Source: Desulfobacteraceae bacterium Eth-SRB1 (GTDB taxonomy: Bacteria > Desulfobacterota > Desulfobacteria > Desulfobacterales > ETH-SRB1). Taken from it: a DNA stretch of 64,000 bases. The stretch is taken from NCBI GenBank assembly GCA_004193555.1, contig RPGP01000029.1, forward strand, positions 36,093 to 100,092, read 5' to 3'. The first letter of the stretch is position 1; each line of letters begins with the position of its first letter. The notes beneath the pieces were generated by a model. The model made no database searches and had not been told where the DNA came from. It saw only the letters and a list, made by a program, of their open reading frames with translations. Below, one piece after another: positions 1 to 64,000 of this stretch. The translations under genes and the position numbers were made by a program.

Positions 1-1
1 T

Positions 2-154
2 TTTATAACCTTTTTTATGTCCCATCAAAGGCTTTGTGTTGAAATAAGCAAAAGCGGAAAAAACAGCAGAATTATGGTGGCAGGGACAGCAAACAAAAAT
101 AAACTTGGAATGCAAAGCAGGATAAAGAAAATAGCGAAAAACCTGAGCAAGTAA
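2..154 (+). CDS. C-terminal fragment of ResB/Ccs1-type cytochrome c biogenesis protein (runs off the window start)
   Basis: Open frame FITFFMSHQRLCVEI...IMVAGTANKNKLGM...LSK* directly upstream of ccsA; resembles ResB C-termini. Confidence 0.6.
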   Translation, partial: FITFFMSHQRLCVEISKSGKNSRIMVAGTANKNKLGMQSRIKKIAKNLSK

Positions 155-166
155 GTAATCAAGAAT

Positions 167-311
167 TGATGGCATTATAAAAAAGTCCAAAATTGCTATT
201 TACAAAATGTGTCAGGTGTTAAGCGTTTGATATGACAATTAAATATTTTATCTTAATACCTAACACTTAACACCTAACACTTGATGAATTCGACTTTTTA
301 CAAATTCATCA
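167..311. repeat. Family A MITE-like intergenic element (TGATG...CATCA ends, TAACAC(T/C) subrepeats)
   Basis: Starts TGATGGCATTATAAAAAAGTCC and ends TGATGAATTCGACTTTTTACAAATTCATCA; relatives at 11615, 20081, 22334, 35310, 59220. Confidence 0.75.
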
Positions 312-328
312 ATATTGAGGATAAATTA

Positions 329-1168
329 ATGAACAGTTCAAATTTGTTATCAATTGTAACATTTACATATGCCCTGGCGGCATTCTTATATATTGTTTCC
401 TGGGTTTTTAAGAAACAGTTACCCGGCAGGATTGCCACCTGGATAGCTATAATTGCTGTTATCGGCAATACAGGGGGTATTGCTTTACGATGGATAGAAT
501 CTTACAGGCTTGGAATAGGTCATGCCCCGCTTTCAAATATGTATGAGTCCCTTGTCTTTTTTGCGTGGACTATCGGGGTCATATATCTTGTAATTGAGCG
601 CACTTACCAAAATCGGATAATAGGAGTCCTTGCAACCCCTCTTGCCTTTATGGCTATAGCATATGCCTCACTTTCCCCCAATATCAGCGATCGTATACAG
701 CCTCTGATTCCGGCATTAAAAAGCAACTGGCTTATTGCCCATGTAGTCACCTGTTTTATTGGATATGCCGCTTTTGCAATCGCTTTTGGTATAAGTCTCA
801 TATACCTTCTTAAACGAAAAAAAACAGGGGACAAGGACGGTTTTTTTAATCATCTCCCGGATTTCAGCACCTTGGATGAACTGACGCATCAAATGGTGAC
901 TCTTGGTTTTTTATTTTTGACAATCGGGATAATAACTGGGGCTGTATGGGCTAATTCGGCCTGGGGGAGTTACTGGTCATGGGATCCGAAAGAAACATGG
1001 TCTCTGATAACATGGTTTGTTTATGCAACACTATTGCATGCAAGGATGATGAGAGGCTGGGAAGGAAAGAAACTCGCCTATCTTTCCATAATAGGATTTA
1101 TGGCAGTTATGTTTACATATTTTGGCGTGAATTTTTTGCCGGGTTTGCATAGTTATGGACAGGGATAA
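329..1168 (+). CDS. ccsA: Cytochrome c biogenesis protein CcsA (system II)
   Basis: WWD motif WGSYWSWDPKETW, HAPLSNMYES, multiple TM segments. ATG329 follows a GAGG RBS; the ORF-track start at 281 lies inside a repeat. Confidence 0.93.
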   Translation: MNSSNLLSIVTFTYALAAFLYIVSWVFKKQLPGRIATWIAIIAVIGNTGGIALRWIESYRLGIGHAPLSNMYESLVFFAWTIGVIYLVIERTYQNRIIGVLATPLAFMAIAYASLSPNISDRIQPLIPALKSNWLIAHVVTCFIGYAAFAIAFGISLIYLLKRKKTGDKDGFFNHLPDFSTLDELTHQMVTLGFLFLTIGIITGAVWANSAWGSYWSWDPKETWSLITWFVYATLLHARMMRGWEGKKLAYLSIIGFMAVMFTYFGVNFLPGLHSYGQG

Positions 1169-1180
1169 TAATAATTTTTC

Positions 1181-1317
1181 TTGACAAAAATGATCTTTAT
1201 AGGTAAACGATCAAGAATTATTTGTTACTTAAGATATCTTTGTCAATTTTTTAATGTATTGTGCTTTCAGGTTTATATTATAAATTGATTTTCACAATTT
1301 AGTGAAATCATTAACCA
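1181..1317 (+). promoter_or_regulatory. Putative qrc promoter region with TTGACA and a Rex-like site
   Basis: TTGACA at 1181-1186. TAGTGAAATCATTAACCA at 1300-1317 is 3 mismatches from Rex consensus TTGTGAAnnnnTTCACAA, and there is an adjacent TTCACAA at 1291. Confidence 0.3.
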
Positions 1318-1335
1318 GAGCTTTACGGAGTTTTC

Positions 1336-2121
1336 ATGAGTACATTAGATGATAAAGCTAAAGAGGTTTCTGCCGAAGCTGTCGATGAGGCAGAAACAGA
1401 GTCACCCACGGAAGTAAACGAAAAAAAACAGGATAATGGCCCATGGGGATACATTATCCTGTTTTTTATTATTGGGTTTGCGGCAAGTCTTGTGATCGGG
1501 TGGGGGATTTTTCCTAAGGTTCTCTATTCTCAGAAAAAGCAGCCGATAGATTTTAATCATGTTCTTCATGTTGCGGCTGTTGAGGAAGGATGTGAAAGTT
1601 GCCATTTTTTTCGTGAAGACGGCTCCTTTTCCGGAGTGCCTAAACTTGCCCAGTGCGTTGAGTGCCACGAAGAGGTTCAGGGGGAAGATCCTAACGAAGC
1701 CAAGTTTGTTGAGGAATATGTGGCAAAAGGAAGAGAGGTGCCCTGGCTTGTTTATTCGAAACAGCCTGATTGTGTTTTCTTTTCCCATATAGCCCATGTC
1801 AATATGGGTAAAATGGAGTGTGATACATGCCACGGTCATATTGGTGAATCTACGCATTCAAAGGTTTACGAAGAAAACAGGATTACAGGTTACAGCCGTG
1901 ATATCTGGGGGAAAAACATTGCCGGGCTCAAAAAGAATACATGGGATCGGATGAAAATGGATGATTGTGCTGAATGCCATGCTGAAAATAAAGCGGTTCC
2001 AAAAACCGTCGAGACACTTCCATGGCCTATAAGCTGGATGCCAAGGCCTTATGAAAAACCGGCCAGCAGCCAGGTTAGGGTACAGATAGACAAAGATGCA
2101 TGTTTTGTATGCCATAAGTAA
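1336..2121 (+). CDS. qrcA: Menaquinone reductase multiheme cytochrome c subunit QrcA
   Basis: One N-terminal TM helix; five CxxCH motifs (CESCH, CVECH, CDTCH, CAECH, CFVCH); first gene of a qrcABCD-type operon. Confidence 0.9.
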   Translation: MSTLDDKAKEVSAEAVDEAETESPTEVNEKKQDNGPWGYIILFFIIGFAASLVIGWGIFPKVLYSQKKQPIDFNHVLHVAAVEEGCESCHFFREDGSFSGVPKLAQCVECHEEVQGEDPNEAKFVEEYVAKGREVPWLVYSKQPDCVFFSHIAHVNMGKMECDTCHGHIGESTHSKVYEENRITGYSRDIWGKNIAGLKKNTWDRMKMDDCAECHAENKAVPKTVETLPWPISWMPRPYEKPASSQVRVQIDKDACFVCHK

Positions 2122-2172
2122 TTAAGCTACAGGCTTATTTTTTGCCAGCAATATTTATAAGGGGTATAATCA

Positions 2173-4437
2173 ATGAAAGTATGCAGAAGAAGTTTCTTAT
2201 CATTGGTAATTGGTGGTGCAGCAGGCACGGCCCTTTCGCCATTACCATGGAAGCTGATTGATGACAGTTCTATATGGACACAGATGTGGCCCTGGACTCC
2301 GGTGCCGGAAGATGGCGAAGTTAGTCATGTAAACACTGTATGCTCTCTTTGCCCTGGTGGTTGCGGGCTTACCGTTCGAAAGGTTAATGAGCGGGCAATT
2401 AAGATAGAGGGCATGAAAGGGTATCCTGTAAATGATGGCGGAGTATGCCTTCTTGGATTATCCGGCCTTCAGCTGCTTTATGGTTCTACGCGTGTTAAAA
2501 CCCCTTTGAAAAGAACAGGAGCCAGGGGTGAAGGAAAATGGGAGAAAATATCCTGGGATGAGGCCATTGCAGAAGTTGCAAAAAAGCTCGCCGATTTAAG
2601 GGCAAAAGGGTTGTCCCATACAGTCGGATGTATTGCAGGCTCGGATCGCGGGACAGTAGCTCATCTGCTTGGAAGGTTCCTGACAGCATACGGCAGTCCG
2701 AATTTTATACGTACTCCATCCATGCAGGATTCCTACGAACAGACAATGTACCTGATGCAGGGCGCTCAGGCTTCAGCCGGATTTGATGTTGAAAATGCTG
2801 ATTTTATATTGAGCTTTGGAAGCGGATTAATAGATGGATGGGGATCTCCTGTGCGTATGTTCAAGGCTAACAGCGCATTGAAAAATAAAGGCAAACTGGT
2901 GCAGGTTGAGCCTCGTCTGTCCAATACAGCAGCAAAATCAGATAAGTGGATTCCAATTAACCCTGGGACAGAGTCTGCCTTGGCTCTTGGGCTTGCACAT
3001 GTAATTATTAAAGAATCATTATATGACTATGACTTTGTTAATAATTATTCCTTTGGGTTTGATGATTGGACTGACGATCAGGGCACATCCCGCAAGGGAT
3101 TTAAACAGATTGTGCTTGATGAATACAGTCCGGATGATGTTGCGGAGATTACGGGCATTTCTTATTCCACTATAATAGATCTGGCCAAAAGCTTTGCCCG
3201 TGCATCTAAACCGCTTGCGATTTGCGGACGTGGTCAGGGAAATACCCCGGGCAGTTTAAGTGAATTTATGGCGGTACATGCCTTGAACGCTCTTGTTGGA
3301 AATATCAACAAAAAGGGCGGCGTCTGGGCTGTTCCCGACCCCGATTATATCAGATGGCCTGAAGTAGAAATGGATATTAATGCTGCAAAGGGGATGCGGG
3401 CAAATCGCATAGATGGAGCAGGGGGCAAAACTTATCCGGACTCAAGATATTTGTTGAACAGATTCCCCGAGGCAGTCAATTCCGGAAAAGAATATCCAAT
3501 AGAGGCTCTTTTTGTTGTGGGAGCCAATCCTGTTTATACTCTTCCTGACAGCAGGGCCGTGAAAGAAGCCTTTGACAAGATACCGTTTGTGGTAAGCTTT
3601 TCTTCATATATGGATGAGACCGCCGCAAATGCCGATCTTATTCTTCCTAATCATATTTTTCTTGAACGTTATGAAGATGTGCCTATGCCTGCCGGGCTTC
3701 AGAAACCTGTTGTCGGTCTTTCAAAACCGGTTGTAAAGCCCCAGTTTAATACCAGGCATGTTGGTGATGTAATAATTCAAATAGCAAAAGCATTTGGGGG
3801 AGGAATAGCAGATTCTTTTCCATGGGATAACTATGAAGCCTGCCTGCAAGAAACACTTGGTAGAAAATGGGATACTCTGAACGAAGATGGATTCTGGTTG
3901 GATTCTAATTTTAGGGCTCCGGGTTGGGAAAGGGCATTTGATACGCCATCTGGAAAATTTGAATTTTTTCCCAGAACCCTTGCCGCAAAAAACGAAAATA
4001 CATTTCCACAATTTAGCCCTGTTGAACCCGAAGGTAATGAAGGCAGGTTCCCTCTTATTCTCATTCCATATGATTATATGAGGCTTGCAAGCGGCTTTAT
4101 CGGAGATCCTCCTTTTGCCATAAAAACTGTTGAGGATACAGTGCTTAAGGGTAATGATATCCTTGTTGAGGTTAATCCAAAGTCGGGCAGAGGGTTCAGA
4201 GAAGGCGATCAGGCAATTCTTAGCACCCCGAAGGGCAGTGTAAAGGTCAGGGTTCATCTTTTTGACGGGATTATGCCAGGCTTAGTGGCCATGCCCAGAG
4301 GGCTGGGGCATACAGCATATGACGAATACCTCGCTGACAAGGGTATTAATTTTAATGAACTCATCGGTACGGTTGAAGATCCTGTTTCCGGTCTTGATGC
4401 AGCCTGGGGAATAAGGGCCAAGCTGACAAGAGCTTAA
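2173..4437 (+). CDS. qrcB: Menaquinone reductase molybdopterin-oxidoreductase-like subunit QrcB
   Basis: Tat signal (CRRSFL), Fe-S motif CSLCPGGC...C, molybdopterin oxidoreductase fold motifs, operon position. Confidence 0.9.
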   Translation: MKVCRRSFLSLVIGGAAGTALSPLPWKLIDDSSIWTQMWPWTPVPEDGEVSHVNTVCSLCPGGCGLTVRKVNERAIKIEGMKGYPVNDGGVCLLGLSGLQLLYGSTRVKTPLKRTGARGEGKWEKISWDEAIAEVAKKLADLRAKGLSHTVGCIAGSDRGTVAHLLGRFLTAYGSPNFIRTPSMQDSYEQTMYLMQGAQASAGFDVENADFILSFGSGLIDGWGSPVRMFKANSALKNKGKLVQVEPRLSNTAAKSDKWIPINPGTESALALGLAHVIIKESLYDYDFVNNYSFGFDDWTDDQGTSRKGFKQIVLDEYSPDDVAEITGISYSTIIDLAKSFARASKPLAICGRGQGNTPGSLSEFMAVHALNALVGNINKKGGVWAVPDPDYIRWPEVEMDINAAKGMRANRIDGAGGKTYPDSRYLLNRFPEAVNSGKEYPIEALFVVGANPVYTLPDSRAVKEAFDKIPFVVSFSSYMDETAANADLILPNHIFLERYEDVPMPAGLQKPVVGLSKPVVKPQFNTRHVGDVIIQIAKAFGGGIADSFPWDNYEACLQETLGRKWDTLNEDGFWLDSNFRAPGWERAFDTPSGKFEFFPRTLAAKNENTFPQFSPVEPEGNEGRFPLILIPYDYMRLASGFIGDPPFAIKTVEDTVLKGNDILVEVNPKSGRGFREGDQAILSTPKGSVKVRVHLFDGIMPGLVAMPRGLGHTAYDEYLADKGINFNELIGTVEDPVSGLDAAWGIRAKLTRA

Positions 4438-4453
4438 ATCAAAGTATGAGGTT

Positions 4454-5272
4454 TTGATGAAAGAAGAACATAAACACGTAAAAACCAAAAAGTATGGGAT
4501 GGTCATAGATCTGGATAAGTGTACCGGTTGCGGGTCCTGTATGGTAGCCTGTATGTCTGAGAATAATGTGCCTTTTAAGAAGGACGAAACAAATAAGCTT
4601 GACAGCATCACATGGCTGCGGATCTATAAGTTGACTAACGGAAAAAAGTTTCCTGAAACAGATATATGCTATATCCCAAGACCGTGCATGCAATGCGAGG
4701 GTGAACATGGCCATGCACCATGCGTATCTGTTTGTCCCGCCACTGCTACTGATTATAATCACGAGACAGGGATTGTCAGCCAGATTTATACCCGCTGTTT
4801 CGGCTGCAGGTACTGTATGGCCGCATGCCCATATCATGCCAGGTATTTTAACTGGTGGGATCCGGTATGGCCGGACGGTATGGAGAAATCTTTAAGTCCG
4901 AATGTTTCACCCAGAATGAGAGGTGTAGTTGAGAAATGCAGCTTCTGCTTTCACAGGTATCAACTTGCAAAGAACAAGGCATATGCTCAGGGACGTCGAG
5001 AACTAAAAGAGGATGAATACCAAACTGCATGTACACAGGCCTGTCCTGCCGGCGCTATTACTTTTGGCGACCTGAACAATCATAATCATGCTGTATATAA
5101 GCTTGCAAAACCGGATAACAAGCATGGTGGTCGCCCAAGAAACCCCAATGCATTCAGGCTGCTTGAGAAACTGGGCACCAATCCAAAAGTTTACTACCTT
5201 TCGACCCGTGAATGGGTGAGACGGGCCGGAGATAATTATATTAAAGATGAAGGCAAATTAGAACACCATTAA
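4454..5272 (+). CDS. qrcC: Menaquinone reductase iron-sulfur subunit QrcC
   Basis: CTGCGSC, CMQC, CFGCRYC, CSFC ferredoxin motifs (NrfC/DmsB family). Confidence 0.92.
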   Translation: MMKEEHKHVKTKKYGMVIDLDKCTGCGSCMVACMSENNVPFKKDETNKLDSITWLRIYKLTNGKKFPETDICYIPRPCMQCEGEHGHAPCVSVCPATATDYNHETGIVSQIYTRCFGCRYCMAACPYHARYFNWWDPVWPDGMEKSLSPNVSPRMRGVVEKCSFCFHRYQLAKNKAYAQGRRELKEDEYQTACTQACPAGAITFGDLNNHNHAVYKLAKPDNKHGGRPRNPNAFRLLEKLGTNPKVYYLSTREWVRRAGDNYIKDEGKLEHH

Positions 5273-5326
5273 TCTTGATATTGAACGATAACTTAATCAC
5301 CGCACATATTTAGGAGCACATAAGTT

Positions 5327-6583
5327 ATGGATTCTGCATTAATACCCGAGGGGGTTAAACGCTGTTCATTTGGAAAATTTATCTTATGGATTGTTATAGT
5401 CGGTGCTGTGCTGTTGTGGGGCGTTGTCGCCATGCTGCTTTGCTGGTTCAAGGGGCTTAACCAGACAAACATGAACGATGCCTACGGGTTTGCCCTATGG
5501 ATCTGGGCTGATCTGGCGGTTATCGCTCTTGGAGGCGGAGCTTTTTTTACCGGTTTGTTGAGATATGTCATGGGTAAAGATGAGCTAAAAAACATCATCA
5601 ACTATGCTGTCCTTATAGGGTTTATCTGTTACAGTTCTGCGCTTCTTATTCTTGGGATGGATGTGGGACAACCACTCAGGTCCTGGTTTATATTCTGGCA
5701 TGCGAATGTTCACTCCATGCTGACCGAAGTGGCTTTCTGCCTTTCCTGCTACTTTGCGGTTCTGACCATTGAATATATTCCGCTTATTCTTGAGAACAGG
5801 CAGATTGACAGGGTGCCGTTTTTTCATAACCTGAGCCATAACATGCACGGAATCATGGCGATATTTGCTGCAACAGGCGCTTTCCTTTCCTTTTTCCATC
5901 AGGGATCACTTGGCGGAACCCCGGCAGTTCTTTTTGGGCGTCCATTTTCTTTCAGAGAAGGGGTTTTAATCTGGCCATGGACATTTTTTCTCTTTACCTG
6001 GTCGGCGGCAGCATGCGGGCCGTGTTTTACAATACTTGTTACATGGATTACCGAAAAAATAACGAGGAAAAAGCTTGTTAAGCAAAATGTTATCATGCTG
6101 CTTGCCAAGATTGCCGGCTGGATGCTTGCGACATATACTGTTGCGAAGATAATTGACACCTGGTATTGGGCTACTGTTACGGCGCCGGCCCGAGGATTTA
6201 ACTTCATGGATTTTTATTCCAATAATCCATTATATGGCCCATGGATACTTGTGCTTGAAATAGTTATTTGCGGTGTTATTCCATCTATAATACTTATTAC
6301 CAAAACAGGCCGCAAGTCTTCATTTTTACTTATAAGCGCTGTGCTTCTTGCAGTGCTTGGGGCATGCGTGAATCGCTGGGTGATGGTGCTCCAGGTAATG
6401 GCTGTGCCGGTGCTTACATTTGAAAGCTGGTTTATGTACTTTCCAAGCTGGCAGGAGATCGCTACAACTATTCTTCCGGTAGCATACGGTATTATTCTGA
6501 TAATGATTTCATACCGTTATCTGCCGATATTCCCTCAGGAACAGGAAATAGAGGAGGAGAAAAATGCTTCCATTTTCGTTTGA
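5327..6583 (+). CDS. qrcD: Menaquinone reductase integral membrane subunit QrcD (NrfD/PsrC family)
   Basis: About 10 TM helices; WIWADL, DVGQPLR and FHQGSLGG motifs. Confidence 0.92.
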   Translation: MDSALIPEGVKRCSFGKFILWIVIVGAVLLWGVVAMLLCWFKGLNQTNMNDAYGFALWIWADLAVIALGGGAFFTGLLRYVMGKDELKNIINYAVLIGFICYSSALLILGMDVGQPLRSWFIFWHANVHSMLTEVAFCLSCYFAVLTIEYIPLILENRQIDRVPFFHNLSHNMHGIMAIFAATGAFLSFFHQGSLGGTPAVLFGRPFSFREGVLIWPWTFFLFTWSAAACGPCFTILVTWITEKITRKKLVKQNVIMLLAKIAGWMLATYTVAKIIDTWYWATVTAPARGFNFMDFYSNNPLYGPWILVLEIVICGVIPSIILITKTGRKSSFLLISAVLLAVLGACVNRWVMVLQVMAVPVLTFESWFMYFPSWQEIATTILPVAYGIILIMISYRYLPIFPQEQEIEEEKNASIFV

Positions 6584-6722
6584 ATGGGCGTGGGATATGG
6601 GTCATATGGTATTTATGGGCGGCCTGTGGTATGCGCTGACTATTTTAGGCCTCGGCATGACTTATTGTATTATTATGGCTGCTGTTGATACAGCAAAGGG
6701 CAAAGGTAGTCATAACCACTAA
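6564..6722 (+). CDS. 52-aa membrane protein overlapping the qrcD end (below the ORF-track cutoff)
   Basis: Strong RBS GAGGAGGAG at 6551-6559, ATG6564; MLPFSFEWAWDMGHMVFMGGLWYALTILGLGMTYCIIMAAVDTAKGKGSHNH*; one hydrophobic helix. Confidence 0.75.
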   Translation: MLPFSFEWAWDMGHMVFMGGLWYALTILGLGMTYCIIMAAVDTAKGKGSHNH

Positions 6723-6753
6723 TCGCACGACATATTAATAATAAAGACAGATG

Positions 6754-6799
6754 AAAAGCGCTTATCTCATTGTTAGATGCTGGTAGGCGCTTTTTTTTT
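6754..6799 (+). terminator. Putative intrinsic terminator after the qrc operon
   Basis: AAAAGCGC...GCGCTTTT stem followed by a T9 tract. Confidence 0.5.
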
Positions 6800-6812
6800 G
6801 GAGAATAAATAA

Positions 6813-8066
6813 ATGGACAAAATTGTTGTGGAGGGAGGAGCCTCTCTGAAAGGTGAAGTAAAAATAAGCGGATCCAAAAATGCGGCGCTGCCCATACTGG
6901 TTTCATCTCTTCTTGCAGATGGATGGAACACATATTCTAATGTTCCTGGTTTACGAGATATCAAGAGTATAAAACAGCTTCTTTCATATCTTGGGGCAAA
7001 AGTGGAAACAGATGGAAGTACCGTACGGATTGATGGTAGCGGTCTTTGTAAAAGCGAGGCGCCCTATGATCTGGTAAGGAAAATGAGAGCTTCCATCCTG
7101 GTTCTTGGTCCCCTCGTAGCCAGGCTTAAAAAGGCCAGAGTATCATTGCCGGGCGGCTGCGCTATTGGCGCCAGGCCGATAAATTTGCATTTAAAGGGCC
7201 TTGCGCGTTTAGGGGCTTCAGTTGAATTGAAACATGGTTATGTTGAAGTTTCAGCCGAACGTCTTAAAGGAAATGAGATTTATTTTGATATACCAACAGT
7301 AACCGGCACGGAAAATCTTATGATGGCTGCTGTTCTTGCGGATGGAGTTACTGTTTTACGCAATGCAGCTTGTGAGCCTGAGATCGTGGCGCTTGCCGAT
7401 GTTTTAAACAAGATGGGGGCAGATATTCACGGCGCTGGCGCTTCCATAATTACAATAAAAGGTGTCCAATCAATGCACCCTGTATCGGTGTCCATCATAC
7501 CTGACAGGATAGAGGCAGGCACTTTCATGGTTTCGGCGGCTTTGACCCGTGGAGATATAACGATTCTGGATTGCCAGCCAGCACATATGGGAACCCTGAT
7601 TCATAAGCTTAGACTAACAGGGACAGCTATAAAGATAGATGGTAAAAATATTCATGTTATTGGATCTGATGAAATTGAGAGTATTGATATTAAGACATTA
7701 CCATATCCTGGTTTTCCCACCGATATGCAGGCGCAGTTTATGGTCCTGATGTTGATTGCAAAAGGTCTTAGCATTATATCCGAAACTGTATTTGAAAACC
7801 GTTTTATTCATGTTAGCGAACTCAGGCGTATGGGCGCTGACATTACGATATCCGGCAATTCTGCAATGATTAAAGGTGTGCCCATGCTGTTAGGCGCTCC
7901 GGTAATTGCAACAGATCTTCGGGCCAGCGCTTCGTTGATACTGGCAGGCCTTGTTGCCAGAGGCAAAACAGAGGTGCATCGTGTTTATCATTTAGATCGT
8001 GGATATGAAGCAATCGAGAAAAAATTTGCCCGGCTTGGAGCGTCAATAGAGCGGGTCAGAGAATGA
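6813..8066 (+). CDS. murA: UDP-N-acetylglucosamine 1-carboxyvinyltransferase
   Basis: [38 protein letters not shown]. Confidence 0.98.
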
Positions 8067-8132
8067 AGGTCAGAAGTCAGAGGTCGGAAGTCAGAGCAAG
8101 GATTGATGATTGTCGATTGAAAAGATAGAATT

Positions 8133-8204
8133 CCTTATTCAAAATTCGACGTTGAACGTTCGATGTTCGATGTTCATCTTTTAAGCCCGCCCGAAGGGCG
8201 CTAA
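8133..8204 (+). repeat. 72-bp dispersed repeat with GTTCGAT heptamers; second copy at 29079-29150
   Basis: CCTTATTCAAAATTCGA..GTTCATCTTTTAAGCCCGCCCGAAGGGCGCTAA; 3 mismatches between the copies. Confidence 0.9.
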
Positions 8205-8221
8205 GTTCAGTAATATTAGAA

Positions 8222-10813
8222 ATGACTGACAGGATTTTTTCTCGCCCGGCTATCCCCCTTCTGGCATCTATAATATCCGGAATCATCCTTGGTTCCCTGT
8301 TGCCAGGCTATGAAATTCCGGCATATCCGGCTGTATTATTATGTTCAGGCATAATAATTTATAATATTTTACATGACAAAACTTCATCGTTTTTTATCCT
8401 GATTATTTTTTTTGCCCTGGGGTATCTCTTGATACAGCCGTGGGTTGCGCCCAGGCTTCCTTCCAGCCACATCACACATTTTACAGATTCAGGTCGATGG
8501 CTGATTACTGGCGAGATCGACAAAAACCCATCAAAAAATAATAATAGATTAAAGTTAATTTTACGTATTGAGACACTTGGAAAGGATGATAGATCTTTTT
8601 CTGTAACAGGAAAAATTCGTGTTACAGTATTTGGTAATATCCCTGAACTATATGTGGGAGACAGGATTTCCTTTGTCAGCAAAATCAGATCTATCAGGAA
8701 TTTCAGGAATCCAGGAGGATTTGATTATGAAAGATATATGAAGTTTAAGAAAATATGGGGAAGCGCATATGTGCAAGGCAGCAGACTCGCTGTACTTAAT
8801 CGAAATCCGGACAAGGGTGTTTACAGACTTATAGAAGAAACCCGCAGTAAAATATCTGCCTTTATAGATAAGACTGGGCATGGAGACCAAAAGAGTATAC
8901 TGAAAGCCTTAATTACAGGAGATAAAAGCGGAGTTTCAAAAAAACTGCGTGATGAATTTAATCGTGCAGGCGTTGGCCATCTATTAGCAATTTCAGGGCT
9001 TCACATAGGAATAGTTGCAACCTCTTCATTTATGTTTTTTCAGTGGCTGCTTTCTCGTTTTAGTTTTTTTCTGTGGAATGCATGGACCAAAAAGGGGGCG
9101 GCGATTTTATCGTTGTTTCCTGTATTTATATATGGTCTTATTTCAGGAATGTCGCCATCTACACAGAGGGCGGTGATTATGGTCACGGTCTTTCTTGTAA
9201 CATTCCTGTTTGAAAGAGAACATGATCTTATAAATACTTTAGCGCTGGCAGCAATGCTGATCCTTGTTATTTTCCCGCCCTCCCTTTTTTCGATTTCATT
9301 CCAGCTTTCATTTATAGCCGTTTTCTCAATTATATATGGCATGTCCATGACGTATAATAGCCGGATAAGTGATAGAAATATCAGTAACAAGACATGGCTT
9401 TTTAAGGCGTTGGAAATTCTGTTTTCTTTTATATTGGTTTCAATTTTTGCAATTCTTGGAACTTTGCCTATTGTCATGCATTATTTTAACCAGGTTTCTC
9501 TAATAGGTGTTTTTGCAAACCTGTTGCTTGTTCCCCTGATAGGATTTGTTGTAGTGCCCTTGGGGCTGTTTTCTGTATTTTTATATCCGATTAGCATCTC
9601 AGGAGCTTTGCTGTTTATTAATTCAAGCGCCGCAGTATTAGGATACGCTCTTGACATTGTATGTTTTATCGCTGAGTTGCCTTTTGCGGCAATAAAAACC
9701 ATCACCCCTGATTTTTTTGAGATAGGCTGTTATTATGTGCTTGGCTGGTCAATTTTAAGGTTAATTGGACTCAGGAGAAAAAAGGTTGCAGGTATAGATG
9801 GAAACGGCTCTTCTATTTCAGGAGATGCAGGGAGGAGATTTCAGAAGAATGGTGTTCCCGGACGAAAAACAGCGGCAATTGTCGCTGCAATAGTCATAGT
9901 CGCAGGTTGTGCTGATGCCGGTTACTGGTTGTATAACAGATTATGGCGCGATGATCTCAGGATTACCATTATTGATGTTGGCCAGGGTAGCTCTGCTCTT
10001 ATTGAACTGCCGGGGGGCCGGTGCGTTCTTATAGATGGAGGTGGGTTTTCAGATAATGCTGTATTTGATGTTGGGGAAAGGATAATCGCTCCGTTTTTAT
10101 GGAGCAAAAAGATTAAAACCATTGACACCATTATTCTTTCCCATCCGAATACCGATCACTTAAATGGTCTTTTATATATTGCGAGGCATTTCAATGTTAA
10201 AAGGGTATGGACAAACGGCGAGGTTGCAGATATCAACAGCTATCGCATGTTCATGGATATTATTGATGAAAATAATATTTATATGCCTGAATTTAAAGAC
10301 ATACAGCGTATGCATGAGATAAAGGGAGTAGGCATTAAAATTCTTTATCCACCGGATGATTATATTGTAAAAAGAGAAAAGGAAAAATGGCGTAATTTAA
10401 ATAACAATTCTCTTGTAATAAAAATTGAATTTGGATCAAAGTCGTTTCTTTTTCCAGGAGATATTATGGCTGGCGGCGAAAGAGAACTTGTTGCGATTGC
10501 GGGGGATGAATTAGAAAGCACAGTTCTTATAGCGCCCCATCATGGGAGCAGGACATCAAGCACAGAACTGTTTTTGAAAAAAATAAAACCGGAAGTCGTG
10601 ATCGTATCGGCAGGCTGGCAAAACAGGTTTAATTTTCCGCACCCGACTGTATTAAAAAAATTCTATAAATTAGGATGCCGTATATTTCGCACAGACATAA
10701 ACGGAGCACTAACAATATCAACCGATGGCCAATCCTTAAAGATCAAGCCTTTCGAACCAGCCACAGATTTACACAGACCCGCCTGCCACTGCGAGGCACG
10801 AGCGGGCAGATGA
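8222..10813 (+). CDS. comEC: DNA internalization competence protein ComEC/Rec2
   Basis: HLLAISGLHIG competence domain; DVGQG, SHPNTDH and PHHGS metallo-beta-lactamase motifs. Confidence 0.95.
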   Translation: MTDRIFSRPAIPLLASIISGIILGSLLPGYEIPAYPAVLLCSGIIIYNILHDKTSSFFILIIFFALGYLLIQPWVAPRLPSSHITHFTDSGRWLITGEIDKNPSKNNNRLKLILRIETLGKDDRSFSVTGKIRVTVFGNIPELYVGDRISFVSKIRSIRNFRNPGGFDYERYMKFKKIWGSAYVQGSRLAVLNRNPDKGVYRLIEETRSKISAFIDKTGHGDQKSILKALITGDKSGVSKKLRDEFNRAGVGHLLAISGLHIGIVATSSFMFFQWLLSRFSFFLWNAWTKKGAAILSLFPVFIYGLISGMSPSTQRAVIMVTVFLVTFLFEREHDLINTLALAAMLILVIFPPSLFSISFQLSFIAVFSIIYGMSMTYNSRISDRNISNKTWLFKALEILFSFILVSIFAILGTLPIVMHYFNQVSLIGVFANLLLVPLIGFVVVPLGLFSVFLYPISISGALLFINSSAAVLGYALDIVCFIAELPFAAIKTITPDFFEIGCYYVLGWSILRLIGLRRKKVAGIDGNGSSISGDAGRRFQKNGVPGRKTAAIVAAIVIVAGCADAGYWLYNRLWRDDLRITIIDVGQGSSALIELPGGRCVLIDGGGFSDNAVFDVGERIIAPFLWSKKIKTIDTIILSHPNTDHLNGLLYIARHFNVKRVWTNGEVADINSYRMFMDIIDENNIYMPEFKDIQRMHEIKGVGIKILYPPDDYIVKREKEKWRNLNNNSLVIKIEFGSKSFLFPGDIMAGGERELVAIAGDELESTVLIAPHHGSRTSSTELFLKKIKPEVVIVSAGWQNRFNFPHPTVLKKFYKLGCRIFRTDINGALTISTDGQSLKIKPFEPATDLHRPACHCEARAGR

Positions 10814-10966
10814 ACGCAGATAGGTTTAAATACAAAAAAATCACAAAGGAAGGGGAATTATTGAAGATTGAAGATTTGTGGAATCGCTTTGCTCTGTTTC
10901 TTTTTAAAAATTGATAGAATTCCTTCAATATTCAATCGACAATATTCAATTTTCAATAATATAATC

Positions 10967-11521
10967 TTAGTGCCTTAGTGCCTTTGTGGCTGAACTATTG
11001 CTTTTGTTCCAGGCCTTTTTCAATTCTTCTATTTTTGTTGCAAATTTTTGTTTCATCTCCTTGGGAACTACTTTGGCCATTTTTTCAGATATCGATGTAA
11101 CATGGGGGGCAAGCAGAGACTTTTTTATTACAGGCGCACCATTTGGGAGAAAGCTGGTGAAGACAATTAACAGAACAGAAACGATCAAGACCCCTTTGAT
11201 GATGCCGAACCCAGCCCCACAAATTCGATCAACCCAGCCCAAAAAGGCAATATTGAGTATATATTTAATGATTATTCCAAGGATGCTGATAATAAGAAAA
11301 ACACCACAAAAAACAATCATAAAGCTCAGTATGTTGCAGTATGAATCGTTTGATATCCAACCGGATAAAAATTCTGCAATCACAGTATAATAAGTATAGG
11401 CCGCATAAAAACCTCCAAACACACCGATTATTGAAGATATTTCTTTAATTAATCCTCTAAAAAAACCTCTTATAAGGCAAAAACCAGCAATAATTACTAT
11501 TATAATGTCAAATGTATTCAT
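10967..11521 (-). CDS. cvpA: CvpA family membrane protein
   Basis: GFFRGLIKEI...LGWVDRICGAGFG pattern; 4 TM segments. Confidence 0.85.
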   Translation of the reverse strand: MNTFDIIIVIIAGFCLIRGFFRGLIKEISSIIGVFGGFYAAYTYYTVIAEFLSGWISNDSYCNILSFMIVFCGVFLIISILGIIIKYILNIAFLGWVDRICGAGFGIIKGVLIVSVLLIVFTSFLPNGAPVIKKSLLAPHVTSISEKMAKVVPKEMKQKFATKIEELKKAWNKSNSSATKALRH

Positions 11522-11614
11522 GGGTTACCTTTAAAATAAAACTATAATCTCAAGTTTCGCATTCTTAATTTCCATTGCCGTCTAACACTTTCGAGGAATA
11601 GCAAGGTACGAAAC

Positions 11615-11743
11615 TTGACGAATTCGTAAAAAGTCAAATTCATCAGGTGTTAGGTGTTAAGATAAAACATTTAACTGTCATATCAAGATCTTAACACTTA
11701 ACACTGTTCGTAAAAAATGGTTTTTCGACTTTTTAAAATATCA
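11615..11743. repeat. Family A intergenic element
   Basis: TTGACGAATTCGTAAAAAGTC...GTGTTAGGTGTTAAGATAAAACATT...CTTAACACTTAACAC; core nearly identical to 59220-59278. Confidence 0.8.
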
Positions 11744-11835
11744 AAGCAGATATTTAAGTCAAGATGTATTTCTTTGTTGTAATTTGTTGTTTGCAATGGC
11801 TTAAAAGAATATGATATATAATAAAATTAATTTAT

Positions 11836-12834
11836 ATGGCGAACAATATGGATGATAAATCTGACAATATACAATTCGAACAGACCTTCTCTGATGTAGA
11901 TCTGGCAAGGCAGCTTTTTGGAGAGCATAACAACAACCTTCAGAGAATTGCGGATGCATTAGAGGTTAAAATTAATGCAAGAGGCAATACAGTATTTATT
12001 CAGGGAGATACTATTGCCGCAAACCTTGTGCAAAATATTCTCAGGCAGCTCTATGGTCTTTTGATTGATAATTATCCACTTTATCCCAATGATATCGATT
12101 ATGCTGTCAGGGTTCTGAGCGAAGATGACAGTGTTAATCTGAAAGATATTTTCATGGACACAGTTTTTATTACGTCCAAAAAGCATTCAATAACCCCCAA
12201 AAGCCGTGCGCAAAAAGAATATATTGATGCTATGCGGAAATATGATATGGTTTTTGGAATCGGGCCAGCCGGAACAGGGAAAACGTATCTGGCAATGGCT
12301 ATGGCGGTTGCATCGCTTTCAAAAGGTATGGTGAGCCGAATAATTCTTACAAGGCCGGCCGTGGAAGCAGGTGAAGCGCTTGGGTTTTTACCGGGAGATC
12401 TTACGGAAAAGGTTGATCCATACTTAAGGCCTCTTTATGATGCCCTTCATGATATGATGCATTTTGAAAAGGTATCAAATCTTATGAGGCGGGGAGTTAT
12501 TGAAGTAGCTCCCCTTGCTTTCATGCGCGGAAGAACATTAAATGATTCATTTGTTATTTTAGATGAAGCGCAAAACACTACGTCAGAACAGATGAAGATG
12601 TTACTTACCCGTATAGGATTCAGCTCAAAGGCTGTTATTACAGGTGATATAACCCAGACTGATCTCCCGACAGATAAGACTTCCGGACTTGTTGAAACAA
12701 AGAATATTCTGCAGGGGATAGATGGAATCAAGTTTGTCTTTTTTTCAAAAACCGATGTTGTTCGTCACAGGCTGGTTCAGGAAATAATAAAAGCCTATGA
12801 AGATCTGGACGCAATAAAAAAATTGGGGGATTGA
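11836..12834 (+). CDS. phoH: PhoH family ATPase
   Basis: GPAGTGKT Walker A, RPAVEAGE, MRGRT, DEAQN. Confidence 0.95.
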   Translation: MANNMDDKSDNIQFEQTFSDVDLARQLFGEHNNNLQRIADALEVKINARGNTVFIQGDTIAANLVQNILRQLYGLLIDNYPLYPNDIDYAVRVLSEDDSVNLKDIFMDTVFITSKKHSITPKSRAQKEYIDAMRKYDMVFGIGPAGTGKTYLAMAMAVASLSKGMVSRIILTRPAVEAGEALGFLPGDLTEKVDPYLRPLYDALHDMMHFEKVSNLMRRGVIEVAPLAFMRGRTLNDSFVILDEAQNTTSEQMKMLLTRIGFSSKAVITGDITQTDLPTDKTSGLVETKNILQGIDGIKFVFFSKTDVVRHRLVQEIIKAYEDLDAIKKLGD

Positions 12835-12917
12835 GGAATTTAGGGATTCAGGAATTGAGGAATTAAAAGTAACAATATCCTTCAATTCCTAAATTCGCAA
12901 TTCCTAAATTATGAATA

Positions 12918-15329
12918 ATGAATATCGATAAAAGCAAAGAATCGGTCAACAGGATTTTTGAGAACAGCAAGTATGTTCGATGGGTTATTCTGCTGGTTGT
13001 TACAATAATATTTACCATTATCATTTATCCGAGTCTTGTTATCACAGAGCATTCTTACGAGGAAGGGGAGGTTGCTGAAAGGGATATAAAGGCTCCAATA
13101 GATTTTTTTATAGAGGATATTGATGCAACTGAGACAAACCGCAGGCTGGCTGTTGAGAAAATATTGACCGTTTACGATCATGATGCGGCCCTTGCAGAAA
13201 AATTAAGCCGTAATGTGAGAGAAGTCTTTGCTGATCTTAGAGGAGTGTTTGAATCCGAGAGAGAAAATCAAAATGAAATTACGGCAAAAAACCCACATCC
13301 CTCATCAGCCGAGATCAGCATGGATAATGCTTCAATACATAAGCAAATTCTTCATATGAAGGAAAGTTTTGAAGATAAAATCGGTATAAGTGTGAGCAAA
13401 GGCGCATATTCAATTCTTGAGAAGGAAAAGTTTTCTATTGAGATTTCTAATTTTATAACAGGCATTTTAATAAGAATTCTTGAAAACGGTGTTGTTACAA
13501 ACAAGGAGATTCTGCTTAGAGAGTCTGATAAAGGGATATTGTTAAGAGATGTCGAAACAAAGACAAATAAGCTTGTTAACAACTTAAAACAATTTTACGG
13601 TCTTGACCAGGCGAAAACTATGGTTAGAATTGTCGGTCAACCTCTTCTCAAAGGGGTTAACTATTCTCTGGTAAATCTCATTGTTGACTTTGTTCAAAGT
13701 TTAATACAGCCAAACATAACATTAAACAGAAGTGAAACAGAAGAACTGAAAAAAAAGGCCGCAGCAGAAGTTAAGCCTGTTCTTCATAAAATCATGGCCG
13801 GAGAAATGCTTTTACGCGAAGGAGAAAGGGTTACTAAAATCCAGCGGTTAAAGCTCAATACTTTGCAGGCACAGATAAAAAAGAAACAAATATTTGCAAG
13901 TAGTATTGGATCTGCAATGCTGATTATGTCCCTTTTTGTGATAAGCTATATTCTTTATATAGGCAAACATAGCTATATTATGCGGGATCAGAACAAAAAT
14001 CTGCTGTTTATGGCCAGTATGCTCATCACTTTTTTTATCCTTGCCAGAATATCCGTATCTGTTTCCGAAACACTTACACTCAGTACGCCATTTTCCCTGT
14101 CTGCTTCATCAGTGCTTTTTGGTGTTCCCCTTGCTGCGTGTGCTATGACCATATGTTTATTTATGGGATTTGAAACGGCTGTTTCCTTTGCCATGGTAAT
14201 TGCAGTCAGTACAGCGATAATATTTCAAAATAGATTTGAAATGTTTATATATTTTTTACTTAACAGCACAATGGCGGCTTATTGGATTCAAAATTGCAGA
14301 GAACGGAAAGTATTTATAAAAGCAGGAGTAAAACTCGGCTTGCTGAATGTATTGCTTGCAACGGCAATAAACATTTATATGGCGGACTCTTCAGGCTTAA
14401 CGCTGTTATATAGCTGTGCTTTTGCATTTATAGGCGGCATTAGCGCAGGCATTGTTACAGCAGGAATTGTGCCTCTTGTAGAAATTGCATTTGATTACAC
14501 GACAGATATCAAGCTACTGGAGCTTGCAAACCTTGATCGTCCGATTCTCCGCAGGCTAATGATTGAGGCTCCCGGCACCTATCATCATTCCGTTATTGTC
14601 GGCTCAATGGTTGAAGCCGCAGCCTCTGAGATAGGCGCCAATCCATTGCTTGCAAAAGTTTGCGGATATTATCACGATATCGGTAAGATCAAAAAGCCGA
14701 TGTATTTTATTGAAAACCAGACAAATGGAAAAAACAGGCATGATAAGCTTGCCCCTTCAATGTCCAGCCTCATATTGATAGCTCATATTAAAAATGGTGT
14801 AGAGATGGCAAGGGAGAATAAGCTGGGACAGGATATAATCGACACAATAAGACAACACCACGGTACAAGCCTTATCAGTTTCTTTTACGAAAAAGCAAAG
14901 AAACAAAAAGGCGAGGATGCGGTAGATATTGACAACTTCAGGTACCCCGGCCCCAAACCTCAGACAAAAGAAGCCGCTCTTGTCATGCTGGCGGATGTGG
15001 TTGAGGCCGCATCAAGAACACTTGATAATCCCACAACATCCAGGATACATGGACTTGTTCAGAATTTGATAAACAAAATTTTCTCAGATGGTCAACTCGA
15101 AGATTGTGAACTTACGTTAAAAGATTTGCATAATATTGCAAAGAGCTTCAATAATATATTAAGCGGAATATACCATCACAGAATTGAATATCCCGAGAAA
15201 CTCGTCTTGCAAAATGGAAAAGGAGCAAATGGTAATTCGGTTAGACAACAGGCAACGCAGGCACAAGATATATCCGAAAAGGATAAAGCAAACGGCACAG
15301 GCCATATTAGACGACTTGGATTGTTCTGA
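12918..15329 (+). CDS. 7TM-HDIG phosphohydrolase (PgpH-like)
   Basis: Extracellular 7TM-HD domain, TM bundle, GTYHHS / YYHDIGK HD domain. Confidence 0.9.
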   Translation: MNIDKSKESVNRIFENSKYVRWVILLVVTIIFTIIIYPSLVITEHSYEEGEVAERDIKAPIDFFIEDIDATETNRRLAVEKILTVYDHDAALAEKLSRNVREVFADLRGVFESERENQNEITAKNPHPSSAEISMDNASIHKQILHMKESFEDKIGISVSKGAYSILEKEKFSIEISNFITGILIRILENGVVTNKEILLRESDKGILLRDVETKTNKLVNNLKQFYGLDQAKTMVRIVGQPLLKGVNYSLVNLIVDFVQSLIQPNITLNRSETEELKKKAAAEVKPVLHKIMAGEMLLREGERVTKIQRLKLNTLQAQIKKKQIFASSIGSAMLIMSLFVISYILYIGKHSYIMRDQNKNLLFMASMLITFFILARISVSVSETLTLSTPFSLSASSVLFGVPLAACAMTICLFMGFETAVSFAMVIAVSTAIIFQNRFEMFIYFLLNSTMAAYWIQNCRERKVFIKAGVKLGLLNVLLATAINIYMADSSGLTLLYSCAFAFIGGISAGIVTAGIVPLVEIAFDYTTDIKLLELANLDRPILRRLMIEAPGTYHHSVIVGSMVEAAASEIGANPLLAKVCGYYHDIGKIKKPMYFIENQTNGKNRHDKLAPSMSSLILIAHIKNGVEMARENKLGQDIIDTIRQHHGTSLISFFYEKAKKQKGEDAVDIDNFRYPGPKPQTKEAALVMLADVVEAASRTLDNPTTSRIHGLVQNLINKIFSDGQLEDCELTLKDLHNIAKSFNNILSGIYHHRIEYPEKLVLQNGKGANGNSVRQQATQAQDISEKDKANGTGHIRRLGLF

Positions 15330-15672
15330 CGCAGAACTTTCCATTCTGATTGTTGATGATCTCCAGATGGAAGTATTAAATAGAGAGTATTTAGATCGCA
15401 GCGGAACAACAAACGTCATTTCTTTTTCCATGCAGGAGGGCGAATTTTCAAATATAACTCCTCAGCTTTTAGGCGATGTGGTCATTTCTATTGAAACTGC
15501 TTATAAAGAGGGAGAAGTTGCGGGTATCAGCACGGAGGAGCGTTTTACGCAGCTTCTGGTGCACGGCATTCTCCACCTTTTTGGTTATGATCATGAGAAT
15601 TCAAAGGAAGAAGCGGATAAAATGGAGAAAAAGAGTAATGAGTTGTTGGATGTGTTGAGCGTTAAGTGTTAG
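15229..15672 (+). CDS. ybeY: rRNA maturation endoribonuclease YbeY
   Basis: HGILHLFGYDH zinc motif; probable start ATG15229 after AGGAG; overlaps the upstream gene. Confidence 0.93.
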   Translation: MVIRLDNRQRRHKIYPKRIKQTAQAILDDLDCSDAELSILIVDDLQMEVLNREYLDRSGTTNVISFSMQEGEFSNITPQLLGDVVISIETAYKEGEVAGISTEERFTQLLVHGILHLFGYDHENSKEEADKMEKKSNELLDVLSVKC

Positions 15673-15682
15673 GTGACTAAAA

Positions 15683-15820
15683 GAAGTTACAAGTGCCTAA
15701 AGTGAGCTAAAGTACCTAAAGTTAATGGGTCGCTACGCTCCGTTTTTATATAAAATTGGTAGCGCCAAAGGCGCAATCCTTAACTTTAGGCACTTTAGCT
15801 CACTCGTAACTTGTAACTTT
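15683..15820. repeat. Family B palindromic element (GTGCCTAAAGTGAGCTAAAGT arms)
   Basis: Arms are inverted copies of each other; relatives at 18275-18366 and 52218-52362. Confidence 0.85.
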
Positions 15821-15843
15821 TATTATATATAGGAGGCTTATTG

Positions 15844-16563
15844 ATGGCGGGATTAGCTGTAAATGTTGATCATGTTGCAACATTAAGAGAAGCCAGAAAA
15901 ATACATTATCCTGAACCTGTGGCAGCGGCGGTATTTGCGGAACTGGCCGGGGCAGACGGGATAGTTGTCCACCTGCGGGAAGACAGGCGGCACATACAGG
16001 ATCGTGATGTCAGGATATTGCGAAAGATTGTTCAGACAAAACTTATTCTGGAGATGGCTTCAACATCTGAAATGGTTGGGATTGCTCTTGATATAAAACC
16101 TGACATTGTAACACTGGTGCCTGAAAAGCGTGAAGAGGTCACAACCGAGGGAGGCCTGGATCTTGTTGTGCATAAAAACAGTGTTGCCGAGGCAGTTGAC
16201 TCACTGCAGAACGGCGGTATTCCTGTAAGCATATTTATTGATACTGATCCGGAGCAGATAAAGCTGGCTCACCAGATAGACGCTGCCATGGTTGAAATTC
16301 ATACAGGAACATTTTGTGACGCAACAACATCTATTAAAAGAGAAAAGGCTTTTTCTACAATCGTTGATGCTGTTAAACTTGCGCACAAGCTGAAGCTAAA
16401 GGTCAATGCCGGTCATGGGATTTGTTATAAAACTATAAAAGCTTTTAAAGGTCTAAAAGAAATTGATGAGTTCAGCATTGGTCACAGCATTGTTTCAAGG
16501 GCGGTTCTTGTGGGAATGGAAAGAGCTGTTAAAGAGATGTTGGCGCTTATTAAAGAACTTTAA
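15844..16563 (+). CDS. pdxJ: Pyridoxine 5'-phosphate synthase
   Basis: VNVDHVATLR, HLREDRRHI, NAGHG. Confidence 0.97.
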   Translation: MAGLAVNVDHVATLREARKIHYPEPVAAAVFAELAGADGIVVHLREDRRHIQDRDVRILRKIVQTKLILEMASTSEMVGIALDIKPDIVTLVPEKREEVTTEGGLDLVVHKNSVAEAVDSLQNGGIPVSIFIDTDPEQIKLAHQIDAAMVEIHTGTFCDATTSIKREKAFSTIVDAVKLAHKLKLKVNAGHGICYKTIKAFKGLKEIDEFSIGHSIVSRAVLVGMERAVKEMLALIKEL

Positions 16564-16597
16564 TCCACAGATTACACGGATTACTCTAATATTTTGA

Positions 16598-16629
16598 TAC
16601 CCCCGCAGCTTGCCGCGGGGTAGTTCATT
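16598..16629. repeat. REP-like palindrome
   Basis: ATACCCCCGCAGCTTGCCGCGGGGTAGTTCATT hairpin. Confidence 0.6.
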
Positions 16630-16640
16630 GGAGCTCGATA

Positions 16641-18248
16641 ATGTATCTTGTAACAGCGAGTGAAATGCAGGAAATGGATCGCAAGACCATTGAGTCTTTT
16701 GGGATTCCCGGCAGGATTCTTATGGAAAATGCAGGCCGGGGCGCCACACAGGTTCTATTTGATAAATATGCCGGGCTTGCGAATAAAAAGGTTGGCGTTA
16801 TAGCCGGGCGAGGGAACAATGGCGGAGACGGTTTTGTAATCGCTCGTTATCTTTCCCAGAAAGGCACAAAAGTGACGGTATACCTTTTGTCGAAAAGCAG
16901 TCTAATTAAAGGTGATGCCGCTGCAAACCTGAAACTGTTAACCCCTTTAAGCATACCAGTTGTTGAAATTCCTGACAGGAAAGTTTTTTCAAAGCACAGG
17001 TCGTCTATTGTTCATCAGGAGATATGGGTTGATGCTATATTAGGAACCGGGCTGGAGTCGGATGTCAAGGGATATTTCAGAGAAGTTATTGAGTTTTTAA
17101 ACAGTCTAAACAAACCTGTTTTTGCAGTAGATATACCTTCAGGCCTTAACTCAGATACGGGCCAAGCGTGCGGCGTTTGTATTCGCGCAAACACTACTGC
17201 AACCTTTGCATTTGCAAAGATAGGGCAGATTTTCTTTCCCGGCGCAAATTATACAGGGGATCTTAAAATAGTGGAAATTGGAATACCGCCCCATATTGCC
17301 GAAGAAGTCGGGCCCAGGCAATATCTCTTAACGCGCGGTATGATCAGTGATTATTTAAAGCCGAGGTTGCAGGATGCACATAAGGGCAGCGCAGGTCATT
17401 TGCTCTTGATAGCGGGATCGCCGGGAAAAACCGGCGCTGCGGCAATGACCGCAATGTCGGCAATGCGAACGGGAGCAGGGCTTGTTACCTTGGGAATACC
17501 AAAGAGTTTAAATACTGTTTTGGAATCCCAGTGTCTCGAAGTAATGACATGTCCGTTATCGGAGACAATAGACGGCATGCTCAATGAATCTTCATTTCAG
17601 GCCATTATAGATCTTTTTTCCGGCAAAAAATGTTTTGCAATTGGGCCTGGAATCGGAACTTCCGCTGAAACAAAAAATCTTGTTCATCGGGTTATTCAGG
17701 AAAGCAAGATGCCGATTGTGATTGATGCTGACGGGTTAAACATTCTTGCCGGGCACACACAGATATTGCACAATCTAAAGGCTCCGGTTATTTTGACTCC
17801 TCATCCCGGAGAGATGGCAAGGTTGATTAATTCAAGCGCCAGCGCTGTGCAGAAAGACAGGATAAATTGCGCCAGGAATTTTGCGGAAAAATTTAATGTC
17901 CATCTGGTTTTAAAAGGCGCAAGAACGATAATTGCCCATCCTGACGGCAAGGTTTTTGTCAATCCCACCGGAAATTCAGGGATGGCATCCGGCGGAATGG
18001 GTGACGTGCTGACAGGAATAATAGCAGGCCTAATTACCCAGGGTTATTCTCCTGAATCAGCCGCACATGCCGGCGTGTACCTGCATGGGGCTGCTGCTGA
18101 CGAGATGGCTGAAACAAGAGGCCCTATAGGTTTTCTTGCATCAGATGTAATGAACGCCATACCCGGGCAAATTGGAAGGCATATCTCTCCTTCGTCATTC
18201 CGGCGAATGCCGGAATCCAGAATGCATAGGGAAGAAATTAGAGGGTGA
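16641..18248 (+). CDS. nnr: Bifunctional NAD(P)H-hydrate epimerase/dehydratase
   Basis: GRGNNGGDG, DIPSG, HKGSAG, TPHPGEM, SGGMGDVL. Confidence 0.95.
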   Translation: MYLVTASEMQEMDRKTIESFGIPGRILMENAGRGATQVLFDKYAGLANKKVGVIAGRGNNGGDGFVIARYLSQKGTKVTVYLLSKSSLIKGDAAANLKLLTPLSIPVVEIPDRKVFSKHRSSIVHQEIWVDAILGTGLESDVKGYFREVIEFLNSLNKPVFAVDIPSGLNSDTGQACGVCIRANTTATFAFAKIGQIFFPGANYTGDLKIVEIGIPPHIAEEVGPRQYLLTRGMISDYLKPRLQDAHKGSAGHLLLIAGSPGKTGAAAMTAMSAMRTGAGLVTLGIPKSLNTVLESQCLEVMTCPLSETIDGMLNESSFQAIIDLFSGKKCFAIGPGIGTSAETKNLVHRVIQESKMPIVIDADGLNILAGHTQILHNLKAPVILTPHPGEMARLINSSASAVQKDRINCARNFAEKFNVHLVLKGARTIIAHPDGKVFVNPTGNSGMASGGMGDVLTGIIAGLITQGYSPESAAHAGVYLHGAAADEMAETRGPIGFLASDVMNAIPGQIGRHISPSSFRRMPESRMHREEIRG

Positions 18249-18274
18249 GAATGGAAAGAAGATGAACGTCGAAT

Positions 18275-18366
18275 GTTGATGTCGCTTCGCTCAGCAAGTT
18301 TATAAAACAATCGGAGCAAAGCGACTCCTTAACTTTAGGCACTTTAGCTCACTTTAGGCACTTTAA
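18275..18366. repeat. Family B palindromic element (partial)
   Basis: GTCGCTTCGCTC...GAGCAAAGCGAC hairpin followed by TAACTTTAGGCACTTTAGCTCACTTTAGGCAC. Confidence 0.75.
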
Positions 18367-18377
18367 ACTTCTTTCTT

Positions 18378-18869
18378 ATGATATCTAAACAGATTCAGAT
18401 AATAACAGAATCTCTTGAAGAAACGCAGGCTTTGGGCCGGAAGATAGGCATGTTGCTTGAGGCCGGAACGGTTGTAGCCTTAAGCGGCGATCTTGGAAGC
18501 GGAAAAACCGTTTTTGTCCAGGGACTGGCAAGAGGGCTTGATGTTCCGAATGAATATTATATAACCAGCCCCACCTATACTTTACTTAATGAATATCCTG
18601 GAAGATATACTCTTTTCCATGTTGATCTTTATCGCATTGAAAATCCGGTTGATTTAGAAGATATCGGACTATACGAAACAATTGATAGTGATGGTGTAGT
18701 AGCCGTTGAATGGGCAGATAAACTACAAAAAGATTTTTTGTCAGAATATATTGCCCTGCATTTTGAAATTTTAGGCGATGAATCACGAAAAATTGTTATT
18801 ACTGGATATGGACATGAAAGATGCGATCTGATAGAGAAAATACAAAAAATATATGAGGAGAAGACATGA
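18378..18869 (+). CDS. tsaE: tRNA threonylcarbamoyladenosine biosynthesis ATPase
   Basis: GDLGSGKT, SPTYTL, HVDLYR. Confidence 0.95.
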   Translation: MISKQIQIITESLEETQALGRKIGMLLEAGTVVALSGDLGSGKTVFVQGLARGLDVPNEYYITSPTYTLLNEYPGRYTLFHVDLYRIENPVDLEDIGLYETIDSDGVVAVEWADKLQKDFLSEYIALHFEILGDESRKIVITGYGHERCDLIEKIQKIYEEKT

Positions 18870-20083
18870 GTTTGATTGTTCAAAAATTCGGCGGCACTTC
18901 AGTGGCTGATCTAAAGCGGATACGAAGTGTCGCAGAACGGGTTGCAAAAAGCTTTGATCAGGGCAACGATGTGGTTGTTATCCTTTCAGCCATGGCAGGT
19001 GTTACGGACGACTTGATCGACATGGCAAATCAGGTTACTGTTTTACCTGATAAGCGCGAGCTGGACGTTCTGCTTGCTACAGGTGAGCAGACAACCGCAG
19101 CTCTTCTCGCTATGACTTTGCAGTCGATGTCCTATCCGGCTAAATCCATATTAGGGTATCAGGCAGAAATTATTACCAACTGTAATCATGGCAGCGCCCG
19201 TATTGTTAAAATAGGGGCTGATCGTATAAAGGAGCTTATTGAAAAACGTAATATAGTAGTGATGGCAGGATTTCAGGGATGTGACCCGGAAGGCAACATA
19301 ACGACTCTTGGACGTGGCGGCTCAGACACATCGGCTGTGGCAATAGCTGCGGCAATTAAAGCAGATACATGTGAAATATTTACAGACGTTGACGGCATAT
19401 ATACCGCTGATCCAAATGTTTGCGAGAAGGCAAGAAAACTCAGCGCAATCTCTTATGATGAAATGCTTGAAATGTCGGGCCTTGGCGCCAAGGTTTTACA
19501 GATTCGATCCGTTGAATTTGCCAAAAAATATAATGTCCCTGTGCATGTAAGATCATCATTCAGCGAGGAGGAAGGCACAATGGTTGTTAATGAAGATTCG
19601 AGTATGGAGCGTCTAATTGTATCAGGCATAACACACAACAAAGATACCGCCCGTATAACCCTGAAAAAGGTTTTGGATCAACCCGGGGTGGCTGCGAAGA
19701 TTTTTTCGCCTATTGCCGACGCAAAAATACTTGTGGACATGATTATCCAGAACACCCGTGCCGAAGGGCTGACCGACCTGACATTTACTGTTTCAAAAAA
19801 GGATTTCAGCAAGGCGCTGGAAATAGAAAAGCAGGTAGCAAAAGAGATTGGGGCTGAAAAGGTATTTGGCGACGAAAGTATCGCGAAGGTATCTGTTACC
19901 GGCGTTGGAATGAGGAGTCATTCAGGCGTGGCATCAAAGATGTTCACGACTCTTGCCGGTGAAAATATAAATATTATTATGATAAGCACGTCAGAAATCA
20001 GGATTTCCTGTATAATAGAGGAAAAATATGCTGAGCTGGCTGTGCGCGTTCTTCATAAGGCATTTGGGCTGGATAAAGATTGA
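18866..20083 (+). CDS. lysC: Aspartate kinase
   Basis: VQKFGGTSV, TLGRGGSDTSA, two ACT domains. Confidence 0.97.
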   Translation: MSLIVQKFGGTSVADLKRIRSVAERVAKSFDQGNDVVVILSAMAGVTDDLIDMANQVTVLPDKRELDVLLATGEQTTAALLAMTLQSMSYPAKSILGYQAEIITNCNHGSARIVKIGADRIKELIEKRNIVVMAGFQGCDPEGNITTLGRGGSDTSAVAIAAAIKADTCEIFTDVDGIYTADPNVCEKARKLSAISYDEMLEMSGLGAKVLQIRSVEFAKKYNVPVHVRSSFSEEEGTMVVNEDSSMERLIVSGITHNKDTARITLKKVLDQPGVAAKIFSPIADAKILVDMIIQNTRAEGLTDLTFTVSKKDFSKALEIEKQVAKEIGAEKVFGDESIAKVSVTGVGMRSHSGVASKMFTTLAGENINIIMISTSEIRISCIIEEKYAELAVRVLHKAFGLDKD

Positions 20084-20215
20084 TGGCGTCGTAAAAAGTC
20101 CCAAAAACGTCATGTCGGACTTGATCCGGCATCCAGAACCTATTGAATTTACTGGATCCCGGCTTTCGCCGGAATGACGAAAAATGGTGTTTTTGGACTT
20201 TTTACGAGACCATCA
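20081..20215. mobile_element. 135-bp MITE (family A) with 21-bp TIR and AGAT duplication
   Basis: TGATGGCGTCGTAAAAAGTCC / GGACTTTTTACGAGACCATCA; AGAT at 20077-20080 and 20216-20219; internal dRS3-like palindrome. Confidence 0.8.
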
Positions 20216-20338
20216 AGATTAGGGATTAGAAAAGACAGACGTCGGAGGTCAGAGAACCAATAATACTGAACCCCGAACTCTTGAACTTCAAAATCTTCCT
20301 GTGCTTCGTGGTAAAAAGTAGGACTGGAGAACAAAAAA

Positions 20339-21649
20339 ATGGTAACATTTGATTCTTTGATTGCGCGTGAGGATAAAATTGTTGTTGTTGGTCTGGGATA
20401 TGTAGGCCTTCCTTTGGCTGTGCATTTGTCAAAACATTTTGAAGTGGTTGGTTATGATTTTAACTCAGGCAGAATTAAAGAACTTAAATCAGGGCATGAT
20501 CGGACTCTGGAGGTGTCTGAGAAGGAGATTCTTGAAACAGAAATTAATTTTTCAAGTAATCCAGAGGATATTTCTTTATGCAGCCTGATTATCGTCGCTG
20601 TTCCCACGCCTATTGACGAATACCGTATACCTGATTTGAAGCCTTTACGCATGGCTTCGGCAATGGTTGGAAAATACATGGTAAAAGATTCATGCATAGT
20701 ATTCGAATCAACGGTTTATCCCGGTGCTACCGAAGAGGTTTGCGTTCCTATTCTGGAACTCGAGTCAGGCTTAAAGATAGAAGCAGACTTTACGGTTGGT
20801 TATTCTCCTGAACGGATTAATCCCGGGGATAAAGAGCATACTATTGAAAATGTCGTAAAAATTGTTTCCGGTTCAGACTCTGACACATCCGATCTTTTAT
20901 ATAAAGTTTACGGCAAAATAGTAAAGGCAGGCATACATCTTGCGTCTTCGATTAAGGTGGCCGAGGCAGCCAAGGTTATAGAAAATACCCAGAGAGACAT
21001 AAACATTGCCCTTGTCAATGAACTTTCCATGATTTTTCAAAAAATCGGGATAGATACATTAGAGGTGCTTGAGGCAGCCGGCACCAAATGGAACTTTCTT
21101 CCTTTTAGGCCCGGACTTGTGGGTGGGCACTGTATAGGGGTTGATCCGTACTATTTGACTTTTAAGGCTGAATCGTTGGGATATCATCCTGAGATGATAC
21201 TGGCAGGCCGCAGGATAAATGACAGCATGGGCAAATATGTTTCTGAGCGGGTCGTCAAGATGCTTATTAAAGCAGGCAAGAAGGTTTGCGGCGCAAAAAT
21301 TGCTATACTGGGAATTACCTTTAAGGAGGATGTCCCGGACATGAGGAATACTAAAGTTGTGGATGTTATAGATGAGCTCAGGGACTATGGAATAGAGGTT
21401 TTTGTGCATGATCCCCTTGCTGATGCTGAAGAAGCCAACAAATATTATGGAGTTGAGTTAAAGAGTATGGACAGGCTTGCTGGAGTTGATGCCGTAATTT
21501 TAGCGGTTTCACACAAACTTTACAAGGAGCTTGGTTTTTCAGGCATAGCCGGTTTATGCCAAAACAAGATTCCGATCGTTATAGATTTGAAAGCTGTTTT
21601 CAGTTACAGTGAGGCGGAAAAAATGAATGTAAGATATTGGAGACTTTAG
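20339..21649 (+). CDS. Nucleotide-sugar dehydrogenase (TviB/WbpO-like)
   Basis: GLGYVG, ESTVYPG, GGHCIGVDP. Confidence 0.92.
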   Translation: MVTFDSLIAREDKIVVVGLGYVGLPLAVHLSKHFEVVGYDFNSGRIKELKSGHDRTLEVSEKEILETEINFSSNPEDISLCSLIIVAVPTPIDEYRIPDLKPLRMASAMVGKYMVKDSCIVFESTVYPGATEEVCVPILELESGLKIEADFTVGYSPERINPGDKEHTIENVVKIVSGSDSDTSDLLYKVYGKIVKAGIHLASSIKVAEAAKVIENTQRDINIALVNELSMIFQKIGIDTLEVLEAAGTKWNFLPFRPGLVGGHCIGVDPYYLTFKAESLGYHPEMILAGRRINDSMGKYVSERVVKMLIKAGKKVCGAKIAILGITFKEDVPDMRNTKVVDVIDELRDYGIEVFVHDPLADAEEANKYYGVELKSMDRLAGVDAVILAVSHKLYKELGFSGIAGLCQNKIPIVIDLKAVFSYSEAEKMNVRYWRL

Positions 21650-22212
21650 ATTATATTCGGCTTTTCAACATAATTCTTGAGCCACCATGAATCCCAGTCA
21701 GTTTTCATAATGCTTTTTGCAAGTTTTTCCCCTGTCTTTGTTTGCAGGCGTTTTAACACAAATTGCAGCCATTTCTTTGGAGGTTCGTAGCCGGTGTCGA
21801 TTAACTGTTTCAACTCAAGAATAAATGCGAGTTGGTCAGCGTCATGCGCGAGGTTGGCCTCTTTAGTTTTGTCTTCATTGAATTCATGCATTAAGCCTGC
21901 GAGGGATCGTCCAAAAGGAAGGTCTGCGGTTGTATCTTCCACAGCCTTATTTGTATCCGGGGTTACATATTGTTTATGCACGTAATTAAGATCCCCGATT
22001 TTTGCTTCAGACAGGTCGTGCACAAGACACATCGATATCAGCCTGAGAGCATCGACACCAGTCTCTAAGTTTGATATTACATATCCGATAAATGTTGTAA
22101 TAAATGAATGTTCAGCTACAGACTCTTTGCCAAGGCCGAGAAAATGAAATCCGGATCTGGGAACCTCTTTTAGCATTTTTGCTTCGAACAGAAGATTTGC
22201 AATATGTTTCAT
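21646..22212 (-). CDS. HD domain hydrolase (YfbR-like)
   Basis: ESVAEHS, CLVHDLSE, DADQL. Confidence 0.88.
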   Translation of the reverse strand: MKHIANLLFEAKMLKEVPRSGFHFLGLGKESVAEHSFITTFIGYVISNLETGVDALRLISMCLVHDLSEAKIGDLNYVHKQYVTPDTNKAVEDTTADLPFGRSLAGLMHEFNEDKTKEANLAHDADQLAFILELKQLIDTGYEPPKKWLQFVLKRLQTKTGEKLAKSIMKTDWDSWWLKNYVEKPNII

Positions 22213-22580
22213 GATCGCTCCCGATAATTTGACAGATTAATATGGCATCATAAAAAATTAAAAAACTTTCTTTTGCAGAATGAGTTAGGTGTTAAGATTT
22301 TGGCAAACCAGATAATTATTTCAACACGCAACCTGATGAATTCGGTTTTTTACGAATTCATCCGCATTATAACATAGTGAAATTAAAGAACAAGCAAATT
22401 TGTTGACAGAACAGGCAAGTTTATATAATTTTAATAATTCAATATTTGCTATAACATCAATTCAGCTTTTAGCAGTTAGCACAACAATTTCAATATATTT
22501 TTATAGCCACATAAAGAGACTTGAAAAATGTTCAATTTTGCAAAGGTCTCATAAAATTATTAGAGAAACCGGAGTTATTT

Positions 22581-23306
22581 ATGATTCAAACCAACATAAT
22601 CAATATGATAATTAATGCCGGACTAATGGTGCAGTTTGTGCTGCTTCTCCTGCTCTTTTTTTCCATAACATCGTGGGCAATCATGATAATCAAATATCGA
22701 TATCTTAGAAGGGCATTTAAAGAATCGGTGCTTTTTACCGATTTTTTCTGGAAAAGCAGGGATCTTTCCGATGCTTTTGCAAGAGCAAAGCATCTTCACG
22801 GCAGCCCTGTTGCCAAGGTTTTCAGGGTGGGATATCTTGAGCTGAAAAAATTAAGCCAGTCCAGCGCTCCGGTTTCAACACATTCAAGTGAGTCGGCGAC
22901 TTATTCCCTGGGCGCTAACTTTGCCTCTGTTGACAATGTTAAAAGAGCTTTGCGCAGAGCTATAAATACAGAGACAACCAGAATGACCAAAATGGTTCCT
23001 TTCTTAGCGACAACAGGAAACACAACACCTTTTATCGGTTTGTTCGGGACTGTATGGGGTATTATGAATTCATTTCATGGAATCGGTTTAAGAGGTTCGG
23101 CCAGCCTTGCTGTTGTAGCCCCTGGGATTTCTGAGGCACTTATTGCGACTGCGGCAGGGTTGGCAGTTGCAATACCGGCTGTTATAGGTTTTAATTATTT
23201 TATGCAGAAGATAAGCATTCTTGAGACCGAATTGCAGGGATTTGCCGCAGATTTCCTAAATATTCTTGAACGGGATATCATAAGGGAAAAGGAGAACAAT
23301 CGATGA
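22581..23306 (+). CDS. tolQ: Tol-Pal subunit TolQ
   Basis: TPFIGLFGTVWGIM, APGISEALIATA; GGAG RBS before ATG22581. Confidence 0.95.
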   Translation: MIQTNIINMIINAGLMVQFVLLLLLFFSITSWAIMIIKYRYLRRAFKESVLFTDFFWKSRDLSDAFARAKHLHGSPVAKVFRVGYLELKKLSQSSAPVSTHSSESATYSLGANFASVDNVKRALRRAINTETTRMTKMVPFLATTGNTTPFIGLFGTVWGIMNSFHGIGLRGSASLAVVAPGISEALIATAAGLAVAIPAVIGFNYFMQKISILETELQGFAADFLNILERDIIREKENNR

Positions 23307-23737
23307 CTTATGGAGGCAAAAACAACCAACTCATGTCCGATATAAACGTGACACCATTTGTTGATGTTATGCTCGTTCTTTTAATTATTTTTATGGTAAC
23401 TGCACCCATGATGGTACAGGGTGTAAATGTTTCCTTGCCGGAAACGACTTCTGAGCAGCTACCTTCAAAAGAAGAGCATCTTGTAATTACTATCGACATC
23501 AATAATAAAATTTATATTAATGATTATCAGGTGACAATCGATTTTCTGCAGGAAAAACTGATTAAAATATTTAATGGCCGCAGTGACCGTGAGGTTTATC
23601 TCCGTGCCGATAAAGGGATACCGTATGGAATGGTGGTGCGTGTCATGTCGGAAATAAAGGGAGCCGGGGTCGAGAGATTAGGCATGGTGACAGAGCCTGT
23701 TATTCACAAAAACAAAAAAAAAGAGCTTAAAAGCTAA
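23303..23737 (+). CDS. tolR: Tol-Pal subunit TolR
   Basis: DINVTPFVDVMLVLLIIFM, LRADK. Confidence 0.95.
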   Translation: MTYGGKNNQLMSDINVTPFVDVMLVLLIIFMVTAPMMVQGVNVSLPETTSEQLPSKEEHLVITIDINNKIYINDYQVTIDFLQEKLIKIFNGRSDREVYLRADKGIPYGMVVRVMSEIKGAGVERLGMVTEPVIHKNKKKELKS

Positions 23738-23760
23738 AAAAGCTTTAAAGCTAATGGCAG

Positions 23761-24666
23761 ATGAAAGAAAATATGCATGCACATGCTTATTTGCTTTTTG
23801 GGCTGGAAGATAACCCTCGCGCATTATTTTTAACTTTTACTTTTTCAATTATATGCCATCTGATTTTCTTTGCTGTTTTAATATTAGCGCCGGGATATAA
23901 GCCTTACAGTAAATATTCGCCTTCTGTGATAAATGTTAGAATGGTTGCTTTACCGGCTTATGATGCAGCGCAGGGGTCGGGCGGGGAAATTGCGGCTAAA
24001 CAGCAACAACAGGTCCCAAGGCAAAAAAAGGCTCAGGTTTCCGGAAAATTAAAAGAAGCAGCCGTAAGAATAGCCGATAAGTCCTCAAAAGCTGTTTCAA
24101 TTGCGCCAAAAAGCAAAAAGATAAAAAAATCGCTGAAAAAGAAGACCTTTAAATCTTCAAAGGTGGTTAAAAGCGCGATAGCAGCCATCGAAAAAAAGGT
24201 TGAAGAGTCAAGACCGGATCCGGTTGCCGAGGCGATTGACAGATTAAAAAGCAAGGTAAAAAAAAGCGGGAGAATTGGTCAGCCAGGGCATAAAGCAGGG
24301 AAAGGTTCAGGCCGATCCGGAGCGGGGATAACAGGTGGATCAGGCGCCGGAGGCAGACACGCGCTGGAATTAATAGATATTTATAGAGTTGAAATTGCTT
24401 ACCAGATTCAAAAAAACTGGGCATTTTCCGAGTCATTGGCAGGAGGGCGCACAGATCTTGTGGTTGAGCTGGCATTTACCGTCATGCCAGGCGGTGAGAT
24501 AAAGGATATATGGTTTGATACAAGATCCGGGAACCGGTATTTAGACGAATCCGCTTATAAGGCCGTTATGAAATCAAATCCTGTAAGCCCGCATCCGCCT
24601 GGACTTTCAGAAAAGGTTGTTTATGTTGGTTTAAGATTTGGCCCTAAAGGTGCGAAACTTGAGTAA
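23761..24666 (+). CDS. tolA: TolA-like energy transducer (TonB C-terminal domain)
   Basis: TM anchor, Lys-rich linker, C-terminal SGNRYLDESA; located between tolR and tolB. Confidence 0.8.
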   Translation: MKENMHAHAYLLFGLEDNPRALFLTFTFSIICHLIFFAVLILAPGYKPYSKYSPSVINVRMVALPAYDAAQGSGGEIAAKQQQQVPRQKKAQVSGKLKEAAVRIADKSSKAVSIAPKSKKIKKSLKKKTFKSSKVVKSAIAAIEKKVEESRPDPVAEAIDRLKSKVKKSGRIGQPGHKAGKGSGRSGAGITGGSGAGGRHALELIDIYRVEIAYQIQKNWAFSESLAGGRTDLVVELAFTVMPGGEIKDIWFDTRSGNRYLDESAYKAVMKSNPVSPHPPGLSEKVVYVGLRFGPKGAKLE

Positions 24667-24679
24667 AGAAGCTTCATCT

Positions 24680-26026
24680 ATGTTGAGTTACAACGGACAA
24701 CGGAATTTGGGTTTTAATATAATCGGCTTAATAGCTGTAATACACCTTTTTTTTATTGGACCTGCTTTGTGTCAAGCAGGATACGATTATATTGATATAA
24801 ATAATCCTTTTTTACGAAAGATACCGATTGCCATTCCTCTATTTAAAACAGTATCTGAAAGTCCTGTTGAGAAACGGATGTCGAACAAGTCATCCGATTT
24901 GCTTTCCGAGACTTTGAAATTTACAGGTTATTTTAAAATTCTTGATCAGGATGCTTTCCTTGTTGATCCGGAGAAATCCGGCATAATTGCTTCAAATATA
25001 AATTTTCAAAACTGGACAAGCATCGGCGCTGAGCTTTTGATAACCGGTGGCCTTCAGATTAACGGGGATATCGTTGAGATGGAGCTCAGGCTCTATGATC
25101 CATTTAAAGGGAGATTGCTTGTCGGCAAAAAATACAAGGGGCGGATAAGCGATCAACGTAAAATAATCCGGCGTTTTTGCAGTGAAGTGATATATATAAT
25201 GACCGGCAAAAGAGGTATCTTTGATAGCAAAATAGCTTTTATATCAACGGGTTCTGGGAATAAGGAGATATATATATGTGAATTTGACGGAAACAATCCC
25301 GTACAGAAAACCCGAACAAAAAATATTACTCTTTCGCCGGCCTGGTCATCGGACGGGAAATGGATAGCTTATACTGCCTATAAAAGAGGCAAACCTGATC
25401 TTTACATAGAACATTTAAAAGAGAAACGCGGCGTAGTGGTTGCAAAAAAGGGTATTAATATAACACCGGCATGGGTTCCGGGCAAATTTGCACTGGCAGC
25501 AACCCTTTCTTATTCAGGAGACCCTGAAATTTATATGTTGACCGGAACCGGTAAAATTATTAAAAGATTAACATATAATATGGGAATTGATGTTTCGCCT
25601 GTCTGGTCTCCGGATGGCGCTAAAATGGCCTTTGTCTCGAACAGGTCAGGAACCCCCCAGATTTATATCTTGGACATTGAATCAAGAAAGGTTGCAAGGT
25701 TAACTTTTCATGGTCGTTACAATACTTCGCCGAGCTGGTCGCCGGATGGAGACAGGATAGCATATGCTGCTATGAAAAACGGGCAGTTCAATATATATGT
25801 GATCAGCGCTGATGGTGGTGATCCGATCCAGTTGACATATAATGAGGGTGATAGTGAGACCCCTTCATGGTCTCCTGATGGAAGTCTTATTGTATTTTCT
25901 TCGACACGGGAGGGGGCCAGCAGACTTTATGTAATGACTTCTTACGGAACCGATCAAAGGCGTTTGCTTGCTTTGCCCGGTGAGCAGACAAGCCCGAGAT
26001 GGTCACCGAACTGTATTAATAATTGA
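24680..26026 (+). CDS. tolB: Tol-Pal beta-propeller protein TolB
   Basis: Repeated PxWSPDG (PD40) motifs. Confidence 0.95.
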   Translation: MLSYNGQRNLGFNIIGLIAVIHLFFIGPALCQAGYDYIDINNPFLRKIPIAIPLFKTVSESPVEKRMSNKSSDLLSETLKFTGYFKILDQDAFLVDPEKSGIIASNINFQNWTSIGAELLITGGLQINGDIVEMELRLYDPFKGRLLVGKKYKGRISDQRKIIRRFCSEVIYIMTGKRGIFDSKIAFISTGSGNKEIYICEFDGNNPVQKTRTKNITLSPAWSSDGKWIAYTAYKRGKPDLYIEHLKEKRGVVVAKKGINITPAWVPGKFALAATLSYSGDPEIYMLTGTGKIIKRLTYNMGIDVSPVWSPDGAKMAFVSNRSGTPQIYILDIESRKVARLTFHGRYNTSPSWSPDGDRIAYAAMKNGQFNIYVISADGGDPIQLTYNEGDSETPSWSPDGSLIVFSSTREGASRLYVMTSYGTDQRRLLALPGEQTSPRWSPNCINN

Positions 26027-26219
26027 CTAACATATTAGCCCGTTAAGAAAATTAGGATAACAGGATAAACAAGATTTTACCTGCCTGTGCGTAGCACGCA
26101 GATAGATTTCAAGTGAACAAGCGAGATTAAGCCTCACTTTAGCTGTCCAGTAAATCATAAAAATCATAGTTTGAGTAGGGTGTACAAATGAAATGCAAAG
26201 AATTGATCAACAAATCATT

Positions 26220-26516
26220 ACTCAAGTTTTGCACCCTTTAATTTAGCCAAAGCGTTGGACGGTAAGGGCTAAAAATAAATTTTTAAAGCGAAATATACTA
26301 CCTGTAGTTTTAACGGCGGCGACAATCAATTAATATAAGATTGATGCTTAATACATCGTTAAATTCAATATGTTATATCTCCTTTGCGCCTGATCATAAT
26401 GTATAGCAAACAGGTTGCTGGTTACAAAATATAAGCAAATGATTTCGCTGTAAAAATGTTATTTTCAACCCTTACCGTCTTGACATTGATGGGAATTAAG
26501 GGTGCGAAACTTGAGT
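26220..26516. mobile_element. 297-bp MITE (family C) with about 23-bp TIR and CATT duplication
   Basis: ACTCAAGTTTTGCACCCTTTAATT / AATTAAGGGTGCGAAACTTGAGT; inner inverted pair GACGGTAAGGG / CCCTTACCGTC; CATT at 26216-26219 and 26517-26520. Confidence 0.8.
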
Positions 26517-26760
26517 CATTAGTTGCGCATACAGAGATTACAAGCGAATGGATTGGTTTTTAGATTTAATTATTATTAATTTTGGTGAACGGAAAGTTGA
26601 AATCACGTGTAGCGCAGGCGCTTGCGCCGCGTGAACGCAACTTAATGGATTTTAATGAGGATTTACAGGATGTGTTTTCATATTTTAATCCTGAATATCC
26701 TGTTAATCCTGTCAAAAAGTCTTTTTGAAAGACCTAAATTGATTGAAAAAGGAGGACGAA

Positions 26761-27336
26761 ATGCGAAAAAAAATGTGGATAGTTTTGGCTCTGTTACTTG
26801 TAATTCCTGGTTTGTTGTTTACCGCTTCATGTGCAAAAAAGGCGGTTAAATCTGAGCCTGCTGTAACCCAGACGGCTGAGGATGAAGCGGCAAGAGCGGT
26901 TGCTGAAAAGGCAAGGCAGGAAGAGCTGGCCAAACAGCGTGCTTTAGAGGTGAAGCGCCTTAAAGAAGAAGCGGCAATGCGCGAGAAGATGGCAGCCAGG
27001 AATATTTTCATTAATGAAGATATTTACTTTGACTTTGACAAGTCTAATCTTCTTCCGTTGGCGCAGGATATTTTAAGAAGGAAGGCTGACTGGTTGTGGA
27101 GTAATGCCGGGGCCTCCGTGATTATTGAAGGTCACTGTGATGAACGCGGCACAAACGAGTATAACCTTGCCTTGGGAGACAGACGCGCTGAAAGTGCACG
27201 AAGCTTCCTTGTCGATCTTGGTATCGCAGGTTCGCGATTGACGACTATAAGCTATGGCGAGGAAAGTCCTGTTGATTCCGGTCATAATGAAGAATCATGG
27301 GCAAAGAACAGGCGAGCACATTTTATTATAGAATAG
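26761..27336 (+). CDS. pal: Peptidoglycan-associated lipoprotein Pal
   Basis: Lipobox FTASC, YFDFDK, EGHCDERGT, KNRRA. Confidence 0.96.
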   Translation: MRKKMWIVLALLLVIPGLLFTASCAKKAVKSEPAVTQTAEDEAARAVAEKARQEELAKQRALEVKRLKEEAAMREKMAARNIFINEDIYFDFDKSNLLPLAQDILRRKADWLWSNAGASVIIEGHCDERGTNEYNLALGDRRAESARSFLVDLGIAGSRLTTISYGEESPVDSGHNEESWAKNRRAHFIIE

Positions 27337-27453
27337 ATTGCTTAAGCAGGAAATTGGTCGAGTGGTTGAGTAGGGAATTGGTTGAGTAGGAGCTATTCGA
27401 CCACTCAACTACTCGACTACTCAAGCGAAATCCGGGAACTTTATCGGTTTGCT

Positions 27454-28311
27454 ATGAAATCCTTTATTGTATTCATTATTACATGTCTCACAATGTTGTG
27501 CGGGTGCGCATTACAGCAGGATGTTATTTCACTCTATGATCGTGTGGGTGTACTCGAACAGCGCCAGAATGATCTGGAAAAGTGGGGAGAAGAATTTGAG
27601 AAAGTGCGGCTTAAGTCTCTGACTGAAGAGTATGATAAGACCCAGGAAGAAAGGGATCGTCGTTTCAGAGATCAATATGCCCAGTTGCATGTTATGCTCA
27701 ATAAGCTTAGTGAGGATATCCGCACCTTAAATGGGAAACTAGAAGAAACCGACTATCTGTTAAAACGGAAAGTGGAGAATATTGAAGCTTCGGATAAGAA
27801 AAGAAAGAATAAATTGGACCAAATAGGGGGAGTTGCAGGTTTAAATAAGGATCGTATTATATATCTGGAAAAGTATTTGAACCTTGAACCTTCCGGAGCC
27901 GGTCCGGCAATTGAGGGTAAGGGCGTGGCTGAAAAGGATTTTTCAGAAAGTGAAATTTACACATTTGCTAAAAAGGCATTTGATCAAGGCGATCTTGAAG
28001 TTGCGCTTGGAGGTTTTAAAAAACTGATAGAAAAATATCCAAATTCGAAAAATGCAGATAACGCACAATTCTGGATTGGTGAAATATATTATCGTGAGAA
28101 GCACTATGAAAATGCAATATTAGAATACCAGAAGGTAATAAAAGGATATCCAAAAGGGAATAAGGTGTCGGCTGCTCTTTTAAAACAGGGATTCGCCTTT
28201 CTACTGCTCGGAGACAAGGGGAATGCCCGTCTTATTTTAAAAGAATTGACAGTAAAATATCCAAAATCCAGTGAAGCTAAGATAGCATTACAGAAGTTAA
28301 AGGGATTTTGA
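27454..28311 (+). CDS. cpoB: Tol-Pal system protein CpoB/YbgF
   Basis: Lipobox LCGC, coiled coil, TPRs (ADNAQFWIGE). The ORF-track start at 27382 lies in a repeat. Confidence 0.9.
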   Translation: MKSFIVFIITCLTMLCGCALQQDVISLYDRVGVLEQRQNDLEKWGEEFEKVRLKSLTEEYDKTQEERDRRFRDQYAQLHVMLNKLSEDIRTLNGKLEETDYLLKRKVENIEASDKKRKNKLDQIGGVAGLNKDRIIYLEKYLNLEPSGAGPAIEGKGVAEKDFSESEIYTFAKKAFDQGDLEVALGGFKKLIEKYPNSKNADNAQFWIGEIYYREKHYENAILEYQKVIKGYPKGNKVSAALLKQGFAFLLLGDKGNARLILKELTVKYPKSSEAKIALQKLKGF

Positions 28312-28350
28312 GGCATTTTTCAAAGGTTTTGACAAGTTGTCCATGAGCAT

Positions 28351-28836
28351 ATGATTATCAAAGCCATCGGTATAGATCCAGGTCTGTCCGCAACAGGTAT
28401 TGGTATTGTCAGGGGAAGAGGATTGAAGATTGATGGCTGTTCCTATGGCAGCATTAATACTCCCAAAAACATTCCTTTGTCTGCTCGCCTCAATCAAATC
28501 TTTTCCAGCCTTCTTAAAGTATTGGAGGATGAAAAACCGGACATTATGGTTGTAGAGGATATATTTTCTCTGCATAAGTATCCGAATGCCGGTATAACAT
28601 TGGGTAAGGTTACAGGTGTAATTCTTCTTGCTGGAGGCCATGTTAATGTGCCTGTTACAGAAGTCCCTGTTCGTGAAGCCAAACAGGTTTTGACAGGGAA
28701 CGGTAATGCAAGTAAGATGCAGCTTGAAAAGGCGGTCAGGCATTTATTAAACCTGTCGGACCCCATTAAGCCTTACCATGCTTCAGATGCGTTAGGCCTT
28801 GCTCTTATTGGCCTTTATCGATATAAAGGAATTTAA
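28351..28836 (+). CDS. ruvC: Holliday junction resolvase
   Basis: IGIDPG, VVEDIF, KQVLTGNGNASK, DALGLA. Confidence 0.95.
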   Translation: MIIKAIGIDPGLSATGIGIVRGRGLKIDGCSYGSINTPKNIPLSARLNQIFSSLLKVLEDEKPDIMVVEDIFSLHKYPNAGITLGKVTGVILLAGGHVNVPVTEVPVREAKQVLTGNGNASKMQLEKAVRHLLNLSDPIKPYHASDALGLALIGLYRYKGI

Positions 28837-28984
28837 GGATTGAGGGATTAAGGGATTGGGGGAATTGAAATCAATAGAATACCCTAAATTTCTAAATTTC
28901 TAAATCCCTAAATCTTTTATCTTGATAGTATAGGAATTTCCATTTTATGCCTAATGAACTCGGTATCATAGGATATAGGTGAAT

Positions 28985-29150
28985 TTTTTGAACGTCCAAC
29001 GTCCAACATCGAACATCCAACGTCGAACATCGAATGATGAGATCGCTTCGCTCTGCCGGTTTATAAATTGGCAGAATACCTTATTCAAAATTCGATGTTG
29101 GACGTTCGATGTTCGACGTTCATCTTTTAAGCCCGCCCGAAGGGCGCTAA
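28985..29150. repeat. Heptamer-armed palindrome (AACATCG/AACGTCC), including the second 72-bp repeat copy
   Basis: GAACGTCCAACGTCCAACATCGAAC... is inverted to ...GATGTTGGACGTTCGATGTTC; relative at about 54083-54200. Confidence 0.85.
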
Positions 29151-29163
29151 CTTAAGAACTATT

Positions 29164-29784
29164 ATGATAGGATATATTGAAGGCAAACTTTTAAAGAAAG
29201 AAGATGACCGGATACTTCTTCTTGCCAGTCAGGTCGGATATGAGATTCTGCTTCCCGCATTTGTAATGGAAACCTTGCGGTCAAAGGAGATTGGCGAAGA
29301 ACTTTCTTTTTATATTTATTATCAACAAACGGAAAGACAGCCAAAGCCTGTATTGATCGGTTTTAATCTTGAGGTGGAAAGAGAATTTTTCAAGTATTTT
29401 ATTTCGGTTGAAGGTGTTGGTCCATTAAAAGCGGTTCAAGCGCTGACTATTCCTGTTCGTGAAATAGCAAGAGCCATTGAATCAAAAGATGTTGCTACGC
29501 TAAGACGATTAAAGGGTATTGGGAACAGAACAGCTCAAAAAATTATCGCCAGTCTTGAAGGCAAGATGGATAAATTTGCATTAATCCGTAAATCAGAGAA
29601 AAAAGAGGCGGTTGTCGAGCATGATTTATCAAGGCAGGTATTAGATGTTCTTATTTCTCAGCTTGGCTATAAAGCTGCTGAAGCAAAGCTGATGATTTTG
29701 GAAGCCATGAAACGCAATATTACTATTTCAACACCGGAAGAACTTTTTGAAGAAGTATATCGTGACGAGCAAAACTTAACTTAA
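29164..29784 (+). CDS. ruvA: Holliday junction DNA-binding protein RuvA
   Basis: VGYEI, ISVEGVGP, LKGIGNRTAQKI. Confidence 0.93.
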   Translation: MIGYIEGKLLKKEDDRILLLASQVGYEILLPAFVMETLRSKEIGEELSFYIYYQQTERQPKPVLIGFNLEVEREFFKYFISVEGVGPLKAVQALTIPVREIARAIESKDVATLRRLKGIGNRTAQKIIASLEGKMDKFALIRKSEKKEAVVEHDLSRQVLDVLISQLGYKAAEAKLMILEAMKRNITISTPEELFEEVYRDEQNLT

Positions 29785-29957
29785 TGTCATTAACTTAAGA
29801 AAATTAGGAGGCGCTCACAGCGATATTTTTTTTACCACGAAGAACACGAAGGAAAAGAAGATAAAGAAAAAACCTTCGTAATCTTCGTGTTCTTCGTGTT
29901 CTTCGTGGTGATTGATAAAACTGCCTAATTCCTGACCCCTGCAAACAGATACAAATT

Positions 29958-30998
29958 ATGACAGACGACATACTGACATATTCTTCTGACAAACAGGGCA
30001 TGCTTACCGGATCATGCCTGCCTGTTGACCTGGAACCGGAAATTCTCTCTTTGCGTCCGGAACGGCTTTCTGATTATGTTGGTCAGAGAGAGGTTGTTGA
30101 AACACTTAAAATTGCAATTGAAGCTGCTTTGCAGCGCGAAGAACCGATAGATCATATTCTTTTTCATGGACCTCCTGGGCTCGGCAAAACCACTCTGGCC
30201 CATATTATCGCAAATGAAATGGGGGGTAATCTTACTGTTACTTCAGGACCTGCTCTCGAAAAAGGTGGAGATCTTATAGGCATACTTACCCATCTTGAAG
30301 AGGGGGACATCCTGTTTATTGATGAGATACACCGTACGCCAAAGACAGTGGAAGAGTTTTTATATCCTGCCATGGAGGATTTTGCCGTTGATTTTGTATT
30401 TGACAAGGGGGCGCATGCGCGGAGTCATAGATACCGCCTGAAACGCTTTACTCTTATTGGAGCAACCACACGTGTTGGTCTGTTATCTGCGCCTTTGCGG
30501 GACAGGTTTGGCATTTTAAGGAGCCTTGACTTTTATGAAGAGGAAGATCTGGTACGGATTTCCAGACGTTCGGCTGCTTTGCTGAAAGTTGATATCGATG
30601 ACAAAGGAGCGGGTGAGCTTTCGACAAGATCCAGAGGAACTCCGAGAATTGTTAACAGATTATTAAAACGTGCAAGAGACTACGTCCAGGTACGAGCCGA
30701 TGGAAAAATCACGAAGAAAACGGTAGAAGATGCCTTGGCCCTGGAGGGGGTTGATGAAAGAGGTCTGACGGATCTGGATCGTCGTTACCTAAAGACAATA
30801 ATTGAGTTTTATCATGGGGGCCCGGTTGGTATTGAAGCAATTTCAGCCACACTTCAGGAAGAAACCGATACACTTGTGGATGTTGTTGAACCTTATATGC
30901 TGAAAATCGGCTTTATTATTAGAACCTCTTCAGGAAGAAAGGCTTCGGAAGCAGCATACAAACATCTTGGCTTCAGTGTTCAAGAGAAGATGTTTTAG
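29958..30998 (+). CDS. ruvB: Holliday junction branch migration helicase RuvB
   Basis: [26 protein letters not shown]. Confidence 0.98.
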
Positions 30999-31066
30999 CG
31001 GCTGTAACAGGGTAAATTCACAAAAGACTTTTTTACAAGTTCATCATTATCTTTTAGGGTATAGAT

Positions 31067-32446
31067 TTGATTGATCATATAAAATCACGAATATTTCTTA
31101 TATGGTTCGGACTCTTGCTTGTAATAAATCCGGCAGCTCTTGCATCTCAGAGTAAAAATTTTGAGGCAAAATGTTTGCCGGCTACTGCGAAAATTCATGC
31201 AAAAGATATCACCATGCCGGATGTCTTTCTCTCTTTTGGAATGGGAAAGGATGTTACATATGGAATTGTTGTCGAAAAAAATACCCAGCAACTTTCTTTA
31301 TATGCTTATGATGGCACATTTAATGAAAAATTGCGCTTGAATTGTTCAACCGGCGAGGTTACAGGAGATAAGTCCCGTTCCGGAGACAGGAAGACACCTG
31401 AAGGCGCATATTTTTTTACAGGAGAATTCAAAAAAAAAGATCTTTCACCTATATATGGAACAAAGGCCTTTCCTATAGATTATCCTAATCTTTCTGATCG
31501 GATTGAAGGTCGCAAGGGTTATTCGATCTGGCTTCATGGAAGCGACAAACCGATAAAACCGAGGAATTCCAATGGCTGTGTAGTTCTTGCAAACAGTGAT
31601 ATTGACAGGTTGGCAAAATATATAGATTTAAATAAAACCCCGATTATTATTGTGGACAGGCTTTCCTTTGTGCCTGCAGATTATAATAAAGAAATTAAAG
31701 ATTCCATATTTAAGTTAATTTCACAATGGGAAGAGGCTATTGAAAATGGCACTTATCATGAATATTTGAATTTTTACAGCCATGAATATGTTCCTGATAT
31801 TTCGTGGTGGTCTGACTGGACCGGAATTAAAAATAGTTTTCAGGCCTCTGACCTGAAGTTATCTGTTGAACTGAAAATGAGTTCAATTTTCAGGCACAAC
31901 GGAATTTATATGGTTTTGTTTGACCAGGTTGTCAGTTCTTCAGGCATTAATTTATTGGTTGGACGCAAAAAGCTTTATGTCTCAGATAAGGAAGGCCAAT
32001 TCAAAATAGTCGGCGAAGAGTATCAGACAATTTCGAAAAGTCATAGTAGGTTCAAACAAAAGCATCCACTTGTTGTTGCAAGCTGCGACCTGAAAAAAAG
32101 GTTGGAAGGCAAAAATGAAATCGAAAACCTGATTGATGGATGGCTGAAAGCCTGGTCTGATAGAGATATTACAAGCTATGGCAAATTTTATGCAAATAAT
32201 TTCCGGTCCCAGGGCATGAATCTGAGGTCCTGGCTTAAATATAAAGAACGATTAAACCGGAAATATAATTTTATTAATGTTTCAAAAGATAAACTAATTA
32301 TTAAAAAAAGCGGAAAGAGGGCTGAAGTTTCTTTTGTGCAAACCTATAAATCTAACACTTTTAAGGCTGTAGGCATAAAACGGTTAATATTAATACGTGA
32401 AAAGGGGTTATGGAAAATCTACCGGGAAACCTGGAAAAAGTTGTAA
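31067..32446 (+). CDS. YkuD-family L,D-transpeptidase/carboxypeptidase with NTF2-like C-terminal domains (Csd6/Pgp2-like)
   Basis: GDRKTPEG, IWLHG...SNGC catalytic motif; two repeats of the W..AW/I...Y..FY type. Confidence 0.8.
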   Translation: MIDHIKSRIFLIWFGLLLVINPAALASQSKNFEAKCLPATAKIHAKDITMPDVFLSFGMGKDVTYGIVVEKNTQQLSLYAYDGTFNEKLRLNCSTGEVTGDKSRSGDRKTPEGAYFFTGEFKKKDLSPIYGTKAFPIDYPNLSDRIEGRKGYSIWLHGSDKPIKPRNSNGCVVLANSDIDRLAKYIDLNKTPIIIVDRLSFVPADYNKEIKDSIFKLISQWEEAIENGTYHEYLNFYSHEYVPDISWWSDWTGIKNSFQASDLKLSVELKMSSIFRHNGIYMVLFDQVVSSSGINLLVGRKKLYVSDKEGQFKIVGEEYQTISKSHSRFKQKHPLVVASCDLKKRLEGKNEIENLIDGWLKAWSDRDITSYGKFYANNFRSQGMNLRSWLKYKERLNRKYNFINVSKDKLIIKKSGKRAEVSFVQTYKSNTFKAVGIKRLILIREKGLWKIYRETWKKL

Positions 32447-33309
32447 AATCGCTGTCTTTGCCAAAACAATCAAAAAGGTCTGACTCATGGATTCTTTTGG
32501 CAATAGGAGATCATGGGAAGACAATATCGTTTGGAAAGCTTAAGGGACTGGTGGTTGCATTGGCACTGGCAGTGGTTATTGTTGTTGTTTTAGTTTTATA
32601 CTCATTAATTGTTTCAAGAAGCTTAAGTAAAGAAAATGATGGATTGCGGAATGCTCTGGATGTATCAAAAAAGCAGATCGCGGCTTTGCGTGATGAGAGG
32701 GACATTTTCATGGTTCGTTCTGTTCTGGATAAATCCGGAGTCAAAGATAGCCTTGTCGGTATTGAGGAAAAGCAAACATGTGAGACTCCCGGCGCTTTGC
32801 CAGACAAGAAAGCATCTGTTGAAACCGGTCCCGAACAGGCAGGTGTTGATAAAACAGTTTTATTAATTAGCGAGAAGCAGCCGGAAGAAAAAACAGCTTC
32901 AGCAAGACAGACAAACCTGCCAGTGGCTTCAGTTGAAGATTTCGTGATTTTATTTGAACCTGCCGGCAATATATTGAAGGTGCAGTTTAAAATCATAAAC
33001 ACATCTTCCGATTCTCAGCCTGTTTCAGGACACGCTTTTGTTATATTAAAGGATGATGATATTGATGATAGTAAATGGTTGATATTTCCCCGTGTTACTC
33101 TGGCTTCAGGAAAACCCTCGCTTTATAAAAGGGGACAGTATTTTTCTATTTATCGTTTTAAAACAGTGAGGTTCAGGGCACAGAATGACACAAACCCGAA
33201 ACGGTTTAGTAACGCTTCTGTATTAGTATACAATACAGAAGGGGATTTGCTGCTGGAAAAAAGTTGTCCGGTAAAAATTACAGAAGTTATTGAGGATACC
33301 TTAGAGTAA
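32410..33309 (+). CDS. Hypothetical bitopic membrane protein with coiled coil
   Basis: One TM helix, then a coiled coil and a beta-rich C-terminus; located inside the cell-shape cluster. Confidence 0.7.
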   Translation: MENLPGNLEKVVKSLSLPKQSKRSDSWILLAIGDHGKTISFGKLKGLVVALALAVVIVVVLVLYSLIVSRSLSKENDGLRNALDVSKKQIAALRDERDIFMVRSVLDKSGVKDSLVGIEEKQTCETPGALPDKKASVETGPEQAGVDKTVLLISEKQPEEKTASARQTNLPVASVEDFVILFEPAGNILKVQFKIINTSSDSQPVSGHAFVILKDDDIDDSKWLIFPRVTLASGKPSLYKRGQYFSIYRFKTVRFRAQNDTNPKRFSNASVLVYNTEGDLLLEKSCPVKITEVIEDTLE

Positions 33310-33324
33310 GAAAAGGATTTAATT

Positions 33325-34887
33325 TTGTTTCATAGAAACAGGCAATCAATAATTTATTCGGTGTGCAAAACCATAATTGTTGTTTTTTCGATTATGCTTG
33401 TTTTTATCCTGTCGGATGTTGTTTGGCCGGATGTTATATGGGCGCAAAAAAAGGTACACACTGTTTTTTTTGAAGGCACCGATCATGAGCTTGATATATA
33501 CAAAATATATGGCAAGATGCCTGGGAAAACACTTCTTCTGATAGGCGGAATTCAGGGAGATGAGCCGGGAGGATTTCTTTCAGCAGATCATTATGCAGAT
33601 ATCAGTCTCGCTAAAGGAAACCTTATTGTAGTTCCAAGAGCCAATTTCAAGTCTATTGTTTTGTGCCGGCGCAAGGTAAACGACGATATGAATCGAAAGT
33701 TTGCAGAGGATCGCAAAGATAACTATGAAACCAAGATCGTTGAAATTCTAAAAAAATTGATTAATGAAAGTGACTGCCTGCTCAATCTGCACGATGGCTC
33801 AGGTTTTTATTCGGATAAATGGGAAGGGCCTGATAGAAACCCGGAGAGATACGGCCAGTCAATTATTTCAGATTGTGAAGTCTATGTTAATCCTGAAACA
33901 GAAGAAGTTATCGAGCTTGGCGCTATGGCGAACTGGGTAGCCGATAGAATCAATAAGAGTATAAAAAATCCTCTTTACTATATTCGTTTCAACAATCACA
34001 GAACCGCTGAAAAAAATTCCTTGCACAAGGAACAGCGTAAATCGGCTACATATTATGCTTTATATAGATGCGGCATACCGGCATTTGGTATTGAGACAAG
34101 TAAATCGCTTCCCCTGGAGTTGAAGGTGCGCCATCATAACCTTGCAATAAATGCATTTATGGAAAGATTTGATATTATTCCCGAGACCCCGGGTCTTAAT
34201 CTTGATAAGCCCGTGCTGGATTATCTGGTTTTATCTATAAACGATTCTTTGCCGATTGTTGTTAAAAACCAGGAGACACTTCATATTAACTCCGGCGATA
34301 TTATTATGATATCTCATATTGAGGCAAACTACGAACGAGGGCTTTCCGCTGATGTTATCGGTTACGGAAGCATAAGAGATGTGCGGAAGAAAATTAGAGT
34401 AACAGGGCCGACGAGAATTGTTGCAAGGAAGGATTATTTTCCATGCGGAAGTGTTTATGTAGTGCATGGGGAAAGCCGTAGAATAATGGCTAAAGGCGTA
34501 TCAGTTTCAAAGAAACCAACCCTGACGCCTTATGTACATTCTTTCAAAGCCAAAATTAACGGCAAAAAAATAATTTATAAGAACAATGATCATGTCAAAT
34601 TGATAAAAGGCGATACTTTTGAGCTTGTGGATGTAATCGGCGGTCCCGGAGATCCTTCGGATATGATTGTAAACTTTAAAGGCTTTGTGGGTAATACAGT
34701 CAACAATACGGGGGAGGACAGGGGATATGTAATTAATACCGCCAAAGATCTCTGGAAGAATTATTCGCTGGATAAAAAAGGATTAAAATATAAAATAATA
34801 GTTACATATAATGAGGAAAAAGCAGGAGAATTGTTTATAGATCTTGAAGAACCTGCTTTGGATAGTTTTCATTCAGATACTGATTAG
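33325..34887 (+). CDS. M14/M99 D,L-carboxypeptidase (Csd4/Pgp1-like)
   Basis: GGIQGDEPGG (Gln zinc ligand typical of Csd4), DMNRKF, LNLHDG. Confidence 0.85.
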   Translation: MFHRNRQSIIYSVCKTIIVVFSIMLVFILSDVVWPDVIWAQKKVHTVFFEGTDHELDIYKIYGKMPGKTLLLIGGIQGDEPGGFLSADHYADISLAKGNLIVVPRANFKSIVLCRRKVNDDMNRKFAEDRKDNYETKIVEILKKLINESDCLLNLHDGSGFYSDKWEGPDRNPERYGQSIISDCEVYVNPETEEVIELGAMANWVADRINKSIKNPLYYIRFNNHRTAEKNSLHKEQRKSATYYALYRCGIPAFGIETSKSLPLELKVRHHNLAINAFMERFDIIPETPGLNLDKPVLDYLVLSINDSLPIVVKNQETLHINSGDIIMISHIEANYERGLSADVIGYGSIRDVRKKIRVTGPTRIVARKDYFPCGSVYVVHGESRRIMAKGVSVSKKPTLTPYVHSFKAKINGKKIIYKNNDHVKLIKGDTFELVDVIGGPGDPSDMIVNFKGFVGNTVNNTGEDRGYVINTAKDLWKNYSLDKKGLKYKIIVTYNEEKAGELFIDLEEPALDSFHSDTD

Positions 34888-34901
34888 CAGGCTATTATAT
34901 T

Positions 34902-35264
34902 TTGTACAGGAGATGTATTGTGTGGGATAAAACTGAAAATATTTCTATCATAGATAAAGGGTTGATTGTAGATGGCACGGTTTCCGTCAAGGGAAAATTA
35001 GTAATAAAAGGGACAGTGAAGGGAACGCTTGTAGGAGAAACCGTGATTGTTGCCAGGGAAGGGGTTATTTGTGCAGATACAAAGGTAACGAGTATTACTA
35101 TAGGAGGAATCTTTGATGGGGAATTAGAGGCCTCAAACGAGCTGATAATACTTTCTACCGGCAACTGTACAGGTAAAATAGTTTGTAAGGATCTTGTTGT
35201 TGAGGCCGGAGGTAAATTAAATGCCGATGTGACATGTACTGCGACGCAAGGCGCAAAAAAGTAG
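34902..35264 (+). CDS. Bactofilin (CcmA-like polymer-forming cytoskeletal protein)
   Basis: SIIDKGLIVDG...GKLVIKG..KG beta-helix repeats. Confidence 0.9.
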   Translation: MYRRCIVWDKTENISIIDKGLIVDGTVSVKGKLVIKGTVKGTLVGETVIVAREGVICADTKVTSITIGGIFDGELEASNELIILSTGNCTGKIVCKDLVVEAGGKLNADVTCTATQGAKK

Positions 35265-35309
35265 TAAAACCTTCTTCTTTGTCATTTTGACCGGCCAGCT
35301 ACTGAACCC

Positions 35310-35339
35310 TGATGAATTCGACTTTTTACGAATTCATCA
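35310..35339. repeat. Minimal 30-bp family A palindrome
   Basis: TGATGAATTCGACTTTTTACGAATTCATCA; 1 mismatch to 282-311, related to 22334-22363. Confidence 0.85.
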
Positions 35340-35456
35340 ATTATGACAAACTCGTAAGTCAAAAAGGTACACTTTCGTCATTCCTGGAAAGGTTAGAATA
35401 TAGTAATTACAAATAGTTATCTCTGTGTTCTCTGTGCGCTCTGTGGTAAATTGATT

Positions 35457-36239
35457 TTACTGTTCTTCCCATTTGAATTTTGCATATAGCGGAAAATGAT
35501 CTGACGGGTAGATGCCGTTAATTTTATCATGAATTACTTTGCAATCCTCTGGAACAATCCTGCCGCGATATAAAATCCAGTCAATATGATTTCCATTTTT
35601 ATTTCCCGAAAATCCATGATGTGTACCAGGGAAAGGTTCCCTGAAGGTATTTTTAAAACAGGACTTATTTGTTGAGTTTGATTTTTTATCCTGTCCGGTT
35701 AACATCTTATAACAGGGACAGGAAGGGCCTGCATTAAAGTCTCCCATAAGAATTACAGGCAGTTCAGATGGAAGGGTTGACAGCCGCTCCATAATCATCT
35801 CTGCGCTTTTAGTCTGGATATTAGCGTCGAAATCAAAGTGGGTATTAATATATATAAGCGAATGGTCATTACTTTTAAATATGCCGATTGTGCATTGTCT
35901 CGGCCAGCGGCTTTCCCTGGAACGGCTGGGTATCATTGGCGTGGGACTCAGAAAAAAATGTTCATTGTGAATACATTCCCAAGGTTTTTTATAAAAAATT
36001 ATATTGTTCTGCCAAAATGAAGGAGCAGGCTTTCTTTTTCCTATGAACCTGTATTCAGTAAGGATATTTTTGAGAAAATCTGTTTGAAAATCATTTGCTT
36101 CCTGAAATCCGATGAAATCAGCGGGATATTTATCTAAAAGGGAGGGAAAGCATTTCTTCCGGTACTCCCAGTCGTTGGGGCCGTCATCTGCCAGTCCAAA
36201 ACGAAGATTGAGAGTTATTACTGAAAAGATGTCATTCAT
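35457..36239 (-). CDS. Endonuclease/exonuclease/phosphatase family protein
   Basis: TLNLR, GFQEA, THFD, MGDFNA, IDWI, SDHFP. Confidence 0.92.
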   Translation of the reverse strand: MNDIFSVITLNLRFGLADDGPNDWEYRKKCFPSLLDKYPADFIGFQEANDFQTDFLKNILTEYRFIGKRKPAPSFWQNNIIFYKKPWECIHNEHFFLSPTPMIPSRSRESRWPRQCTIGIFKSNDHSLIYINTHFDFDANIQTKSAEMIMERLSTLPSELPVILMGDFNAGPSCPCYKMLTGQDKKSNSTNKSCFKNTFREPFPGTHHGFSGNKNGNHIDWILYRGRIVPEDCKVIHDKINGIYPSDHFPLYAKFKWEEQ

Positions 36240-36392
36240 TTTAACCTGCTTTTTGTTAGCTGCTGCGCACATCGGCAATATCTGCAAGATAAAATCTTTA
36301 CTTCGGTTTCAAATTGTTCCATATCCGTTCTTATCTTTTTCAACGTCAATCAGTCAAACCAAAAAAGTTTGCAGGCTCTCTACAATAGCAGC

Positions 36393-37355
36393 TTACAGAT
36401 CCAATGGGCTTCGAACACCTCGCCCCCCTTTATTCAAAACATGAGTGTATATCATAGTAGTACTGACATCTTTATGGCCCAGAAGCTCTTGAATCGTCCG
36501 AATATCATAACCGTCCTCTAACAAATGTGTTGCAAAGCTGTGGCGAAACACATGGCTGCTTACCGTTTTTGTGACTCCTGAAATCCGAGCGGCTTTTTTT
36601 ATTGCCTTACTTAGACTATCCAGATGAATATGATGGCGTCTTTTAATACCGGAACGAGGGTCAACAGACAAGGTTTTGGATGGAAAGGCATACTGCCATC
36701 CCCATTCTTAGGAAGCATTTTTATATTTCTTTGCCAGAGCATTCGGAAGATAGACTGAACCATAGCCTTGAGACAAATCCTTTTCATGCAGCTTCTTGAC
36801 ATATTTTAGATGTTCTTTTAACGCAAGTTTAGCATCTTCCGGAAGCATTGTAACCCGGTCTTTTTGACCTTTGCCATTGCGAACTACAATCTGGTTCATC
36901 TCAAAATCTATATCTTTAACCCGCAATCTTACGCATTCAATCCCCCGAAGACCACATCCATAAAGAAGTTTTACTATCAATTGAAATATACCTGTGATGG
37001 AATTGATAATTTCCATAGTTTCATCAAATGTCAAAACAGTCGGAAGACGTTGAGGCTTTTTCGCTCGAAGCGCATCAATATTTTTAAATACATCTTTATT
37101 TAGAACATTTTTATATAAAAACAGTAATGCGCTGAAAGCCTGGTTTTGTGTTGAAGCAGCTACATTACCTTTGACAGCCAAATCGGTGAGAAATGCCTCT
37201 ATCTCTTTTTTGCCCATATCTTTTGGATGCCGCTTATTGTGAAAATAAATATATCGTTTTATCCATGAGACATATGCTTCTTCCGTCCTTATGGAGTAAT
37301 GTTTTAAACGAATCTTATTCCGTACGATGTCTAAAAGTTTCGGCTGCTGGTTCAT
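36393..37355 (-). pseudogene. intI: Integron integrase with an in-frame stop at 36708-36710
   Basis: [39 protein letters not shown], plus the integron-specific insert YLPNALAKKY...EWGWQY. The two ORFs are in the same frame, separated by TAA. Confidence 0.93.
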
Positions 37356-37699
37356 GGTATAATAACTTGATTTTAGAATAATTATGAAGTATAGGTTTAG
37401 AGAATTTTCTTCCATATTTGTACTATTTTTCTGGATTTTGCAACAAATAAAAGTTTATAAAGATATTTTTCTGAATATAACATTATATCTTTTTTTATTA
37501 AGAAATAATTATTAATTTTATTATAGAAATATTATTTGCGAAGGTTACCTAACAGAAAATATATTTTATATTTTTCAATAGATAGATTAATACACTTGAA
37601 ATGAATATAGATGTTAAAATACCTTTAAAGAAATCTAACATCCGGTATTTTAACATAATTTACAACTATTCAAGATAATTTAACTTTATTAACGTTATT

Positions 37700-37730
37700 T
37701 AGAATATTTTCGTAATAATAATTGTTATCT
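37700..37730 (+). other. attI recombination point (G|TTATCT at 37724)
   Basis: GTTATCT is the exact complement of AGATAAC, the R'' of the first attC; it lies just upstream of the first cassette ORF in an AT-rich region divergent from intI. Confidence 0.75.
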
Positions 37731-37761
37731 GTAGCGATGATGAATATAGGAGGATCTTTTT

Positions 37762-38424
37762 ATGTGGCTGACAATATTTGGAGTCGTACTTGGTGCAATA
37801 ATTGCCATTTTAATCACTATTGTCATAGAGCTTCTCCGAAAACCCAACTTTGGTTTTGAGATTCTCCCTCCCAAAGATATGGATTTTGATAACCAACCTG
37901 CAAATCGGATGAGAGCTGTTTGCCTCAAATTGGTAAATAAGCCTCTGCCAAAAGGGGCGCGATGGATGTCCCGAAATCCAGCCCTCCAGTGTCACGGCGC
38001 TATAACCTTTCATCATCTTGATGGGCAGAATGTTTTTGGAAGATCCATGATTGTGCGTTGGTCTGGTGCGCCTGAGCCGAACCCATTACGAATCCGGATA
38101 GGTGCCGCAGAAGGATTGGTATTTGATCCTGTAAGAATTACTCATATCCAAAAAATGGATATTTATCCGGGTGAAAGCGCTGACATTGATATTGCTGCAA
38201 GATTTGACGGAGAACCTGAATGTTATGGCTGGAGCAATGAAAGCTATTTTTCAAATCCACCTTGGCGCACAGCCCAATGGCGACTTGAACCACATCGGTA
38301 CATAGTAAAAGCAACTATTTTTTCATCGGGAGAAACCTGCTCAGAAATATTCCGTCTAATTAATGATGTTCAGCAACAGGATTTTAGGTTAGAAGCTGCA
38401 TTACCTCAAGATTCTGCGCTATAA
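37762..38424 (+). CDS. Integron cassette 1, hypothetical protein with N-terminal TM helix
   Basis: AGGAGG RBS; bounded by attI and attC1; no family recognised. Confidence 0.8.
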   Translation: MWLTIFGVVLGAIIAILITIVIELLRKPNFGFEILPPKDMDFDNQPANRMRAVCLKLVNKPLPKGARWMSRNPALQCHGAITFHHLDGQNVFGRSMIVRWSGAPEPNPLRIRIGAAEGLVFDPVRITHIQKMDIYPGESADIDIAARFDGEPECYGWSNESYFSNPPWRTAQWRLEPHRYIVKATIFSSGETCSEIFRLINDVQQQDFRLEAALPQDSAL

Positions 38425-38434
38425 AATTAATTAT

Positions 38435-38562
38435 AGATAACAACCGCTTGCACTCTGACCGGCGGGGTCGTGCGGCTTTACAAAGTTTTCGGTATGCGAA
38501 ATAACGCACCATTAAACAGACCTCAGGTTTGCTCCGCCGTCAGGTGAAGCGGGGCGTTCGGT
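38435..38562 (+). other. attC site 1
   Basis: R'' AGATAAC; L'' CTT[G]CAC[T]CTGAC[C]GGCGG pairs with CCGCCGTCAGGTGAAG; R' GTTCGGT. Confidence 0.9.
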
Positions 38563-38588
38563 GTAATAAAAAAGGAAATTACAAGTCA

Positions 38589-39245
38589 ATGACCAAAACG
38601 AACTTAACAATTGAACTTCTTCAGACAGAAGCCAATAAATTTGCTACAGTTGAATCTTCTCACGATGAGCCAAGTTTGTTTGGTGTAACAGACGGCAAGG
38701 CGGTTGGGACATACTTAGAACATAAATTTCAAAAATATCTGCATGAAAATTATGTATATATTGAAGGCTCATCCGCTAAAGGCATTGATTTCCCTGAACT
38801 CGGGGTTGATCTAAAAGTAACAAGCATTAAACAGCCACAGTCATCATGCCCTTTTAAATACGCAAAACAAAAAATATACGGCCTTGGATACGCATTGCTC
38901 GTTTTTGTTTATGAGAAAATTGATAAGAATAAACAAAAAACAGGCAGATTAAATATACATCACACTGTTTTTGTCGAGAAACATCGAACGGCGGATTTCC
39001 AAACAACTTCAGGGCTGAGAAAAATCATCGAGAACAATGGCAATCAAGATGATATTATAGCTTTCTTTGAAGAGCGTTTACTTCCAGTCGATGAGATCCA
39101 AGCACAAGAACTGGCCGAAGAAATATTACAAAAGCCGCCGGAACTTGGCTATTTGACGATATCAAACGCCCTACAGTGGAGGTTGCAATATAGTCGGGTA
39201 ATTCAAGAAGCCGGCAATATTGAAGGTATAAATAAGGTTTACTGA
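38589..39245 (+). CDS. Cassette 2: putative type II restriction endonuclease
   Basis: IDFP..GVDLKVTS resembles a PD-(D/E)xK motif; stop overlaps the MTase start (TGATG). Confidence 0.7.
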   Translation: MTKTNLTIELLQTEANKFATVESSHDEPSLFGVTDGKAVGTYLEHKFQKYLHENYVYIEGSSAKGIDFPELGVDLKVTSIKQPQSSCPFKYAKQKIYGLGYALLVFVYEKIDKNKQKTGRLNIHHTVFVEKHRTADFQTTSGLRKIIENNGNQDDIIAFFEERLLPVDEIQAQELAEEILQKPPELGYLTISNALQWRLQYSRVIQEAGNIEGINKVY

Positions 39246-40774
39246 TGACGAAAAAAAAGAAAATAGAATTTGGTGATTTCCAAACACCAATTGAACTTAC
39301 CGATAATATATCAAAATTTATTAAAACCATTTTCCCCACACCAAACATTATTATCGAGCCAACATGTGGCTTAGGGAGTTTCGTTAAATCCTGTAAATCT
39401 ATTTGGGGAACAGATTGCTCTTATTATGGGTTCGATGTAAATCCTCAATATATTGAAAAATGTAATACGAACATTAATGACCGAGGTAATTGCCACTTTG
39501 AAGTGGCAAATTTTTTCCAGAAAAACTGGAAGGATCTGTTTCTTACTTACAAAAAATCTAAAGTTTTAGTAGTCGGAAATCCTCCGTGGGTTACGAATGC
39601 GGCTTTGGGTGTTCTCAACAGTAGCAATTTGCCTCAAAAATCTAACTTTCAGGGTTTAGGTGGTTTTGCAGCAAAAACAGGAAAAGCAAATTTCGACATA
39701 GCAGAATGGATGCTAATAAAATTAATTGAAAGCTTAAAGGGATGTAACGCATGCATAGCAATGTTATGTAAAACAGCAACTGCTAGAAAAGTTTTAAAAC
39801 ACTTTTGGATTAATAATAGCCAAATTAATAATAGTTTTATTCATTTAATTGATGCTAAACAGTATTTTAACGTATCTGTTGATGCTTGCTTATTTGTCAC
39901 TTTCGTAAATTCTAAAGATAAATCTAAAGACGCATATATTTATAATGATTTGTCTTTTAGAAATGAAGTAACTCATTTAGGTATATATGCTAATGAATTA
40001 ATAGCAAATATTGATGATTTTGAGAAGTATCGTGATGTAGATGGTATTGATTACTATAAATGGCGTTCTGGAATTAAGCATGATGCTTCTAGGGTAATGG
40101 AGTTAACAAAGGATAATGATAAATTTAAAAACGGTTTCGGAGAATACGTTGAGATAGAGAGTGAATATCTATATCCGCTTTTAAAATCATCAGATCTTGG
40201 CAATAATAGACTTACACCTCGAAAATATGTGATTGTTACTCAAAAGACCGTAGGAGAAAATACTATAGTAATAAAAAAAACTGCACCGAAAACATGGGCA
40301 TATCTGGAACAGTATTCTTCTATTTTGGATAGCAGAAAAAGTATTATTTATAAGAATCGTCCACGATTTTCTGTTTTCGGTATAGGTGATTATAGTTTTA
40401 CTTCATGGAAGGTTGCGATTTCTGGTCTTTATAAAGGGATTCATTTCTGTGCAATTGGGCAGTATGATAAAAAACCGATTATGGTAGATGATACTTGTTA
40501 TTTTATCCCATGTAGTTCAAAAGCTGAAGCAATACTTTTTGCTCAACAACTAAATTCTGAACCTTGCATGAAATTTCTTAAATCTTTAATATTTTTTGAT
40601 GCCAAGAGGCCAATTAATATAGATATTTTAAGAAGGATTGATTTTAAAAAACTTTCTGAAATAAATGAAAAAGAGGATGAAGTTTTAAAATTTTTGACTT
40701 ATGCCCAAGCTCCATTAACTCAACAACTCTCGTTGGTTTTTGAAAAAACGGAAGAATACCGAACAATCGGATGA
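39245..40774 (+). CDS. Cassette 2: N6-adenine DNA methyltransferase (gamma class)
   Basis: Motif I IEPTCGLGSF, motif IV GNPPW. Confidence 0.88.
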   Translation: MTKKKKIEFGDFQTPIELTDNISKFIKTIFPTPNIIIEPTCGLGSFVKSCKSIWGTDCSYYGFDVNPQYIEKCNTNINDRGNCHFEVANFFQKNWKDLFLTYKKSKVLVVGNPPWVTNAALGVLNSSNLPQKSNFQGLGGFAAKTGKANFDIAEWMLIKLIESLKGCNACIAMLCKTATARKVLKHFWINNSQINNSFIHLIDAKQYFNVSVDACLFVTFVNSKDKSKDAYIYNDLSFRNEVTHLGIYANELIANIDDFEKYRDVDGIDYYKWRSGIKHDASRVMELTKDNDKFKNGFGEYVEIESEYLYPLLKSSDLGNNRLTPRKYVIVTQKTVGENTIVIKKTAPKTWAYLEQYSSILDSRKSIIYKNRPRFSVFGIGDYSFTSWKVAISGLYKGIHFCAIGQYDKKPIMVDDTCYFIPCSSKAEAILFAQQLNSEPCMKFLKSLIFFDAKRPINIDILRRIDFKKLSEINEKEDEVLKFLTYAQAPLTQQLSLVFEKTEEYRTIG

Positions 40775-40830
40775 ACTCTGACTGAAAAAGCCTGGCCGTT
40801 TTTTGGTTTCTACAAATTTTGTTGTTTATC
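40758..40830 (+). other. attC site 2, left half (interrupted by IS21)
   Basis: R'' ACCGAAC is the complement of GTTCGGT at the start of cassette 2; L'' GGATGAACTCTGA; ends abruptly at TGTCAA. Confidence 0.85.
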
Positions 40831-40955
40831 TGTCAATGGACAATAATTTTGACCCACTACCGGACAATAAAACTGACCCACCCCCTGCACTTAGTTTAAA
40901 TTGATTTTTTGTTTGAGCCGATAGCTTTCACCCCCCATCATAAAAATATGTGAAC
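40831..40955 (-). mobile_element. IS21-family terminal region (probable right end)
   Basis: TGTCAATGGACAATAATTTTGACCCACTACCGGACAATAAAACTGACCCACC: TG start and tandem transposase-binding repeats. Confidence 0.75.
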
Positions 40956-42295
40956 CAAATGGCATTACCAAAGGCAGCCTGGATTAATAAACCATCACCG
41001 AGATAAAGAGAAGTGATTCGGTGATACACTAAATACTGATGGAGGTGTCTCATTTTCATTGACACATTCCGCATTACCTTTAATGGTTCTTAACCGTCAT
41101 ATTGAAATAATCATCAAGTGCATAATGTGCAAAGATATTTGGCTATCGGACTACGAACGCTTAGTAGCCTCCTTCATCACTTACCGTTAATTCTCCATTA
41201 CTGAGAATACCTGCCTTAAACATCCTTCGGATATATCTTAGGAAGCGTTTATCTTGTATCTTGCTGGACAATTGTTCCATCAGTAGTTCATGGTCAATTG
41301 TTCTAAAATAGTTTGACAAGTCAAGATCAATAACTTTCCTCACTGATTGGCTGTATAAATGTCTTCGAAGTTCTTTTAAAGCATCATGACACCCCAATTT
41401 TGGTCTAAGTCCATATGAGCTATTCCAAAATAAAGGTTCATAGATAGCTTCAAGTATTTTCTGCACTCCTTTCTGGACAATTTTATCTTCAAAATTGCCT
41501 ATTCCCAATGGTCTTGTAAGCACATTTCTTCCTTCTTTTAGAATTAGTATCTCACCAAGAATAAAGGGAATATGCAGGGGACATTGTTTTCAACTTTTTC
41601 AGTAGAGCATCGAGATTCTCCTCCAGATTTTCACCATACTTTTCTTTTGTCATACCATCAATACCAACCGCTGCTTTTCCTTTGAGCGACTGATACCAAT
41701 CCAGCAAATTCTCTTTATTGAAATGATGCATTAATTGATTAAATACCATTTCAGGATTATCTGCTGATAATTTACTTATTATTGCAAATTTTGTTTCCAT
41801 AATTACCGATATTCTGCGCTACTATCGTGTCGCTGCAATATCAATTATAACCTGGGCCTTCCTCCACCGGCGTTACCCGGTTTCAACAGTACTATGAGTC
41901 CTCCCCGACCTATTATTCGTCTCAATTTCCTTGCTTATTAGGCTTTGTAATTGATACTCCATCCATGGAGGAAACAGTAAGGTCTCCACGTTTATAAAAT
42001 AGCTTTGTTTACATGCCACGATCCTCGGGAGGTGCCATAACGTCTACCATTTGGCGTTGAGGATTTATGGTGTTGTTTGCCTTCTGACGCCGCGAGCGAA
42101 ATGAAAGCACCTCAAATGACAAAATTAACGGAACTCAATCGCTTCAACATATGTTTCGGCCCCACCTAAACTCTGCAATGCTGCAGCACAATGGCTTGTT
42201 ACCAGACGCTGCACAAGACTCGATAATCGATGTGCCGGGTCAAAGCACTTTCGATGTATTCACTTTCAGATGCCAGCTGGCACTTCGTGGCGCAC
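40955..42295 (-). repeat. Indel-rich inverted copy of 45754-47100 (group II intron 5' part, RT fragments and IS3 end)
   Basis: Same GTGCGCCACGAAGTG start, same RT peptide (frameshifted), same IS3 junction. Confidence 0.9.
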
Positions 42296-42315
42296 AGCGG
42301 TTTTTTGCGTCGGCT

Positions 42316-43180
42316 TCCGGGTAAAGGTACCGGTTACCCGGCGCCCTCCCCACAGACCCGTACGTGAAGCTTGCCCTCATACGGTTCCTCGATTCAGGCC
42401 CTTTTTACCGAGCCGTCAACCAATCAGGCGACACCCCGATTGGCGCATAACTTTGATGCCCATAGGCAAATCAAATATTATTGTGGACTATTCTGGGTAG
42501 CGGTAATGGGTGCGTTCTGCGCAAGTCTTCGAACAAGACGTTGCCAGTGTGACTGCGGCGGCTTAGCCACCTCCGCCACGCCCTCTCGGGATGTTCGAAC
42601 ACGACTTCCAGAGCCTTGTAATTACCACAAACTCCGTAGTACTGGTAAAAACCCCTTAACTTACTCCAGAGCACCTTGTACTGTTCTTTCATCGCATCAT
42701 GCCGGTTAGCCTTACACCATTGCCACAGCATCTTCATGAAACGGTGTAACCGCTTCCTCGCTGTTTTCTTCTTTATCACCCAATATCCTCTTCGAGACTT
42801 CCCCCAGTAAAATGTGAATCCAAGAAAGTCAAACGTTCCCTTTCCTTTCCGCACTACCTTTGAAGCCGGCTTCCTGAACGGAATTACCCTGGTTTTTTCC
42901 GGATGAAGGGCCAACCCATAGCGATTAAACCGCTTGGGCAATACGTCCATTATCCTTGCAGCGTCTGATTCCAGTTCACAACCTATTACGAAATCATCCG
43001 CCCAACGGATTATGAAGCATTTCCCTTTCATTCGGGGTAAAGCTTTCTTTACGACCCAGTCGTCGAGTACATAGTGGAGAAATATATTGGAAAGCACGGG
43101 CGAAATCACCCCGCCTTGGGGTGTGCCTTTCCCGGGATGAGAAAGAACTCCTTCCTCCATTACACCTGCATTCAACCATT
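42316..43180 (-). mobile_element. Group II intron A, 3' half: RT/maturase C-terminal part (ORF 42471-43175) plus domains V and VI
   Basis: GTPQGG, RWADD, LHPEKT; DV/DVI GGAACCGTATGAGGGCAAGCTTCACGTACGGGTCTGTGGG...TACCCGGA. Confidence 0.9.
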
Positions 43181-43194
43181 TGGACGCGGGCTTA

Positions 43195-44286
43195 GGGGAC
43201 GTTCTTCAGTTCATAAGTTTGTATCATCAATGAGTAAATATTGATGTTCTTTTGCGATTTTTTCACCCCGTTTTACAGACAAACTCACGGCTGGTTCAGA
43301 TAATTTCAGCTTACGTGAAAGTTCCGACATCCTCATTCCCAATTCCCTGACGGCCCAATAGCACAGCAAACTTCTTGCCTGAACTATGTGAGGATATTTT
43401 CCTTTTATCCACAAATCTTTGGCTTCAAGCCCCAATAGATGAGAAACCCGCCGGACAACCTTGTCAAGATCAAACCCCATGGCCTGAAGAGAATATTTTT
43501 TATCCAGTTTGTCTTGAGCAGCTTTAAGGACTGTATTGACAAAATCACCATCACCCAAAATACGCTCATCACCTTTTTGATAAACTCCGGCCCTTCGCAT
43601 TGATTTTGCTTCTGACCATCCACCTATGCTGCGTATTAAACCTCCACCAGTCAGATCAGTTCTTTTTCCGTCAGGAATTCCTTTCTTTACATAAGATCGA
43701 TATCGCCGCCTCGCAACAGAAACCTTTGTATCGAATAAACACAGGACAATCAAGGGGAATAGGGTACATTCTTCACATTGTAAGTTGCTAATATATAGAA
43801 AGAGTGACATAAAAAAATATGCCAAGAAAAGTCAGGATAGATGCATCTGGTGCTCTTCACCACATTATTGCCAGAGGCATTGATAGAAATACAATCTTTC
43901 AGGATGATTTTGACCGAAAGAACTTTATAGACAGTTTGGAAAGATGTCCATGACGCTTGTGCCTGCGATTATATGACATGGCATAACCGGTCAAAAGTCG
44001 TCTCATCACTGTTGCAACAGGAGCAAGACCGGTTCTGAGCAGCAAATGGAAATGATTCGGAATCAGCGCCCAGGCATAGCAGATTGTTTTGCTTTCATTT
44101 AGAATGGCAGGCAGCCTGTCTATAAAGTTCTTTCGGTCAAAATCGTCACCAATTGCCGACATAATCAATGCCTCTGCAAGCGTAGTAATTGAGAGCACCA
44201 GAGCATCTATCCTGGCTTTCCATGGCATATTTTTCTTGTGTCACACTTTCTATATATTAGCAACTTATAATGTGAAGAACGTCCCC
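43195..44286 (-). mobile_element. Y1 (HUH) RAYT-like transposase element with 25-bp terminal inverted repeats; centre disrupted
   Basis: MP.KARIDA..., YAWALIPNHFHLLLRTG, C-terminal HTH; TIRs GGGGACGTTCTTCAnnnnATAAGTT at 43195-43219 and 44262-44286; TA on both flanks. Confidence 0.8.
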
Positions 44287-44288
44287 TA

Positions 44289-44612
44289 TACCCCCCATTG
44301 CTTATACTCAACAGCAATTAAGTATGGTGCTGTAATGATAAAATCTGGACGGATAGTTTCTTCGCCGCAAAAGGTGAGTAGCACGTTCTTAACTCCCCAT
44401 ACGCACCTTCTGCCCCTCAATAAAGTTATATTGCCTTTCAAGGCATCATATATCCAGATTCGGAAAATGTTTCCAATGGTTCCATTTCGAACTTCCGGGT
44501 TTTGGATTTAAATTGCGGGTTGCCGACAATATATTTATGAACCTCCTCAATAAATTGGAATTGGACTTTAGCTGTTTTCTTCGATTACCAAGGCCCCCTC
44601 ACCTATTTTGAG
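44289..44612 (-). pseudogene. Remnant of cassette 3 (possible PD-(D/E)xK nuclease), cut by the RAYT element
   Basis: Follows R' of attC2; frameshifted peptide ending IRPDFIITAPYLIAVEYKQW. Confidence 0.35.
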
Positions 44613-44687
44613 CTATAACAACAAGGATAACCTGATGATGAAAGCAAAACAAATATGGCTACAAAAGCAAAGAAAGATTAGGTAAGC
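44613..44687 (-). other. attC site 2, right half (displaced and inverted)
   Basis: Minus strand TCAGGTTATCC-TTGTT-GTTATAG; TCAGGTTATCC pairs with GGAT[G]AAC[T]CTGA of the left half; abuts the IS21 left end. Confidence 0.75.
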
Positions 44688-45753
44688 TGTTAGCGGTCCG
44701 TTTATAATGACGGTAGCCGAACAATAAAACTGACCCACCCTCAAACAGTGCTTAACAGGCAGCATAATAAAAAAATTATTTACCATAATTAATATGTTGT
44801 AGGAGGTTCCTCATTATTTTCAATAAGGAGGAACAGATGTGAAGAAGATTGGAATAGCCAGGTTTACATAAAGATTAAATTGCTCTATGATGATGATGGC
44901 CAGCGGGTACATTTTAGCTCCGTGCCATTGCTATCAGACTTCAGGTATCGAGGAATACAATCGAAGATACCTGCAAATGAATGAGGAAGAGATCTGCAAG
45001 ATATGTAAAGCAAGAGACGGACAGAACTCGGTAAAATATAAAATTATATTATCTCCTGCTTGAAAATATGAAGAAATTATCTGCTGTTAAAATCAAACTT
45101 AAAATAGGGATAGTTTAACTGTCTCTAACGGGTCACCAGCCAAGGCGCTACGTAAACGGAATCAGGCAAACTATAGCCATTGAGAGCAGAAACGCTATTA
45201 TGAACCTGTTATGGATATGGTTCCAGGGAGTTCAGTGCTTGGTGAATCACGGAGAAATCAAGGAGGAATGTTCCTGTTGGCGATAAATTTATCACTATCC
45301 TATTTTGTAGTATTTGTTCTCTCTTTTTACGACAAATGCTTGTATGTTGCGGCCTCTAATCGGCCAATTAATACAGAAGGCATGTTTATCAAGGATGCAT
45401 GATGAGGGCCTTTTAGATACTTTGACGGTGTTTGTGAAATTATTATTCTATGACCAGACTAAGCTTGTTACAATCACCAGAAGGAGTTCAGAGGAGGAGT
45501 CTGGTTCAATGAAAGTTTTTTATCAATATGCTTCTGCGGCCCTTGGATATATACGAGGTATGTGAAGGATATTATGACCGAAACAAGAACCCAAGGGTCG
45601 AGTCCGGTGTAAAATATGTAAGAACGATTTTTTTTCTATGGCGACACATTTGATTCTTTTTGATCAGCTCAAGCACGAATCTTTGCAGTTAGATTGGATA
45701 CGGTTGCAAACAAAAAGCGTATTCACGGCTTACGAAAAAGCCGGAAGAACTTT
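44688..45753 (+). mobile_element. istA: IS21 left end and frameshifted 5' part of istA
   Basis: TGTTAGCGG...ACAATAAAACTGACCCACC; peptides RAIAIRLQVSRNTI, RYYEPVMDMVPG, YDQTKLV, ESGVKYV across frameshifts. Confidence 0.75.
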
Positions 45754-46988
45754 GTGCGCCACGAAGTGTAAAATAACTGGCATCTGAAAGTGAATGCATC
45801 GAAAGTGCAACCCAGCACATCGATTATCGAGTCTTGTGCGGTGTCTGGTAACAGGCACTGTAAAGCGTAGACAGAGAGTTTGTAGGCCGGAAACATATGT
45901 TGAAGTGATTGAGTTCCGTTAATTTTGTCATTTGAGGATGGCTGATGGCTTCGCGGCGTCAGAAAGCAATATCATAGCCGACACTAAATGGGGAGGAAGC
46001 TATGACACCTTCGGGATCGTAGAGCCTGGCATGCAAACAAAGCTATTTTATAAACGTGGGAGACCCTATTGTTTCTCCAAGGATAGAGTATCAATTACAA
46101 GCCTAATAAGCGAGAAAGTTGAGACGAATAATAGGGAGTCAGAGAACTCATAGTACTGAAGAAGCCGGGTAATGCCGGTGGAGGGAAGGGGTTCAGGTTA
46201 AATCGCTATTGTGAAGGACACATAATAGATAACACAGAATATCGGTGATTATGAGAACAAAATTTGCAATAATAAATAGATTATCAGCAGAAAATCCTGA
46301 AATGGTGTTTAATCAATTGATGCACCACTTCAATAAAGAAAATTTGCTGAATTGGTATCAATCGCTCAAAAGAAAAGCAGCGGTCGGTAGTGATGGTATG
46401 ACAAAAGAAGAATATGGTAAAAATCTTGAAGAGAATCTTGATACTCTACTGGAAAAGCTGAAGACAATGTCCTATGTTCCCGGTTCTGTAAAGCAAATAT
46501 TAATTCCTAAAGAAGGAAGTAAAGGAGCTACAAGACCATTGGGAATAGGCAATTTTGAAGATAAAATTGTCCAGAAAGGAGTGCAGAAAATACTTGAAGC
46601 TATCTATGAACCTTTATTTTGGAATAGCTCATATGGATTTAGACCAAAATTGGGGTGTCATGATGCTTTAAAAGAACTTCGAAGACATTTATACAGCCAA
46701 TCAGTGAGGAAAGTTATTGATCTTGACTTGTCAAACTATTTTGGAACAATTGACCATGAACTACTGATGGAACAATTGTCAAACAAGATACAAGATAAAC
46801 GCTTCCTAAGATATATCCGAAGGATGTTTAAGGCAGGTATTCTCAGTAATGGAGAATTAACGGTAAGTGATGAAGGAGTGCCACAAGGTAGTGTCTGTAG
46901 TCCGATATTAGCCAATATCTTTGCACATTATGCACTTGATGATTGGTTTAATATGACGGTTAAGAACCATTGTAAAGGTAATGCGGAA
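45754..46988 (+). mobile_element. Group II intron B, 5' half with RT N-terminal part (ORF from about 46251), truncated by IS3
   Basis: GTGCG 5' end; AAVGSDG, RPLGI, SYGFRP, DLSNYF, GVPQGS; stops before the YADD motif. Confidence 0.9.
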
Positions 46989-48558
46989 TGTGTCAATGAA
47001 AATGAGACACCTCCATCAGTAATTTAGTGTATCACCGAATCACTTTCATTCGGTGATGGTTTATTAATCCAGGCTGCCTTTGGTAATGCCATCGGTTTTG
47101 GAACCTTTCCCTTGAACCGGTTTGGATGTTTTTCAAAGGCTATTTTCAATACCTTTTCACGCTCTTTGATAATTTGTTCAGCCCGTCCATAATGTACATC
47201 TTCCGGTGTGACAAAACCAATACCTGAATGGTAGTGTCCTGTATTGTACCAAAGGAAGAAGCCATGACAAAAGAATCTGGCATCTTCAATAGCGCCAAAC
47301 CGCTCTGGAAACTCAGGCCGATATTTCATGGTCTTGAACTGCGATTCTGAATAAGGGTTGTCATTGCTGACGTAGGGTCTTGAATGACTTTTGGTAATCC
47401 CTAAATCAGCCAATAACAATGCCTTAAAATAATAAAGATGTTAATTGGCCTCTTGGCATCAAAAAATATTAAAATTTAAGAAATTTCATGCAAGGTTCAA
47501 ATTTAGTTGTTGAGGCAAAGTATTGCTTCAGCTTTTTGAACTACATGGGATAAAATAACAAGTATCATCTACCACTTAATCGGTTTTTATCATACTGCCC
47601 AATTGCACAAAATAAGATCGCTTTATAAAGACCAGAAATCGCAACCTTCCATGAAGTAAAACTATAATCCACCTATACCGAAACAGAAATCGTGGACCGA
47701 TTCTTATAAAAATAATACTTTTTCTGCTATCAAATAAGAATACTGTTCCAGATATGCCCATGTTTTAGTTTTTTTTTATTACTATAGTATTTTCTCCTAC
47801 AGTCTTTTTGAGTAGCTGTCATATTTTCGAGGGTGTAAGTCTATTATTGCCAAGATCTGATGATTTTAAAGCGGATATAGATATTCACTCTCTATCTCTT
47901 GTATTCTCGAAACCGTTTTTAAATTTATCATTATCCTTGTTAACTCCATTACCCGCAGAAGCATCGTAGCAATTTCCAGAACGCCATTTATAGTAATCAA
48001 TACCATCTACATCCGCGATACTTCTCCAAAATCATCAATATTTGCTATTAATTCATTAGCATATATACCTAAATGAGTTACTTCATTTCTAAAGACAAAT
48101 CATTATAAATATATGCGTCTTTAGATTTATCTTTAAATTTACAGAAGTGACAAATAAAGCAAGCATCAACAGATACGTTACAATACTGTTTAGCATCAGT
48201 GCCGTGAATAAAACTATTATTAATTTGTGTAATCAAAGTGTTTTAAAACTTTCACAGCAGTTGCTGTACATAAAGCATTGCTATGCATGCGTTACATCCT
48301 TTAAACTTTTCAATTAATTTTATTGGCATCCATTCTGCTATGTCGAAATTTGCTTTTCTGTTTGCTGCAAAACCTACACCTAAACACAAAGAGAGTTAGA
48401 TTTTGAGGGCAAATTGCTGTTGAGAACACACACCCAATTTGTTGCTTTGCTAACATGGGTTGCTATTGATGCATTCTTTAACATTTTATTTCTCCTTCCC
48501 GCCCTCTATAATATACACTAAATTATAGGTTGGGAAGTGTCTCACTTATATTGGCACA
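46989..48558 (-). mobile_element. IS3-family element, 1570 bp, interior overwritten
   Basis: 26-bp IRs TGTGTCAATGAAAATGAGACACCTCC (46989) and TGTGCCAATATAAGTGAGACACTTCC (48558); transposase C-terminus at 47024-47419 (SNDNPYSES, WYN...H); RBS and ATG at 48484. Confidence 0.85.
47425..48437 (-). repeat. Indel-rich inverted copy of the MTase gene segment 39605-40630
   Basis: Colinear reverse-complement match across about 1 kb with many small indels. Confidence 0.92.
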
Positions 48559-49367
48559 GAGGGTGGAACATCTTCAAGTGAAATAAATCTGAAAATATCT
48601 CTTAATATTCCAATGGTGCGGGGGATATTTTCATAGGCGAGTTTTCTGTTGAAATCCTTTTTTGCCCGCATTCGTGCGGCAAACAGGCCATAAGTGATTG
48701 TCTGGGAATAGAGATCTGCAAAGTCTTCTTTTGAAAGCCCGCTGATTAAAAACTGCCTGAATGCGTCATAAAATCCAAGGATAAAGCTTTTGCCGGTTTT
48801 TTCTTCCTCTGCCAGTTCATCGGCAATTACCTCGTTCTTTAAAAAGCTCGTGCGTTTTGCAAGCTCTATTGCCAGATTTTTTGCATTATAAACCTTGGGC
48901 AAAGAGAATGAATAAAACGCCTCCATCAATTTTGTAAAATCCGGTTCTTTTTCAACAGGAGGAATTGTTTTGAGCTTATGTACGATAAAGGGTCGTGCTA
49001 TTAATACTTTATTGACAAGAATGCCGTTTCGATAAAGCCTGAACTCGAAAAAATTGGTTAATATCAGGTTGGGGAAGGTTTTTCTGTATCTTTTTAGCTG
49101 TTCTGACTCTTCTATCAAATCCAGATTTTCAGTTGTTGGGGCTTTAGCTTCTATATATCCTACAATATGCTGCCTTCCATCCCAGACCCGGAAATCAGGA
49201 TTGCCTGCCTCGGTGGCTTTGGGGAGTGTGGTAATGTGTATTTTGCTTTTGCCGAAAGATTGCGCTATTTTTTTGAACAATTCATCAAGGGTTGCATAAT
49301 AACTTTCCTCCCTGGCATCCCCCTGATTTGCAATTTTAAATATTTTTTTCAGATAAGATTTCAGCAT
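48559..49367 (-). pseudogene. N-terminal part of a type IIG/ISP restriction-modification enzyme, truncated by IS3
   Basis: AREESYY, GNPDF...GYIEAK nuclease motif, FADLYSQTITYGLFAAR; frame runs into the IS3 IR. Confidence 0.8.
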
Positions 49368-49380
49368 TCAGATTGCCTGG

Positions 49381-49444
49381 ATTTAACATGTTAGATAAGA
49401 CCGTGGTTCGCTTCGCTCTCACGATCTATCTTTATTCGTTATGC
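49381..49444. other. attC site 3 (64 bp)
   Basis: ATTTAAC-ATGTT-AGATA[A]GACCGTG...CACGATCTATCT-TTATTC-GTTATGC. Confidence 0.65.
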
Positions 49445-49774
49445 TCCGGCGCTATGCTGTAAACTATTGCCGGTATCTTTAATAGGGATAATTCGTCGTT
49501 CAATATCCGTCCAAATTTTACGCTTCGTCATTCGCAGATTATATTCAGTTTGCAGATTCAGCCAAAACTGAGCTTCAACTCCAAAATACCGCTGTAGCCT
49601 CAAGGCTGTGTCAGCAGTAATGGACCTTTTTCCATTCACAATTTCACTTACCCTGTTGGGGGGAACTGAAAGCTCACGAGAAAGCTGATTAATGCTAATG
49701 TTTAATGGTTTCAGAAAATCCTCACGAAGGATTTCACCAGGTTTTATAGGGTCAAGATTTTTTTTTGTACTCAT
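49439..49774 (-). CDS. higA: HigA antitoxin
   Basis: PGEILRE, ITADTALRL, FWLNLQ. Confidence 0.93.
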   Translation of the reverse strand: MSTKKNLDPIKPGEILREDFLKPLNISINQLSRELSVPPNRVSEIVNGKRSITADTALRLQRYFGVEAQFWLNLQTEYNLRMTKRKIWTDIERRIIPIKDTGNSLQHSAGA

Positions 49775-49782
49775 AGGTCACC

Positions 49783-50061
49783 TCAGTGATAGTCCGTAAT
49801 TTCAACATGGTACGCATTACCGTCATTCCATTCAAAACATACGCTCCACTGCTTATTGATACTGGTAGCATATTGCCTTTTTCGATCCCCGGAAAGGGCA
49901 TGAAATTTGTTCCCTGGATTAAGCATCAACGCTTCTATGCTGGGAGCGGCATGAAGAACCATTAACCGTTTTCTTGCCTGCCTTTCAAAGGCTTGAAAGC
50001 GGCGTACCCGTTGATCGTTGAATAGTTTTTCAGTATCTCGGCAGGCAAATGATTTAATCAT
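49783..50061 (-). CDS. higB: HigB (RelE/ParE family) toxin
   Basis: MIKSF, L.G.R..Q.....N.QW..CFEW, EITDYH. Confidence 0.92.
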   Translation of the reverse strand: MIKSFACRDTEKLFNDQRVRRFQAFERQARKRLMVLHAAPSIEALMLNPGNKFHALSGDRKRQYATSINKQWSVCFEWNDGNAYHVEITDYH

Positions 50062-50073
50062 ATTTAAATATAA

Positions 50074-50099
50074 ATATTACGCATGGCGTAATATGTCAA
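50074..50099 (-). promoter_or_regulatory. higBA promoter/operator
   Basis: Perfect inverted repeat ATATTACGC-atg-GCGTAATAT (50074-50094) directly after a minus-strand TTGACA. Confidence 0.7.
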
Positions 50100-50330
50100 A
50101 CGAAAACTCCATCCCTGTTCGATAATCTGGCGCATATACCAGATTCTTTTACCTTTTCCATGAGCAGGATGTGGTGTTCCTATGGGATTTTCGCAACAAG
50201 CTGTTGCGGAATGATCTTGGAGCCCCAGCCTTCAGCCTTTTTTTACAACAGAGTGTCATTTTGTCAGGAATGAAGAAGCGATCTTTATGCTTCCCGCAGG
50301 GTGGTGTGGGGCCGAGGAAGAGAAACCCGA

Positions 50331-50540
50331 TTATGCAAACATTAATCGACCCTTAGCTTGAGGGATTTCACGACCCAGTTCTGTTGCGGTTTTAATCCAT
50401 TCGTTGATGATGACTTTAGAATTTGCAAGAGCTTCTTGATACGTTTTGCCATCTGCCATACATCCAGGCAATTCCGGCACCTCTGCAATAAAAGAATTAT
50501 CCTCTTTGCTCCAGTAAATAATTATTTCGTATTTATTCAT
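50331..50540 (-). CDS. hicB: HicB family antitoxin
   Basis: FIAEVPELPGCMADGKTYQEAL. Confidence 0.9.
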   Translation of the reverse strand: MNKYEIIIYWSKEDNSFIAEVPELPGCMADGKTYQEALANSKVIINEWIKTATELGREIPQAKGRLMFA

Positions 50541-50796
50541 TGTCTTCCCCAAAATTTAATTTATATTTTAAAATGATATTTCGAATCTGTTTCACTTGAT
50601 ACGGCTTAGCCTCTGAACCTATCGGTTGTAAATTCAATATTTCGTTAACATTGTTTTTGGTGAAAATATGATGGTCACCCCGTATTCGTTCATAAAATCC
50701 AAAGACCTTCAGCAAATTACATAATCCAGAAAACGGGATATTGGCATCTGAAGTGCCGCGAAGGATTTTTATTAAAAGCTTGTCATGTGTGGCCAT
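50533..50796 (-). CDS. hicA: HicA family toxin
   Basis: RIRGDHHIF, AKPYQVKQ. Confidence 0.88.
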   Translation of the reverse strand: MATHDKLLIKILRGTSDANIPFSGLCNLLKVFGFYERIRGDHHIFTKNNVNEILNLQPIGSEAKPYQVKQIRNIILKYKLNFGEDNE

Positions 50797-51101
50797 ATTA
50801 TATCCTAATTTAAATGGCGGTTTGCAACAATTATGCTTGTCACAAGTAACTCTTCATTATTGATTATGTAAATCAATTAATGACACAATCAAACCAATTG
50901 TGCAATATTATTTCTTGAACCGCACTAACGAGTGCAGCCCCCGTCCTGTTGCAAAGCGGGATTCAAATGTTTGGGTTAAGTGTAAACAAATAGTCATATA
51001 GTTCCAATAACTTGATAAGATATTGATTATGATGTATGGAATATCAGCATGATAAGCAACAACGGTATCATCACCGTTAGCCGGCATAAGGATATTAGAT
51101 T

Positions 51102-52145
51102 ATGGAACGGATGGACTATTTTATAAGACGTTTTTTACTTGTGATTCCAACATTTATCGGGATCACGGTTTTATGTTTCCTGCTTATCCAGTTTGTTCCC
51201 GGCGGGCCGGTGGAACAGGCTATAATGCGGATGAAAGGTATAGGCGCGGCTGAATCGGGCAGGGGAGTTGAAGCCGGCGCATCTATATCCGAGCAGCAGA
51301 GGAAGGCCATTGAAGCGCATTTCGGCTTTGATAAATCTATTACTAAACGATACTGGAAGTGGCTTGTCACAGACAGGCTTGGCATGAAAATGGAATCATA
51401 CAGGTTCCCCAACAAAACTGCCTGGCAGCTTATCAAAGAACGGTTTAAAGTTTCCCTCGTTTTTGGAGTAACAGGATTTATTTTGTCATATCTTGTCTGT
51501 ATTCCCCTTGGGATATTAAAAGCGCTCCGGCACAACAGTATGTTTGACCTTACCTCGAGTATCGTTGTCTTTACAGGGTATGCCATTCCGGCTTTTGCAT
51601 TTGGAATGGTGCTGAAAATGCTGTTTTGCGGAACTGTGGAAGGCCTGTGGGATTTATTCCCTGTTTCAGGATTTTATTCAGACCATTTTACAGAAATGTC
51701 ATTCTGGATGCAGTCAAAGGATATCTTCAAGCATATGTTTCTTCCGGTGCTCTGTTATATGATCGGAAACTTTGCAATTTTAACCCTTTTGATGAAGAAT
51801 TCTCTTCTTGAGCAGATAAGTAAAGACTATATCAGGACTGTCCTTGCCAAGGGAGGAAGTTTTAACCGGGCCATATGGGGACATGCCCTGCGCAATTCTT
51901 TAATTCCTATTGCAACGGGACTTGGCTCAATCCTTACCGTCATGTTTGCCGGTTCTGTGATTATTGAGCAGGTCTTTGAAATTCCGGGGATGGGGCGACT
52001 AAGTCTTGAAGCGATAGTAGGGCGGGATTATCCTGTTTTTATGGGCATCCTTTCTCTTACTTCTGTTTTGGGGCTTGTCGGGAATATTCTTTCTGATTTT
52101 TTATATGTTCTCATAGATCCCCGTATTAACTTTCAGGAAAACTGA
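51102..52145 (+). CDS. Peptide ABC transporter permease (YejB/OppB-like)
   Basis: FVPGGP, DYIRTVLAKG, EQVFEIPGMG. Confidence 0.92.
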   Translation: MERMDYFIRRFLLVIPTFIGITVLCFLLIQFVPGGPVEQAIMRMKGIGAAESGRGVEAGASISEQQRKAIEAHFGFDKSITKRYWKWLVTDRLGMKMESYRFPNKTAWQLIKERFKVSLVFGVTGFILSYLVCIPLGILKALRHNSMFDLTSSIVVFTGYAIPAFAFGMVLKMLFCGTVEGLWDLFPVSGFYSDHFTEMSFWMQSKDIFKHMFLPVLCYMIGNFAILTLLMKNSLLEQISKDYIRTVLAKGGSFNRAIWGHALRNSLIPIATGLGSILTVMFAGSVIIEQVFEIPGMGRLSLEAIVGRDYPVFMGILSLTSVLGLVGNILSDFLYVLIDPRINFQEN

Positions 52146-52217
52146 GCCAAGGGAGTCAAATTACACCCACAGAAGAGGTGGCTTGTTTTATATTGGTCCT
52201 CAAAGGTAGTTTGTTTT

Positions 52218-52362
52218 GAGTGCCTAAAGTGAGCTAAAGTGCCTAAAATGCCTAAAGTTAAGGAATGCATCTTCGGTGCTGCCAATTCTATATGAATTAA
52301 TGGAGCGAAGCGACTCCTTAACTTTAGGCACTTTAACATACTTTAGCTCATTTTAGGCACTT
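52218..52362. repeat. Family B palindromic element
   Basis: GAGTGCCTAAAGTGAGCTAAAGTGCC...TTTAGGCACTT. Confidence 0.85.
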
Positions 52363-52430
52363 CATATTCCCGGTCAAAGATAGAAACTACCTGTAAAAAG
52401 TGTAAACTGGCAAATGAAGGATGCCAAATA

Positions 52431-54044
52431 ATGATCCATAAAATATTTAAAAACCCGATAACAAGAAAAAGACTTATCCGTTTCAAGGAGGTTAAACGGG
52501 CTTATATTTCATTGTGGATACTTGTTATTCTTTATCTTGTAAGTCTTGGTTCTGAACTTATATGCAATAATAACCCTTTGTATGTCAGGTTTAACAGCAA
52601 ATCATATTATCCTATATTAAAATTTTATCCTGAAGACCTGTTTGCCGGAAACGGTGAAAAAACAAGGCCGGATTACAAGAAGATAAATAACAGTGATTTT
52701 TTTAAAAGAAATCCTGATAACTTTATGATTTTTTCGCCGGTTCCTTACAGCCCTTATGAGAGCATTAATCCGGAGTCGATTCCGGTTTCAGACAATATAA
52801 CACTTATATTTACCCCCATGCCGGGAATCGGCACAGTCAATATAGGAAAGGATTTTTCAATAGTCCGGTCTGCTTCATTCGGTTTTTTTATTGGCAGGAA
52901 GGATGAAGAAGTAGAAAGCCTTGTGCTGACCGAATATATTAACATCCCGGAAAGGGTCAGGCAGGCTGTTGCAAAACGGTTTGCAAATGAGAATGCGCCG
53001 CGTTTAACCGTTTCAGTGGTAAAAGGTTATCATGGAGTAGAAGCCATAATCTCCCTTTCTGCTTTTCGCCGGAGAAGTAAGCCCCCGGAAACCATAAGGA
53101 TGACGTTCAGGGAGGCTGGAACAATTGATCAAAACCCTGAAAAATATGTTTTAAGCAAAGAACTCGAACTTATTGAAAATAGTACCGGGCATGACAACAG
53201 GGGGATATGGAATTATCTTTCCGGTCGTGACAGGGAAACAATTTTAAATCTTGCGGAAAGACGCTTTTTAGGTCCCATCGATAATGTTGTATTGCGTATC
53301 AAGAACCGGTTTTACACTGTTGGTTTTGAAAAACAGGATGTTCGCTTTCCGTTTGCTCCTGTAAAGGGGCATCTGATGGGGATTGATGGGGCAGGAAGAG
53401 ATGTTTTAAGCAGAATCCTTTATGGATTGAGAACTTCACTTACGTTTGGGTTGCTGCTTGTAGCATGTTCAATGGCCATGGGTATTATTGCGGGAGCTCT
53501 TCAGGGATATTATGGCGGCGCCATTGATATTACCGGCCAGAGATTTATTGAAATCTGGAGCGCACTGCCTTTTCTTTATATTATGATTCTTATGGGATCG
53601 GTCTATGGGCGGAGTTTTTCTTTACTTCTGTTTTGTTACGGGCTTTTCAACTGGATAGGGATCTCTTATTATGTCCGGGCGGAATTTCTTCGCTTGCGTA
53701 AAAAAGCCTTTGTAGAGGCCGCAAAATGTATGGGGATATCATCATTCAAGACAATATTTAAACATATTCTTCCCAATGCCATGGTGCCTGTAATAACATT
53801 TTTTCCTTTTTCTCTCGTTGGCGCTATCGGAGCGCTTGCAGCCCTTGACTATCTTGGATTCGGGCTCCCTCCGCCTACGCCAAGCTGGGGAGAACTTCTT
53901 TTCCAGGCACAGCAGTACAGATGGGCCTGGTGGCTTATTCTCTATCCTTCCCTGTCCCTGTTTACTGTAATGCTTCTTGGAGTATTTGTGGGTGAAGGGA
54001 TAAGAAATGCGTATGATCCTAAGAGATACACCAGGCTTGAATAG
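52431..54044 (+). CDS. Peptide ABC transporter permease (YejE/OppC-like) with a large insertion
   Basis: GIDGAGRDVLSRILYG, EAA-type loop FVEAAKCMG, PPTPSWGELL. Confidence 0.9.
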   Translation: MIHKIFKNPITRKRLIRFKEVKRAYISLWILVILYLVSLGSELICNNNPLYVRFNSKSYYPILKFYPEDLFAGNGEKTRPDYKKINNSDFFKRNPDNFMIFSPVPYSPYESINPESIPVSDNITLIFTPMPGIGTVNIGKDFSIVRSASFGFFIGRKDEEVESLVLTEYINIPERVRQAVAKRFANENAPRLTVSVVKGYHGVEAIISLSAFRRRSKPPETIRMTFREAGTIDQNPEKYVLSKELELIENSTGHDNRGIWNYLSGRDRETILNLAERRFLGPIDNVVLRIKNRFYTVGFEKQDVRFPFAPVKGHLMGIDGAGRDVLSRILYGLRTSLTFGLLLVACSMAMGIIAGALQGYYGGAIDITGQRFIEIWSALPFLYIMILMGSVYGRSFSLLLFCYGLFNWIGISYYVRAEFLRLRKKAFVEAAKCMGISSFKTIFKHILPNAMVPVITFFPFSLVGAIGALAALDYLGFGLPPPTPSWGELLFQAQQYRWAWWLILYPSLSLFTVMLLGVFVGEGIRNAYDPKRYTRLE

Positions 54045-54269
54045 GAGGTCAGGGGTCAGGATTCAGGGGGTTAGGGGAAAAGATGAACATCGAACATCGA
54101 ACGTCCAACATCGAATGATGAATGTTGTTGTCGCTTCGCTCTTCAATTTAGAAAACAAATGGAGCGGAGCAACTCCATATCTTTAGGCGCTTTACACTGA
54201 GCCCTGAACGGTTACAAATAATCTGCGAAAATCTGCGTAATCTGCGGATGGGATTGAAGGAATTTAAAA

Positions 54270-55238
54270 TTGCTGGAAGTAAAAAATATTACTGTTACAT
54301 TTGAAACAGATGAAGGTGTTTTCAAAGCTGTTGACGATGTTTCGTTAAATATAAACAAAAACGAAATAGTCGGACTGGTTGGTGAATCAGGATGCGGCAA
54401 ATCAGTTACAGCCTTAAGCATACTGCGCCTTATCCCTTTGCCGTCCGGCAGGATTGAAAAGGGTGAAATTCTATTCAAGGGCAAAGATTTGCTGAAGCTC
54501 GATGCCGGGGAAATGAGGAAAATCCGCGGCAGGGCAATCAGCATGATCTTTCAGGAGCCAGCTTCTGCGCTGTCTCCATTGCACAGGATCGGCAAACAGA
54601 TGGTTGAAACCATACTGCTCCATAAGGATATGACAAATAAAGAGGCCTGGAATATTGCCGAGAACTGGCTGAAAAGTGTAAAGATACCAGATGCAGGAGA
54701 AAGGATGTTTGATTATCCTTATCAGCTTTCAGGCGGTATGCAGCAAAGGGTTATGATTGCAATGGCATTGATGCTTGAGCCTGATCTCGTCATAGCTGAT
54801 GAACCGACAACTGCGCTGGATGTGACTATTCAGGCCCAGGTTTTTGAGCTTATTCGAGAAATGAGGAAATCACGAACTGCTGTACTTCTTATTACGCATG
54901 ATATGGGAGTTATCTGGGAAATGTGCGACAGGGTGATCGTTATGTACGCTTCAAGAATAGTCGAAGAAGGAAGCCGAAGCGATATTTTCTCAAAACCGGC
55001 CCATCCATATACCATTGGACTTCTTAAATCGATTCCTAAACTTTCCCCTGAACTTTCCGGTGATGCGGGCAGACTTAGAGCAATACCGGGATATGTTCCG
55101 TCACCATATAATTATCCATCAGGGTGTCATTTCCGTGATCGGTGCCCGGATGCATTTGATAGATGCAAAAAGGAAATACCGGAATTTGTTGATCTTGGGC
55201 CAGGACACAGGGCTGCATGTTTTCTTAGAACAAATTAA
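54270..55238 (+). CDS. Peptide ABC transporter ATPase (OppD-like)
   Basis: GESGCGKS, LSGGM, ADEPT, C-terminal GCHF..RCP. Confidence 0.95.
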   Translation: MLEVKNITVTFETDEGVFKAVDDVSLNINKNEIVGLVGESGCGKSVTALSILRLIPLPSGRIEKGEILFKGKDLLKLDAGEMRKIRGRAISMIFQEPASALSPLHRIGKQMVETILLHKDMTNKEAWNIAENWLKSVKIPDAGERMFDYPYQLSGGMQQRVMIAMALMLEPDLVIADEPTTALDVTIQAQVFELIREMRKSRTAVLLITHDMGVIWEMCDRVIVMYASRIVEEGSRSDIFSKPAHPYTIGLLKSIPKLSPELSGDAGRLRAIPGYVPSPYNYPSGCHFRDRCPDAFDRCKKEIPEFVDLGPGHRAACFLRTN

Positions 55239-55260
55239 AAGATGAACGTCCAAGTTCAAA

Positions 55261-56304
55261 TTGTTGCAGCTGAAATTTAGACTGAGCTTTCATAATACCT
55301 TGAAAGCACACACACAGGTCAGGAGTTTTGAAATTAAAAAATATCCAATAATCGAAGTAAATAACCTTAAAACCTGGTTTCCGATAAAACGGGGTGTTCT
55401 GGCCGGAACAGTTGGATATATCAGGGCGGTTGATATAACCGGTTTATATATTAACAGGGGAGAAACCCTTGGTCTGGTTGGCGAGTCCGGATGCGGGAAG
55501 ACAACATTCGGCAGAACATTATTAGGCCTGGAAAAACCCAGAACCGGCGAGATACTTTTTTATGGAAAAAATATTCTTGAATTAAGCCGTCGGGAGTTAA
55601 GGGAATTAAGAAAGAAAATGCAGATAATCTTTCAGGATCCTTTGTCTTCCCTTAATCCGAGAATGAATATTCTCGATATAGTTACAGAGGGCCTGTCTGA
55701 ATTCGGGAAGATAGAAGGAACCAGGGAAGATCATGCAAAAGGGCTTATGAATGAAGTAGGGCTCGATGATGACGCTATATACCGTTATCCTCATGAATTT
55801 TCCGGAGGACAGCGACAGCGCATTAATATTGCAAGGGCGATAGCTTTAAGGCCTGATTTCATAATATGTGACGAGCCTGTAAGCGCGCTTGATGTATCGG
55901 TGCAGGCACAGGTAATAAACCTTCTAATGGATCTTCGTGAAAGTTACAATCTTTCCTATCTCTTCATCTCACATGACTTAAGTGTTGTGAGCGCTATTTC
56001 AAACCGTGTTGCAGTCATGTATCTTGGCAGGATAGTGGAAAGCGGGTTGACCGGTAATGTAATCAAGAATCCGATGCATCCTTATACAAAGGCTCTTATT
56101 AATGCTGTTCCGGAACCAGGACTTTATAGTGGTGAGCATAAAAAGGAGAAAATTATTCTAAAAGGAGAAATGCCTTCTCCTTCTGCGCCTCCTTCCGGAT
56201 GCATGTTTCATACACGTTGTCCCGAGGTTATGGAAATTTGCAGTAAACAGGAGCCGAAGGAGACAAGATCAGGTATGCATCAGGTTTGTTGCCATCTGTA
56301 TTAG
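55261..56304 (+). CDS. Peptide ABC transporter ATPase (OppF-like); true start uncertain
   Basis: GESGCGKT, FSGGQRQR, CDEPV. Confidence 0.93.
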   Translation: MLQLKFRLSFHNTLKAHTQVRSFEIKKYPIIEVNNLKTWFPIKRGVLAGTVGYIRAVDITGLYINRGETLGLVGESGCGKTTFGRTLLGLEKPRTGEILFYGKNILELSRRELRELRKKMQIIFQDPLSSLNPRMNILDIVTEGLSEFGKIEGTREDHAKGLMNEVGLDDDAIYRYPHEFSGGQRQRINIARAIALRPDFIICDEPVSALDVSVQAQVINLLMDLRESYNLSYLFISHDLSVVSAISNRVAVMYLGRIVESGLTGNVIKNPMHPYTKALINAVPEPGLYSGEHKKEKIILKGEMPSPSAPPSGCMFHTRCPEVMEICSKQEPKETRSGMHQVCCHLY

Positions 56305-56490
56305 GACAGAGGTCGGAGGACAGAAGTCAGGGGGCAGGTGACAGCAAGGTGGGTAACGGTTTACAGTTTACATGACGGTTGAACAAAACATCAGCCAGAG
56401 AGGCTGACAAGAAGCAATCAGTTGTTGCATAGTTTATTGATAAAGTGTTCGGTGTAAACCGACAACCGTGAACCGTAAACTGTTACTTGG

Positions 56491-57108
56491 TTATTTTGGT
56501 TCTAACAAGGCTTTGGGTTGTCCGGCTTCAGGCTGTTTGGCTTTGGGCTTTGCCAGCAAAATCTTTATAGATTTTATTTTTTGCTTTATTAATTCAGTCT
56601 GACTGTCATTAATCTCAAGCAAGGCAGCCTTGTTAAGATACCTTAATGCTGCTTCAAAACCGGAAATGGTTTCTTTGCTTGCGGCTACATCTGCCTTGTA
56701 CATGAGTATCATCAGGTCGATGCTGTTTAAGCGGGTATAAGCGGCTTTGCTGAGATCCTGTGTAGTTCCAAACGACAGGGCTTTGTTCAGGTATAACTTG
56801 ATACCTTCAAAATCAGGCATGCCAGGCGCATCGAGGAGAGCGTCAGCCCTGTCAATATAATAATTAAAGGCAAAGGGAAAGGCTTCTTCTTTGGAATAAA
56901 CCGCCCGAATTGATTCAGGTGGTTGAGCTCCGGGCAGCGTTATAAGCAGGCCGGCGCCCATGGGAGCAAATTTGCCCTGCCAGATTTCAACAGCGCCGTC
57001 TGTGACATTAATATAATATTTATTTTTATTTGAAAAGCTGGTGCCAATAGTGATGATAGCCAAAAGAACAATACAGGCTGCAACAAAATATTTTGTTATT
57101 TTTCCCAT
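56491..57108 (-). CDS. Hypothetical exported or membrane-anchored protein
   Basis: Hydrophobic N-terminus, helical C-terminus; no family recognised. Confidence 0.7.
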   Translation of the reverse strand: MGKITKYFVAACIVLLAIITIGTSFSNKNKYYINVTDGAVEIWQGKFAPMGAGLLITLPGAQPPESIRAVYSKEEAFPFAFNYYIDRADALLDAPGMPDFEGIKLYLNKALSFGTTQDLSKAAYTRLNSIDLMILMYKADVAASKETISGFEAALRYLNKAALLEINDSQTELIKQKIKSIKILLAKPKAKQPEAGQPKALLEPK

Positions 57109-57203
57109 GGGCTAAGAACCTTTCACTTTTTAATTTTTATATATAGGATCAGATCATTTTTGTAAACATTTTTTACTGTTTTTATCGATTAGTATAAACG
57201 GAA

Positions 57204-58013
57204 ATGAACCGGTTAAAATTAGACAATAAAAAGAACAGCTTGGATTTAACGTTAAAGGATCTTGATTCTTTAATGGTTGCATTTTCAGGTGGTGTTGACA
57301 GCGCTTTACTTCTTGCAGTGGCATATGAAGTGCTTGGCAGGAAAGTAACGGCGATAACAGCAATATCAGATATACATCCGGCAAAGGAAAAAGAAGCGGC
57401 GATTGAGTTTGCAAAAAAACTGGGCATAAAACATATCTTGCTGAAATCAAAGGAAATGAACCACCCCAATTTTGTGGCAAACAGGAAAGACAGGTGCTAT
57501 ATATGCAAAAAAATTCTTTTTAAGGATATATTAACAATTGCAGCTCAATTGGGGATTAAAAATGTAGCCCATGGAGCCAACATAGATGATCTGAAAGATT
57601 TTCGTCCGGGACTGAAGGCAGCACATGAATTAGGGGTTATAGCCCCTTTAATTGATGCAAAGCTCACAAAGGATGATATAAGGCTGCTGTCAAAAGAGAT
57701 TCATCTTACTGAATGGAACAAGCCGGCTATGTCTTGCCTTGCAACAAGAATTCCTTATGGAACACCAATAACCAGAGAGGCCCTTGAACTGGTGGAGCAG
57801 GCTGAAGATGTTCTATTTGGCCTCGGTTTTATTACATGTCGTGTCAGGATACATGGTAACGTGGCACGGATAGAGGTCAATCAAGAAGATTTTACAAAAA
57901 TATTGGATGAACGAATCAGGCAAACTGTCGTTGGCAGGTTCAGGACAATTGGATTTCGCCATATTGCTGTGGATCTGGAAGGTTATATTCAGGGAAGCAT
58001 GAACAGGCCTTGA
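57204..58013 (+). CDS. larE: LarE-like ATP-dependent sulfur transferase (PP-loop)
   Basis: AFSGGVDS, DRCYICK, DFRPG, CLATRIPYG. Confidence 0.88.
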   Translation: MNRLKLDNKKNSLDLTLKDLDSLMVAFSGGVDSALLLAVAYEVLGRKVTAITAISDIHPAKEKEAAIEFAKKLGIKHILLKSKEMNHPNFVANRKDRCYICKKILFKDILTIAAQLGIKNVAHGANIDDLKDFRPGLKAAHELGVIAPLIDAKLTKDDIRLLSKEIHLTEWNKPAMSCLATRIPYGTPITREALELVEQAEDVLFGLGFITCRVRIHGNVARIEVNQEDFTKILDERIRQTVVGRFRTIGFRHIAVDLEGYIQGSMNRP

Positions 58014-58082
58014 AATTTGCGCCAATAAAGTTTATCATTGTTTGATTTTTTACGAATTCATTATAATTATTGGATAAATATT

Positions 58083-59213
58083 ATGGAAAAACTAAAACAA
58101 TTCTACCTTTTGGTACAAGATGTATGGAAAAATGGTCTGTTTGGAATAGATATCGGCCACTTTATCGTTGCCGTATTAATCTTTTTTGCTTTTATTCTCC
58201 TGCGCCGGTTATTTGCAAGATTTATTATTAGCAGGATCAAAGCCGTTACAAAAAAAACAAAAACTGTAATTGACGATGATATGCTGGAGGCTCTTGAGAA
58301 ACCGGTACAGTTTATACCGGTTGTTTTAGGTGTTTTTTTTGCTGCCGAATATCTTCCCCTGTATCCTGAAATTGAGGTTATTGCTAACAAACTGGTCCGT
58401 TCCCTTATCGTATTTGTGATATTCTGGGGCCTTGTAACTCTCATAAAACCGATGTCGTTTTTATTAAAACGGCTCGAGAAGATTTTTACATCTTCGATGG
58501 TGGACTGGCTGCTTAAAGCGATCAAAGTCACTTTTATTTTCATTGGCGCAGCGACGATTCTTGAAATATGGGGTATTAAAATTGGCCCGATTTTAGCTGG
58601 ACTGGGACTGTTTGGAGTAGCTGTTGCCCTTGGGGCGCAGGATCTTTTTAAAAATCTTATTTCCGGCGTTTTAGTGATTGCTGAAAAGAGGTTCAATATT
58701 GGGGACTGGATTCGCGTTGATAGCGTAGTTGAAGGCACAGTCGAGTCCATCGGATTTCGTTCCACGGTTGTCCGACGCTTTGATAAAGCGCCGGTTTTTG
58801 TGCCAAATTCAAAATTATCCGATCATGCGGTTATCAATTTCAGTTCCATGACCCACAGGAGGATTTACTGGAAAATCGGAGTGGAGTACCGCACTACAGT
58901 CAAACAGCTCCGGCAGATTCGCGACTCTATCGAGCAATACATTTTAGAGAGTGAATATTTTGCAAAGCCTCCCAAAGTTCCCATGTTTGTGCGTATTGAC
59001 AGATTCAGCGATTCTTCCATTGACATCATGGTATATTGTTTTACAAAAACCACAGAATGGGGCAAATGGCTGGAGATAAAGGAAACACTGGCTTACCGGA
59101 TCAAGCAAATTGTTGAAGAGGCGGGCAGCGCTTTTGCTTTTCCCAGCCAGTCTCTTTATGTTGAGACACTGCCGACAGAAGTGGCAGAAATATTTGTTCC
59201 GCCTGTCACCTGA
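58083..59213 (+). CDS. Mechanosensitive ion channel (MscS family)
   Basis: LGAQDLFKN..SG, GDWI, EGTVESIGFRST, AFPSQ. Confidence 0.93.
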   Translation: MEKLKQFYLLVQDVWKNGLFGIDIGHFIVAVLIFFAFILLRRLFARFIISRIKAVTKKTKTVIDDDMLEALEKPVQFIPVVLGVFFAAEYLPLYPEIEVIANKLVRSLIVFVIFWGLVTLIKPMSFLLKRLEKIFTSSMVDWLLKAIKVTFIFIGAATILEIWGIKIGPILAGLGLFGVAVALGAQDLFKNLISGVLVIAEKRFNIGDWIRVDSVVEGTVESIGFRSTVVRRFDKAPVFVPNSKLSDHAVINFSSMTHRRIYWKIGVEYRTTVKQLRQIRDSIEQYILESEYFAKPPKVPMFVRIDRFSDSSIDIMVYCFTKTTEWGKWLEIKETLAYRIKQIVEEAGSAFAFPSQSLYVETLPTEVAEIFVPPVT

Positions 59214-59219
59214 ACCCAA

Positions 59220-59407
59220 GTGTTAGGTGTTAAGATAAAACATTTGACTGTCAAACCAAGCTCTTAACACTTAACACTGTAACTTCTCAATAGGTCCGGG
59301 CAAACAGTTACTGGATTCCGGCTTTCGCCGGAATGACGGTTTATTGAGTTACTTAACACCTAACACGTTTCGTAAAAAGTGGTTTTCGACTTTTTATGAA
59401 GCCATCA
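59220..59407. repeat. Composite family A element with a dRS3-like palindrome
   Basis: GTGTTAGGTGTTAAG...CTTAACAC; CTGGATTCCGGCTTTCGCCGGAATGAC at 59311-59337; ends ACTTTTTATGAAGCCATCA. Confidence 0.8.
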
Positions 59408-59443
59408 ATTTTAAAACAACCAAAGTGTGGCACCATTTTTCTT

Positions 59444-61315
59444 ATGCATTCATCTCAAGCCGATAACTTTAAAACAATCCTTTTGGTTTCAACGCCATGG
59501 CCCTTTTACAGCCGTCCGTCTATTCAGCTTGGCGCTTTAAAAGCCTATTTAAAATCCGAGTTTCCAGAATTGGGAATTATGGCCCTTCATCTTTACCTGA
59601 AGGTAGCTGAAAGTATCGGATACAGGCAATATCATGAGATTTCGGAAAGTACCTGGCCTGCGGAATCAATATATGCTGCACTGTTATTTCCGGAAAGAAT
59701 TAATGAGATTAAGAAGGTTTTTTACCGTGAAGCCAGGGGTAACGCTTTGCTTAAAAAGGTGGATTTCAGCGCTCTCACAGGCAGGGTAAAGGAAGTATCA
59801 GAAGAAATTATCAGCAGAGTGGACTGGGGAAAATGCGGTCTTGTGGGCTTTTCTATCTGTCTTTGCCAGCTCTCTTCTTCTCTTTATTTTATCAGAAGGA
59901 TAAAAGAGATTATTCCGGATCTTCCTATAGTGGTGGGCGGTTCTATGTTTGCTGGAGAGAATACCCGTGATTTGCTGAAGACATTCAGCGAAATAGATTT
60001 TGTGGTCAATGGGGAAGGGGAGCTTCCCCTCAGCGAACTGGTTTGTCATTTAAAAAATTCCGGCAATCCCGGCGAAATACCTCCTATACCAGGAGTTGTC
60101 GCAAGGAATGGATCTAATGCCGATCATGCTGTTTCCTTTCATCAGATGCGGGATTTAAGTAAACTTCCACCACCTGACTATGATGATTATTTTTATTTAA
60201 TGAAAACTTTTTCCAGGGAAAAGATTTTTTTCCCGACCCTTTCCACTGAGTCTTCCAGGGGGTGCTGGTGGAATTCTCCGAAAAAATCCGGGAAACGGAC
60301 GGGCTGTGCATTCTGCAATCTTAATCTGCAGTGGGATGGATACAGGACCAAGACTGTAAGCCAGGTGGTTTCGGAGATAGATTTACTGACAAGCAAATAC
60401 AAAATACTTTCCGTTGTCTTTACGGATAATCTGCTTCCGATTCGGGAGAGCGCTGAGATTTTTCCCATGCTTGATAAACTTGGTAAAGATCTGCGCCTTT
60501 TTGCGGAAATTCGGGCAGATACGCCCGTAAGCATTTTAAAAGCCATGCGTATTGGCGGGGTGTGTGAAGTACAGATAGGTATTGAGGCGTTAAGTTCGAG
60601 GTTGCTTAAAAAGTTAAACAAAGGAACAACCGCTATTTGCAATCTGGAGATCATGAAAAATTGTGAAGAGTTAGGCATTTTAAATGTTTCGAACCTTATT
60701 TTTTGTTTTCCGGGGAGCGATACGGCAGATGTGGAGGAAACTTTGCATACCCTGGAATTTGCCACCTTTTATCGTCCATTGCGGGCCGTATATTTTTGGC
60801 TTGGACTTGGAAGCCCGGTCTGGCAGAATCGTAAATCGTCCGGTCTGACAGCGGTTTTTAACCATCCCAACTATGAAGCATTGTTTCCTCCTGATATTTT
60901 CCGGTCGATCCTTTTCATGATACAGTCTTACAGGGGGGACAGGGAATATCAGAATAAGCTGTGGCGGCCGGTAAAGAAAAAAGTGAAAGCATGGAACAGG
61001 TTATATAATGAACTAAATAGCGGATTTTCATCTTCTCCCATTCTTAGTTTTAGAGATGGGCGTGATTTTTTGATTGTCCGCCAGAAACGGATTGGAGGAG
61101 ATCCCCTGACACATCGAATTGTGGGTATCTACAGGGACATTTATCTTTTTTGCTGTAAGCAGCGTTCGTTAAAACGTATCATCGCAACTTTTCCGCAGTT
61201 GAAGGAAGATAAGATTATAAAATTTTTGAAGGCGATGGTGGATAAAAGATTAATCTTTGAAGAAAATGACAGATATCTCAGCCTGGCAATCAGGTTGAAG
61301 AGTAAAGAGAAATAA
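59444..61315 (+). CDS. RiPP-maturation-type B12/radical SAM protein (TIGR03975-like)
   Basis: PSIQLGALKA, SRGCWW...CAFC, VQIGIEALS, K.C.E.GI. Confidence 0.85.
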   Translation: MHSSQADNFKTILLVSTPWPFYSRPSIQLGALKAYLKSEFPELGIMALHLYLKVAESIGYRQYHEISESTWPAESIYAALLFPERINEIKKVFYREARGNALLKKVDFSALTGRVKEVSEEIISRVDWGKCGLVGFSICLCQLSSSLYFIRRIKEIIPDLPIVVGGSMFAGENTRDLLKTFSEIDFVVNGEGELPLSELVCHLKNSGNPGEIPPIPGVVARNGSNADHAVSFHQMRDLSKLPPPDYDDYFYLMKTFSREKIFFPTLSTESSRGCWWNSPKKSGKRTGCAFCNLNLQWDGYRTKTVSQVVSEIDLLTSKYKILSVVFTDNLLPIRESAEIFPMLDKLGKDLRLFAEIRADTPVSILKAMRIGGVCEVQIGIEALSSRLLKKLNKGTTAICNLEIMKNCEELGILNVSNLIFCFPGSDTADVEETLHTLEFATFYRPLRAVYFWLGLGSPVWQNRKSSGLTAVFNHPNYEALFPPDIFRSILFMIQSYRGDREYQNKLWRPVKKKVKAWNRLYNELNSGFSSSPILSFRDGRDFLIVRQKRIGGDPLTHRIVGIYRDIYLFCCKQRSLKRIIATFPQLKEDKIIKFLKAMVDKRLIFEENDRYLSLAIRLKSKEK

Positions 61316-61316
61316 T

Positions 61317-62795
61317 ATGCCAAAAAATGTTAATGCCGAGATAAGCGATTTGCAGCGTGATCTTTACGGCCTGCTGGAAAAAAATCCGGGAGAAGCAGTT
61401 ACTGCTGCCAGAAACTTAATTCCAACCGGGTTGCTTGGAAAAGACTTGATTGACAACTTAAAGGCTTGTGTTTTAGTTGATGCCGGAAAGGCAGGAAAAG
61501 ATAAAGAGGCAGTAGAAGATGGCGTTAAAATATTTCGAAAGATATTTCATAATAATCCGGAGCGGCCTGATATCAGGTATAATCTGGCTAATGGGCTTTT
61601 TGGTCTTTCGGAAATGGAAGATGTTTCTGATGGCGTCTGGCATCTCAATACATGGGAGATGCGCAGGGAAGCCAGGCGGTTTTATGAATTTACAACACGT
61701 AATTCAAAAGATCCCAATCTGGCTACACAGGCGCTGACAAATGTTGGAAATTTACTCTGGCGATCCTATCGTTGGGTGGAAGCTTATGATTCGTATATAG
61801 AGGCGCTGAATCATGATCCGTCAAACGGCATTGCGGCCGCACGTGCAGCACAATTACTTCTTTACTATGCCGATATAGGTATCGGCGACCCGGAAGTTTT
61901 AAAAGGGGTTGCATTGCGTCACATACATATATTTAAAGATTCTTCTGAAAATATATTGAAGTATGGAGGCAGACACGCACTTGAGTCGTTGTCGAAACTT
62001 CTTGAATCAGGGGCAGCCAAAAAACCAGACCGTGAACCGGCAAATTTAAACCGTTATGAAAGTTTTGTTGCAAAGAACAGGCTTGCCCTTTCAGCTACCA
62101 TTGAAGGATTGGACAGATCTGCGTTATATTGGGATTCGCTTATTATCAGCAGCATAAACAAGCCTGTTAATATTAAATCAGGTGTTTCGCCTGTTATCGC
62201 CATGTTTAATATCATGAAAGCAGATTACCTGTTGGCTCGACGGTTGGCTTATTATGCTTTTAAGGGCAGATTTCCGGAAAGCGGCAATTATTACGACACC
62301 CTTGATAATGCGAATTATGGAATGGATTCGTCGCTTATAACACTGGCGCAACGCGCCTGTTTTGATATCCTGGACAAAGTGGCGATTGCCGCCGCCGAAT
62401 ATCTTGGCATTAAGGATTTGCCTAAATCAGTTCATTTCGGCAATATATGGCATAAGAAGTCAAGGAAGACTGAAGTGCGGTTCGAATGGCGACCGGAGAT
62501 ATTGGCTGAGGTAGAAAAAGGCAATTCAGCCATAATTGCTCTTGCGGAGCTTTCCGAGGATCTCAGGGGCAGGGGTTACCTGAAAGTCAAAAAATCGCTC
62601 AGGAATGCGGCCACCCACCGTTTTGTCGTGCTTCATAAAACGAGCGTTGAAAAAGTGCGTAAGAATAAATACATTGATCACTACACGCTGGATACAATTC
62701 GCAGCGAGTCGATTTCCACCTTAAAAATGGTGCGTTCCACACTATTATATTTTGTTGAAATGATCGCTATACATGAGGCGCAGATTAAAGACTAA
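61317..62795 (+). CDS. TPR plus HEPN domain protein (LA2681-like)
   Basis: TPR-like repeats (YNLANG, LTNVGN..W); FDILDKVA; HEPN motif RNAATH. Confidence 0.8.
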   Translation: MPKNVNAEISDLQRDLYGLLEKNPGEAVTAARNLIPTGLLGKDLIDNLKACVLVDAGKAGKDKEAVEDGVKIFRKIFHNNPERPDIRYNLANGLFGLSEMEDVSDGVWHLNTWEMRREARRFYEFTTRNSKDPNLATQALTNVGNLLWRSYRWVEAYDSYIEALNHDPSNGIAAARAAQLLLYYADIGIGDPEVLKGVALRHIHIFKDSSENILKYGGRHALESLSKLLESGAAKKPDREPANLNRYESFVAKNRLALSATIEGLDRSALYWDSLIISSINKPVNIKSGVSPVIAMFNIMKADYLLARRLAYYAFKGRFPESGNYYDTLDNANYGMDSSLITLAQRACFDILDKVAIAAAEYLGIKDLPKSVHFGNIWHKKSRKTEVRFEWRPEILAEVEKGNSAIIALAELSEDLRGRGYLKVKKSLRNAATHRFVVLHKTSVEKVRKNKYIDHYTLDTIRSESISTLKMVRSTLLYFVEMIAIHEAQIKD

Positions 62796-62834
62796 TCTGT
62801 CTCAGGAGCGCTTTTCCGATATGGCAGTCAATCA

Positions 62835-63332
62835 TCATTTGTGCCGGAGAATACGTTTTTTCAGGCGTTCGGCTATTTTATCGCTCCTGTAAGACACAAC
62901 GGTAACCGGCGATTTACGGAAAATCTTTTCTGCTACTGATCCGATAAGAATATGTACAAGATCTGTGCGTCCCTTGGGTCCCATTACTATCATATCGACC
63001 TCTTCTTCAACAGTGAGCTTCAATAATTCATCAATAGGATTGCCGACCCTGAAAACAGTTTTAATCCTTTCAATTGGAAAGGATGTATCCTTGATGTACT
63101 GATTAAGAAGCTCCTTGCGCTCATTTTCTATTTCTTCAATATAATGATTGCCATCGACTTCATAACCCATTGATACAACCTTTTCCACCGCTTCAAGATC
63201 CCGCTTATTAATTATGTTTGCCAGGATCAGTTCCGAATTTGCGCAGGTTGCAAGTTTTGCCGCATAGGTAAATATTCCTTTTGAGTATTCTGAAAAAGCT
63301 AAAGCCACCATGATTTTATTGATTTCTTGCAT
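62835..63332 (-). CDS. Universal stress protein
   Basis: KIMVALAFS, DMIVMG..GR, IGSVAEKI. Confidence 0.92.
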   Translation of the reverse strand: MQEINKIMVALAFSEYSKGIFTYAAKLATCANSELILANIINKRDLEAVEKVVSMGYEVDGNHYIEEIENERKELLNQYIKDTSFPIERIKTVFRVGNPIDELLKLTVEEEVDMIVMGPKGRTDLVHILIGSVAEKIFRKSPVTVVSYRSDKIAERLKKRILRHK

Positions 63333-63342
63333 GATATTTTCC

Positions 63343-63999
63343 TCATATTTTTGGAATTCTGGGTTTTTGCATCAGGTAAAGAAAACCATAAACGGCAAGC
63401 CCTATAGGATACGCCCAGTAACGCTGGTTGTGAGCTATGCCGAGCCATGCGGAGACCTGATCAGGCCGCATAAGTATAAAGGTTACACATAGAAAAAGAG
63501 GCGCTTCATAGAACCTGTTTTTTGCCACAAACCAGCCCTGAGTGGCCGAGGCAAACGCACAATTACCAATGCATGCCATGAGAAAGATAAGAACTCCCTG
63601 TGGCCAGTTGTTGATGTTGTGGAGTATCAGGTCAGAGTTGAATATAAACATAAACGGCAGGATTGCCGTGCGGATATCGTACATAAATCCCTGCAGGCCG
63701 GTGGGGATAGGGGGCGCTTTGGCAATGGCTGCCGCTGCATAGGCAGCCAGCCCGACAGGCGGAGTGTCGTCGGCAAGGATTCCAAAATAGAAACAGAAGA
63801 GATGTGCCGACATCAGGGGGACAAAAAAATCCTGGGCCCCGGCAATGGTGACAATGGCGGGAGCTGTCAGAGAAGCCATGACAATATATGTGGCTGTAGT
63901 GGGAAGACCCATGCCGATTATAAGGCTTGCAAGAGCGGTGATGACAAGCATGAGATAGATGTTGCCCATGGAAATTGTATCGATAATCTCGGTGATGAG
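63343..63999 (-). CDS. TRAP transporter 4TM/12TM fusion permease, C-terminal part (runs off the window)
   Basis: GMGLPTTATY, HLFCFYFG...DDTPPVGLAAY. Confidence 0.92.
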   Translation of the reverse strand, partial: LITEIIDTISMGNIYLMLVITALASLIIGMGLPTTATYIVMASLTAPAIVTIAGAQDFFVPLMSAHLFCFYFGILADDTPPVGLAAYAAAAIAKAPPIPTGLQGFMYDIRTAILPFMFIFNSDLILHNINNWPQGVLIFLMACIGNCAFASATQGWFVAKNRFYEAPLFLCVTFILMRPDQVSAWLGIAHNQRYWAYPIGLAVYGFLYLMQKPRIPKI

Positions 64000-64000
64000 T

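Follow-up and report, generated by a model that had tools for sequence, protein, structure and literature searches.

A short cassette array beside an interrupted integrase gene raises the question of whether its cassettes have become fixed in the chromosome and, if so, whether the loss of the integrase is enough to explain it. The array analyzed here lies within a stretch of 64,000 nucleotides (hereafter, the window) of Desulfobacteraceae bacterium Eth-SRB1 and comprises an integron integrase gene (intI), an attI site, and two cassettes, the second of which carries a restriction-modification (RM) pair. The locus is a true chromosomal integron, and the genome that carries it is of the Desulfobacterales type; indeed, its relatives belong to the Desulfobacterales, in agreement with the sulfate-reducing host supposed by the first-pass annotation of this DNA, which had described the array as frozen, defence-oriented, and fixed after the loss of its integrase.

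The intI gene (36393-37355, minus strand) spans 320 codons, one of which is a nonsense codon. The minus-strand frame from 37415 to 36393 contains only one internal TAA, at 36708-36710, and the reading frame is thus not the intact one expected of a functional integron platform. Read through the stop, the product reaches 463 bits against TIGR02249; taken separately, the N-terminal part alone scores 279 bits (cut-off 265) and the C-terminal part 143 bits. The extra domain that integron integrases possess near patch III is present and aligns with that of the orthologues, and the alignment with relatives revealed that all the catalytic motifs are kept, MIYTHV among them. The TAA falls within the integron-specific insertion (KYKNAS*EWGWQY), 5' of the catalytic HxxR, His, and Tyr, so that a single AAA-to-TAA change would cut IntI short before the catalytic His/Arg/Tyr residues. 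The 93%-identical intact orthologue of the Desulfobacterales MAG Yes71-19 has AAA (Lys) at this very position, and further relatives have K, R, or Q, which bears out the earlier suggestion that Lys or Gln is plausible there.

The codons past the stop are under purifying selection: in comparison with the same intact orthologue, pN/pS is 0.09 past the stop and 0.14 ahead of it. So low a value past the stop suggests that the latter is either very recent or else an assembly error. If the TAA were an artifact of assembly or base calling, the integrase would be intact and the platform active, and only the RM cassette would be immobile, because of the IS21-family element described below. A gene flawless but for one substitution, with every catalytic motif intact and pN/pS as low past the stop as before it, fits such an error; however, integrase decay is a pattern in this genome, which harbors on contig C28 a further full-length intI with two stops (TGA and TAA), as well as at least two intI remnants. 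Moreover, the three Mb-scale contigs might suggest a long-read assembly (the sequencing platform is not known), and the errors of such assemblies are for the most part indels and not A-to-T substitutions. We therefore consider a sequencing artifact quite unlikely, and in what follows the stop is treated as a very recent nonsense mutation.

The cassette side of the platform is well delimited. The intergenic region between intI and attI (37356-37730, plus strand) is about 90% identical to that of Yes71-19 through ...AATTGTT and unrelated beyond it; the homology thus stops right at the GTT of the attI core (GTTATCT, 37724-37730), which fixes the crossover point between 37724 and 37725. The site adjoins intI, its crossover is at G/TT, and the cassette content beyond it differs between relatives, as is expected of an attI. 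A promoter and terminator scan of the locus returned no more hits than expected by chance, the promoter-like sites included. The first cassette (832 bp; 37725-38556, plus strand) begins with TTATCT, complementary to its own R'' box AGATAAC, and embeds an ORF of 220 aa (37762-38424, plus strand) whose product, according to an AF2 model (pLDDT 87), is predicted to be a membrane-anchored beta-sandwich protein with an N-terminal transmembrane helix. This ORF has no match in Pfam, NCBIfam, or PADLOC, and the search of its structure against the PDB gave no hit at E <= 0.001, the matches being generic beta-sandwiches (TM <= 0.31, E > 0.004). The label "defence-oriented" thus draws its support from the RM pair and none from cassette 1, for which no defence-family or structural match was obtained. 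The ORF has 261 homologues, most of them on contigs of about 1 kb; those of two other arrays (L054 and L055) lie in cassettes that likewise start with GTTATCT and have AGATAAC as their R'' box, each placed after a different attC.

Candidate attC sites were judged by folding, by comparison, and by a relaxed scan for AAC...GTT arm pairing. The site closing the first cassette (attC1; 38435-38562, plus strand, 128 nt), delimited by folding and by its core sites, runs from R'' AGATAAC to R' GTTCGGT. Its bottom strand, treated as DNA, folds into a long bulged hairpin (-26.6 kcal/mol, z = -3.5, with 0 of 200 shuffles as good) and shows the imperfect L''/L' stem, the extrahelical bases, the variable loop, and the length (roughly 55-140 nt) that characterize attC sites. 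It is single-copy in the genome; relative to intI, it is 1.1 kb away, toward the cassettes, and has the orientation expected of an integron. Core complementarity is exact for both cassettes, GTTATCT at 37724-37730 pairing with AGATAAC at 38435-38441 and GTTCGGT at 38556-38562 with ACCGAAC at 40758-40764; neither pair matches the strict RYYYAAC/GTTRRRY consensus, and both retain the conserved AAC/GTT. The sequence and the attC1 hairpin hence confirm this complementarity and the cassette limits (37725-38556 and 38557 onward) as first proposed. The relaxed scan of the region from 36 to 52 kb recovered attC1 as the sole intact hairpin, the weaker matches being at the level of shuffled sequences, and found no attC beside either HigBA (49439-50061) or a type IIG fragment (48546-49367), both of which had been considered as additional cassettes and were hence not counted in the array. 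When the strict RYYYAAC...GTTRRRY consensus was used for the scan, attC1 escaped it and two unrelated hairpins (11580-11655 and 28987-29124) came up instead, which were rejected.

The second cassette (38557-40830, plus strand) starts with TTCGGT, the complement of R'' ACCGAAC at 40758-40764, and is cut off inside its own attC. Judging from its genes, it represents a type II RM unit with intact reading frames. The first gene (38589-39245, plus strand) encodes a type II restriction endonuclease of 218 aa belonging to the NspV family, with 355 bits against NF052465 (cut-off 290) over the full length of the profile (1-209 of 209) and 344 bits against PADLOC REase_II; its homologues carry PF27258 (NspV). 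The second (39245-40774, plus strand) encodes a DNA methyltransferase of 509 aa with a C-terminal recognition domain, which matches PADLOC MTase_II PDLC03310 with 500 bits (profile 4-475 of 475) and Pfam N6_Mtase with 31 bits, over its cut-off. The AdoMet motif I (EPTCGLGSF) and the catalytic motif IV (NPPW) of a cognate methyltransferase can be read directly in it, and the enzyme, with its NPPW, is a gamma-class one that likely yields m6A. The endonuclease stop and the methyltransferase start share one base, the A in TGATG, and because of this overlap the two genes are probably co-translated. All this supports the original description of the cassette as an endonuclease paired with a methyltransferase of the N6-adenine type, and the profile scores substantiate the RM homology of both ORFs. 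Sequence searches of the PDB with each of the two proteins returned nothing useful.

As for the specificity of the pair, TTCGAA is its likely target, the recognition sequence of NspV/AsuII-type systems being TT^CGAA, although membership of the family (NF052465/PF27258) does not fix the sequence that the endonuclease recognizes. Across the genome, TTCGAA shows a mild depletion (O/E 0.76, rank 14 among 64 palindromes), an indirect measure from which avoidance does not appear marked and which speaks independently neither for this specificity nor for a long-term activity of the pair. The pair would presumably be expressed from an upstream promoter, and it might confer a defence benefit or act as an addiction module.

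At least two further metagenomic arrays have this pair as a cassette. In L056/L057 it follows an attC ending in GTTCGCA and is followed by TGCGAAC downstream, the boundary lying some 30 nt ahead of the endonuclease start codon (ATG), whereas in L018 a complete attC2, 138 nt long and with a bulged stem of 20 bp (energy z only -0.9), lies after a 98%-identical methyltransferase gene. The pair is also widespread outside arrays. Furthermore, the R'' box of attC2, A[T/C]CGAAC, corresponds to the conserved Tyr-Arg-Thr codons ending the methyltransferase gene, whose 3' end, GAATATCGAAC (Glu-Tyr-Arg-Thr), is shared by homologues in ordinary chromosomal contexts. One might then imagine the pair as an independent module that landed beside attC1, with an ACCGAAC match due to mere coincidence with conserved codons. 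Such a module, however, would have had to begin exactly at the G/TT of attC1, and neither the full attC of L018 nor the position of the pair in L056/L057, after another attC and with a matching TGCGAAC, would be expected; we regard a coincidence of this kind as extremely improbable and consider the pair a cassette. A further reading stems from the Tyr-Arg-Thr codons of the R'' box, the two unrelated attC sites associated with the pair, and the adjacent group II intron remnants: the locus might represent a snapshot of a pre-existing operon gaining an attC and becoming a cassette. We deem this distinctly doubtful; if it were true, this family would offer a concrete test case for the hypothesis of an intron-mediated cassette genesis.

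What remains of attC2 in the window is its left half (40758-40830, plus strand), that is, the R'' box ACCGAAC, the L'' arm, and part of the loop, as revealed by the comparison with L018. Folded alone, this half forms no hairpin (z = -0.1), and longer stretches likewise fail, which is why an explanation was sought in the adjoining IS21-family sequence. The comparison with genome copies indicates that positions 40831-40954 (minus strand) are the truncated right end of such an element (terminal TGTCAATGG..., 3' end of istB), so that position 40830, previously taken as a limit, is the point where the IS21 end cuts the central loop of attC2 and not the end of the attC. The genome harbors at least nine IS21 copies at 97-99%. 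The full copy at C1:1066203-1068686 possesses istA followed by istB, encoding IstA (HTH, rve, Mu-transpos_C_2) and IstB (PF01695, IstB_IS21, 225 bits), the terminal TG...CA, the repeated subterminal motifs, and a target duplication within the 4-8 bp range of the family; this duplication (CTTAA, 5 bp) marks an unrelated, AT-rich target. The IS21 family is not known to target attC sites.

The window holds just two IS21 ends, with a degraded duplication (GTTTATC/GCTTACC). The other end, a left part with a decayed istA (TGTTAGCGG...; 44688-45753, plus strand, from genome copies), ends at a group II intron, to which the domain match RF02005 (45787-46026) corresponds. Against this IS21 end lies, in inverted orientation, the right half of an attC2-family site (44618-44687, minus strand), with the L' arm and the R' box GTTATAG, as identified by comparison with the family, which has copies at C1:415095-415232 and C40:1008904-1009038. 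Around it, IS, group II intron, and RAYT sequences form a mosaic. A decayed inverted copy of methyltransferase nucleotides 39606-40620 is found at 47438-48432 (minus strand; 89.5% identical, with many stops and frameshifts). The right half of the attC shares 88.9% identity with the C40 copy over 54 nt, as compared to 98% for the left half; its source may be another attC of this family, and the exact history of the rearrangement is uncertain.

Based on these data, we suggest that the locus is very probably a small decaying chromosomal integron with a double lock, represented by the intI stop and by the IS21-split attC2 around the RM cassette. According to this model, the intI-attI platform would once have taken up cassette circles at the G/TT of attI, and two cassettes remain; an IS21-family element would have entered the central loop of attC2, and a later rearrangement would have left the matching right half inverted and 3.8 kb off. 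The RM cassette, devoid of a distal recombination site, would hence be locked, the splitting of attC2 immobilizing it independently of the integrase loss. In addition, the rearrangement arms around the locus are 10-15% diverged and the stop is very recent, which implies that the loss of the integrase alone is insufficient to explain the fixation. Thus, the first-pass idea of an array fixed after integrase loss needs amending.

The term "frozen" is broadly right; it leaves aside the separate lock on the RM cassette and the three stop-free intI paralogues of the same genome (C1:3178, C1:450443, and C40:866297), all above the TIGR02249 cut-off. Their existence makes an action in trans on attC1 conceivable: an uninterrupted paralogous integrase might still excise cassette 1 or insert new cassettes, and the array would not be frozen. 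Integron integrases recognize attC by its structure, and often promiscuously, which would favor this possibility; an attI, on the contrary, is as a rule recognized specifically by its own integrase, and the paralogues are only about 52% identical (some 50-54%) to the intI of this locus. Since attI x attC1 is the sole exit for cassette 1, and since the RM cassette has no distal attC whichever integrase acts, we consider a mobile array unlikely and favor the double lock. The five integron-integrase loci of this genome, at various stages of decay, represent a natural series for studying integron erosion in the Desulfobacterales.

The locus is a well-documented example of known phenomena and no new kind of system, and it leaves the current understanding unchanged. 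What the present analysis adds to the first-pass annotation is an attC2 reduced to its left half next to an IS21 element, with an inverted and diverged right half at 44618-44687. Its interest lies in being a comparatively validated case, beyond Vibrio and Xanthomonas, in which two known processes occur together: the movement of defence genes as integron cassettes, exemplified by the type II RM pair, and the decay of chromosomal integrons via nonsense mutations of the integrase and invasion by mobile elements. It also shows that a cassette can be fixed through attC damage as well as through integrase loss, and an addictive RM pair may render the attC lock hard to reverse.

The locus resembles the sedentary chromosomal integrons with defence cassettes, such as the Vibrio superintegrons: next to an intI-attI platform lie cassettes that share one orientation and are each closed by an attC, and one of them is a compact defence system of one or two genes. 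It differs in that its host belongs to the Desulfobacterales, it has two cassettes rather than tens to hundreds, its integrase is broken, and the array has been invaded by group II introns, a RAYT-like element, and IS21. The RM pair itself resembles the NspV/AsuII-type systems in joining a full-length endonuclease of that family to an N6-adenine-type methyltransferase with NPPW. RM genes are over-represented in integrons, type II and type IV being the prevalent restriction types (Darracq et al., bioRxiv 10.1101/2024.07.02.601686). In the "frozen" integrons of Xanthomonas, intI was inactivated by stops, frameshifts, or deletions, and the arrays were stable thereafter (bioRxiv 10.1101/2025.06.18.660453); there, lineages share an old inactivation, whereas here it consists of a single, very recent nonsense change, and intact intI paralogues remain in the same genome. 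Lastly, mobile elements are known to disrupt attC sites, as do the IS1111-attC insertion sequences and the group IIC-attC introns (PMC3001079). In the same manner, an element inside attC2 breaks the boundary of the RM cassette, with group II intron pieces, antisense to the cassettes, close by; in this case, however, the element belongs to the IS21 family (IstA/IstB).

The sequence at 36393-40830 had been read in the first-pass annotation as a chromosomal integron carrying a restriction-modification (RM) cassette near attI; the observation was accurate and this reading correct. A single TAA (36708-36710) breaks an otherwise open minus-strand frame running from 37415 to 36393. The N-terminal part of intI (235 residues) matches the NCBIfam integron-integrase model TIGR02249 at 279 bits (cut-off 265 bits), the C-terminal 92 residues give a further 143 bits, and the locus read through the stop reaches 463 bits; judged by its relatives, the gene truly begins at MNQQPK (37355). 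The TAA lies within the integron-specific insertion (16 residues), upstream of the catalytic motifs, all of which (an 11-residue motif and MIYTHV) are present. The nearest relative, from the Desulfobacterales MAG Yes71-19 (JASEIZ010000007.1), is 93% identical, lacks the stop and has AAA (Lys) at the corresponding codon. Nei-Gojobori counts against this orthologue gave a pN/pS of 0.14 for the codons 5' of the stop and 0.09 for those 3' of it; given the low value after the stop, purifying selection acted on the 3' part for essentially all of the time since the split from Yes71-19. Judging from these comparisons, the stop is either very recent or else an error.

The intI-attI spacer is ~90% identical to that of Yes71-19 as far as ...AATTGTT, beyond which the sequences are unrelated; this end of homology puts the crossover at 37724/37725, exactly where it had been proposed. 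The first bases of cassette 1 (37725-38556) are TTATCT, whose exact complement AGATAAC opens attC1 at 38435, and the bottom strand of attC1 (38435-38562) is predicted to fold into a long stem with bulges (-26.6 kcal/mol, z = -3.5), none of 200 shuffles folding as well. Homologues of the 220-aa product number 261, most of them on ~1-kb metagenome contigs; on two longer contigs they lie within rows of small co-oriented ORFs, and on both the homologue's cassette opens at the same GTTATCT and has a different attC in front of it. On one of these two contigs (L054), the same AGATAAC R'' also stands 3' of the homologue. Since this start and this R'' recur elsewhere, cassette 1 is a bona fide mobile cassette. 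Its protein matched nothing in Pfam, NCBIfam or PADLOC, and the confident AlphaFold model (pLDDT 87), an N-terminal helix plus a beta-sandwich, retrieved only generic fold matches in a structure search.

Homology with Yes71-19 also stops abruptly on the other side, at the last intI codons (36393); the 1.35-kb platform thus has unlike genomic surroundings in these two genera, which belong to one family, and the intI-attI platform may itself have moved. In the genome as a whole (3.34 Mb, 52 contigs, 42% GC), five loci exceed the TIGR02249 cut-off, three without stops and two with them, the latter being the window intI and C28:756-1691 (TGA and TAA). The three open loci are C1:3178-4125, C1:450443-451378 and C40:866297-867229, and the genome also holds at least two integrase remnants (C40:1162562-1163208 and C40:79177-79464). 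As stops and remnants occur at several loci, this is a multi-integron genome in which integrase decay is recurrent. Integrases potentially acting in trans are present (~50-54% identical).

Cassette 2 begins at 38557 (G/TTCGGT) and embeds the RM pair on the plus strand. The endonuclease (38589-39245, 218 aa) scores 355 bits over the whole NF052465 profile (cut-off 290 bits) and 344 bits against PADLOC REase_II, and the Pfam family assigned to its homologues is PF27258 'NspV'. For the methyltransferase (39245-40774, 509 aa), matches are to PADLOC MTase_II (500 bits, profile 4-475/475) and Pfam N6_Mtase; it carries EPTCGLGSF and NPPW and then a C-terminal recognition domain, the gamma-class arrangement usual for N6-adenine enzymes. 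Stop and start overlap in TGATG, and homologous pairs keep the endonuclease-methyltransferase order, overlapping or abutting. NspV cuts TT^CGAA, and for this reason we infer the same specificity for the window pair. Across the genome, TTCGAA is only slightly depleted (O/E 0.76, rank 14 of 64 palindromes). Several other 6-bp palindromes are strongly avoided genome-wide (CAGCTG, GTCGAC and CGATCG, with O/E 0.24, 0.48 and 0.49), which hints at other, longer-resident restriction systems.

Homologous RM pairs are very common (thousands of matches), many of them in ordinary chromosomal surroundings. The R'' of attC2 (within 40758-40774) coincides with conserved Glu-Tyr-Arg-Thr codons at the methyltransferase 3' end, Tyr-Arg-Thr being written TAT/C CGA ACx, and the same codons occur in the non-cassette homologues compared (L012, L013 and L016); therefore, the ACCGAAC match alone is weaker evidence than it appears. 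This placement may be relevant to the way in which an attC was gained by the RM operon. Elsewhere, a complete 138-nt attC (L018, 1853-1990; R'' ATCGAAC, R' GTTGGGG, arms forming a 20-bp bulged stem) lies 3' of a 98%-identical methyltransferase. At two further loci (L056 and L057), a short attC ending in GTTCGCA (961-1011 in L056) stands ~30 nt 5' of the ATG of an 89%-identical endonuclease, and its exact complement TGCGAAC (3351-3357 in L056) lies downstream of the methyltransferase; the L056 attC is unrelated to attC2, and its R'' sits ~90 nt past the methyltransferase stop, not inside the gene. These arrangements support cassette status for the pair at 38557 onward. Other arrays also carry the NspV-type pair as a cassette.

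In the window, only the left half of attC2 is found (40758-40830), with no attC-like fold in that interval. The bases from 40831 onward belong to the end of an element with at least nine copies in the genome (97-99% identity); a full copy (C1:1066203-1068686), flanked by a 5-bp duplication, encodes IstA (HTH, rve, Mu-transpos_C_2) and IstB (PF01695, 225 bits), which assigns the element to the IS21 family. Two further members of the attC2 family occur at C1:415095-415232 and C40:1008904-1009038. The left half is 98% identical to the C40 copy; a second IS21 end (44688) abuts a minus-strand right half from the same attC family (44618-44687, R' GTTATAG), whose identity to the family copy is only 89%. 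This layout reflects either one IS21 insertion with a subsequent inversion or recombination between two IS21 copies located in two related attC sites.

The sequence between and beyond the attC halves is a mosaic holding group II intron pieces on both strands, a RAYT-like element and an rve_3-domain IS fragment. Its pieces form an imperfect palindrome of ~8.8 kb (39606-48432, centre ~44025, arms 82-90% identical) that mirrors the 3' portion of the methyltransferase gene, a group II intron interrupted by an IS fragment, and RAYT-like pieces, while IS21 and a second intron have taken the place of some patches; 47438-48432 is an inverted, decayed copy of methyltransferase nt 39606-40620 (89.5% identical). 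Further right, on the minus strand, come the first 273 aa, about a quarter, of a type IIG restriction-methyltransferase (PADLOC PDLC03610, profile 1-259/1096) and an adjoining HigB/HigA toxin-antitoxin pair (48546-50061 together), neither with a detectable attC beside it, and then an Opp-type ABC transporter. A scan of 36-52 kb of the window found no other intact attC. Outside that interval, a hairpin at 28987-29124 (tandem heptamers GTCCAAC / ATCGAAC ... GTTGGAC / GTTCGAT, AT-rich loop) scored as attC-like in a naive scan but is a repeat structure of another kind. A 76-nt hairpin at 11580-11655 (GTCTAAC...GTTAGGT) fits the attC core consensus far from any integrase, and may be a MITE or REP-like element.

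The description of this integron as frozen after integrase loss is reasonable, with the amendment that the stop would be very recent or an error and that the RM cassette is locked anyway by the IS21-split attC; for the proposed defence-oriented array, one cassette provides the basis. Neither phenomenon is new: RM cassettes in chromosomal integrons have been described (10.1101/2024.07.02.601686), as have arrays stabilised after intI inactivation (10.1101/2025.06.18.660453).

Follow-up and report, generated by a model that had tools for sequence, protein, structure and literature searches.

Inverted chimeric reads, i.e. artificial palindromes that arise after whole-genome amplification, have been described for both PacBio and Nanopore sequencing and are addressed by Pacasus (bioRxiv 10.1101/173872, PMC6218980). 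As outlined in the Pacasus report, such reads join the sequence of a locus to its own reverse complement, as is seen at the locus studied here. At the present genome, they would account for error-rich inverted twins at many loci of one assembly. Fold-back artefact reads in long-read data are the subject of the Breakinator preprint (PMC12338684); in the outline given there, a technical strand switch creates false inverted structures, and an earlier note on this DNA had raised this option for the present locus. The locus also resembles repeats that were filled with unpolished long-read sequence in hybrid assemblies of short-read contigs and long reads: the clean part of its IS ends extends over about 125-127 bp or as far as a shared edge, and the interiors are gap-rich with 76-92% identity. 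Ordinary long-read fill, although noisy, is correct in sequence and orientation, whereas the fill found here reads as the reverse complement of the DNA next to it. Finally, genuine invertible segments (IS- or inverted-repeat-flanked inversions, shufflons and invertase switches) share with our locus the two orientations around a fixed centre. They have end repeats or recombinase sites and clean junctions, however, whereas the locus has no such ends and its junctions lie at contig edges. Judging from the sequence, the 8.8-kb pseudo-palindrome described here is very probably a mis-assembly artefact that stems from a mirrored long-read layer.

A minus-strand self-comparison of the window, i.e. the whole 64-kb stretch of DNA analysed here, revealed three inverted blocks with one common axis at about 44,025:

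Block A, 39609-40620 versus 48429-47438, inverted: 90.2% identity, 34 mismatches, 51 gap openings
Block B, 40959-42296 versus 47092-45753, inverted: 86.5% identity, 110 mismatches, 51 gap openings
Block C, 43754-43934 versus 44294-44116, inverted: 81.5% identity, 7 gap openings

The coordinates of the inverted pairs add up to 88038-88058, and no co-axial pairs beyond these blocks were detected in the entire window. The spacers between the blocks are unmatched and unrelated in sequence but equal in length across the axis (338 versus 345 bp, and 1457 versus 1458 bp). This geometry, together with the replaced interiors of the elements described below, is far beyond what chance can explain. The earlier note had described the methyltransferase, intron and RAYT pairs as reverse complements around one axis and had suggested a self dot-plot as a check; the self-comparison with its three co-axial blocks bears this out.

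The outermost pair and the adjacent IS21-family element involve the following features:

39245-40774, plus strand: N6-adenine DNA methyltransferase (MTase) gene of an integron-borne type II restriction-modification (R-M) cassette; intact 509-aa ORF with Pfam N6_Mtase, clean
47424-48436, minus strand: noisy mirror of the MTase (true copy 39609-40625), occupying the place of about 1 kb of IS3 interior
40775-40830, plus strand: left half of an attC-like sequence; agrees, as far as the IS21 end, with two uninterrupted homologs, C40:1008913-1009028 and L001
44622-44686, minus strand: noisy right half of this attC-like sequence; its match in the same two homologs follows directly on the left half
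40831-40958, plus strand: clean terminal part (about 125 bp) of an IS21-family element; 98-99% identity shared with at least 8 other copies, limited to about 124-131 bp
44688-45753, minus strand: noisy, mirrored part of the IS21 element (element coordinates about 1460 to the end); 84% identity and 74 gap openings relative to the clean copy C1:1066203-1067231

The MTase gene is in its true position and true orientation (state alpha): the region 38566-40829 is 97.6% identical, with 0 gaps, to L001, a contig of an independent MAG. The adjoining restriction endonuclease (REase) matches NF052465 with 354.6 bits. The attC-like sequence is interrupted by the IS21 insertion at position 92/93 of the uninterrupted homologs, and its right half adjoins an IS21 end in the mirrored layer only. 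The restored attC junction is backed by L001 and is the sole external junction that supports the restored layout. The clean end of IS21 stops at an abrupt junction without homology (40958/40959). A clean reference copy of the element (C1:1066211-1068685) has 2475 bp and encodes IstA (522 aa with HTH, rve and Mu-transposase C-terminal domains) and IstB (IstB_IS21, 225 bits). When the pieces at 40831 and 44688-45753 are un-mirrored, they fit one element of about 2531 bp, in good accordance with the previous suggestion that the mirrored IS21 ends imply an element of about 2.5 kb with an interior of mirror intron. About 1.3 kb of the IS21 interior is missing, and mirrored intron-1/IS3 sequence of matching length is in its place.

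The IS3-family element at the right edge of the structure has been affected in the same manner:

46984-48563, 1580 bp: whole IS3-family element; clean ends of 440 bp and 127 bp, interior 47424-48436 is the noisy MTase mirror
46984-47423, no strand assigned: clean 440-bp end; 100% identity to two other copies, rve_3 in ORF 47024-47419
48437-48563, no strand assigned: clean 127-bp other end; 100% identity to 4 other copies, the matches spanning exactly 125-127 bp

Both junctions flanking the mirrored interior (47423/47424 and 48436/48437) are abrupt. Among the IS3-like copies, only C40:872115-873693 (1579 bp versus 1580 bp in the window) has a real interior; it carries HTH_Tnp_1, the rve core and rve_3, and this full domain set and the rve_3 in the window end place the element in the IS3 family. 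The copy C40:802387-803928 is unsuitable as a reference, as its own interior is mirrored. The lack of an integrase core in the window copy is due to the artefact. That the IS3 ends are in place around about 1 kb of mirrored MTase had been seen from the letters alone, and the comparison of 47424-48436 with its clean twin (90.2% identity, 51 gap openings) agrees with this.

Close to the axis, a RAYT gene encoding a Y1 transposase is broken by its own 5' end:

43214-43747, minus strand: RAYT residues 161-338, clean and mirrored; 91% identity without gaps to the 338-aa homolog P0001 (tblastn)
43748-43940, plus strand: clean, un-mirrored copy of the RAYT 5' end with codons 1-40 at 43819-43938; 99% identity to the repeat copy C1:1099086-1099280
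43941-44115, minus strand: RAYT residues ~38-97, a clean continuous frame across the axis (44,024.5)
44116-44294, minus strand: noisy, mirrored RAYT 5' end and upstream sequence, the twin of 43754-43934; frameshifts in codons 9-27

The assignment to the RAYT/IS200-like Y1 group rests on the similarity to P0001, which carries PF01797. In the gene (43214-44228), amino acids 98-160 (189 bp) are absent, and 193 bp with the mirrored first 40 codons of the gene itself are found instead, just as the earlier note had proposed for about 200 bp. The loss of these residues is due to the artefact; the missing middle was not found on the other contigs of the assembly. The axis itself is free of a palindrome, and RAYT codons 41-97 traverse it as one continuous, non-palindromic frame.

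Two partial group II introns, each recognized by its ribozyme domains and an RT/maturase ORF, make up the remaining part of the locus:

45754-46989, plus strand: clean 5' part of intron-1 (D1-D4 and N-terminal RT half), truncated by the IS3-like element
40959-42300, minus strand: noisy mirror of the intron-1 5' part and IS3 end (state beta; true copy 45754-47092), located where the IS21 interior is expected
42314-43182, minus strand: 3' half of intron-2 (RT C-terminal half, maturase, D5/D6), clean, in mirrored position

The clean copy of intron-1 is 95.8% identical, with 1 gap opening, to C1:346882-348118; it contains Pfam RVT_1 positions 1-142 and scores 120.8 bits with Rfam RF02005 (D1-D4), compared to 21.6 bits for its noisy mirror twin. 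For intron-2, RVT_1 positions 117-205 and GIIM were identified in ORF 42471-43175, and the Rfam Intron_gpII D5/D6 match at 42315-42389 (minus strand) has 37.3 bits, slightly under the gathering score of 40. The idea that the RT halves at 46245-47027 (plus strand) and 42471-43175 (minus strand) are one mirror-split gene was dropped: tblastn assigns them to two intron families (39% versus 95% identity), with intron-2 sharing 39% amino acid identity with the matching part of the intron-1 family. The true position of intron-2 would be about 44867-45735 on the plus strand.

In each inverted pair, one twin is accurate and the other carries indel-dominated errors of the long-read type. Noisy and clean twins differ by 1.71, 0.58 and 1.10 indel events per substitution, in line with the initial impression that one copy of each pair is full of small indels, compared to 0.06 for two genuine intron paralogs. 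Relative to L001, the clean MTase copy has 0 gaps, whereas the noisy copy is 88.5% identical with 54 gap openings. Of 52 diagnostic sites in the noisy intron copy, 49 have the state of the local clean copy rather than that of the C1 paralog; the noisy copy therefore derives from its own locus. Indels are weakly enriched at homopolymers, too weakly to identify the sequencing platform from this link. One might think of a genuine chromosomal inverted duplication with one decaying arm, both arms having been patched later by insertions; the structure is present in the deposited sequence, and large natural palindromes do exist. We consider this extremely unlikely: the ratio of 0.6-1.7 versus 0.06 indel events per substitution is unlike evolutionary decay, and the 49 shared diagnostic sites would require a very recent duplication, yet the copies differ by 10-14%. 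Moreover, the lengths of the unrelated spacers and replaced interiors agree to within 0-4% in three to five cases, the axis is not palindromic, and the error-laden twins across the genome are all inverted, none direct. The earlier note had argued that position-matched replacement is hard to obtain by normal decay and fits a consensus of two orientations; the matching lengths (1580/1579 bp for IS3, 189/193 bp for RAYT) are in keeping with this view.

Two layers with distinct error profiles are present at the locus, with in-register replacements between them, and the pattern recurs elsewhere in the assembly. We suggest that the assembly consists of accurate pieces of short-read quality joined by raw, error-rich long-read sequence, and that between about 39.6 and 48.4 kb the long-read layer carrying the true sequence T0 was placed as its reverse complement, in register. 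The accurate pieces would have kept their true orientation, i.e. both flanks, the repeat edges of the RAYT 5' end, and intron-1 with the IS3 end, so that the gaps between them would expose the mirrored layer. According to this model, 40831-40958 would be the final portion of the accurate left contig and 48437-48563 the beginning of the right one, with the ends of the mirrored layer concealed beneath these flank contigs. T0 would run from intI through cassette 1, the R-M cassette (REase and MTase) and an attC-like site with one intact 2.5-kb IS21 to RAYT, and it would continue with the intron-2 3' half, 20 nt, the 5' part of intron-1, an intact 1.58-kb IS3 and the right flank.

This model is supported by several observations. 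A single un-mirrored layout repairs three broken mobile elements and the split attC-like site, and the noisy layer is co-linear with T0: the distance from the MTase to the IS21 end is 2753 bp versus 2698 bp expected, within read noise. The switch points at 40958 and 48437 lie about 125-127 bp inside the IS ends, the repeated intron edge begins at 45754, itself a switch point, and a further switch point coincides with a shared 127-bp segment (47297-47423). Across the genome, 24 of 60 exact-repeat pairs have a length of 122-130 bp with a mode of 127; although there are many IS copies, just 8 pairs are longer than 260 bp. The simple rule that noisy sequence is mirrored and clean sequence true fails, since intron-2 and most of RAYT are clean yet mirrored. 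Instead, mirrored pieces are noisy only where a clean twin or other copies exist: the mirrored MTase, intron-1 with the IS3 end and the RAYT 5' end would have stayed noisy next to an accurate local twin, and IS21 as a multi-copy element. The mirrored stretches that lack a twin, intron-2 and the larger part of RAYT, are accurate, which presumably reflects that short reads or contigs could map only there. The predicted T0 junction (intron-2 3' end, 20 nt, intron-1 5' end) had 0 matches in public metagenome contigs, and the search for an independent assembly of the strain found none, with 0 matches in an exact look-up of the MTase and at most 92% identity among the RAYT cluster members.

As to the technical step, an unflipped reverse-strand read, an inverted chimeric read, e.g. 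from whole-genome amplification, and paired fold-back reads may be considered. The classic palindromic read has a single fold point, whereas the mirrored layer is continuous over the axis and reflects both sides; its origin thus calls for a read placed in reverse, an inverted chimera whose breakpoints lie far apart, or a pair of fold-back reads. Likewise, measured against the fold-back reads outlined in the Breakinator preprint, the axis lacks a hairpin-type palindrome, and one such read would cover the mirrored pieces of one side only. One fold-back read at the axis is therefore not a sufficient cause; two fold-back reads sharing one turning point are possible. Of the fold-back artefact proposed in the earlier note, the technical origin is favoured, but the structure does not require a simple fold-back at the axis, with RAYT codons 41-97 crossing it.

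The alternative offered in the same note, a real inversion polymorphism in which both orientations of a segment centred on 44,025 were mixed in the consensus by the assembler, seems improbable to us. It is true that the block 42296-45753 is what one simple inversion would make of the inferred T0 block, its midpoint (44,024.5) being the axis, and rearrangements are plausible in such an IS-rich genome. However, a co-axial search of the window detected neither inverted repeats nor recombination sites at the ends of this or any larger segment, and the junctions are abrupt without homology. The breakpoints, in the middle of IstA and at the first base of the intron, correspond to contig or repeat edges. 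A single inversion fails in any case, as the six switch points imply different intervals: 40958/40959 implies 40955-47090, 45753/45754 implies 42296-45753, and the MTase mirror (47424-48436) lies outside both. With the mirrored MTase and the mirrored intron-1 with its IS3 end located outside 42296-45753, an overlay artefact would be required regardless. The noisy layer, co-linear with T0 and with an IS21 of intact size, gives no read-level hint of an inverted molecule, and the other loci with a similar pattern would demand equally many unflanked inversions. We also regard it as improbable that some of the mirrored layer stems from a subpopulation with a real inversion of about 3.5-9 kb, located at the distal end of the integron's cassette array, with the isomers merged by the assembler and the inversion having arisen without flanking inverted repeats, e.g. 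via IS21 or group II intron activity. Of the two options in the earlier note we thus favour the artefact.

The mirrored-layer artefact is not confined to this locus. The 14 local inverted duplicates with a length of 400 bp or more are without exception indel-rich, 10 of them with more gap openings than mismatches, in contrast to 0 of 39 local direct duplicates with this indel-rich profile. Inverted indel-rich recurrence was found on C37, on C1 at about 428.5 kb, on C40 at about 156.6, 800.3 and 877.4 kb, and on C29 at about 195.2 kb. On C37, three co-axial blocks have equal spacers (678/672 and 819/818 bp), and at C1 ~428.5 kb one side of the 6.1-kb arms contains intact ORFs of 515, 318 and 316 aa, the other side none above 141 aa. 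Clean ends around a noisy mirror of the adjacent DNA are also seen in two further IS3-like copies. A split vapC gene on C29 at about 195 kb was rejected as a second in-register example, its halves lying about 270-370 bp off the palindrome register.

The value of this finding lies in curation rather than in biology. The region of about 40,959-48,436 is pieced together from true and mirrored sequence, the assembly lacks about 1.3 kb of IS21, 189 bp of RAYT and about 1 kb of IS3, and the genes at about 40-48.5 kb should be interpreted in un-mirrored order. This applies to the attC half that appears inverted 3.8 kb away, the RAYT broken by its own 5' end, the MTase fragments within IS3, and the broken MTase, intron and IS pseudogenes. 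Inverted duplications, split genes and seemingly decaying arms should also be treated with suspicion in the other suspect regions of the genome (C1 418-439 kb; C37 0.8-5.3 kb; C40 ~156, 797-804 and 870-885 kb; C29 193-197 kb; C28 8-11 kb). The combination of co-axial inverted blocks, unrelated spacers of equal length, a twin rich in indels and switch points that coincide with the edges of repeats provides a reusable screen for hybrid and long-read assemblies.

Comparison of 38-50 kb of the window with its own minus strand returned three inverted blocks, and the co-axial inverted pairs described in the earlier note proved correct in all details checked:

Inverted blocks in the minus-strand self-comparison
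Block A: 39609-40620 versus 48429-47438; 90.2% identity, 34 mismatches, 51 gap openings
Block B: 40959-42296 versus 47092-45753; 86.5% identity, 110 mismatches, 51 gap openings
Block C: 43754-43934 versus 44294-44116; 81.5% identity

Since their coordinate sums are 88038-88058, the blocks lie on one axis near 44,025. The unrelated spacers between them are equal in length on the left and on the right (338 versus 345 bp, and 1457 versus 1458 bp), and no further co-axial pair was found across the whole 64-kb window. The sequence comparisons presented here indicate that this 8.8-kb pseudo-palindrome is very probably an assembly artefact and not a real genomic feature. The locus was mapped against further copies of its elements in the genome, Pfam and Rfam (clean, accurate sequence; noisy, indel-rich sequence):

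Features of the locus
36708-37415, minus strand: integron integrase ORF (TIGR02249, 279 bits, profile positions 1-208 of 315 only)
39245-40774: MTase, clean
40775-40830: left half of an attC-like site
40831-40958: IS21 end, clean
40959-42300: mirror of IS3 end and intron-1, noisy
42314-43182, minus strand: 3' half of intron-2, a group II intron other than intron-1, clean
43214-44228, minus strand: RAYT (Y1 transposase) gene
44622-44686: right half of the attC-like site, noisy
44688-45753: part of IS21, inverted, noisy
45754-46989: 5' part of intron-1, clean
46984-47423: IS3 end, clean
47424-48436: mirror of MTase, noisy
48437-48563: IS3 end, clean, 127 bp, then the right flank

In the RAYT gene, a clean plus-strand copy of the gene's initial 40 codons (43748-43940) takes the place of residues 98-160, and the true 5' end (44116-44294) is noisy. 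A short repeat immediately 3' of the gene (43191-43316), with about a dozen copies of 35-124 bp and 80-94% identity on contigs C1, C29 and C40, may be its REP/MITE-type partner.

Per substitution, the noisy twins show 1.71, 0.58 and 1.10 indel events relative to their clean counterparts, as compared to 0.06 when the clean copy of intron-1 is set against its genuine C1 paralog. The clean MTase cassette is 97.6% identical over 2264 bp, with 0 gaps, to an independent MAG contig (L001, JAYEFW010000001.1), against which the noisy MTase copy has 54 gap openings. In the ribozyme domain, the Rfam score drops from 120.8 bits in the clean intron to 21.6 bits in the noisy copy. At the sites that separate the local intron from the C1 paralog, the noisy copy has the local state at 49 of 52, and it is thus an error-laden copy of this very locus. 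Judged by these profiles, the noise in the mirrored twins is technical and not evolutionary. A genuine palindrome in decay is contradicted by this error profile, by the near-identity at the diagnostic sites and by the repeated length matches; moreover, the axis itself is without palindrome, as RAYT codons 41-97 span it in one frame.

All pieces of the region can be assigned to one of two layers, alpha (true coordinates) or beta (reverse complement about a sum of ~88,049), with abrupt switches between them: alpha to 40958, beta 40959-43747, alpha 43748-43940, beta 43941-45753, alpha 45754-47423, beta 47424-48436, and alpha from 48437. Flipping beta gives a single sensible layout, T0, which would read MTase, attC-like site with an intact IS21, RAYT, 3' half of intron-2, 20 nt, 5' part of intron-1, intact IS3, right flank. 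Four tests lend support to this putative layout: (i) For the attC-like sequence, uninterrupted homologs exist on C40 and L001; in the window, the left half stops and the mirrored right half starts at neighbouring homolog positions (92/93), and the right half adjoins the IS21 end in the beta layer only. (ii) The un-mirrored IS21 measures ~2531 bp versus 2475 bp for a clean reference with intact IstA and IstB. (iii) The IS3 of the window has 1580 bp versus 1579 bp for the sole genome copy with the rve core. (iv) In RAYT, 189 bp are missing and 193 bp stand in their place; the missing segment was found nowhere else in the assembly. The noisy layer is co-linear with T0 (2753 bp from MTase to the IS21 end versus 2698 bp expected, within read-level length noise), suggesting that it is long-read sequence from T0-type molecules and wrong only in its orientation in the assembly. 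Noise persisted in those mirrored pieces for which the region also contains a clean counterpart (MTase, intron-1 together with the IS3 end, and the RAYT 5' end) and in the multi-copy IS21. Mirrored pieces lacking a twin, namely intron-2 and the larger part of RAYT, are clean, a distribution to be expected from short-read correction of a mirrored fill. Neither exact look-up of the MTase nor RAYT relatives or metagenome contigs revealed an independent assembly of the strain.

Intron-1 is cut short by the IS3-like element (46984-46989) at the position equivalent to C1:346882. Since its sequence does not pick up again after IS3, at 48564, the intron is a genuine 5' fragment, and an IS-associated deletion is suggested rather than a simple insertion. 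In the mirrored layer (42296-42314), the 3' end of intron-2 (...TACCCGGA) is followed by 20 nt and the GTGCG start of intron-1. They are two distinct group II introns arranged in tandem; over the RT C-terminal half, their RTs are 39% identical. Their junction is visible only across a noisy/clean boundary, and it was not found in public metagenome contigs.

The switches, too, appear to be technical. Those at 40958 and 48437 lie ~125-127 bp inside IS ends, another coincides with the end of a 127-bp segment that C1 copies also have (47297-47423), and the one at 45754 falls exactly where the repeated intron edge begins, on its first base, and interrupts the IstA reading frame within a codon. Genome-wide, 24 of 60 exact-repeat pairs are 122-130 bp long (mode 127), and only 8 exceed 260 bp despite a genome full of IS copies. 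Such a pattern is the hallmark of an assembly in which long-read sequence, left uncorrected, connects accurate contig or graph edges.

The earlier note had left open whether an artefact or a real inversion polymorphism was at hand, and it is the artefact that gained support. An inversion polymorphism is disfavoured: inverted repeats are absent from the flanks of every co-axial interval, the intervals implied by the junctions disagree (40955-47090 versus 42296-45753), the mirrored MTase lies outside both, and an overlay artefact would be required anyway. The artefact may stem from a read that was used in reverse (unflipped), from an inverted chimera, a type of read common after whole-genome amplification (Pacasus, PMC6218980), or from a pair of fold-back reads (compare Breakinator, PMC12338684). 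A single fold-back read at the axis is ruled out by mirrored sequence on both sides.

Similar structures recur in this assembly of 3.34 Mb and 52 contigs, in which the window corresponds to C29:36093-100092, each with one arm intact and the other indel-rich:

Other noisy pseudo-palindromes of the assembly
C40:155823-157388 and C40:796735-803803: two IS3-like copies in which clean ends enclose a noisy mirror of nearby DNA; axes ~156,634 and ~800,262
C37:845-5321: three co-axial blocks, equal-length spacers (678/672 and 819/818 bp)
C1:418462-438581: around ~428.5 kb, 6.1-kb arms, 91% identity, 277 gap openings; ORFs of 515, 318 and 316 aa in the left arm, none >141 aa in the right arm
C40:869607-885237: around ~877.4 kb
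C29:193300-197086: around ~195.2 kb
C28:8269-11269: around ~9.8 kb

As a control, local duplicates of 400 bp or more were compared by orientation: all 14 inverted ones are indel-rich, with more gap openings than mismatches in 10, and such a profile is absent from all 39 local direct duplicates. Error-laden twins arise in inverted orientation only. The other pseudo-palindromes probably represent the same artefact, with a probable loss of real sequence at each of these loci. Around the C29 palindrome, beside an IS21 end, the C-terminal half of a PIN/VapC protein (C29:192846-193088, plus strand) and its N-terminus (MKYLLDTCV, C29:197321, minus strand) lie ~4.2 kb apart on opposite strands and ~270-370 bp off its register; this split vapC locus could not be reduced to a simple mirror in register.

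Upstream of the mirrored region, the partial integron integrase gene is, by its profile match, interrupted or truncated, which would be consistent with an inactive chromosomal integron. The upstream cassette encodes a type II restriction endonuclease (NF052465, 354.6 bits) and the N6-adenine MTase. This unit (38566-40829) is 97% identical, without gaps, to L001 3601-5864 and L002 389-2600, contigs of two MAGs (Thermodesulfobacteriota MAG262 and Deltaproteobacteria HYP3_UM_29). The homology to L002 stops near the MTase stop, while that to L001 extends through the attC-like sequence and then diverges. In these alignments, the unit behaves as a mobile (integron cassette-like) restriction-modification module. 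As for the pseudo-palindrome, its biological interest is low and its value for curation is high.

Follow-up and report, generated by a model that had tools for sequence, protein, structure and literature searches.

The integron and its cassettes

The window (the whole stretch of DNA analysed here, 64,000 nucleotides from Desulfobacteraceae bacterium Eth-SRB1) contains a small chromosomal integron with two cassettes, made up of an integrase gene with one stop codon, an attI site, cassette 1 and a type II restriction-modification (RM) cassette. The integrase gene intI (36393–37415, minus strand) is interrupted by one in-frame TAA and is either a pseudogene or carries a base error; read through the stop, its 320 aa product scores 463 bits against TIGR02249 (cut-off 265) and has the IntI-specific patch ...DPRSG..RRHH. 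The attI crossover box G↓TTATCT (37724–37730, plus strand), after whose first base cassette 1 begins (37725), is the exact complement of the R'' box AGATAAC (38435–38441) of attC1. This site (38435–38562, plus strand), with L'' GCTT(G)CAC(T)CTGAC, L' GTCAGGTGAAGC and R' G↓TTCGGT, gives a long imperfect hairpin when folded (z = -4.0).

Cassette 2 (38529–40774, plus strand) encodes a type II restriction endonuclease (38529–39245) and an N6-adenine methylase (39245–40774), the RM genes matching NF052465 (355 bits) and PF02384 (N6_Mtase). The second recombination site, attC2, lies at the 3' end of this cassette, in an array that starts from attI beside intI. The integron already looks decayed.

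The two parts of attC2 and the attC family

The left part of attC2 (40758–40830, plus strand) consists of R'' ACCGAAC (40758–40764), the spacer AATC, L'' GGATGAACTCTGA (40769–40781), which contains the methylase stop codon, and half of the central region. It closes with the flank GTTTATC, whose last base is 40830, and from 40831 the sequence is that of an IS end (TGTCAATGG...). The other IS end, TGTTAGCGG..., begins at 44688 and is preceded, on the minus strand, by what remains of the central region, L' TCAGGTTATCC and the spacer TTGTT (44616–44679), followed by the R' box G↓TTATAG, which ends this part and reaches 44613, so that 44635–44613 read TCAGGTTATCC-TTGTT-GTTATAG. Between the right part and the IS end are eight bases, GCTTACCT (44680–44687, minus strand). 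The sequence-only reading had described the boxes, the IS ends at 40831 and 44688 and the minus-strand right half in the same way, and all of these statements hold on re-reading the window.

A strict regular expression for sites like attC1 and attC2 matched only two sites, and nhmmer was used instead, with a profile of 21 uninterrupted family members from 11 genomes. Against this profile, built from intact copies only, the left part of attC2 corresponds to positions 3–75 (E 7.6e-24) and the right part, on the minus strand, to positions 76–137 (E 7.3e-6), the two matches meeting exactly between positions 75 and 76. Such a pairing in one profile lies far beyond chance. In a related metagenome-assembled genome (MAG; L002, JAYEFW010000001) the same methylase gene (97% identical) is followed by an intact attC site, with which the left part is colinear; the right part is 88% identical to C40:1008913–1008967, and intact paralogs are present in the genome at C40:1008913–1009036 and C1:415099–415228. 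Judged from these matches, 40758–40830 (plus strand) and 44616–44679 (minus strand) are the two halves of a single attC of about 137 nt, each adjoining an IS21-family end. The profile and the intact ortholog bear out the earlier proposal that one IS21-family insertion had split attC2 and that its flanks are the halves of the site.

Once the halves are joined, the stem GGAT(G)AAC(T)CTGA(C)TGAAAAAGC pairs with GCTTTTTCATCAGGTTATCC, the bulges lying on the bottom-strand 3' arm. Between L'' and L' the unpaired plus-strand bases are G, T and C, and attC1 has the same three (GCTT(G)CAC(T)CTGAC(C)GG); the G and T bulges had already been pointed out, and the C is an addition. The AT-richness of the site keeps the z of the joined hairpin weak (-0.7 to -1.9). 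Stem pairs are preserved in all 21 intact members, with double changes at only two pairs, and the family is too conserved to be informative for covariation; attC1 itself matches the profile weakly (E 0.055). Extrahelical bases of attC sites commonly have the identity and spacing T-N6-G, which attC2 lacks: its bottom strand reads (G)TCAG(A)GTT(C). The A...C pair on the bottom strand is a natural attC variant found in the attC of dfrA1 and accepted by some IntIs (PMC3053210), so that the bulges of attC2 mark it as a variant and do not exclude it from the attC class.

Bulged bases that differ from the canonical T and G, together with a RAYT-like gene nearby, are what might be expected if the repeat were a hairpin of another kind (REP or MITE-like) placed after the methylase gene. 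This is extremely improbable, since besides the precedent of dfrA1 the site belongs to a cassette array that begins at attI, its R'' exactly complements the start of its own cassette (GTTCGGT, 38556–38562) and the outer R''/R' bases differ among the 21 relatives, with AAC, GTT and the core conserved. Copies of the family also form arrays with cassette-like spacing next to other intI genes. Furthermore, a group II intron D1–D4 match lies on the opposite strand ~100 bp past the R'' end of one paralog, a position that group IIC-attC introns occupy relative to attC (PMC3001079); the intron appears to adjoin the paralogous attC, at C40:1009037.

A highly conserved attC family is common to the integrons of several Thermodesulfobacteriota genera. 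The present sites resemble the homogeneous attC families of the Vibrio cholerae type, which belong to sedentary chromosomal integrons, in being long (here ~137 nt) and strongly conserved (here ~90%), in having three L-box bulges, and in occurring in many copies per genome and in related genomes. The bottom-strand bulges, however, are C, A and G here and G, T and T in Vibrio cholerae-type repeats, and, unlike those repeats, the present family spans at least four genera of Thermodesulfobacteriota MAGs.

The IS21-family element

Members of the IS21 family encode a DDE transposase, IstA, and an AAA+ helper, IstB, and carry repeated subterminal sites at their ends. The reference copy in this genome (C1:1066203–1068678, 2476 bp; L040) codes for IstA (229 bits on NF033546, cut-off 160) and IstB (238 bits on NF038214, cut-off 200), both cut-offs being the NCBIfam equivalog ones. 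Its termini, TGTCAATGGACAATAA... and TGTTAGCGGTCATTTATAA..., share a 33-bp inverted match; the ends begin with TGT and contain the repeated motifs GACAATAA...TGACCCAC. At attC2, the right end (40831–40954, minus strand, IS positions 2476 to 2353) is clean and 98–99% identical to eight other copies, and this clean stretch ends after 124 bp, as it does at each other copy. The left end with the 5' part of istA (44688–45753, plus strand, IS positions 1 to 1029) is noisy, with 83.6% identity and 109 gaps. Both match the reference copy and, in agreement with the earlier proposal, are ends of a single IS21-family element found in this genome. Compared with the family, the element has nothing unusual; the window shows of this copy 124 bp at one end and 1 kb at the other.

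Five full copies of the element are flanked by exact 5-bp target duplications, a length within the usual range of the family. At attC2, the last five bases of the left half, TTATC, form the left copy of the duplication, and the noisy right copy, TTACC, lies within the eight bases at 44680–44687. The suggestion of a degraded target duplication in the flanks therefore stands as far as TTATC and TTACC are concerned; the right flank has eight extra bases, not five, in a stretch of raw-read quality that is the only place where the right junction occurs, and the duplication as read is inexact. Of two metagenome scans for a clean junction between the IS21 left end and the right half of attC2, the first had 0 matches and the second turned up 27 contigs that carry the IS end but not the attC half.

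We looked for attC features in the flanks of the other IS21 copies in the genome and found none. Insertion into attC2 looks like a chance event in the AT-rich centre of a hairpin, as the other copies occupy unrelated AT-rich sites with 5-bp duplications. Mobile elements inside a cassette attC, where they divide or change the recombination site, are also known from IS1111-attC elements and group IIC-attC introns (PMC3001079, PMC11187229), but those target attC specifically and the present element does not.

Mirrored raw-read-quality sequence around the split site

The region 39606–48432 is a mosaic in which clean stretches are mixed with others of raw-read quality, the noisy part being the same interval reverse-complemented in place about an axis near 44024. 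The first filler (40955–43740, raw-read quality), which overwrites the interior of the IS21-family element, mirrors 44309–47094; over 40959–42296 it is 86% identical (62 gaps) to 47092–45753, and this right-arm copy is 96% identical, gapless, to C1:346889–348118. It is followed by a clean patch (43741–43934, plus strand) that holds the upstream region and, according to tblastn, codons 1–39 of a RAYT-like (Y1/HUH) transposase gene, and is 99% identical to C1:1099086–1099280. The second filler (43935–45753, raw-read quality) mirrors 42296–44114 (82% identity between 44116–44294 and 43934–43754) and contains the right half of attC2, the IS21 left end and the 5' part of istA. Next comes a clean patch (45754–47430, plus strand) in which a group II intron (RF02005, 121 bits at 45787–46026), represented by its 5' 1.2 kb, is interrupted from 46984 by an IS3-family element (NF033516); the patch has gapless matches of 96% and 100% identity to other copies. 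The last filler (47431–48436, raw-read quality), in place of the interior of the IS3 element, mirrors the methylase gene (39606–40620) at 89% identity, has no open frame longer than 62 aa and shows 48 indel events against 31 mismatches per kb. All three inverted matches share one axis (coordinate sums 88038–88058), each arm is clean where the other is noisy, and two pairs of non-homologous patches are equally long (338/345 bp in the clean pair and 1457/1458 bp in the noisy one).

This pattern suggests that the apparent inversion of the right half is probably an artefact of assembly, a conclusion drawn from evidence internal to the sequence. A single 2.5-kb element encoding IstA and IstB inserted into the AT-rich centre of the attC2 hairpin and duplicated TTATC, and the real chromosome most likely carries a complete, minus-oriented IS21 between the two halves, in the order methylase, attC2 left half, IS21, attC2 right half, ~320 bp, RAYT-like gene, intron fragments and IS3. 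As for the mechanism, we infer that gaps within the repeats (40955–43740, 43935–45753 and 47431–48436) were filled from one wrong-strand raw long read. Filling of this kind would make each filler the mirror of the stretch across the read midpoint (~44024), and the mirrored fillers would in turn account both for a pseudo-palindrome of 8.8 kb and for the right attC2 half seeming to be inverted. Known errors of long-read and hybrid assembly (wrong-strand gap filling, fold-back chimeras) are likewise palindrome-like, show raw-read error levels and are confined to the interiors of repeats. Unlike in a simple fold-back chimera, mirrored patches alternate here with clean patches in place; these and the non-homologous patches of equal length rule out a simple fold-back (palindromic) read.

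When the fillers are un-mirrored, a full-length IS21 lies within attC2 with its TTATC duplication and spans 2531 bp, as against 2476 bp in the reference copy; its completeness is deduced from this spacing because the central 1.3 kb of the element is absent from the sequence. The RAYT-like gene becomes colinear, its hidden slot of 194 bp corresponding to a 190-bp gap in colinear paralogs, and the IS3-family element is restored at 1580 bp, compared with 1542. The sequence-only reading had anticipated both an intact IS21 of about 2.5 kb and the original order (RM cassette, attC2 with its IS21, RAYT gene, introns), and the reconstruction, which has a short spacer before the RAYT gene, agrees on each count. 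Its further claim, of a right half biologically inverted at a distance of 3.8 kb, is not supported, since the inverted stretches are raw-read-quality mirrors and like defects occur at other IS21 and IS3 copies.

The reconstruction also bears on whether two separate IS21 insertions in different attC copies were later joined by rearrangement or misassembly. Both the attC family and IS21 are multicopy in the genome and the two ends differ strongly in identity to the reference (98% versus 78%), but that difference is accounted for by a clean contig on one side and a raw read on the other. In the mirrored read, which also carries the methylase gene, the two junctions are separated by the length of one IS (2531 bp), the breakpoints fall at a single profile position with a TTATC/TTACC remnant, and no other IS21 copy sits in an attC; two insertions are accordingly hardly credible.

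The deposited contig does read as an inversion, and the region has many mobile elements, among them inverted intron and IS copies able to drive one. If the arrangement were real, insertion of IS21 into attC2 would have been followed by a biological inversion or inverted duplication, which could be IS21-mediated or result from recombination between inverted repeats, leaving a true palindrome-like locus of 8.8 kb. We regard this as unlikely. Such a locus would have to contain an IS21 end of only 124 bp fused to the final 113 bp of an IS3 element, as well as a copy of the methylase gene bearing 48 indels in each kb. Nor does recombination account for three unrelated inverted repeats having a common axis (within a few bases), for non-homologous patches being equally long, or for a clean arm always facing one of raw-read quality. 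Inversion via the inverted intron copies in particular was rejected, as it leaves the common axis and the noise pattern unexplained.

With a single insertion as the preferred reading, it is plausible that the element would lock the RM cassette in place: with the hairpin arms 2.5 kb apart, the bottom strand could not fold into a substrate for IntI and the cassette would presumably no longer be excisable. The biology would be routine, a non-specific IS disabling the attC of a defence (RM) cassette and so fixing that cassette in a small integron.

The practical consequence is a warning, as mirror-image filler of raw-read quality lies inside repeats at many places of the assembly, and split genes, 'terminal inverted repeats', tandem introns and palindromes found there should not be taken for biology until the reads have been checked. 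At one further IS21 copy (C1:1186289–1188734) the ends are clean and the GTAAT duplication is exact, but the interior consists of the element's own left flank and IS positions 1–1901, copied noisily in reverse; unique flanking DNA inside an element with intact ends and duplication again speaks against real inversion. Similar noisy inverted repeats are found at C29:193216–197201, in C37 and C28, and at three sites in C40 (155823–157388, 796735–803803 and 869607–885237); C1:418462–438581 and C1:1185942–1188610 also belong to the mirror sites of this assembly. If all such mirror patches were real, IS21 (and IS3) copies would recurrently seed inversions or palindromic duplications of several kb and would have scrambled the integron here, which seems very unlikely.

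The attC2 site and the IS21-family element within it

The methylase gene of the RM cassette (39245–40774, plus strand) ends inside the left half of attC2, the attC of that cassette, which reads ACCGAAC-AATC-GGATGAACTCTGA...GTTGTTTATC on the plus strand up to 40830. An insertion sequence (IS) end beginning TGTCAATGGACAATAATTTTGACCCAC follows from 40831, and a second IS end begins at 44688 with TGTTAGCGGTCC; directly to its left lies the right half of attC2 (44635–44613, minus strand; ...TCAGGTTATCC-TTGTT-GTTATAG). All of these motifs, first described in a sequence-only reading, were found at the positions claimed for them, and its proposal that the two flanks are halves of one attC site is borne out by comparison with uninterrupted copies. 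The joined site aligns end to end with 21 intact members of its family from 11 genomes, and a profile made from those members alone matched 40758–40830 at model positions 3–75 (E 7.6e-24) and 44679–44616, on the minus strand, at positions 76–137 (E 7.3e-6), so that the breakpoints coincide. In BLAST, 40763–40830 and 44622–44678 matched neighbouring stretches of an uninterrupted copy on contig C40 of the same genome (C40:1008913–1009036); a second uninterrupted copy lies on contig C1 (C1:415099–415228). A methylase 97% identical to that of the window is followed by an intact attC2 site, and then by another cassette, in the thermodesulfobacterial MAG JAYEFW010000001.

Both IS ends belong to one multicopy element, whose best-kept copy (C1:1066203–1068678, 2476 bp; the reference for IS positions) matched the models for IstA (NF033546, 229 bits) and IstB (NF038214, 238 bits), so its earlier assignment to the IS21 family was correct. 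In five full copies the 5-bp target duplication is exact (CGAAA, CTTAA, GTAAT, TGAAC and GAAAG). None of the other copies whose flanks were inspected in this genome lies in an attC, and the insertion in attC2 therefore looks like a chance event rather than targeting. At attC2, 40831–40954 corresponds to the right end of the element (IS positions 2476 to 2353, 98–99% identity) and 44688–45753 to its left end and the first kb of istA (positions 1 to 1029, 83.6% identity, 109 gaps). Because both read rightwards, the assembled arrangement is not that of a normal IS.

The degraded target duplication that had been suggested stands in so far as TTATC and TTACC occur at the left and right junctions; we regard them as the expected 5-bp duplication seen through raw-read-level errors, to which the mismatch is ascribed, although the right side carries 8 additional bases (GCTTACCT, including TTACC) rather than 5. 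In the alignment of the 21 family members, the left half shows no indels and the right half three. The right junction is present in noisy sequence only, and two metagenome scans yielded no clean copy of it.

Mirror symmetry of the assembled sequence

Three inverted matches between 39606 and 48432 share a single axis at ∼ 44024: 39606–40620 with 48432–47438, 40959–42296 with 47092–45753, and 43754–43934 with 44294–44116. In every pair one arm is clean (an intact ORF, or 96–100% identity without gaps to other copies) and the opposite arm is of raw-read quality; the noisy arms are 82–89% identical, with more indel events than mismatches. Between the matches lie stretches without homology but of equal length, namely 338/345 bp (both clean) and 1457/1458 bp (both noisy). 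Such a pattern would be expected from a mosaic of true sequence and one raw read of 39606–48432 placed reverse-complemented in situ, gap-filling being the mechanism that we infer. A patch and its mirror patch would be unrelated and clean if both were true sequence, unrelated, noisy and swapped if both were filler, and an inverted repeat if only one were filler. The shared axis, the clean and noisy arms and the equal-length unrelated patches argue against the view that the right half of attC2 was inverted 3.8 kb away by a true rearrangement; judging from these sequence features, the inversion is probably not real.

Turning the filler back around the axis gives lengths close to those of reference copies. 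The left IS terminus (44688) is mirrored to 43361, so that the IS, counted from 40831, measures 2531 bp versus 2476 bp in the reference; the 1338-bp slot that clean sequence covers agrees in size with the absent IS positions 2352–1030 (1323 bp). The RAYT-like gene becomes colinear, with a clean N-terminus (43819–43934), an un-mirrored centre, a hidden slot and the C-terminal part; its slot measures 194 bp versus 190 bp in the colinear paralogs C40:1274498–1273494 and C29:271264–272273, and its product is, as in these, ∼ 335 aa. The noisy methylase copy fills the expected slot of an IS3 interior (1580 bp versus 1542 bp between equivalent landmarks in C40).

Two further features trace to the same mosaic. 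The supposed terminal inverted repeats around a RAYT-like transposase (43195–44286) belong to it, these inverted 'ends' being the clean 5' region of the gene and its noisy mirror copy. Likewise, the apparent junction at 45753|45754 between istA position 1029 and the 5' end (GTGCG) of a group II intron is a mosaic breakpoint rather than the insertion of an intron into istA; in the mirrored read, a second intron has its 3' end ∼ 20 nt upstream of the intron starting at 45754 instead.

Comparable noisy, indel-rich inverted repeats with close arms, some of which include IS3 interiors, lie at numerous other repeat elements of the assembly (C1:418462–438581, C1:1185942–1188610, C1:1092811–1094799, C28:8269–11269, C37:1600–4571, C40:155823–157388, C40:796735–803803, C40:869607–885237 and, outside the window at 157124–161109 in its coordinates, C29:193216–197201). 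The nested repeats of C37 have one axis and unrelated patches of equal length (819/818 bp). In the IS21 copy at C1:1186289–1188734 the ends are clean and the GTAAT duplication is exact; the interior consists of the unique left flank of this copy plus IS positions 1–1901, reversed and noisy. From their sequence, these repeats look like a systematic wrong-strand gap-fill error.

Integron setting and predicted structure

With one TAA read through, the minus-strand gene at 36393–37415 matches TIGR02249, a model for integron integrases, at 463 bits, and its product carries the IntI-specific insertion. That TAA, the only one in frame, sits in the IntI-specific patch (NAS*EWGWQY) of otherwise clean sequence; either the gene has recently become a pseudogene or a base is in error. 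The attI G|TTATCT (37724) is exactly complementary to the R'' box AGATAAC of attC1 (38435–38562), whose R' box G|TTCGGT (38556) is exactly complementary to the attC2 R'' box ACCGAAC. The L boxes of both attC sites follow one design, in which three plus-strand bases are bulged. Read on the bottom strand, the bulged bases are C, A and G, unlike the common T-N6-G; an A...C bulge pair is a natural variant, found for example in the attC of dfrA1 (PMC3053210), and other attCs of this genome differ in their bases at the bulged positions. By these features the site split at 40830 is identified as an integron attC.

The genome has at least four further full-length intI genes, with attC-like hairpins in adjoining arrays. 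Those at C1:450452–451372, C1:3163–4119, C40:866303–867211 and C28:753–1688 are 50–54% identical to the intI of the window, and C40:1162556–1163211 holds fragments of an integron integrase gene. Nearby attC arrays include C40:1326463–1328691 and C1:136–2547 (both at contig ends) and C1:414490–417630.

Most likely, the AT-rich centre of attC2 holds one complete, minus-oriented IS21-family copy, which is flanked by TTATC and followed by the right half of attC2, ∼ 320 bp, the RAYT-like gene, intron fragments and IS3. Under the established single-strand folding model of attC recombination (PMC3053210, PMC5027507), a bottom strand with its hairpin arms 2.5 kb apart should not fold into an IntI substrate; with no attC detected downstream of attC2 within the window by a family-profile search, the RM cassette should no longer be excisable.

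Relatives and parallels

The attC2-type family is very conserved (∼ 90% identity across ∼ 130 nt), and MAGs from at least four genera in a single family of Thermodesulfobacteriota carry dozens of copies (loci L002 and L005–L035; relatives G001–G024), which suggests a shared cassette pool. In another MAG (JAIVWD010000220, 1960–2270; loci L003 and L038), the same methylase gene runs into no more than the initial 20 nt of attC2 (up to GGATGAACT inclusive), beyond which the sequence is unrelated and has a small ORF. Either attC2 has been rearranged here as well, or the contig is a short-read chimera.

That mobile elements can occupy attC sites is well established, as with IS1111-attC elements and group IIC-attC introns. 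The element described here likewise lies in an attC but belongs to the IS21 family, and is a new instance of an ordinary kind. An intact attC2 paralog in the same genome (locus L013, C40:1007408–1010536; attC at 1495–1636, minus strand) has its R'' box replaced, on the opposite strand, by sequence beginning GTGTACGCCCGG, with a match to group II intron D1-D4 (RF02001, 1732–1850, plus strand) ∼ 100 bp past the R'' end. This neighbour is probably a group IIC-attC-type intron in the bottom strand, and the attC at C40:838014–838199 has the same neighbour.

Follow-up and report, generated by a model that had tools for sequence, protein, structure and literature searches.

The window, i.e., the whole 64,000-nt stretch of DNA analysed here, carries an integron integrase (intI) pseudogene that is split into two ORFs (36393-37415, minus strand) and anchors a cassette array on the plus strand. 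The attC site of cassette 1 (attC1; 38437-38562, plus strand) forms a bulged hairpin whose 5' arm carries the extra bases on the top strand, and we used it as internal reference for strand assignment. The region studied in the following is littered with broken elements, i.e., fragments of IS elements and a further transposon, and includes a pseudo-palindrome of 8.8 kb. It holds remnants of two group II introns, A and B, both on the minus strand, i.e., opposite to the cassettes next to intI.

Of intron A (42316-43182, minus strand), only the 3' part is left. Its domains V-VI (42315-42389, minus strand) match RF00029 with 37.3 bits (Rfam; gathering score 40), and the C-terminal part of its reverse transcriptase (RT) is encoded by an ORF at 42471-43175 (minus strand; RVT_1 and GIIM, TIGR04416). 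Homology to a second genomic copy (C1:428372) stops near 43182. The place of the lost 5' part is occupied by a gene of another mobile element (43211-43825, minus strand), which is tyrosine-transposase-like with a DnaA-type HTH tail (weak Bac_DnaA_C match). The 3' end of A was set by copy comparison, since the C1 copy loses homology right after ...CCCGGAAG.

Intron B (41109-42295, minus strand) starts with GTGCG and is cut on its 3' side. It is frameshifted and interrupted by an IS fragment, such that its RT survives as pseudogene pieces at 41552-41800 and 41161-41523. The truncating IS3-family fragment (40959-41108, plus strand) shows an identical junction in a paralogous copy B' (45755-46983, plus strand), which is inverted relative to B. 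The N-terminal RT ORF of B' (46245-47027) is cut by the same IS, and a 3' fragment of an IS3-family transposase (46984-47437, minus strand; profile match to rve_3) abuts the copy. Inspection of the 5' flank of B' revealed no recognisable attC.

On the minus strand, the last base of A is 42316 (terminal sequence ...CCTTTACCCGGA), followed by the 20-nt spacer AGCCGACGCAAAAAACCGCT (42315-42296) and by GTGCGCC, with which B begins at 42295. The latter boundary is well defined, as homology among three B copies begins exactly at GTGCG. The first-pass annotation had described two different group II introns in tandem, 20 nt apart, and its coordinates are exact; the RTs of A and B are about 39% identical. 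Its RT motifs need a partial correction. GTPQGGVISP is indeed found in A, whereas GVPQGSVCSP had been read from B' (46245-47027, plus strand) and not from the minus-strand B, because the latter is scrambled by indels at that point.

The spacer serves as 3' exon of A as well as 5' exon of B, for which it provides IBS2 (GCAAAA) and IBS1 (ACCGCT). It matches the homing-site consensus of the B family, i.e., the conserved 5' exon of intact B relatives, at 18/20 positions, and its IBS1 pairs with only 4/6 bases of B's EBS1. The same A-spacer-B tandem is found in two independent metagenome contigs (L024, 20 nt; L032, 21 nt), where both introns are intact and the downstream cassettes differ. Given the spacer match and this recurrence, we consider the junction to be non-random. 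A also occurs alone with an empty B site (L069, L108). We had further noted a 7-nt match (AACCGCT) between spacer and attC1 as a sign of attC origin and dropped it as chance-level.

Ribozyme and RT type

Judged from their ribozyme features, neither A nor B is a group IIC intron, and both are IIE/IIF-like in RNA type. The catalytic triad in domain V is normally AGC. Intron B shows AGC (GAGCC...), and intron A has AAC in the respective position (GAACC...). Class E / IIE (or IIF) introns feature an IIB-like recognition via EBS1 and EBS2 and a ribozyme of 450-700 nt without ORF. The intact B element (C1:346240-348118) is 1879 nt long with a 1281-nt ORF, i.e., its ribozyme comprises roughly 600 nt. 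Both introns have a 5-nt domain V loop, namely GAGG[GCAAG]CUUC in A, for which folding returns the 5-nt loop, and GCCU[UAAUA]GGGC in B, for which the minimum-energy fold forms a U-A pair within it. Such a loop in place of a GNRA tetraloop is a hallmark of IIE/IIF (PMC3753933).

The ribozyme model RF02005 (group-II-D1D4-6; gathering cut-off 49 bits) scores 120.8 bits for B' as well as for the intact C1 copy of B and 89.3 bits for an ORF-less A relative in L024. The minus-strand B stays under the cut-off (21.6 bits), and none of 14 control genomes carries a member of the RF02005 family. Our literature searches found no mapping of RF02005 to a class of intron-encoded proteins.

The intact RT of B comprises 426 aa with RVT_1 and maturase regions and no endonuclease domain. 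A phmmer search against the PDB yields 141 bits for GsI-IIC and 127 bits for LtrA, i.e., there is no special closeness to the IIC RT. Within the RT tree, the attC clade of B (support 100/100) is sister to a clade with non-attC-looking targets, and A is placed elsewhere. The suspicion that these introns are not of class IIC is supported by B's AGC triad, its EBS1 and EBS2, its ribozyme of about 600 nt, the RF02005 matches, the 5-nt domain V loops and the endonuclease-less RT of B.

Insertion points within attC sites

Since R'' as well as L'-R' are gone and just 20 nt of the attC survive in the window, the attC identity of the spacer rests on the comparison with other loci. We studied the flanks of A and B relatives. 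Automatic attC tests on joined exons proved too crude: 4/13 B sites passed though the sites are plain by eye, and many random sites also gave spanning pairs. Likewise, a strict scan combining regular expressions and MFE missed the plain attC1 of the window, and the inverted-repeat tool was blind to bulged hairpins. The attC calls therefore rest on motif positions, arm complementarity and ORF orientation. A survey of the flanks of homologous introns had been suggested along with the initial description of the tandem, and on this basis attC boxes are found in relatives of both A and B. What had been proposed as a second intron lineage using attC turns out to be two non-IIC lineages.

For B, the insertion point is ...GCAAAAAGCCGCG^CGGCTG..., i.e., the boundary between apex and L' arm of an attC of roughly 60 nt. 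In total, 15 distinct 5' exons carry ...GACGCAAAAAGCCGCG directly before GTGCG. Twelve of them have an R'' box, and the remaining three (window, L024, L032) have an A-type intron upstream. In loci with an intact upstream flank, RYYYAAC is located 30-34 nt upstream of B. The 3' exons read CGGCTGATTAGC(N1-4)GTTRRRY. The L'' and L' arms compensate between loci, e.g., GCTTTTGCAGCGG/CCGCTGAAAAGC vs. GCTCTTGCAGCGG/CCGCTGAAGAGC, and the extra bases are in the 5' arm on B's strand, which agrees with the top strand of attC1 in the window. The first-pass annotation had likened the spacer to the L''-to-apex part of short attC sites. This holds in 12 further loci, where the same sequence follows RYYYAAC at 30-34 nt and a complementary L' arm plus GTTRRRY are found across the intron. 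We thus read the spacer (42296-42315, minus strand) as the remainder of an L'' arm together with the apex of a short attC. Unoccupied sites that share this apex were also seen, and L024 and L029 show further attCs nearby.

The pairing partners within B are in their expected places. EBS1 (CGCGGC; 42089-42094, minus strand) is found in the expected terminal loop and EBS2 (UUUUGU; 42119-42124, minus strand) in the expected internal loop, and both are complementary to the exon. In distant B relatives, the EBS1 loop covaries with the 5' exon (AUCCUG/CAGGAU, UCAUGC/GCAUGA). Folding domain I and comparing EBS1/EBS2 with the 5' exon, as proposed earlier, hence links both elements of B to the homing site by predicted pairing. 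As a second target, B uses a site of identical IBS1 within a different intron, and its intact C1 copy is not in an attC: it resides inside domain I of another intron.

The relatives of A are found in L'', with 10-11 nt between the AAC of the R'' box upstream and the insertion point, and they occupy many different attCs. Among distinct 5' exons, 21/30 show AAC 9-12 nt upstream, compared to 6.7% of random control sites. In two complete genomes, the A sites are textbook attCs of 110-125 nt, with 2-3 intron copies in neighbouring attCs. EBS1 and IBS1 covary (GCAUGU/ACAUGC, GCAAAA/UUUUGC, GCAUUU/AAAUGC); we also sought an EBS2 in the A family and assigned none. Setting the 5' end of A at GTGCC was rejected, since the EBS1 covariation with positions -8 to -3 and the comparison with empty sites place it 2 nt upstream (UCGUGCC). 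About a third of the A-family sites are without AAC box, and 9/35 informative flanks are oppositely oriented, which implies that not all insertions are in cassette-sense attCs. In both lineages, ordinary EBS-IBS base pairing accounts for the choice of target.

With regard to orientation, 24/26 ORFs flanking B relatives are co-oriented with the intron. The earlier assertion that the introns run in the direction of the cassettes thus stands for the related loci; in the window itself, the orientation of A and B relative to their own array is ambiguous due to the scrambled pseudo-palindrome. Besides the window, intI is present in G059, G075 and G216. In G059, a 759-aa gene stands in inverted copies on either side of it, so that the orientation of the A copies relative to intI is uninformative there. 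The intron sense strand equals the G-rich strand in 14/17 regions of 20 kb, i.e., there is a replication bias.

Proposed history and alternative readings

Taken from these comparisons, the window very probably holds two dead endonuclease-less IIE/IIF-like introns, each of which would have retrohomed into the top strand of one short attC, 20 nt apart. This spacing would arise because each lineage targets its own spot within the same attC: A would go into L'', 10-11 nt past the AAC of R'', and B would enter at the apex/L' boundary. We infer that reverse splicing brings the intron RNA into the top strand of attC while the latter is exposed single-stranded on the lagging-strand template, and that reverse transcription would be primed by the replication fork, as in other endonuclease-less introns. 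With L'' and L' parted by 2-4 kb, the attC would be disabled for the integrase and the neighbouring cassettes welded together. Given the sense orientation, the introns could be carried on cassette transcripts and removed from them by splicing. In the window, both introns were later destroyed by insertion of the other element into A, by an IS in B, and by an inverted duplication.

Other explanations of the tandem have to be weighed against this history. That rearrangements in a scrambled region joined two fragments by chance, with a meaningless spacer, would fit the broken elements, the 8.8-kb pseudo-palindrome and the truncation of both introns. The spacer, however, matches the B homing site at 18/20 positions and starts with a 3' exon typical for the A family, and the A-20/21 nt-B arrangement recurs with intact introns and differing flanking cassettes in two unrelated contigs, which leaves chance adjacency with a practically negligible probability. 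Ordinary group IIC-attC introns of the S.ma.I2 kind would use a folded bottom-strand hairpin plus a 3-4-nt IBS1 and sit antisense to the cassettes. Targeting of attC is established for that lineage only (PMC4424553), its RTs also lack an endonuclease domain, and the strand of A and B in the window, opposite to the intI-adjacent cassettes, would agree. We nevertheless regard this as highly improbable: B's triad is AGC and not CGC, EBS2 is present and EBS1 spans 6 nt, the ribozymes match RF02005 and have the 5-nt domain V loop, the insertions are in L'' and at the apex/L' boundary and not at R'' TTGT/T, 24/26 flanking ORFs are co-oriented, and the extra bases are in the 5' arm on the intron's strand, like on the top strand of attC1. 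An intron-bearing cassette might also have been moved with its own attC by the integrase, without any homing into attC. In its favour, cassettes do move, and the apex sequence bordering B hardly differs among loci. Against such cassette mobility, upstream ORFs, R'' boxes and L''/L' arms vary by locus next to a constant intron, conservation is confined to the bases paired with EBS2 and EBS1, unoccupied sites share the apex sequence, and A and B are found separately as well as together, so we deem it very unlikely.

A more serious competitor is homing by sequence alone, where attC is merely an abundant, conserved non-coding repeat and hairpin, single-strandedness and integron context are irrelevant. 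EBS1 and EBS2 pairing accounts for B's site, the further target of B within another intron shares this IBS1, and B's sister clade has non-attC targets. In contrast, the A family holds a fixed register to the R'' AAC across very different attCs with EBS1 retuned to each, which points to some attC feature being recognised in addition to a single repeat sequence. Moreover, two separate lineages converge on one strand of one element. Homing by sequence alone thus seems to us somewhat unlikely. The retrohoming history can be extended to a broader reading, which we put forward as a tentative possibility. Here, two or more non-IIC lineages of independent origin may have attC as their natural habitat and read top-strand attC features in cassette sense, namely the R'' register (A) and the short-attC apex (B). 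Co-transcribed and spliced, they would lock cassettes via the split attC and prefer the strand which serves as lagging-strand template in chromosomal integrons. They might thereby form a cassette-sense counterpart of the IIC-attC introns and help to shape sedentary integrons.

Relation to known systems

So far, attC insertion has been treated as a speciality of one IIC sub-lineage that reads the bottom-strand hairpin. These group IIC-attC introns (S.ma.I2, Ge.s.I1; Quiroga, Centron, Leon, Roy 2008-2010) have a CGC triad and a short domain I, lack EBS2 and recognise a hairpin together with an IBS1 of 3-4 nt. These introns enter the bottom strand of attC at R'' TTGT/T and run antisense to the cassettes (PMC3001079, PMC4424553). 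Like A and B, they are endonuclease-less, reside inside attC, are sometimes found in tandem and split the recombination site. In contrast to them, A and B are IIB-like (E/F type) with a 6-nt EBS1 (and EBS2 in B) and are assigned to the top strand, in cassette sense, in L'' or at apex/L'.

Class E fragments within a cassette array are already known (PMC7923331). H.ha.F1 and H.ha.F2 are 5'-truncated class E remnants beside attC-like hairpins in halophile arrays, and UHB.I2 (CL1) is co-oriented with the cassettes; the authors speculated on a role of the hairpin (Sonbol and Siam 2021, PMC7923331). All three are, like A and B, non-IIC introns associated with attC arrays. That study covers three elements with no defined homing site, EBS-IBS assignment or comparative survey, whereas for A and B insertion points, pairing, strand and recurrence are defined for two lineages and dozens of sites.

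RmInt1 (class D; ISRm2011-2) is likewise endonuclease-less, recognises a 13-20-nt site via EBS1 and EBS2, homes into a multicopy non-essential repeat and shows a replication-tied strand bias. Its target, however, is an IS element and not a folded recombination site, and its RNA class differs. Clusters by homing next to or into introns are also known from the nested introns of Methanosarcina acetivorans and from bacterial twintrons (PMC4424553). The intact C1 copy of B within domain I of another intron is a comparable case. In contrast to these, A and B are not nested in the window: they are neighbours within a single exon sequence, and each occupies a separate attC position.

If our reading is true, two IIB-like lineages use ordinary base pairing to reach attC on the opposite strand, in cassette sense, and could be expressed from the cassette promoter and then spliced out. 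An occupied attC would be disabled, such that cassettes would become frozen or fused in chromosomal integrons of sediment bacteria, including sulfate reducers. The short natural target of about 60 nt would also allow testing whether folded single-stranded DNA aids the integration of endonuclease-less introns. The 1.88-kb B element should be directly usable for such assays, since an intact RT is present in many metagenomes and its EBS1/EBS2 site is fully assigned. Judging by length and reading frame, the B elements look recently active: 14/17 measure 1878-1881 nt with an open RT frame.

Boundaries and type of the two introns

Read on the minus strand, the junction consists of ...GGTACCTTTACCCGGA (end of intron A), AGCCGACGCAAAAAACCGCT (spacer) and GTGCGCCACGAAG... 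(start of intron B). Homology of A to a second copy from the same genome (contig C1) stops directly after ...CCCGGAAG, and the homology common to three B copies starts exactly at GTGCG. These comparisons place the end of A at 42316, the 20-nt spacer at 42315-42296 and the start of B at 42295. This agrees with the first-pass annotation, which had placed two introns 20 nt apart with GTGCG starting B.

Within A, domains V-VI are found at 42315-42389 (minus strand; Rfam RF00029, 37.3 bits) and, upstream of them, the C-terminal 234 codons of its RT/maturase (42471-43175, minus strand); everything upstream of ~43182, where another mobile element starts, is missing. For B, domains I-IV show a weak RF02005 match (21.6 bits), the RT is split into two ORFs (41552-41800 and 41161-41523), and an IS3-family fragment truncates the intron at 41109. 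B', the inverted paralogue of B, has the identical intron-IS junction, and both lie in opposite arms of a large inverted duplication (39606-42296 vs. 48432-45753). The RT motif GVPQGSVCSP, initially attributed to the tandem, is real but stems from B' (45755-46983, plus strand) and not from the garbled minus-strand B. The 5' flank of B' (45700-45754, plus strand; CACGGCTTACGAAAAAGCCGGAAGAACTTT) holds a small hairpin and CGAAAAAGCCG, a B-site-like sequence displaced by 10 nt.

An intact B copy (L006; C1:346240-348118, minus strand) comprises 1879 nt, encodes a 426-aa RT without endonuclease domain and shows the domain V GAGCCCAUUGCCU-UAAUA-GGGCACGAUGGGUUC with an AGC triad; in A, the folded domain V has GCAAG as its 5-nt loop. 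Nagy et al. (PMC3753933) name three hallmarks of the IIE and IIF lineages, namely 5 nt in the domain V loop, IIB-like recognition and small size. RF02005 is matched by B' and the intact B copy (120.8 bits each) as well as by an ORF-less A relative (89.3 bits), and in phmmer comparisons the B RT is no closer to the solved IIC RT than to LtrA. By their ribozyme features, A and B are not group IIC. The earlier suggestion of a class E-like rather than IIC type is supported by the 5-nt loops, the AGC triad of B and the RF02005 matches, where 'class E' denotes a structural, E/F-like assignment and not a proven clade.

Throughout the A family (window 42352-42390, minus strand; L062, L063, L067, L093), domain V starts with GAAC... 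in place of GAGC..., which puts AAC at the AGC triad position and turns the usual G-U wobble into an A-A or A-G mismatch. Members with this domain V include multi-copy, apparently active ones. No described intron class is known to have an AAC-type domain V start.

Intron B homes to attC sites by base pairing

Among B relatives drawn from genome and metagenome collections, 12 distinct loci have a 5' exon ending with ...(C)AG(C/T)CGACGCAAAAAGCCGCG immediately before GTGCG, with an RYYYAAC box 30-34 nt upstream of the intron. The 3' exon consists of CGGCTGATTAGC or a variant, 1-4 nt and GTTRRRY, followed by the next gene's ribosome-binding site and start codon. For instance, the locus L012 reads GGCGAAC-CAG-GCTAAT-G-CAGCCG-ACGCAAAAAGCCGCG^CGGCTGATTAGC-G-GTTAGCC (^ marks the intron position), and its joined exons give an attC of 62 nt that comprises R'', L'', apex, L' and R'. 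Here, attCs were called from explicit motifs and arm complementarity, not by a calibrated model.

The attC arms covary among loci (GCTTTTGCAGCGG/CCGCTGAAAAGC in L011, GCTCTTGCAGCGG/CCGCTGAAGAGC in L029, CACATCAGTCG/CAATTGATGTG in L015), further attCs are found near B in L024 and L029, and ORFs lie on the intron's strand in 24/26 informative flanks. Furthermore, the 5' arm on the intron's strand carries an unpaired extra base at B sites, as does the top strand of the window's bulged attC (attC1; 38437-38562), whose orientation is anchored by the integrase gene intI. These four observations identify the B sites as different, independently invaded attCs. Only 20 nt of attC remain in the window; since 18/20 spacer positions are identical to the conserved B 5' exon, the spacer is the segment from L'' to the apex of such a site, as had been proposed from its resemblance to short attCs.

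In B, EBS1 (CGCGGC) lies within the terminal loop of a domain I hairpin (GGCUGAUGGCUU-CGCGGC-GUCAGAAAGC) and is fully complementary to GCCGCG, the final six bases of the exon, while EBS2 (UUUUGU), in an upstream internal loop, is complementary to GCAAAA, one base further 5' in the exon. Both positions are unpaired in the RF02005 consensus, and the same loops are the standard places of EBS1 and EBS2 in IIB-like introns. In distant B relatives, the EBS1 loop varies in step with the exon (AUCCUG with CAGGAU in L037 and L053; UCAUGC with GCAUGA in L034), by which covariation the role of the hairpin is confirmed.

These distant relatives (48-58% RT identity) have flanks that are not attC-like, and in the RT tree they are sister to the attC-homing B clade (100/100 support). 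AttC homing is thus a trait of one young B sub-lineage, in which 14/17 full elements measure 1878-1881 nt and have an open RT frame. A second B target with the same IBS1 (GCCGCG) lies inside domain I of another intron, and the B 5' flanks of L010 and L019 are similar to it.

The intact L006 copy, the only one in this genome, lies within domain I of another group II intron (i.e., a twintron; its 5' exon starts GTGCGAAACTTGAG... and its 3' exon continues CGTCCCGAAAGTGAAT). The genome also carries empty short attCs with a B-type apex (GACGCAAAAAGCCGCG-like), single and scattered on the chromosome (C40:523532, C1:413518, C29:518342, C40:1160230), and, at C1:421148 and C29:113-126, additional B 3' ends with an L'-R' half behind them; one of these two lies right at the beginning of the contig that contains the window. 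In the L034 metagenome contig, two distant-B copies (positions 3 and 2037) are arranged head to tail with a gap of ~140-170 nt; their surroundings are not attC and are rich in repeats, including ATCCTGCC-type ones.

Intron A and the recurrent tandem

A-type RTs are found in 41/301 genomes of the same order, some with nine or more copies. All copies end with ...YUACCYGGA, their 3' exon typically starts with A(N3-4)GAC, and 5' exons show ...CTC before G(T/C)GCC. Six exon bases (-8 to -3) covary with the EBS1 loop (ACAUGC/GCAUGU, UUUUGC/GCAAAA, AAAUGC/GCAUUU; looser fit in L070 and L067), and UCGUGCC...GGA is the exact difference between occupied and empty sites. Based on this register and comparison, the 5' splice site most likely lies two bases upstream of GUGCC, such that the intron would start with UCGUGCC. 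This would be an unusual intron 5' end (e.g., L024:1855, C1:426194, L062-L109).

With this boundary, AAC is found 9-12 nt (mostly 10-11) upstream of A in 21/30 distinct sites, compared to 6.7% of random genome positions. In two complete genomes, A sites are textbook attCs of 110-125 nt (e.g., ...CATATAAC-AAATCACTGC^ACCCGACCGCCAAC...GTTGGCGGCCGGTGAGTTCATC-GTTATA), where two or three A copies occupy neighbouring attCs. Flanking ORFs of the family are mostly co-oriented (26 flanks vs. 9 opposite). Thus, A-type introns insert into the L'' arm, in a register fixed relative to R'', and occupy attCs of very different sequence, with EBS1 retuned per sub-lineage.

In the window, A sits at an AATTC^AGCCGAC-type position and B follows 20 nt further on. 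The same tandem is present in L024 (ORF-less A relative 1855-2737, spacer AGCCGACGCAAAAAGTCGCG, B 2756-4634), flanked by the attC halves GCCGAACAAGGCTAATTC and CGGCTGATTAGCAGCGTTGGAT and surrounded by co-oriented cassettes, and in L032 with a 21-nt spacer. Since the downstream cassettes differ, these tandems arose separately. L069 and L108 have A by itself next to an empty B site; most commonly, B occurs alone. Recurrence and single-intron sites imply that a tandem is to be expected where the target sites of two site-specific introns adjoin within one element; as far as sequence comparison can tell, neither chance nor an assembly artefact accounts for it.

One further locus (L118; G059:C1:2954500-2974499) encodes an integron integrase (4373-5353, minus strand) between two inversely oriented copies of a gene for a 759-aa membrane protein (1900-4179, minus strand; 5891-8170, plus strand). 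Recombination between these copies could flip the integrase relative to the cassette array.

Insertion mode and genomic context

Group IIC-attC introns are the only ones for which insertion into attC is established; they recognise a hairpin plus a short IBS1 and insert at R'' into the bottom strand, i.e., antisense (PMC3001079, PMC4424553). In contrast, the A and B lineages are IIB-like, rely on base pairing and use the top strand. Two 5'-truncated class E fragments in a Halorhodospira cassette array and one co-oriented CL1 intron directly after an attC have been reported, with a speculated hairpin role and neither site nor pairing defined (Sonbol and Siam 2021, PMC7923331). Our literature search found no later paper defining site or pairing for non-IIC introns at attC. 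What is new here is that two IIB-like lineages home to attC in a defined mode, by base pairing and on the top strand.

Endonuclease-less introns reverse-splice into transiently single-stranded fork DNA and use the nascent strand as primer (PMC4424553). The RTs of both A and B lack the endonuclease. For A copies, the intron sense strand is the G-rich strand in 14/17 20-kb regions, and the G-rich strand is the lagging-strand template, such that the bias fits the replication-fork pathway. The bias likewise agrees with the published finding that, in chromosomal integrons, the leading-strand template carries the attC bottom strands. A and B would reverse-splice into single-stranded attC at replication forks, primed by the nascent strand. 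With 1.9 kb of intron (nearly 3 to 4 kb for both introns together) separating L'' from L', the bottom strand should no longer be able to fold, which would inactivate the attC and fuse two neighbouring cassettes. The sense orientation would allow co-transcription with the cassettes and splicing out of the intron.

The integron in the window is genuine, with an intI pseudogene (36393-37415, minus strand; TIGR02249, 279 + 143 bits over two pieces), attC1 and a restriction-modification cassette. To the right (48.5-49.8 kb), short genes and an attC-like hairpin follow on the minus strand. Given the scrambled state of the region, the orientation of A and B relative to the array stays ambiguous within the window. 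Five integron-integrase genes of the genome pass the TIGR02249 cut-off (one in the window, the others at C1:3178, C1:450443, C28:756 and C40:866297), which is many for 3.3 Mb; two of the five carry stop codons. The genome also has ~10 RF02005-type intron cores.
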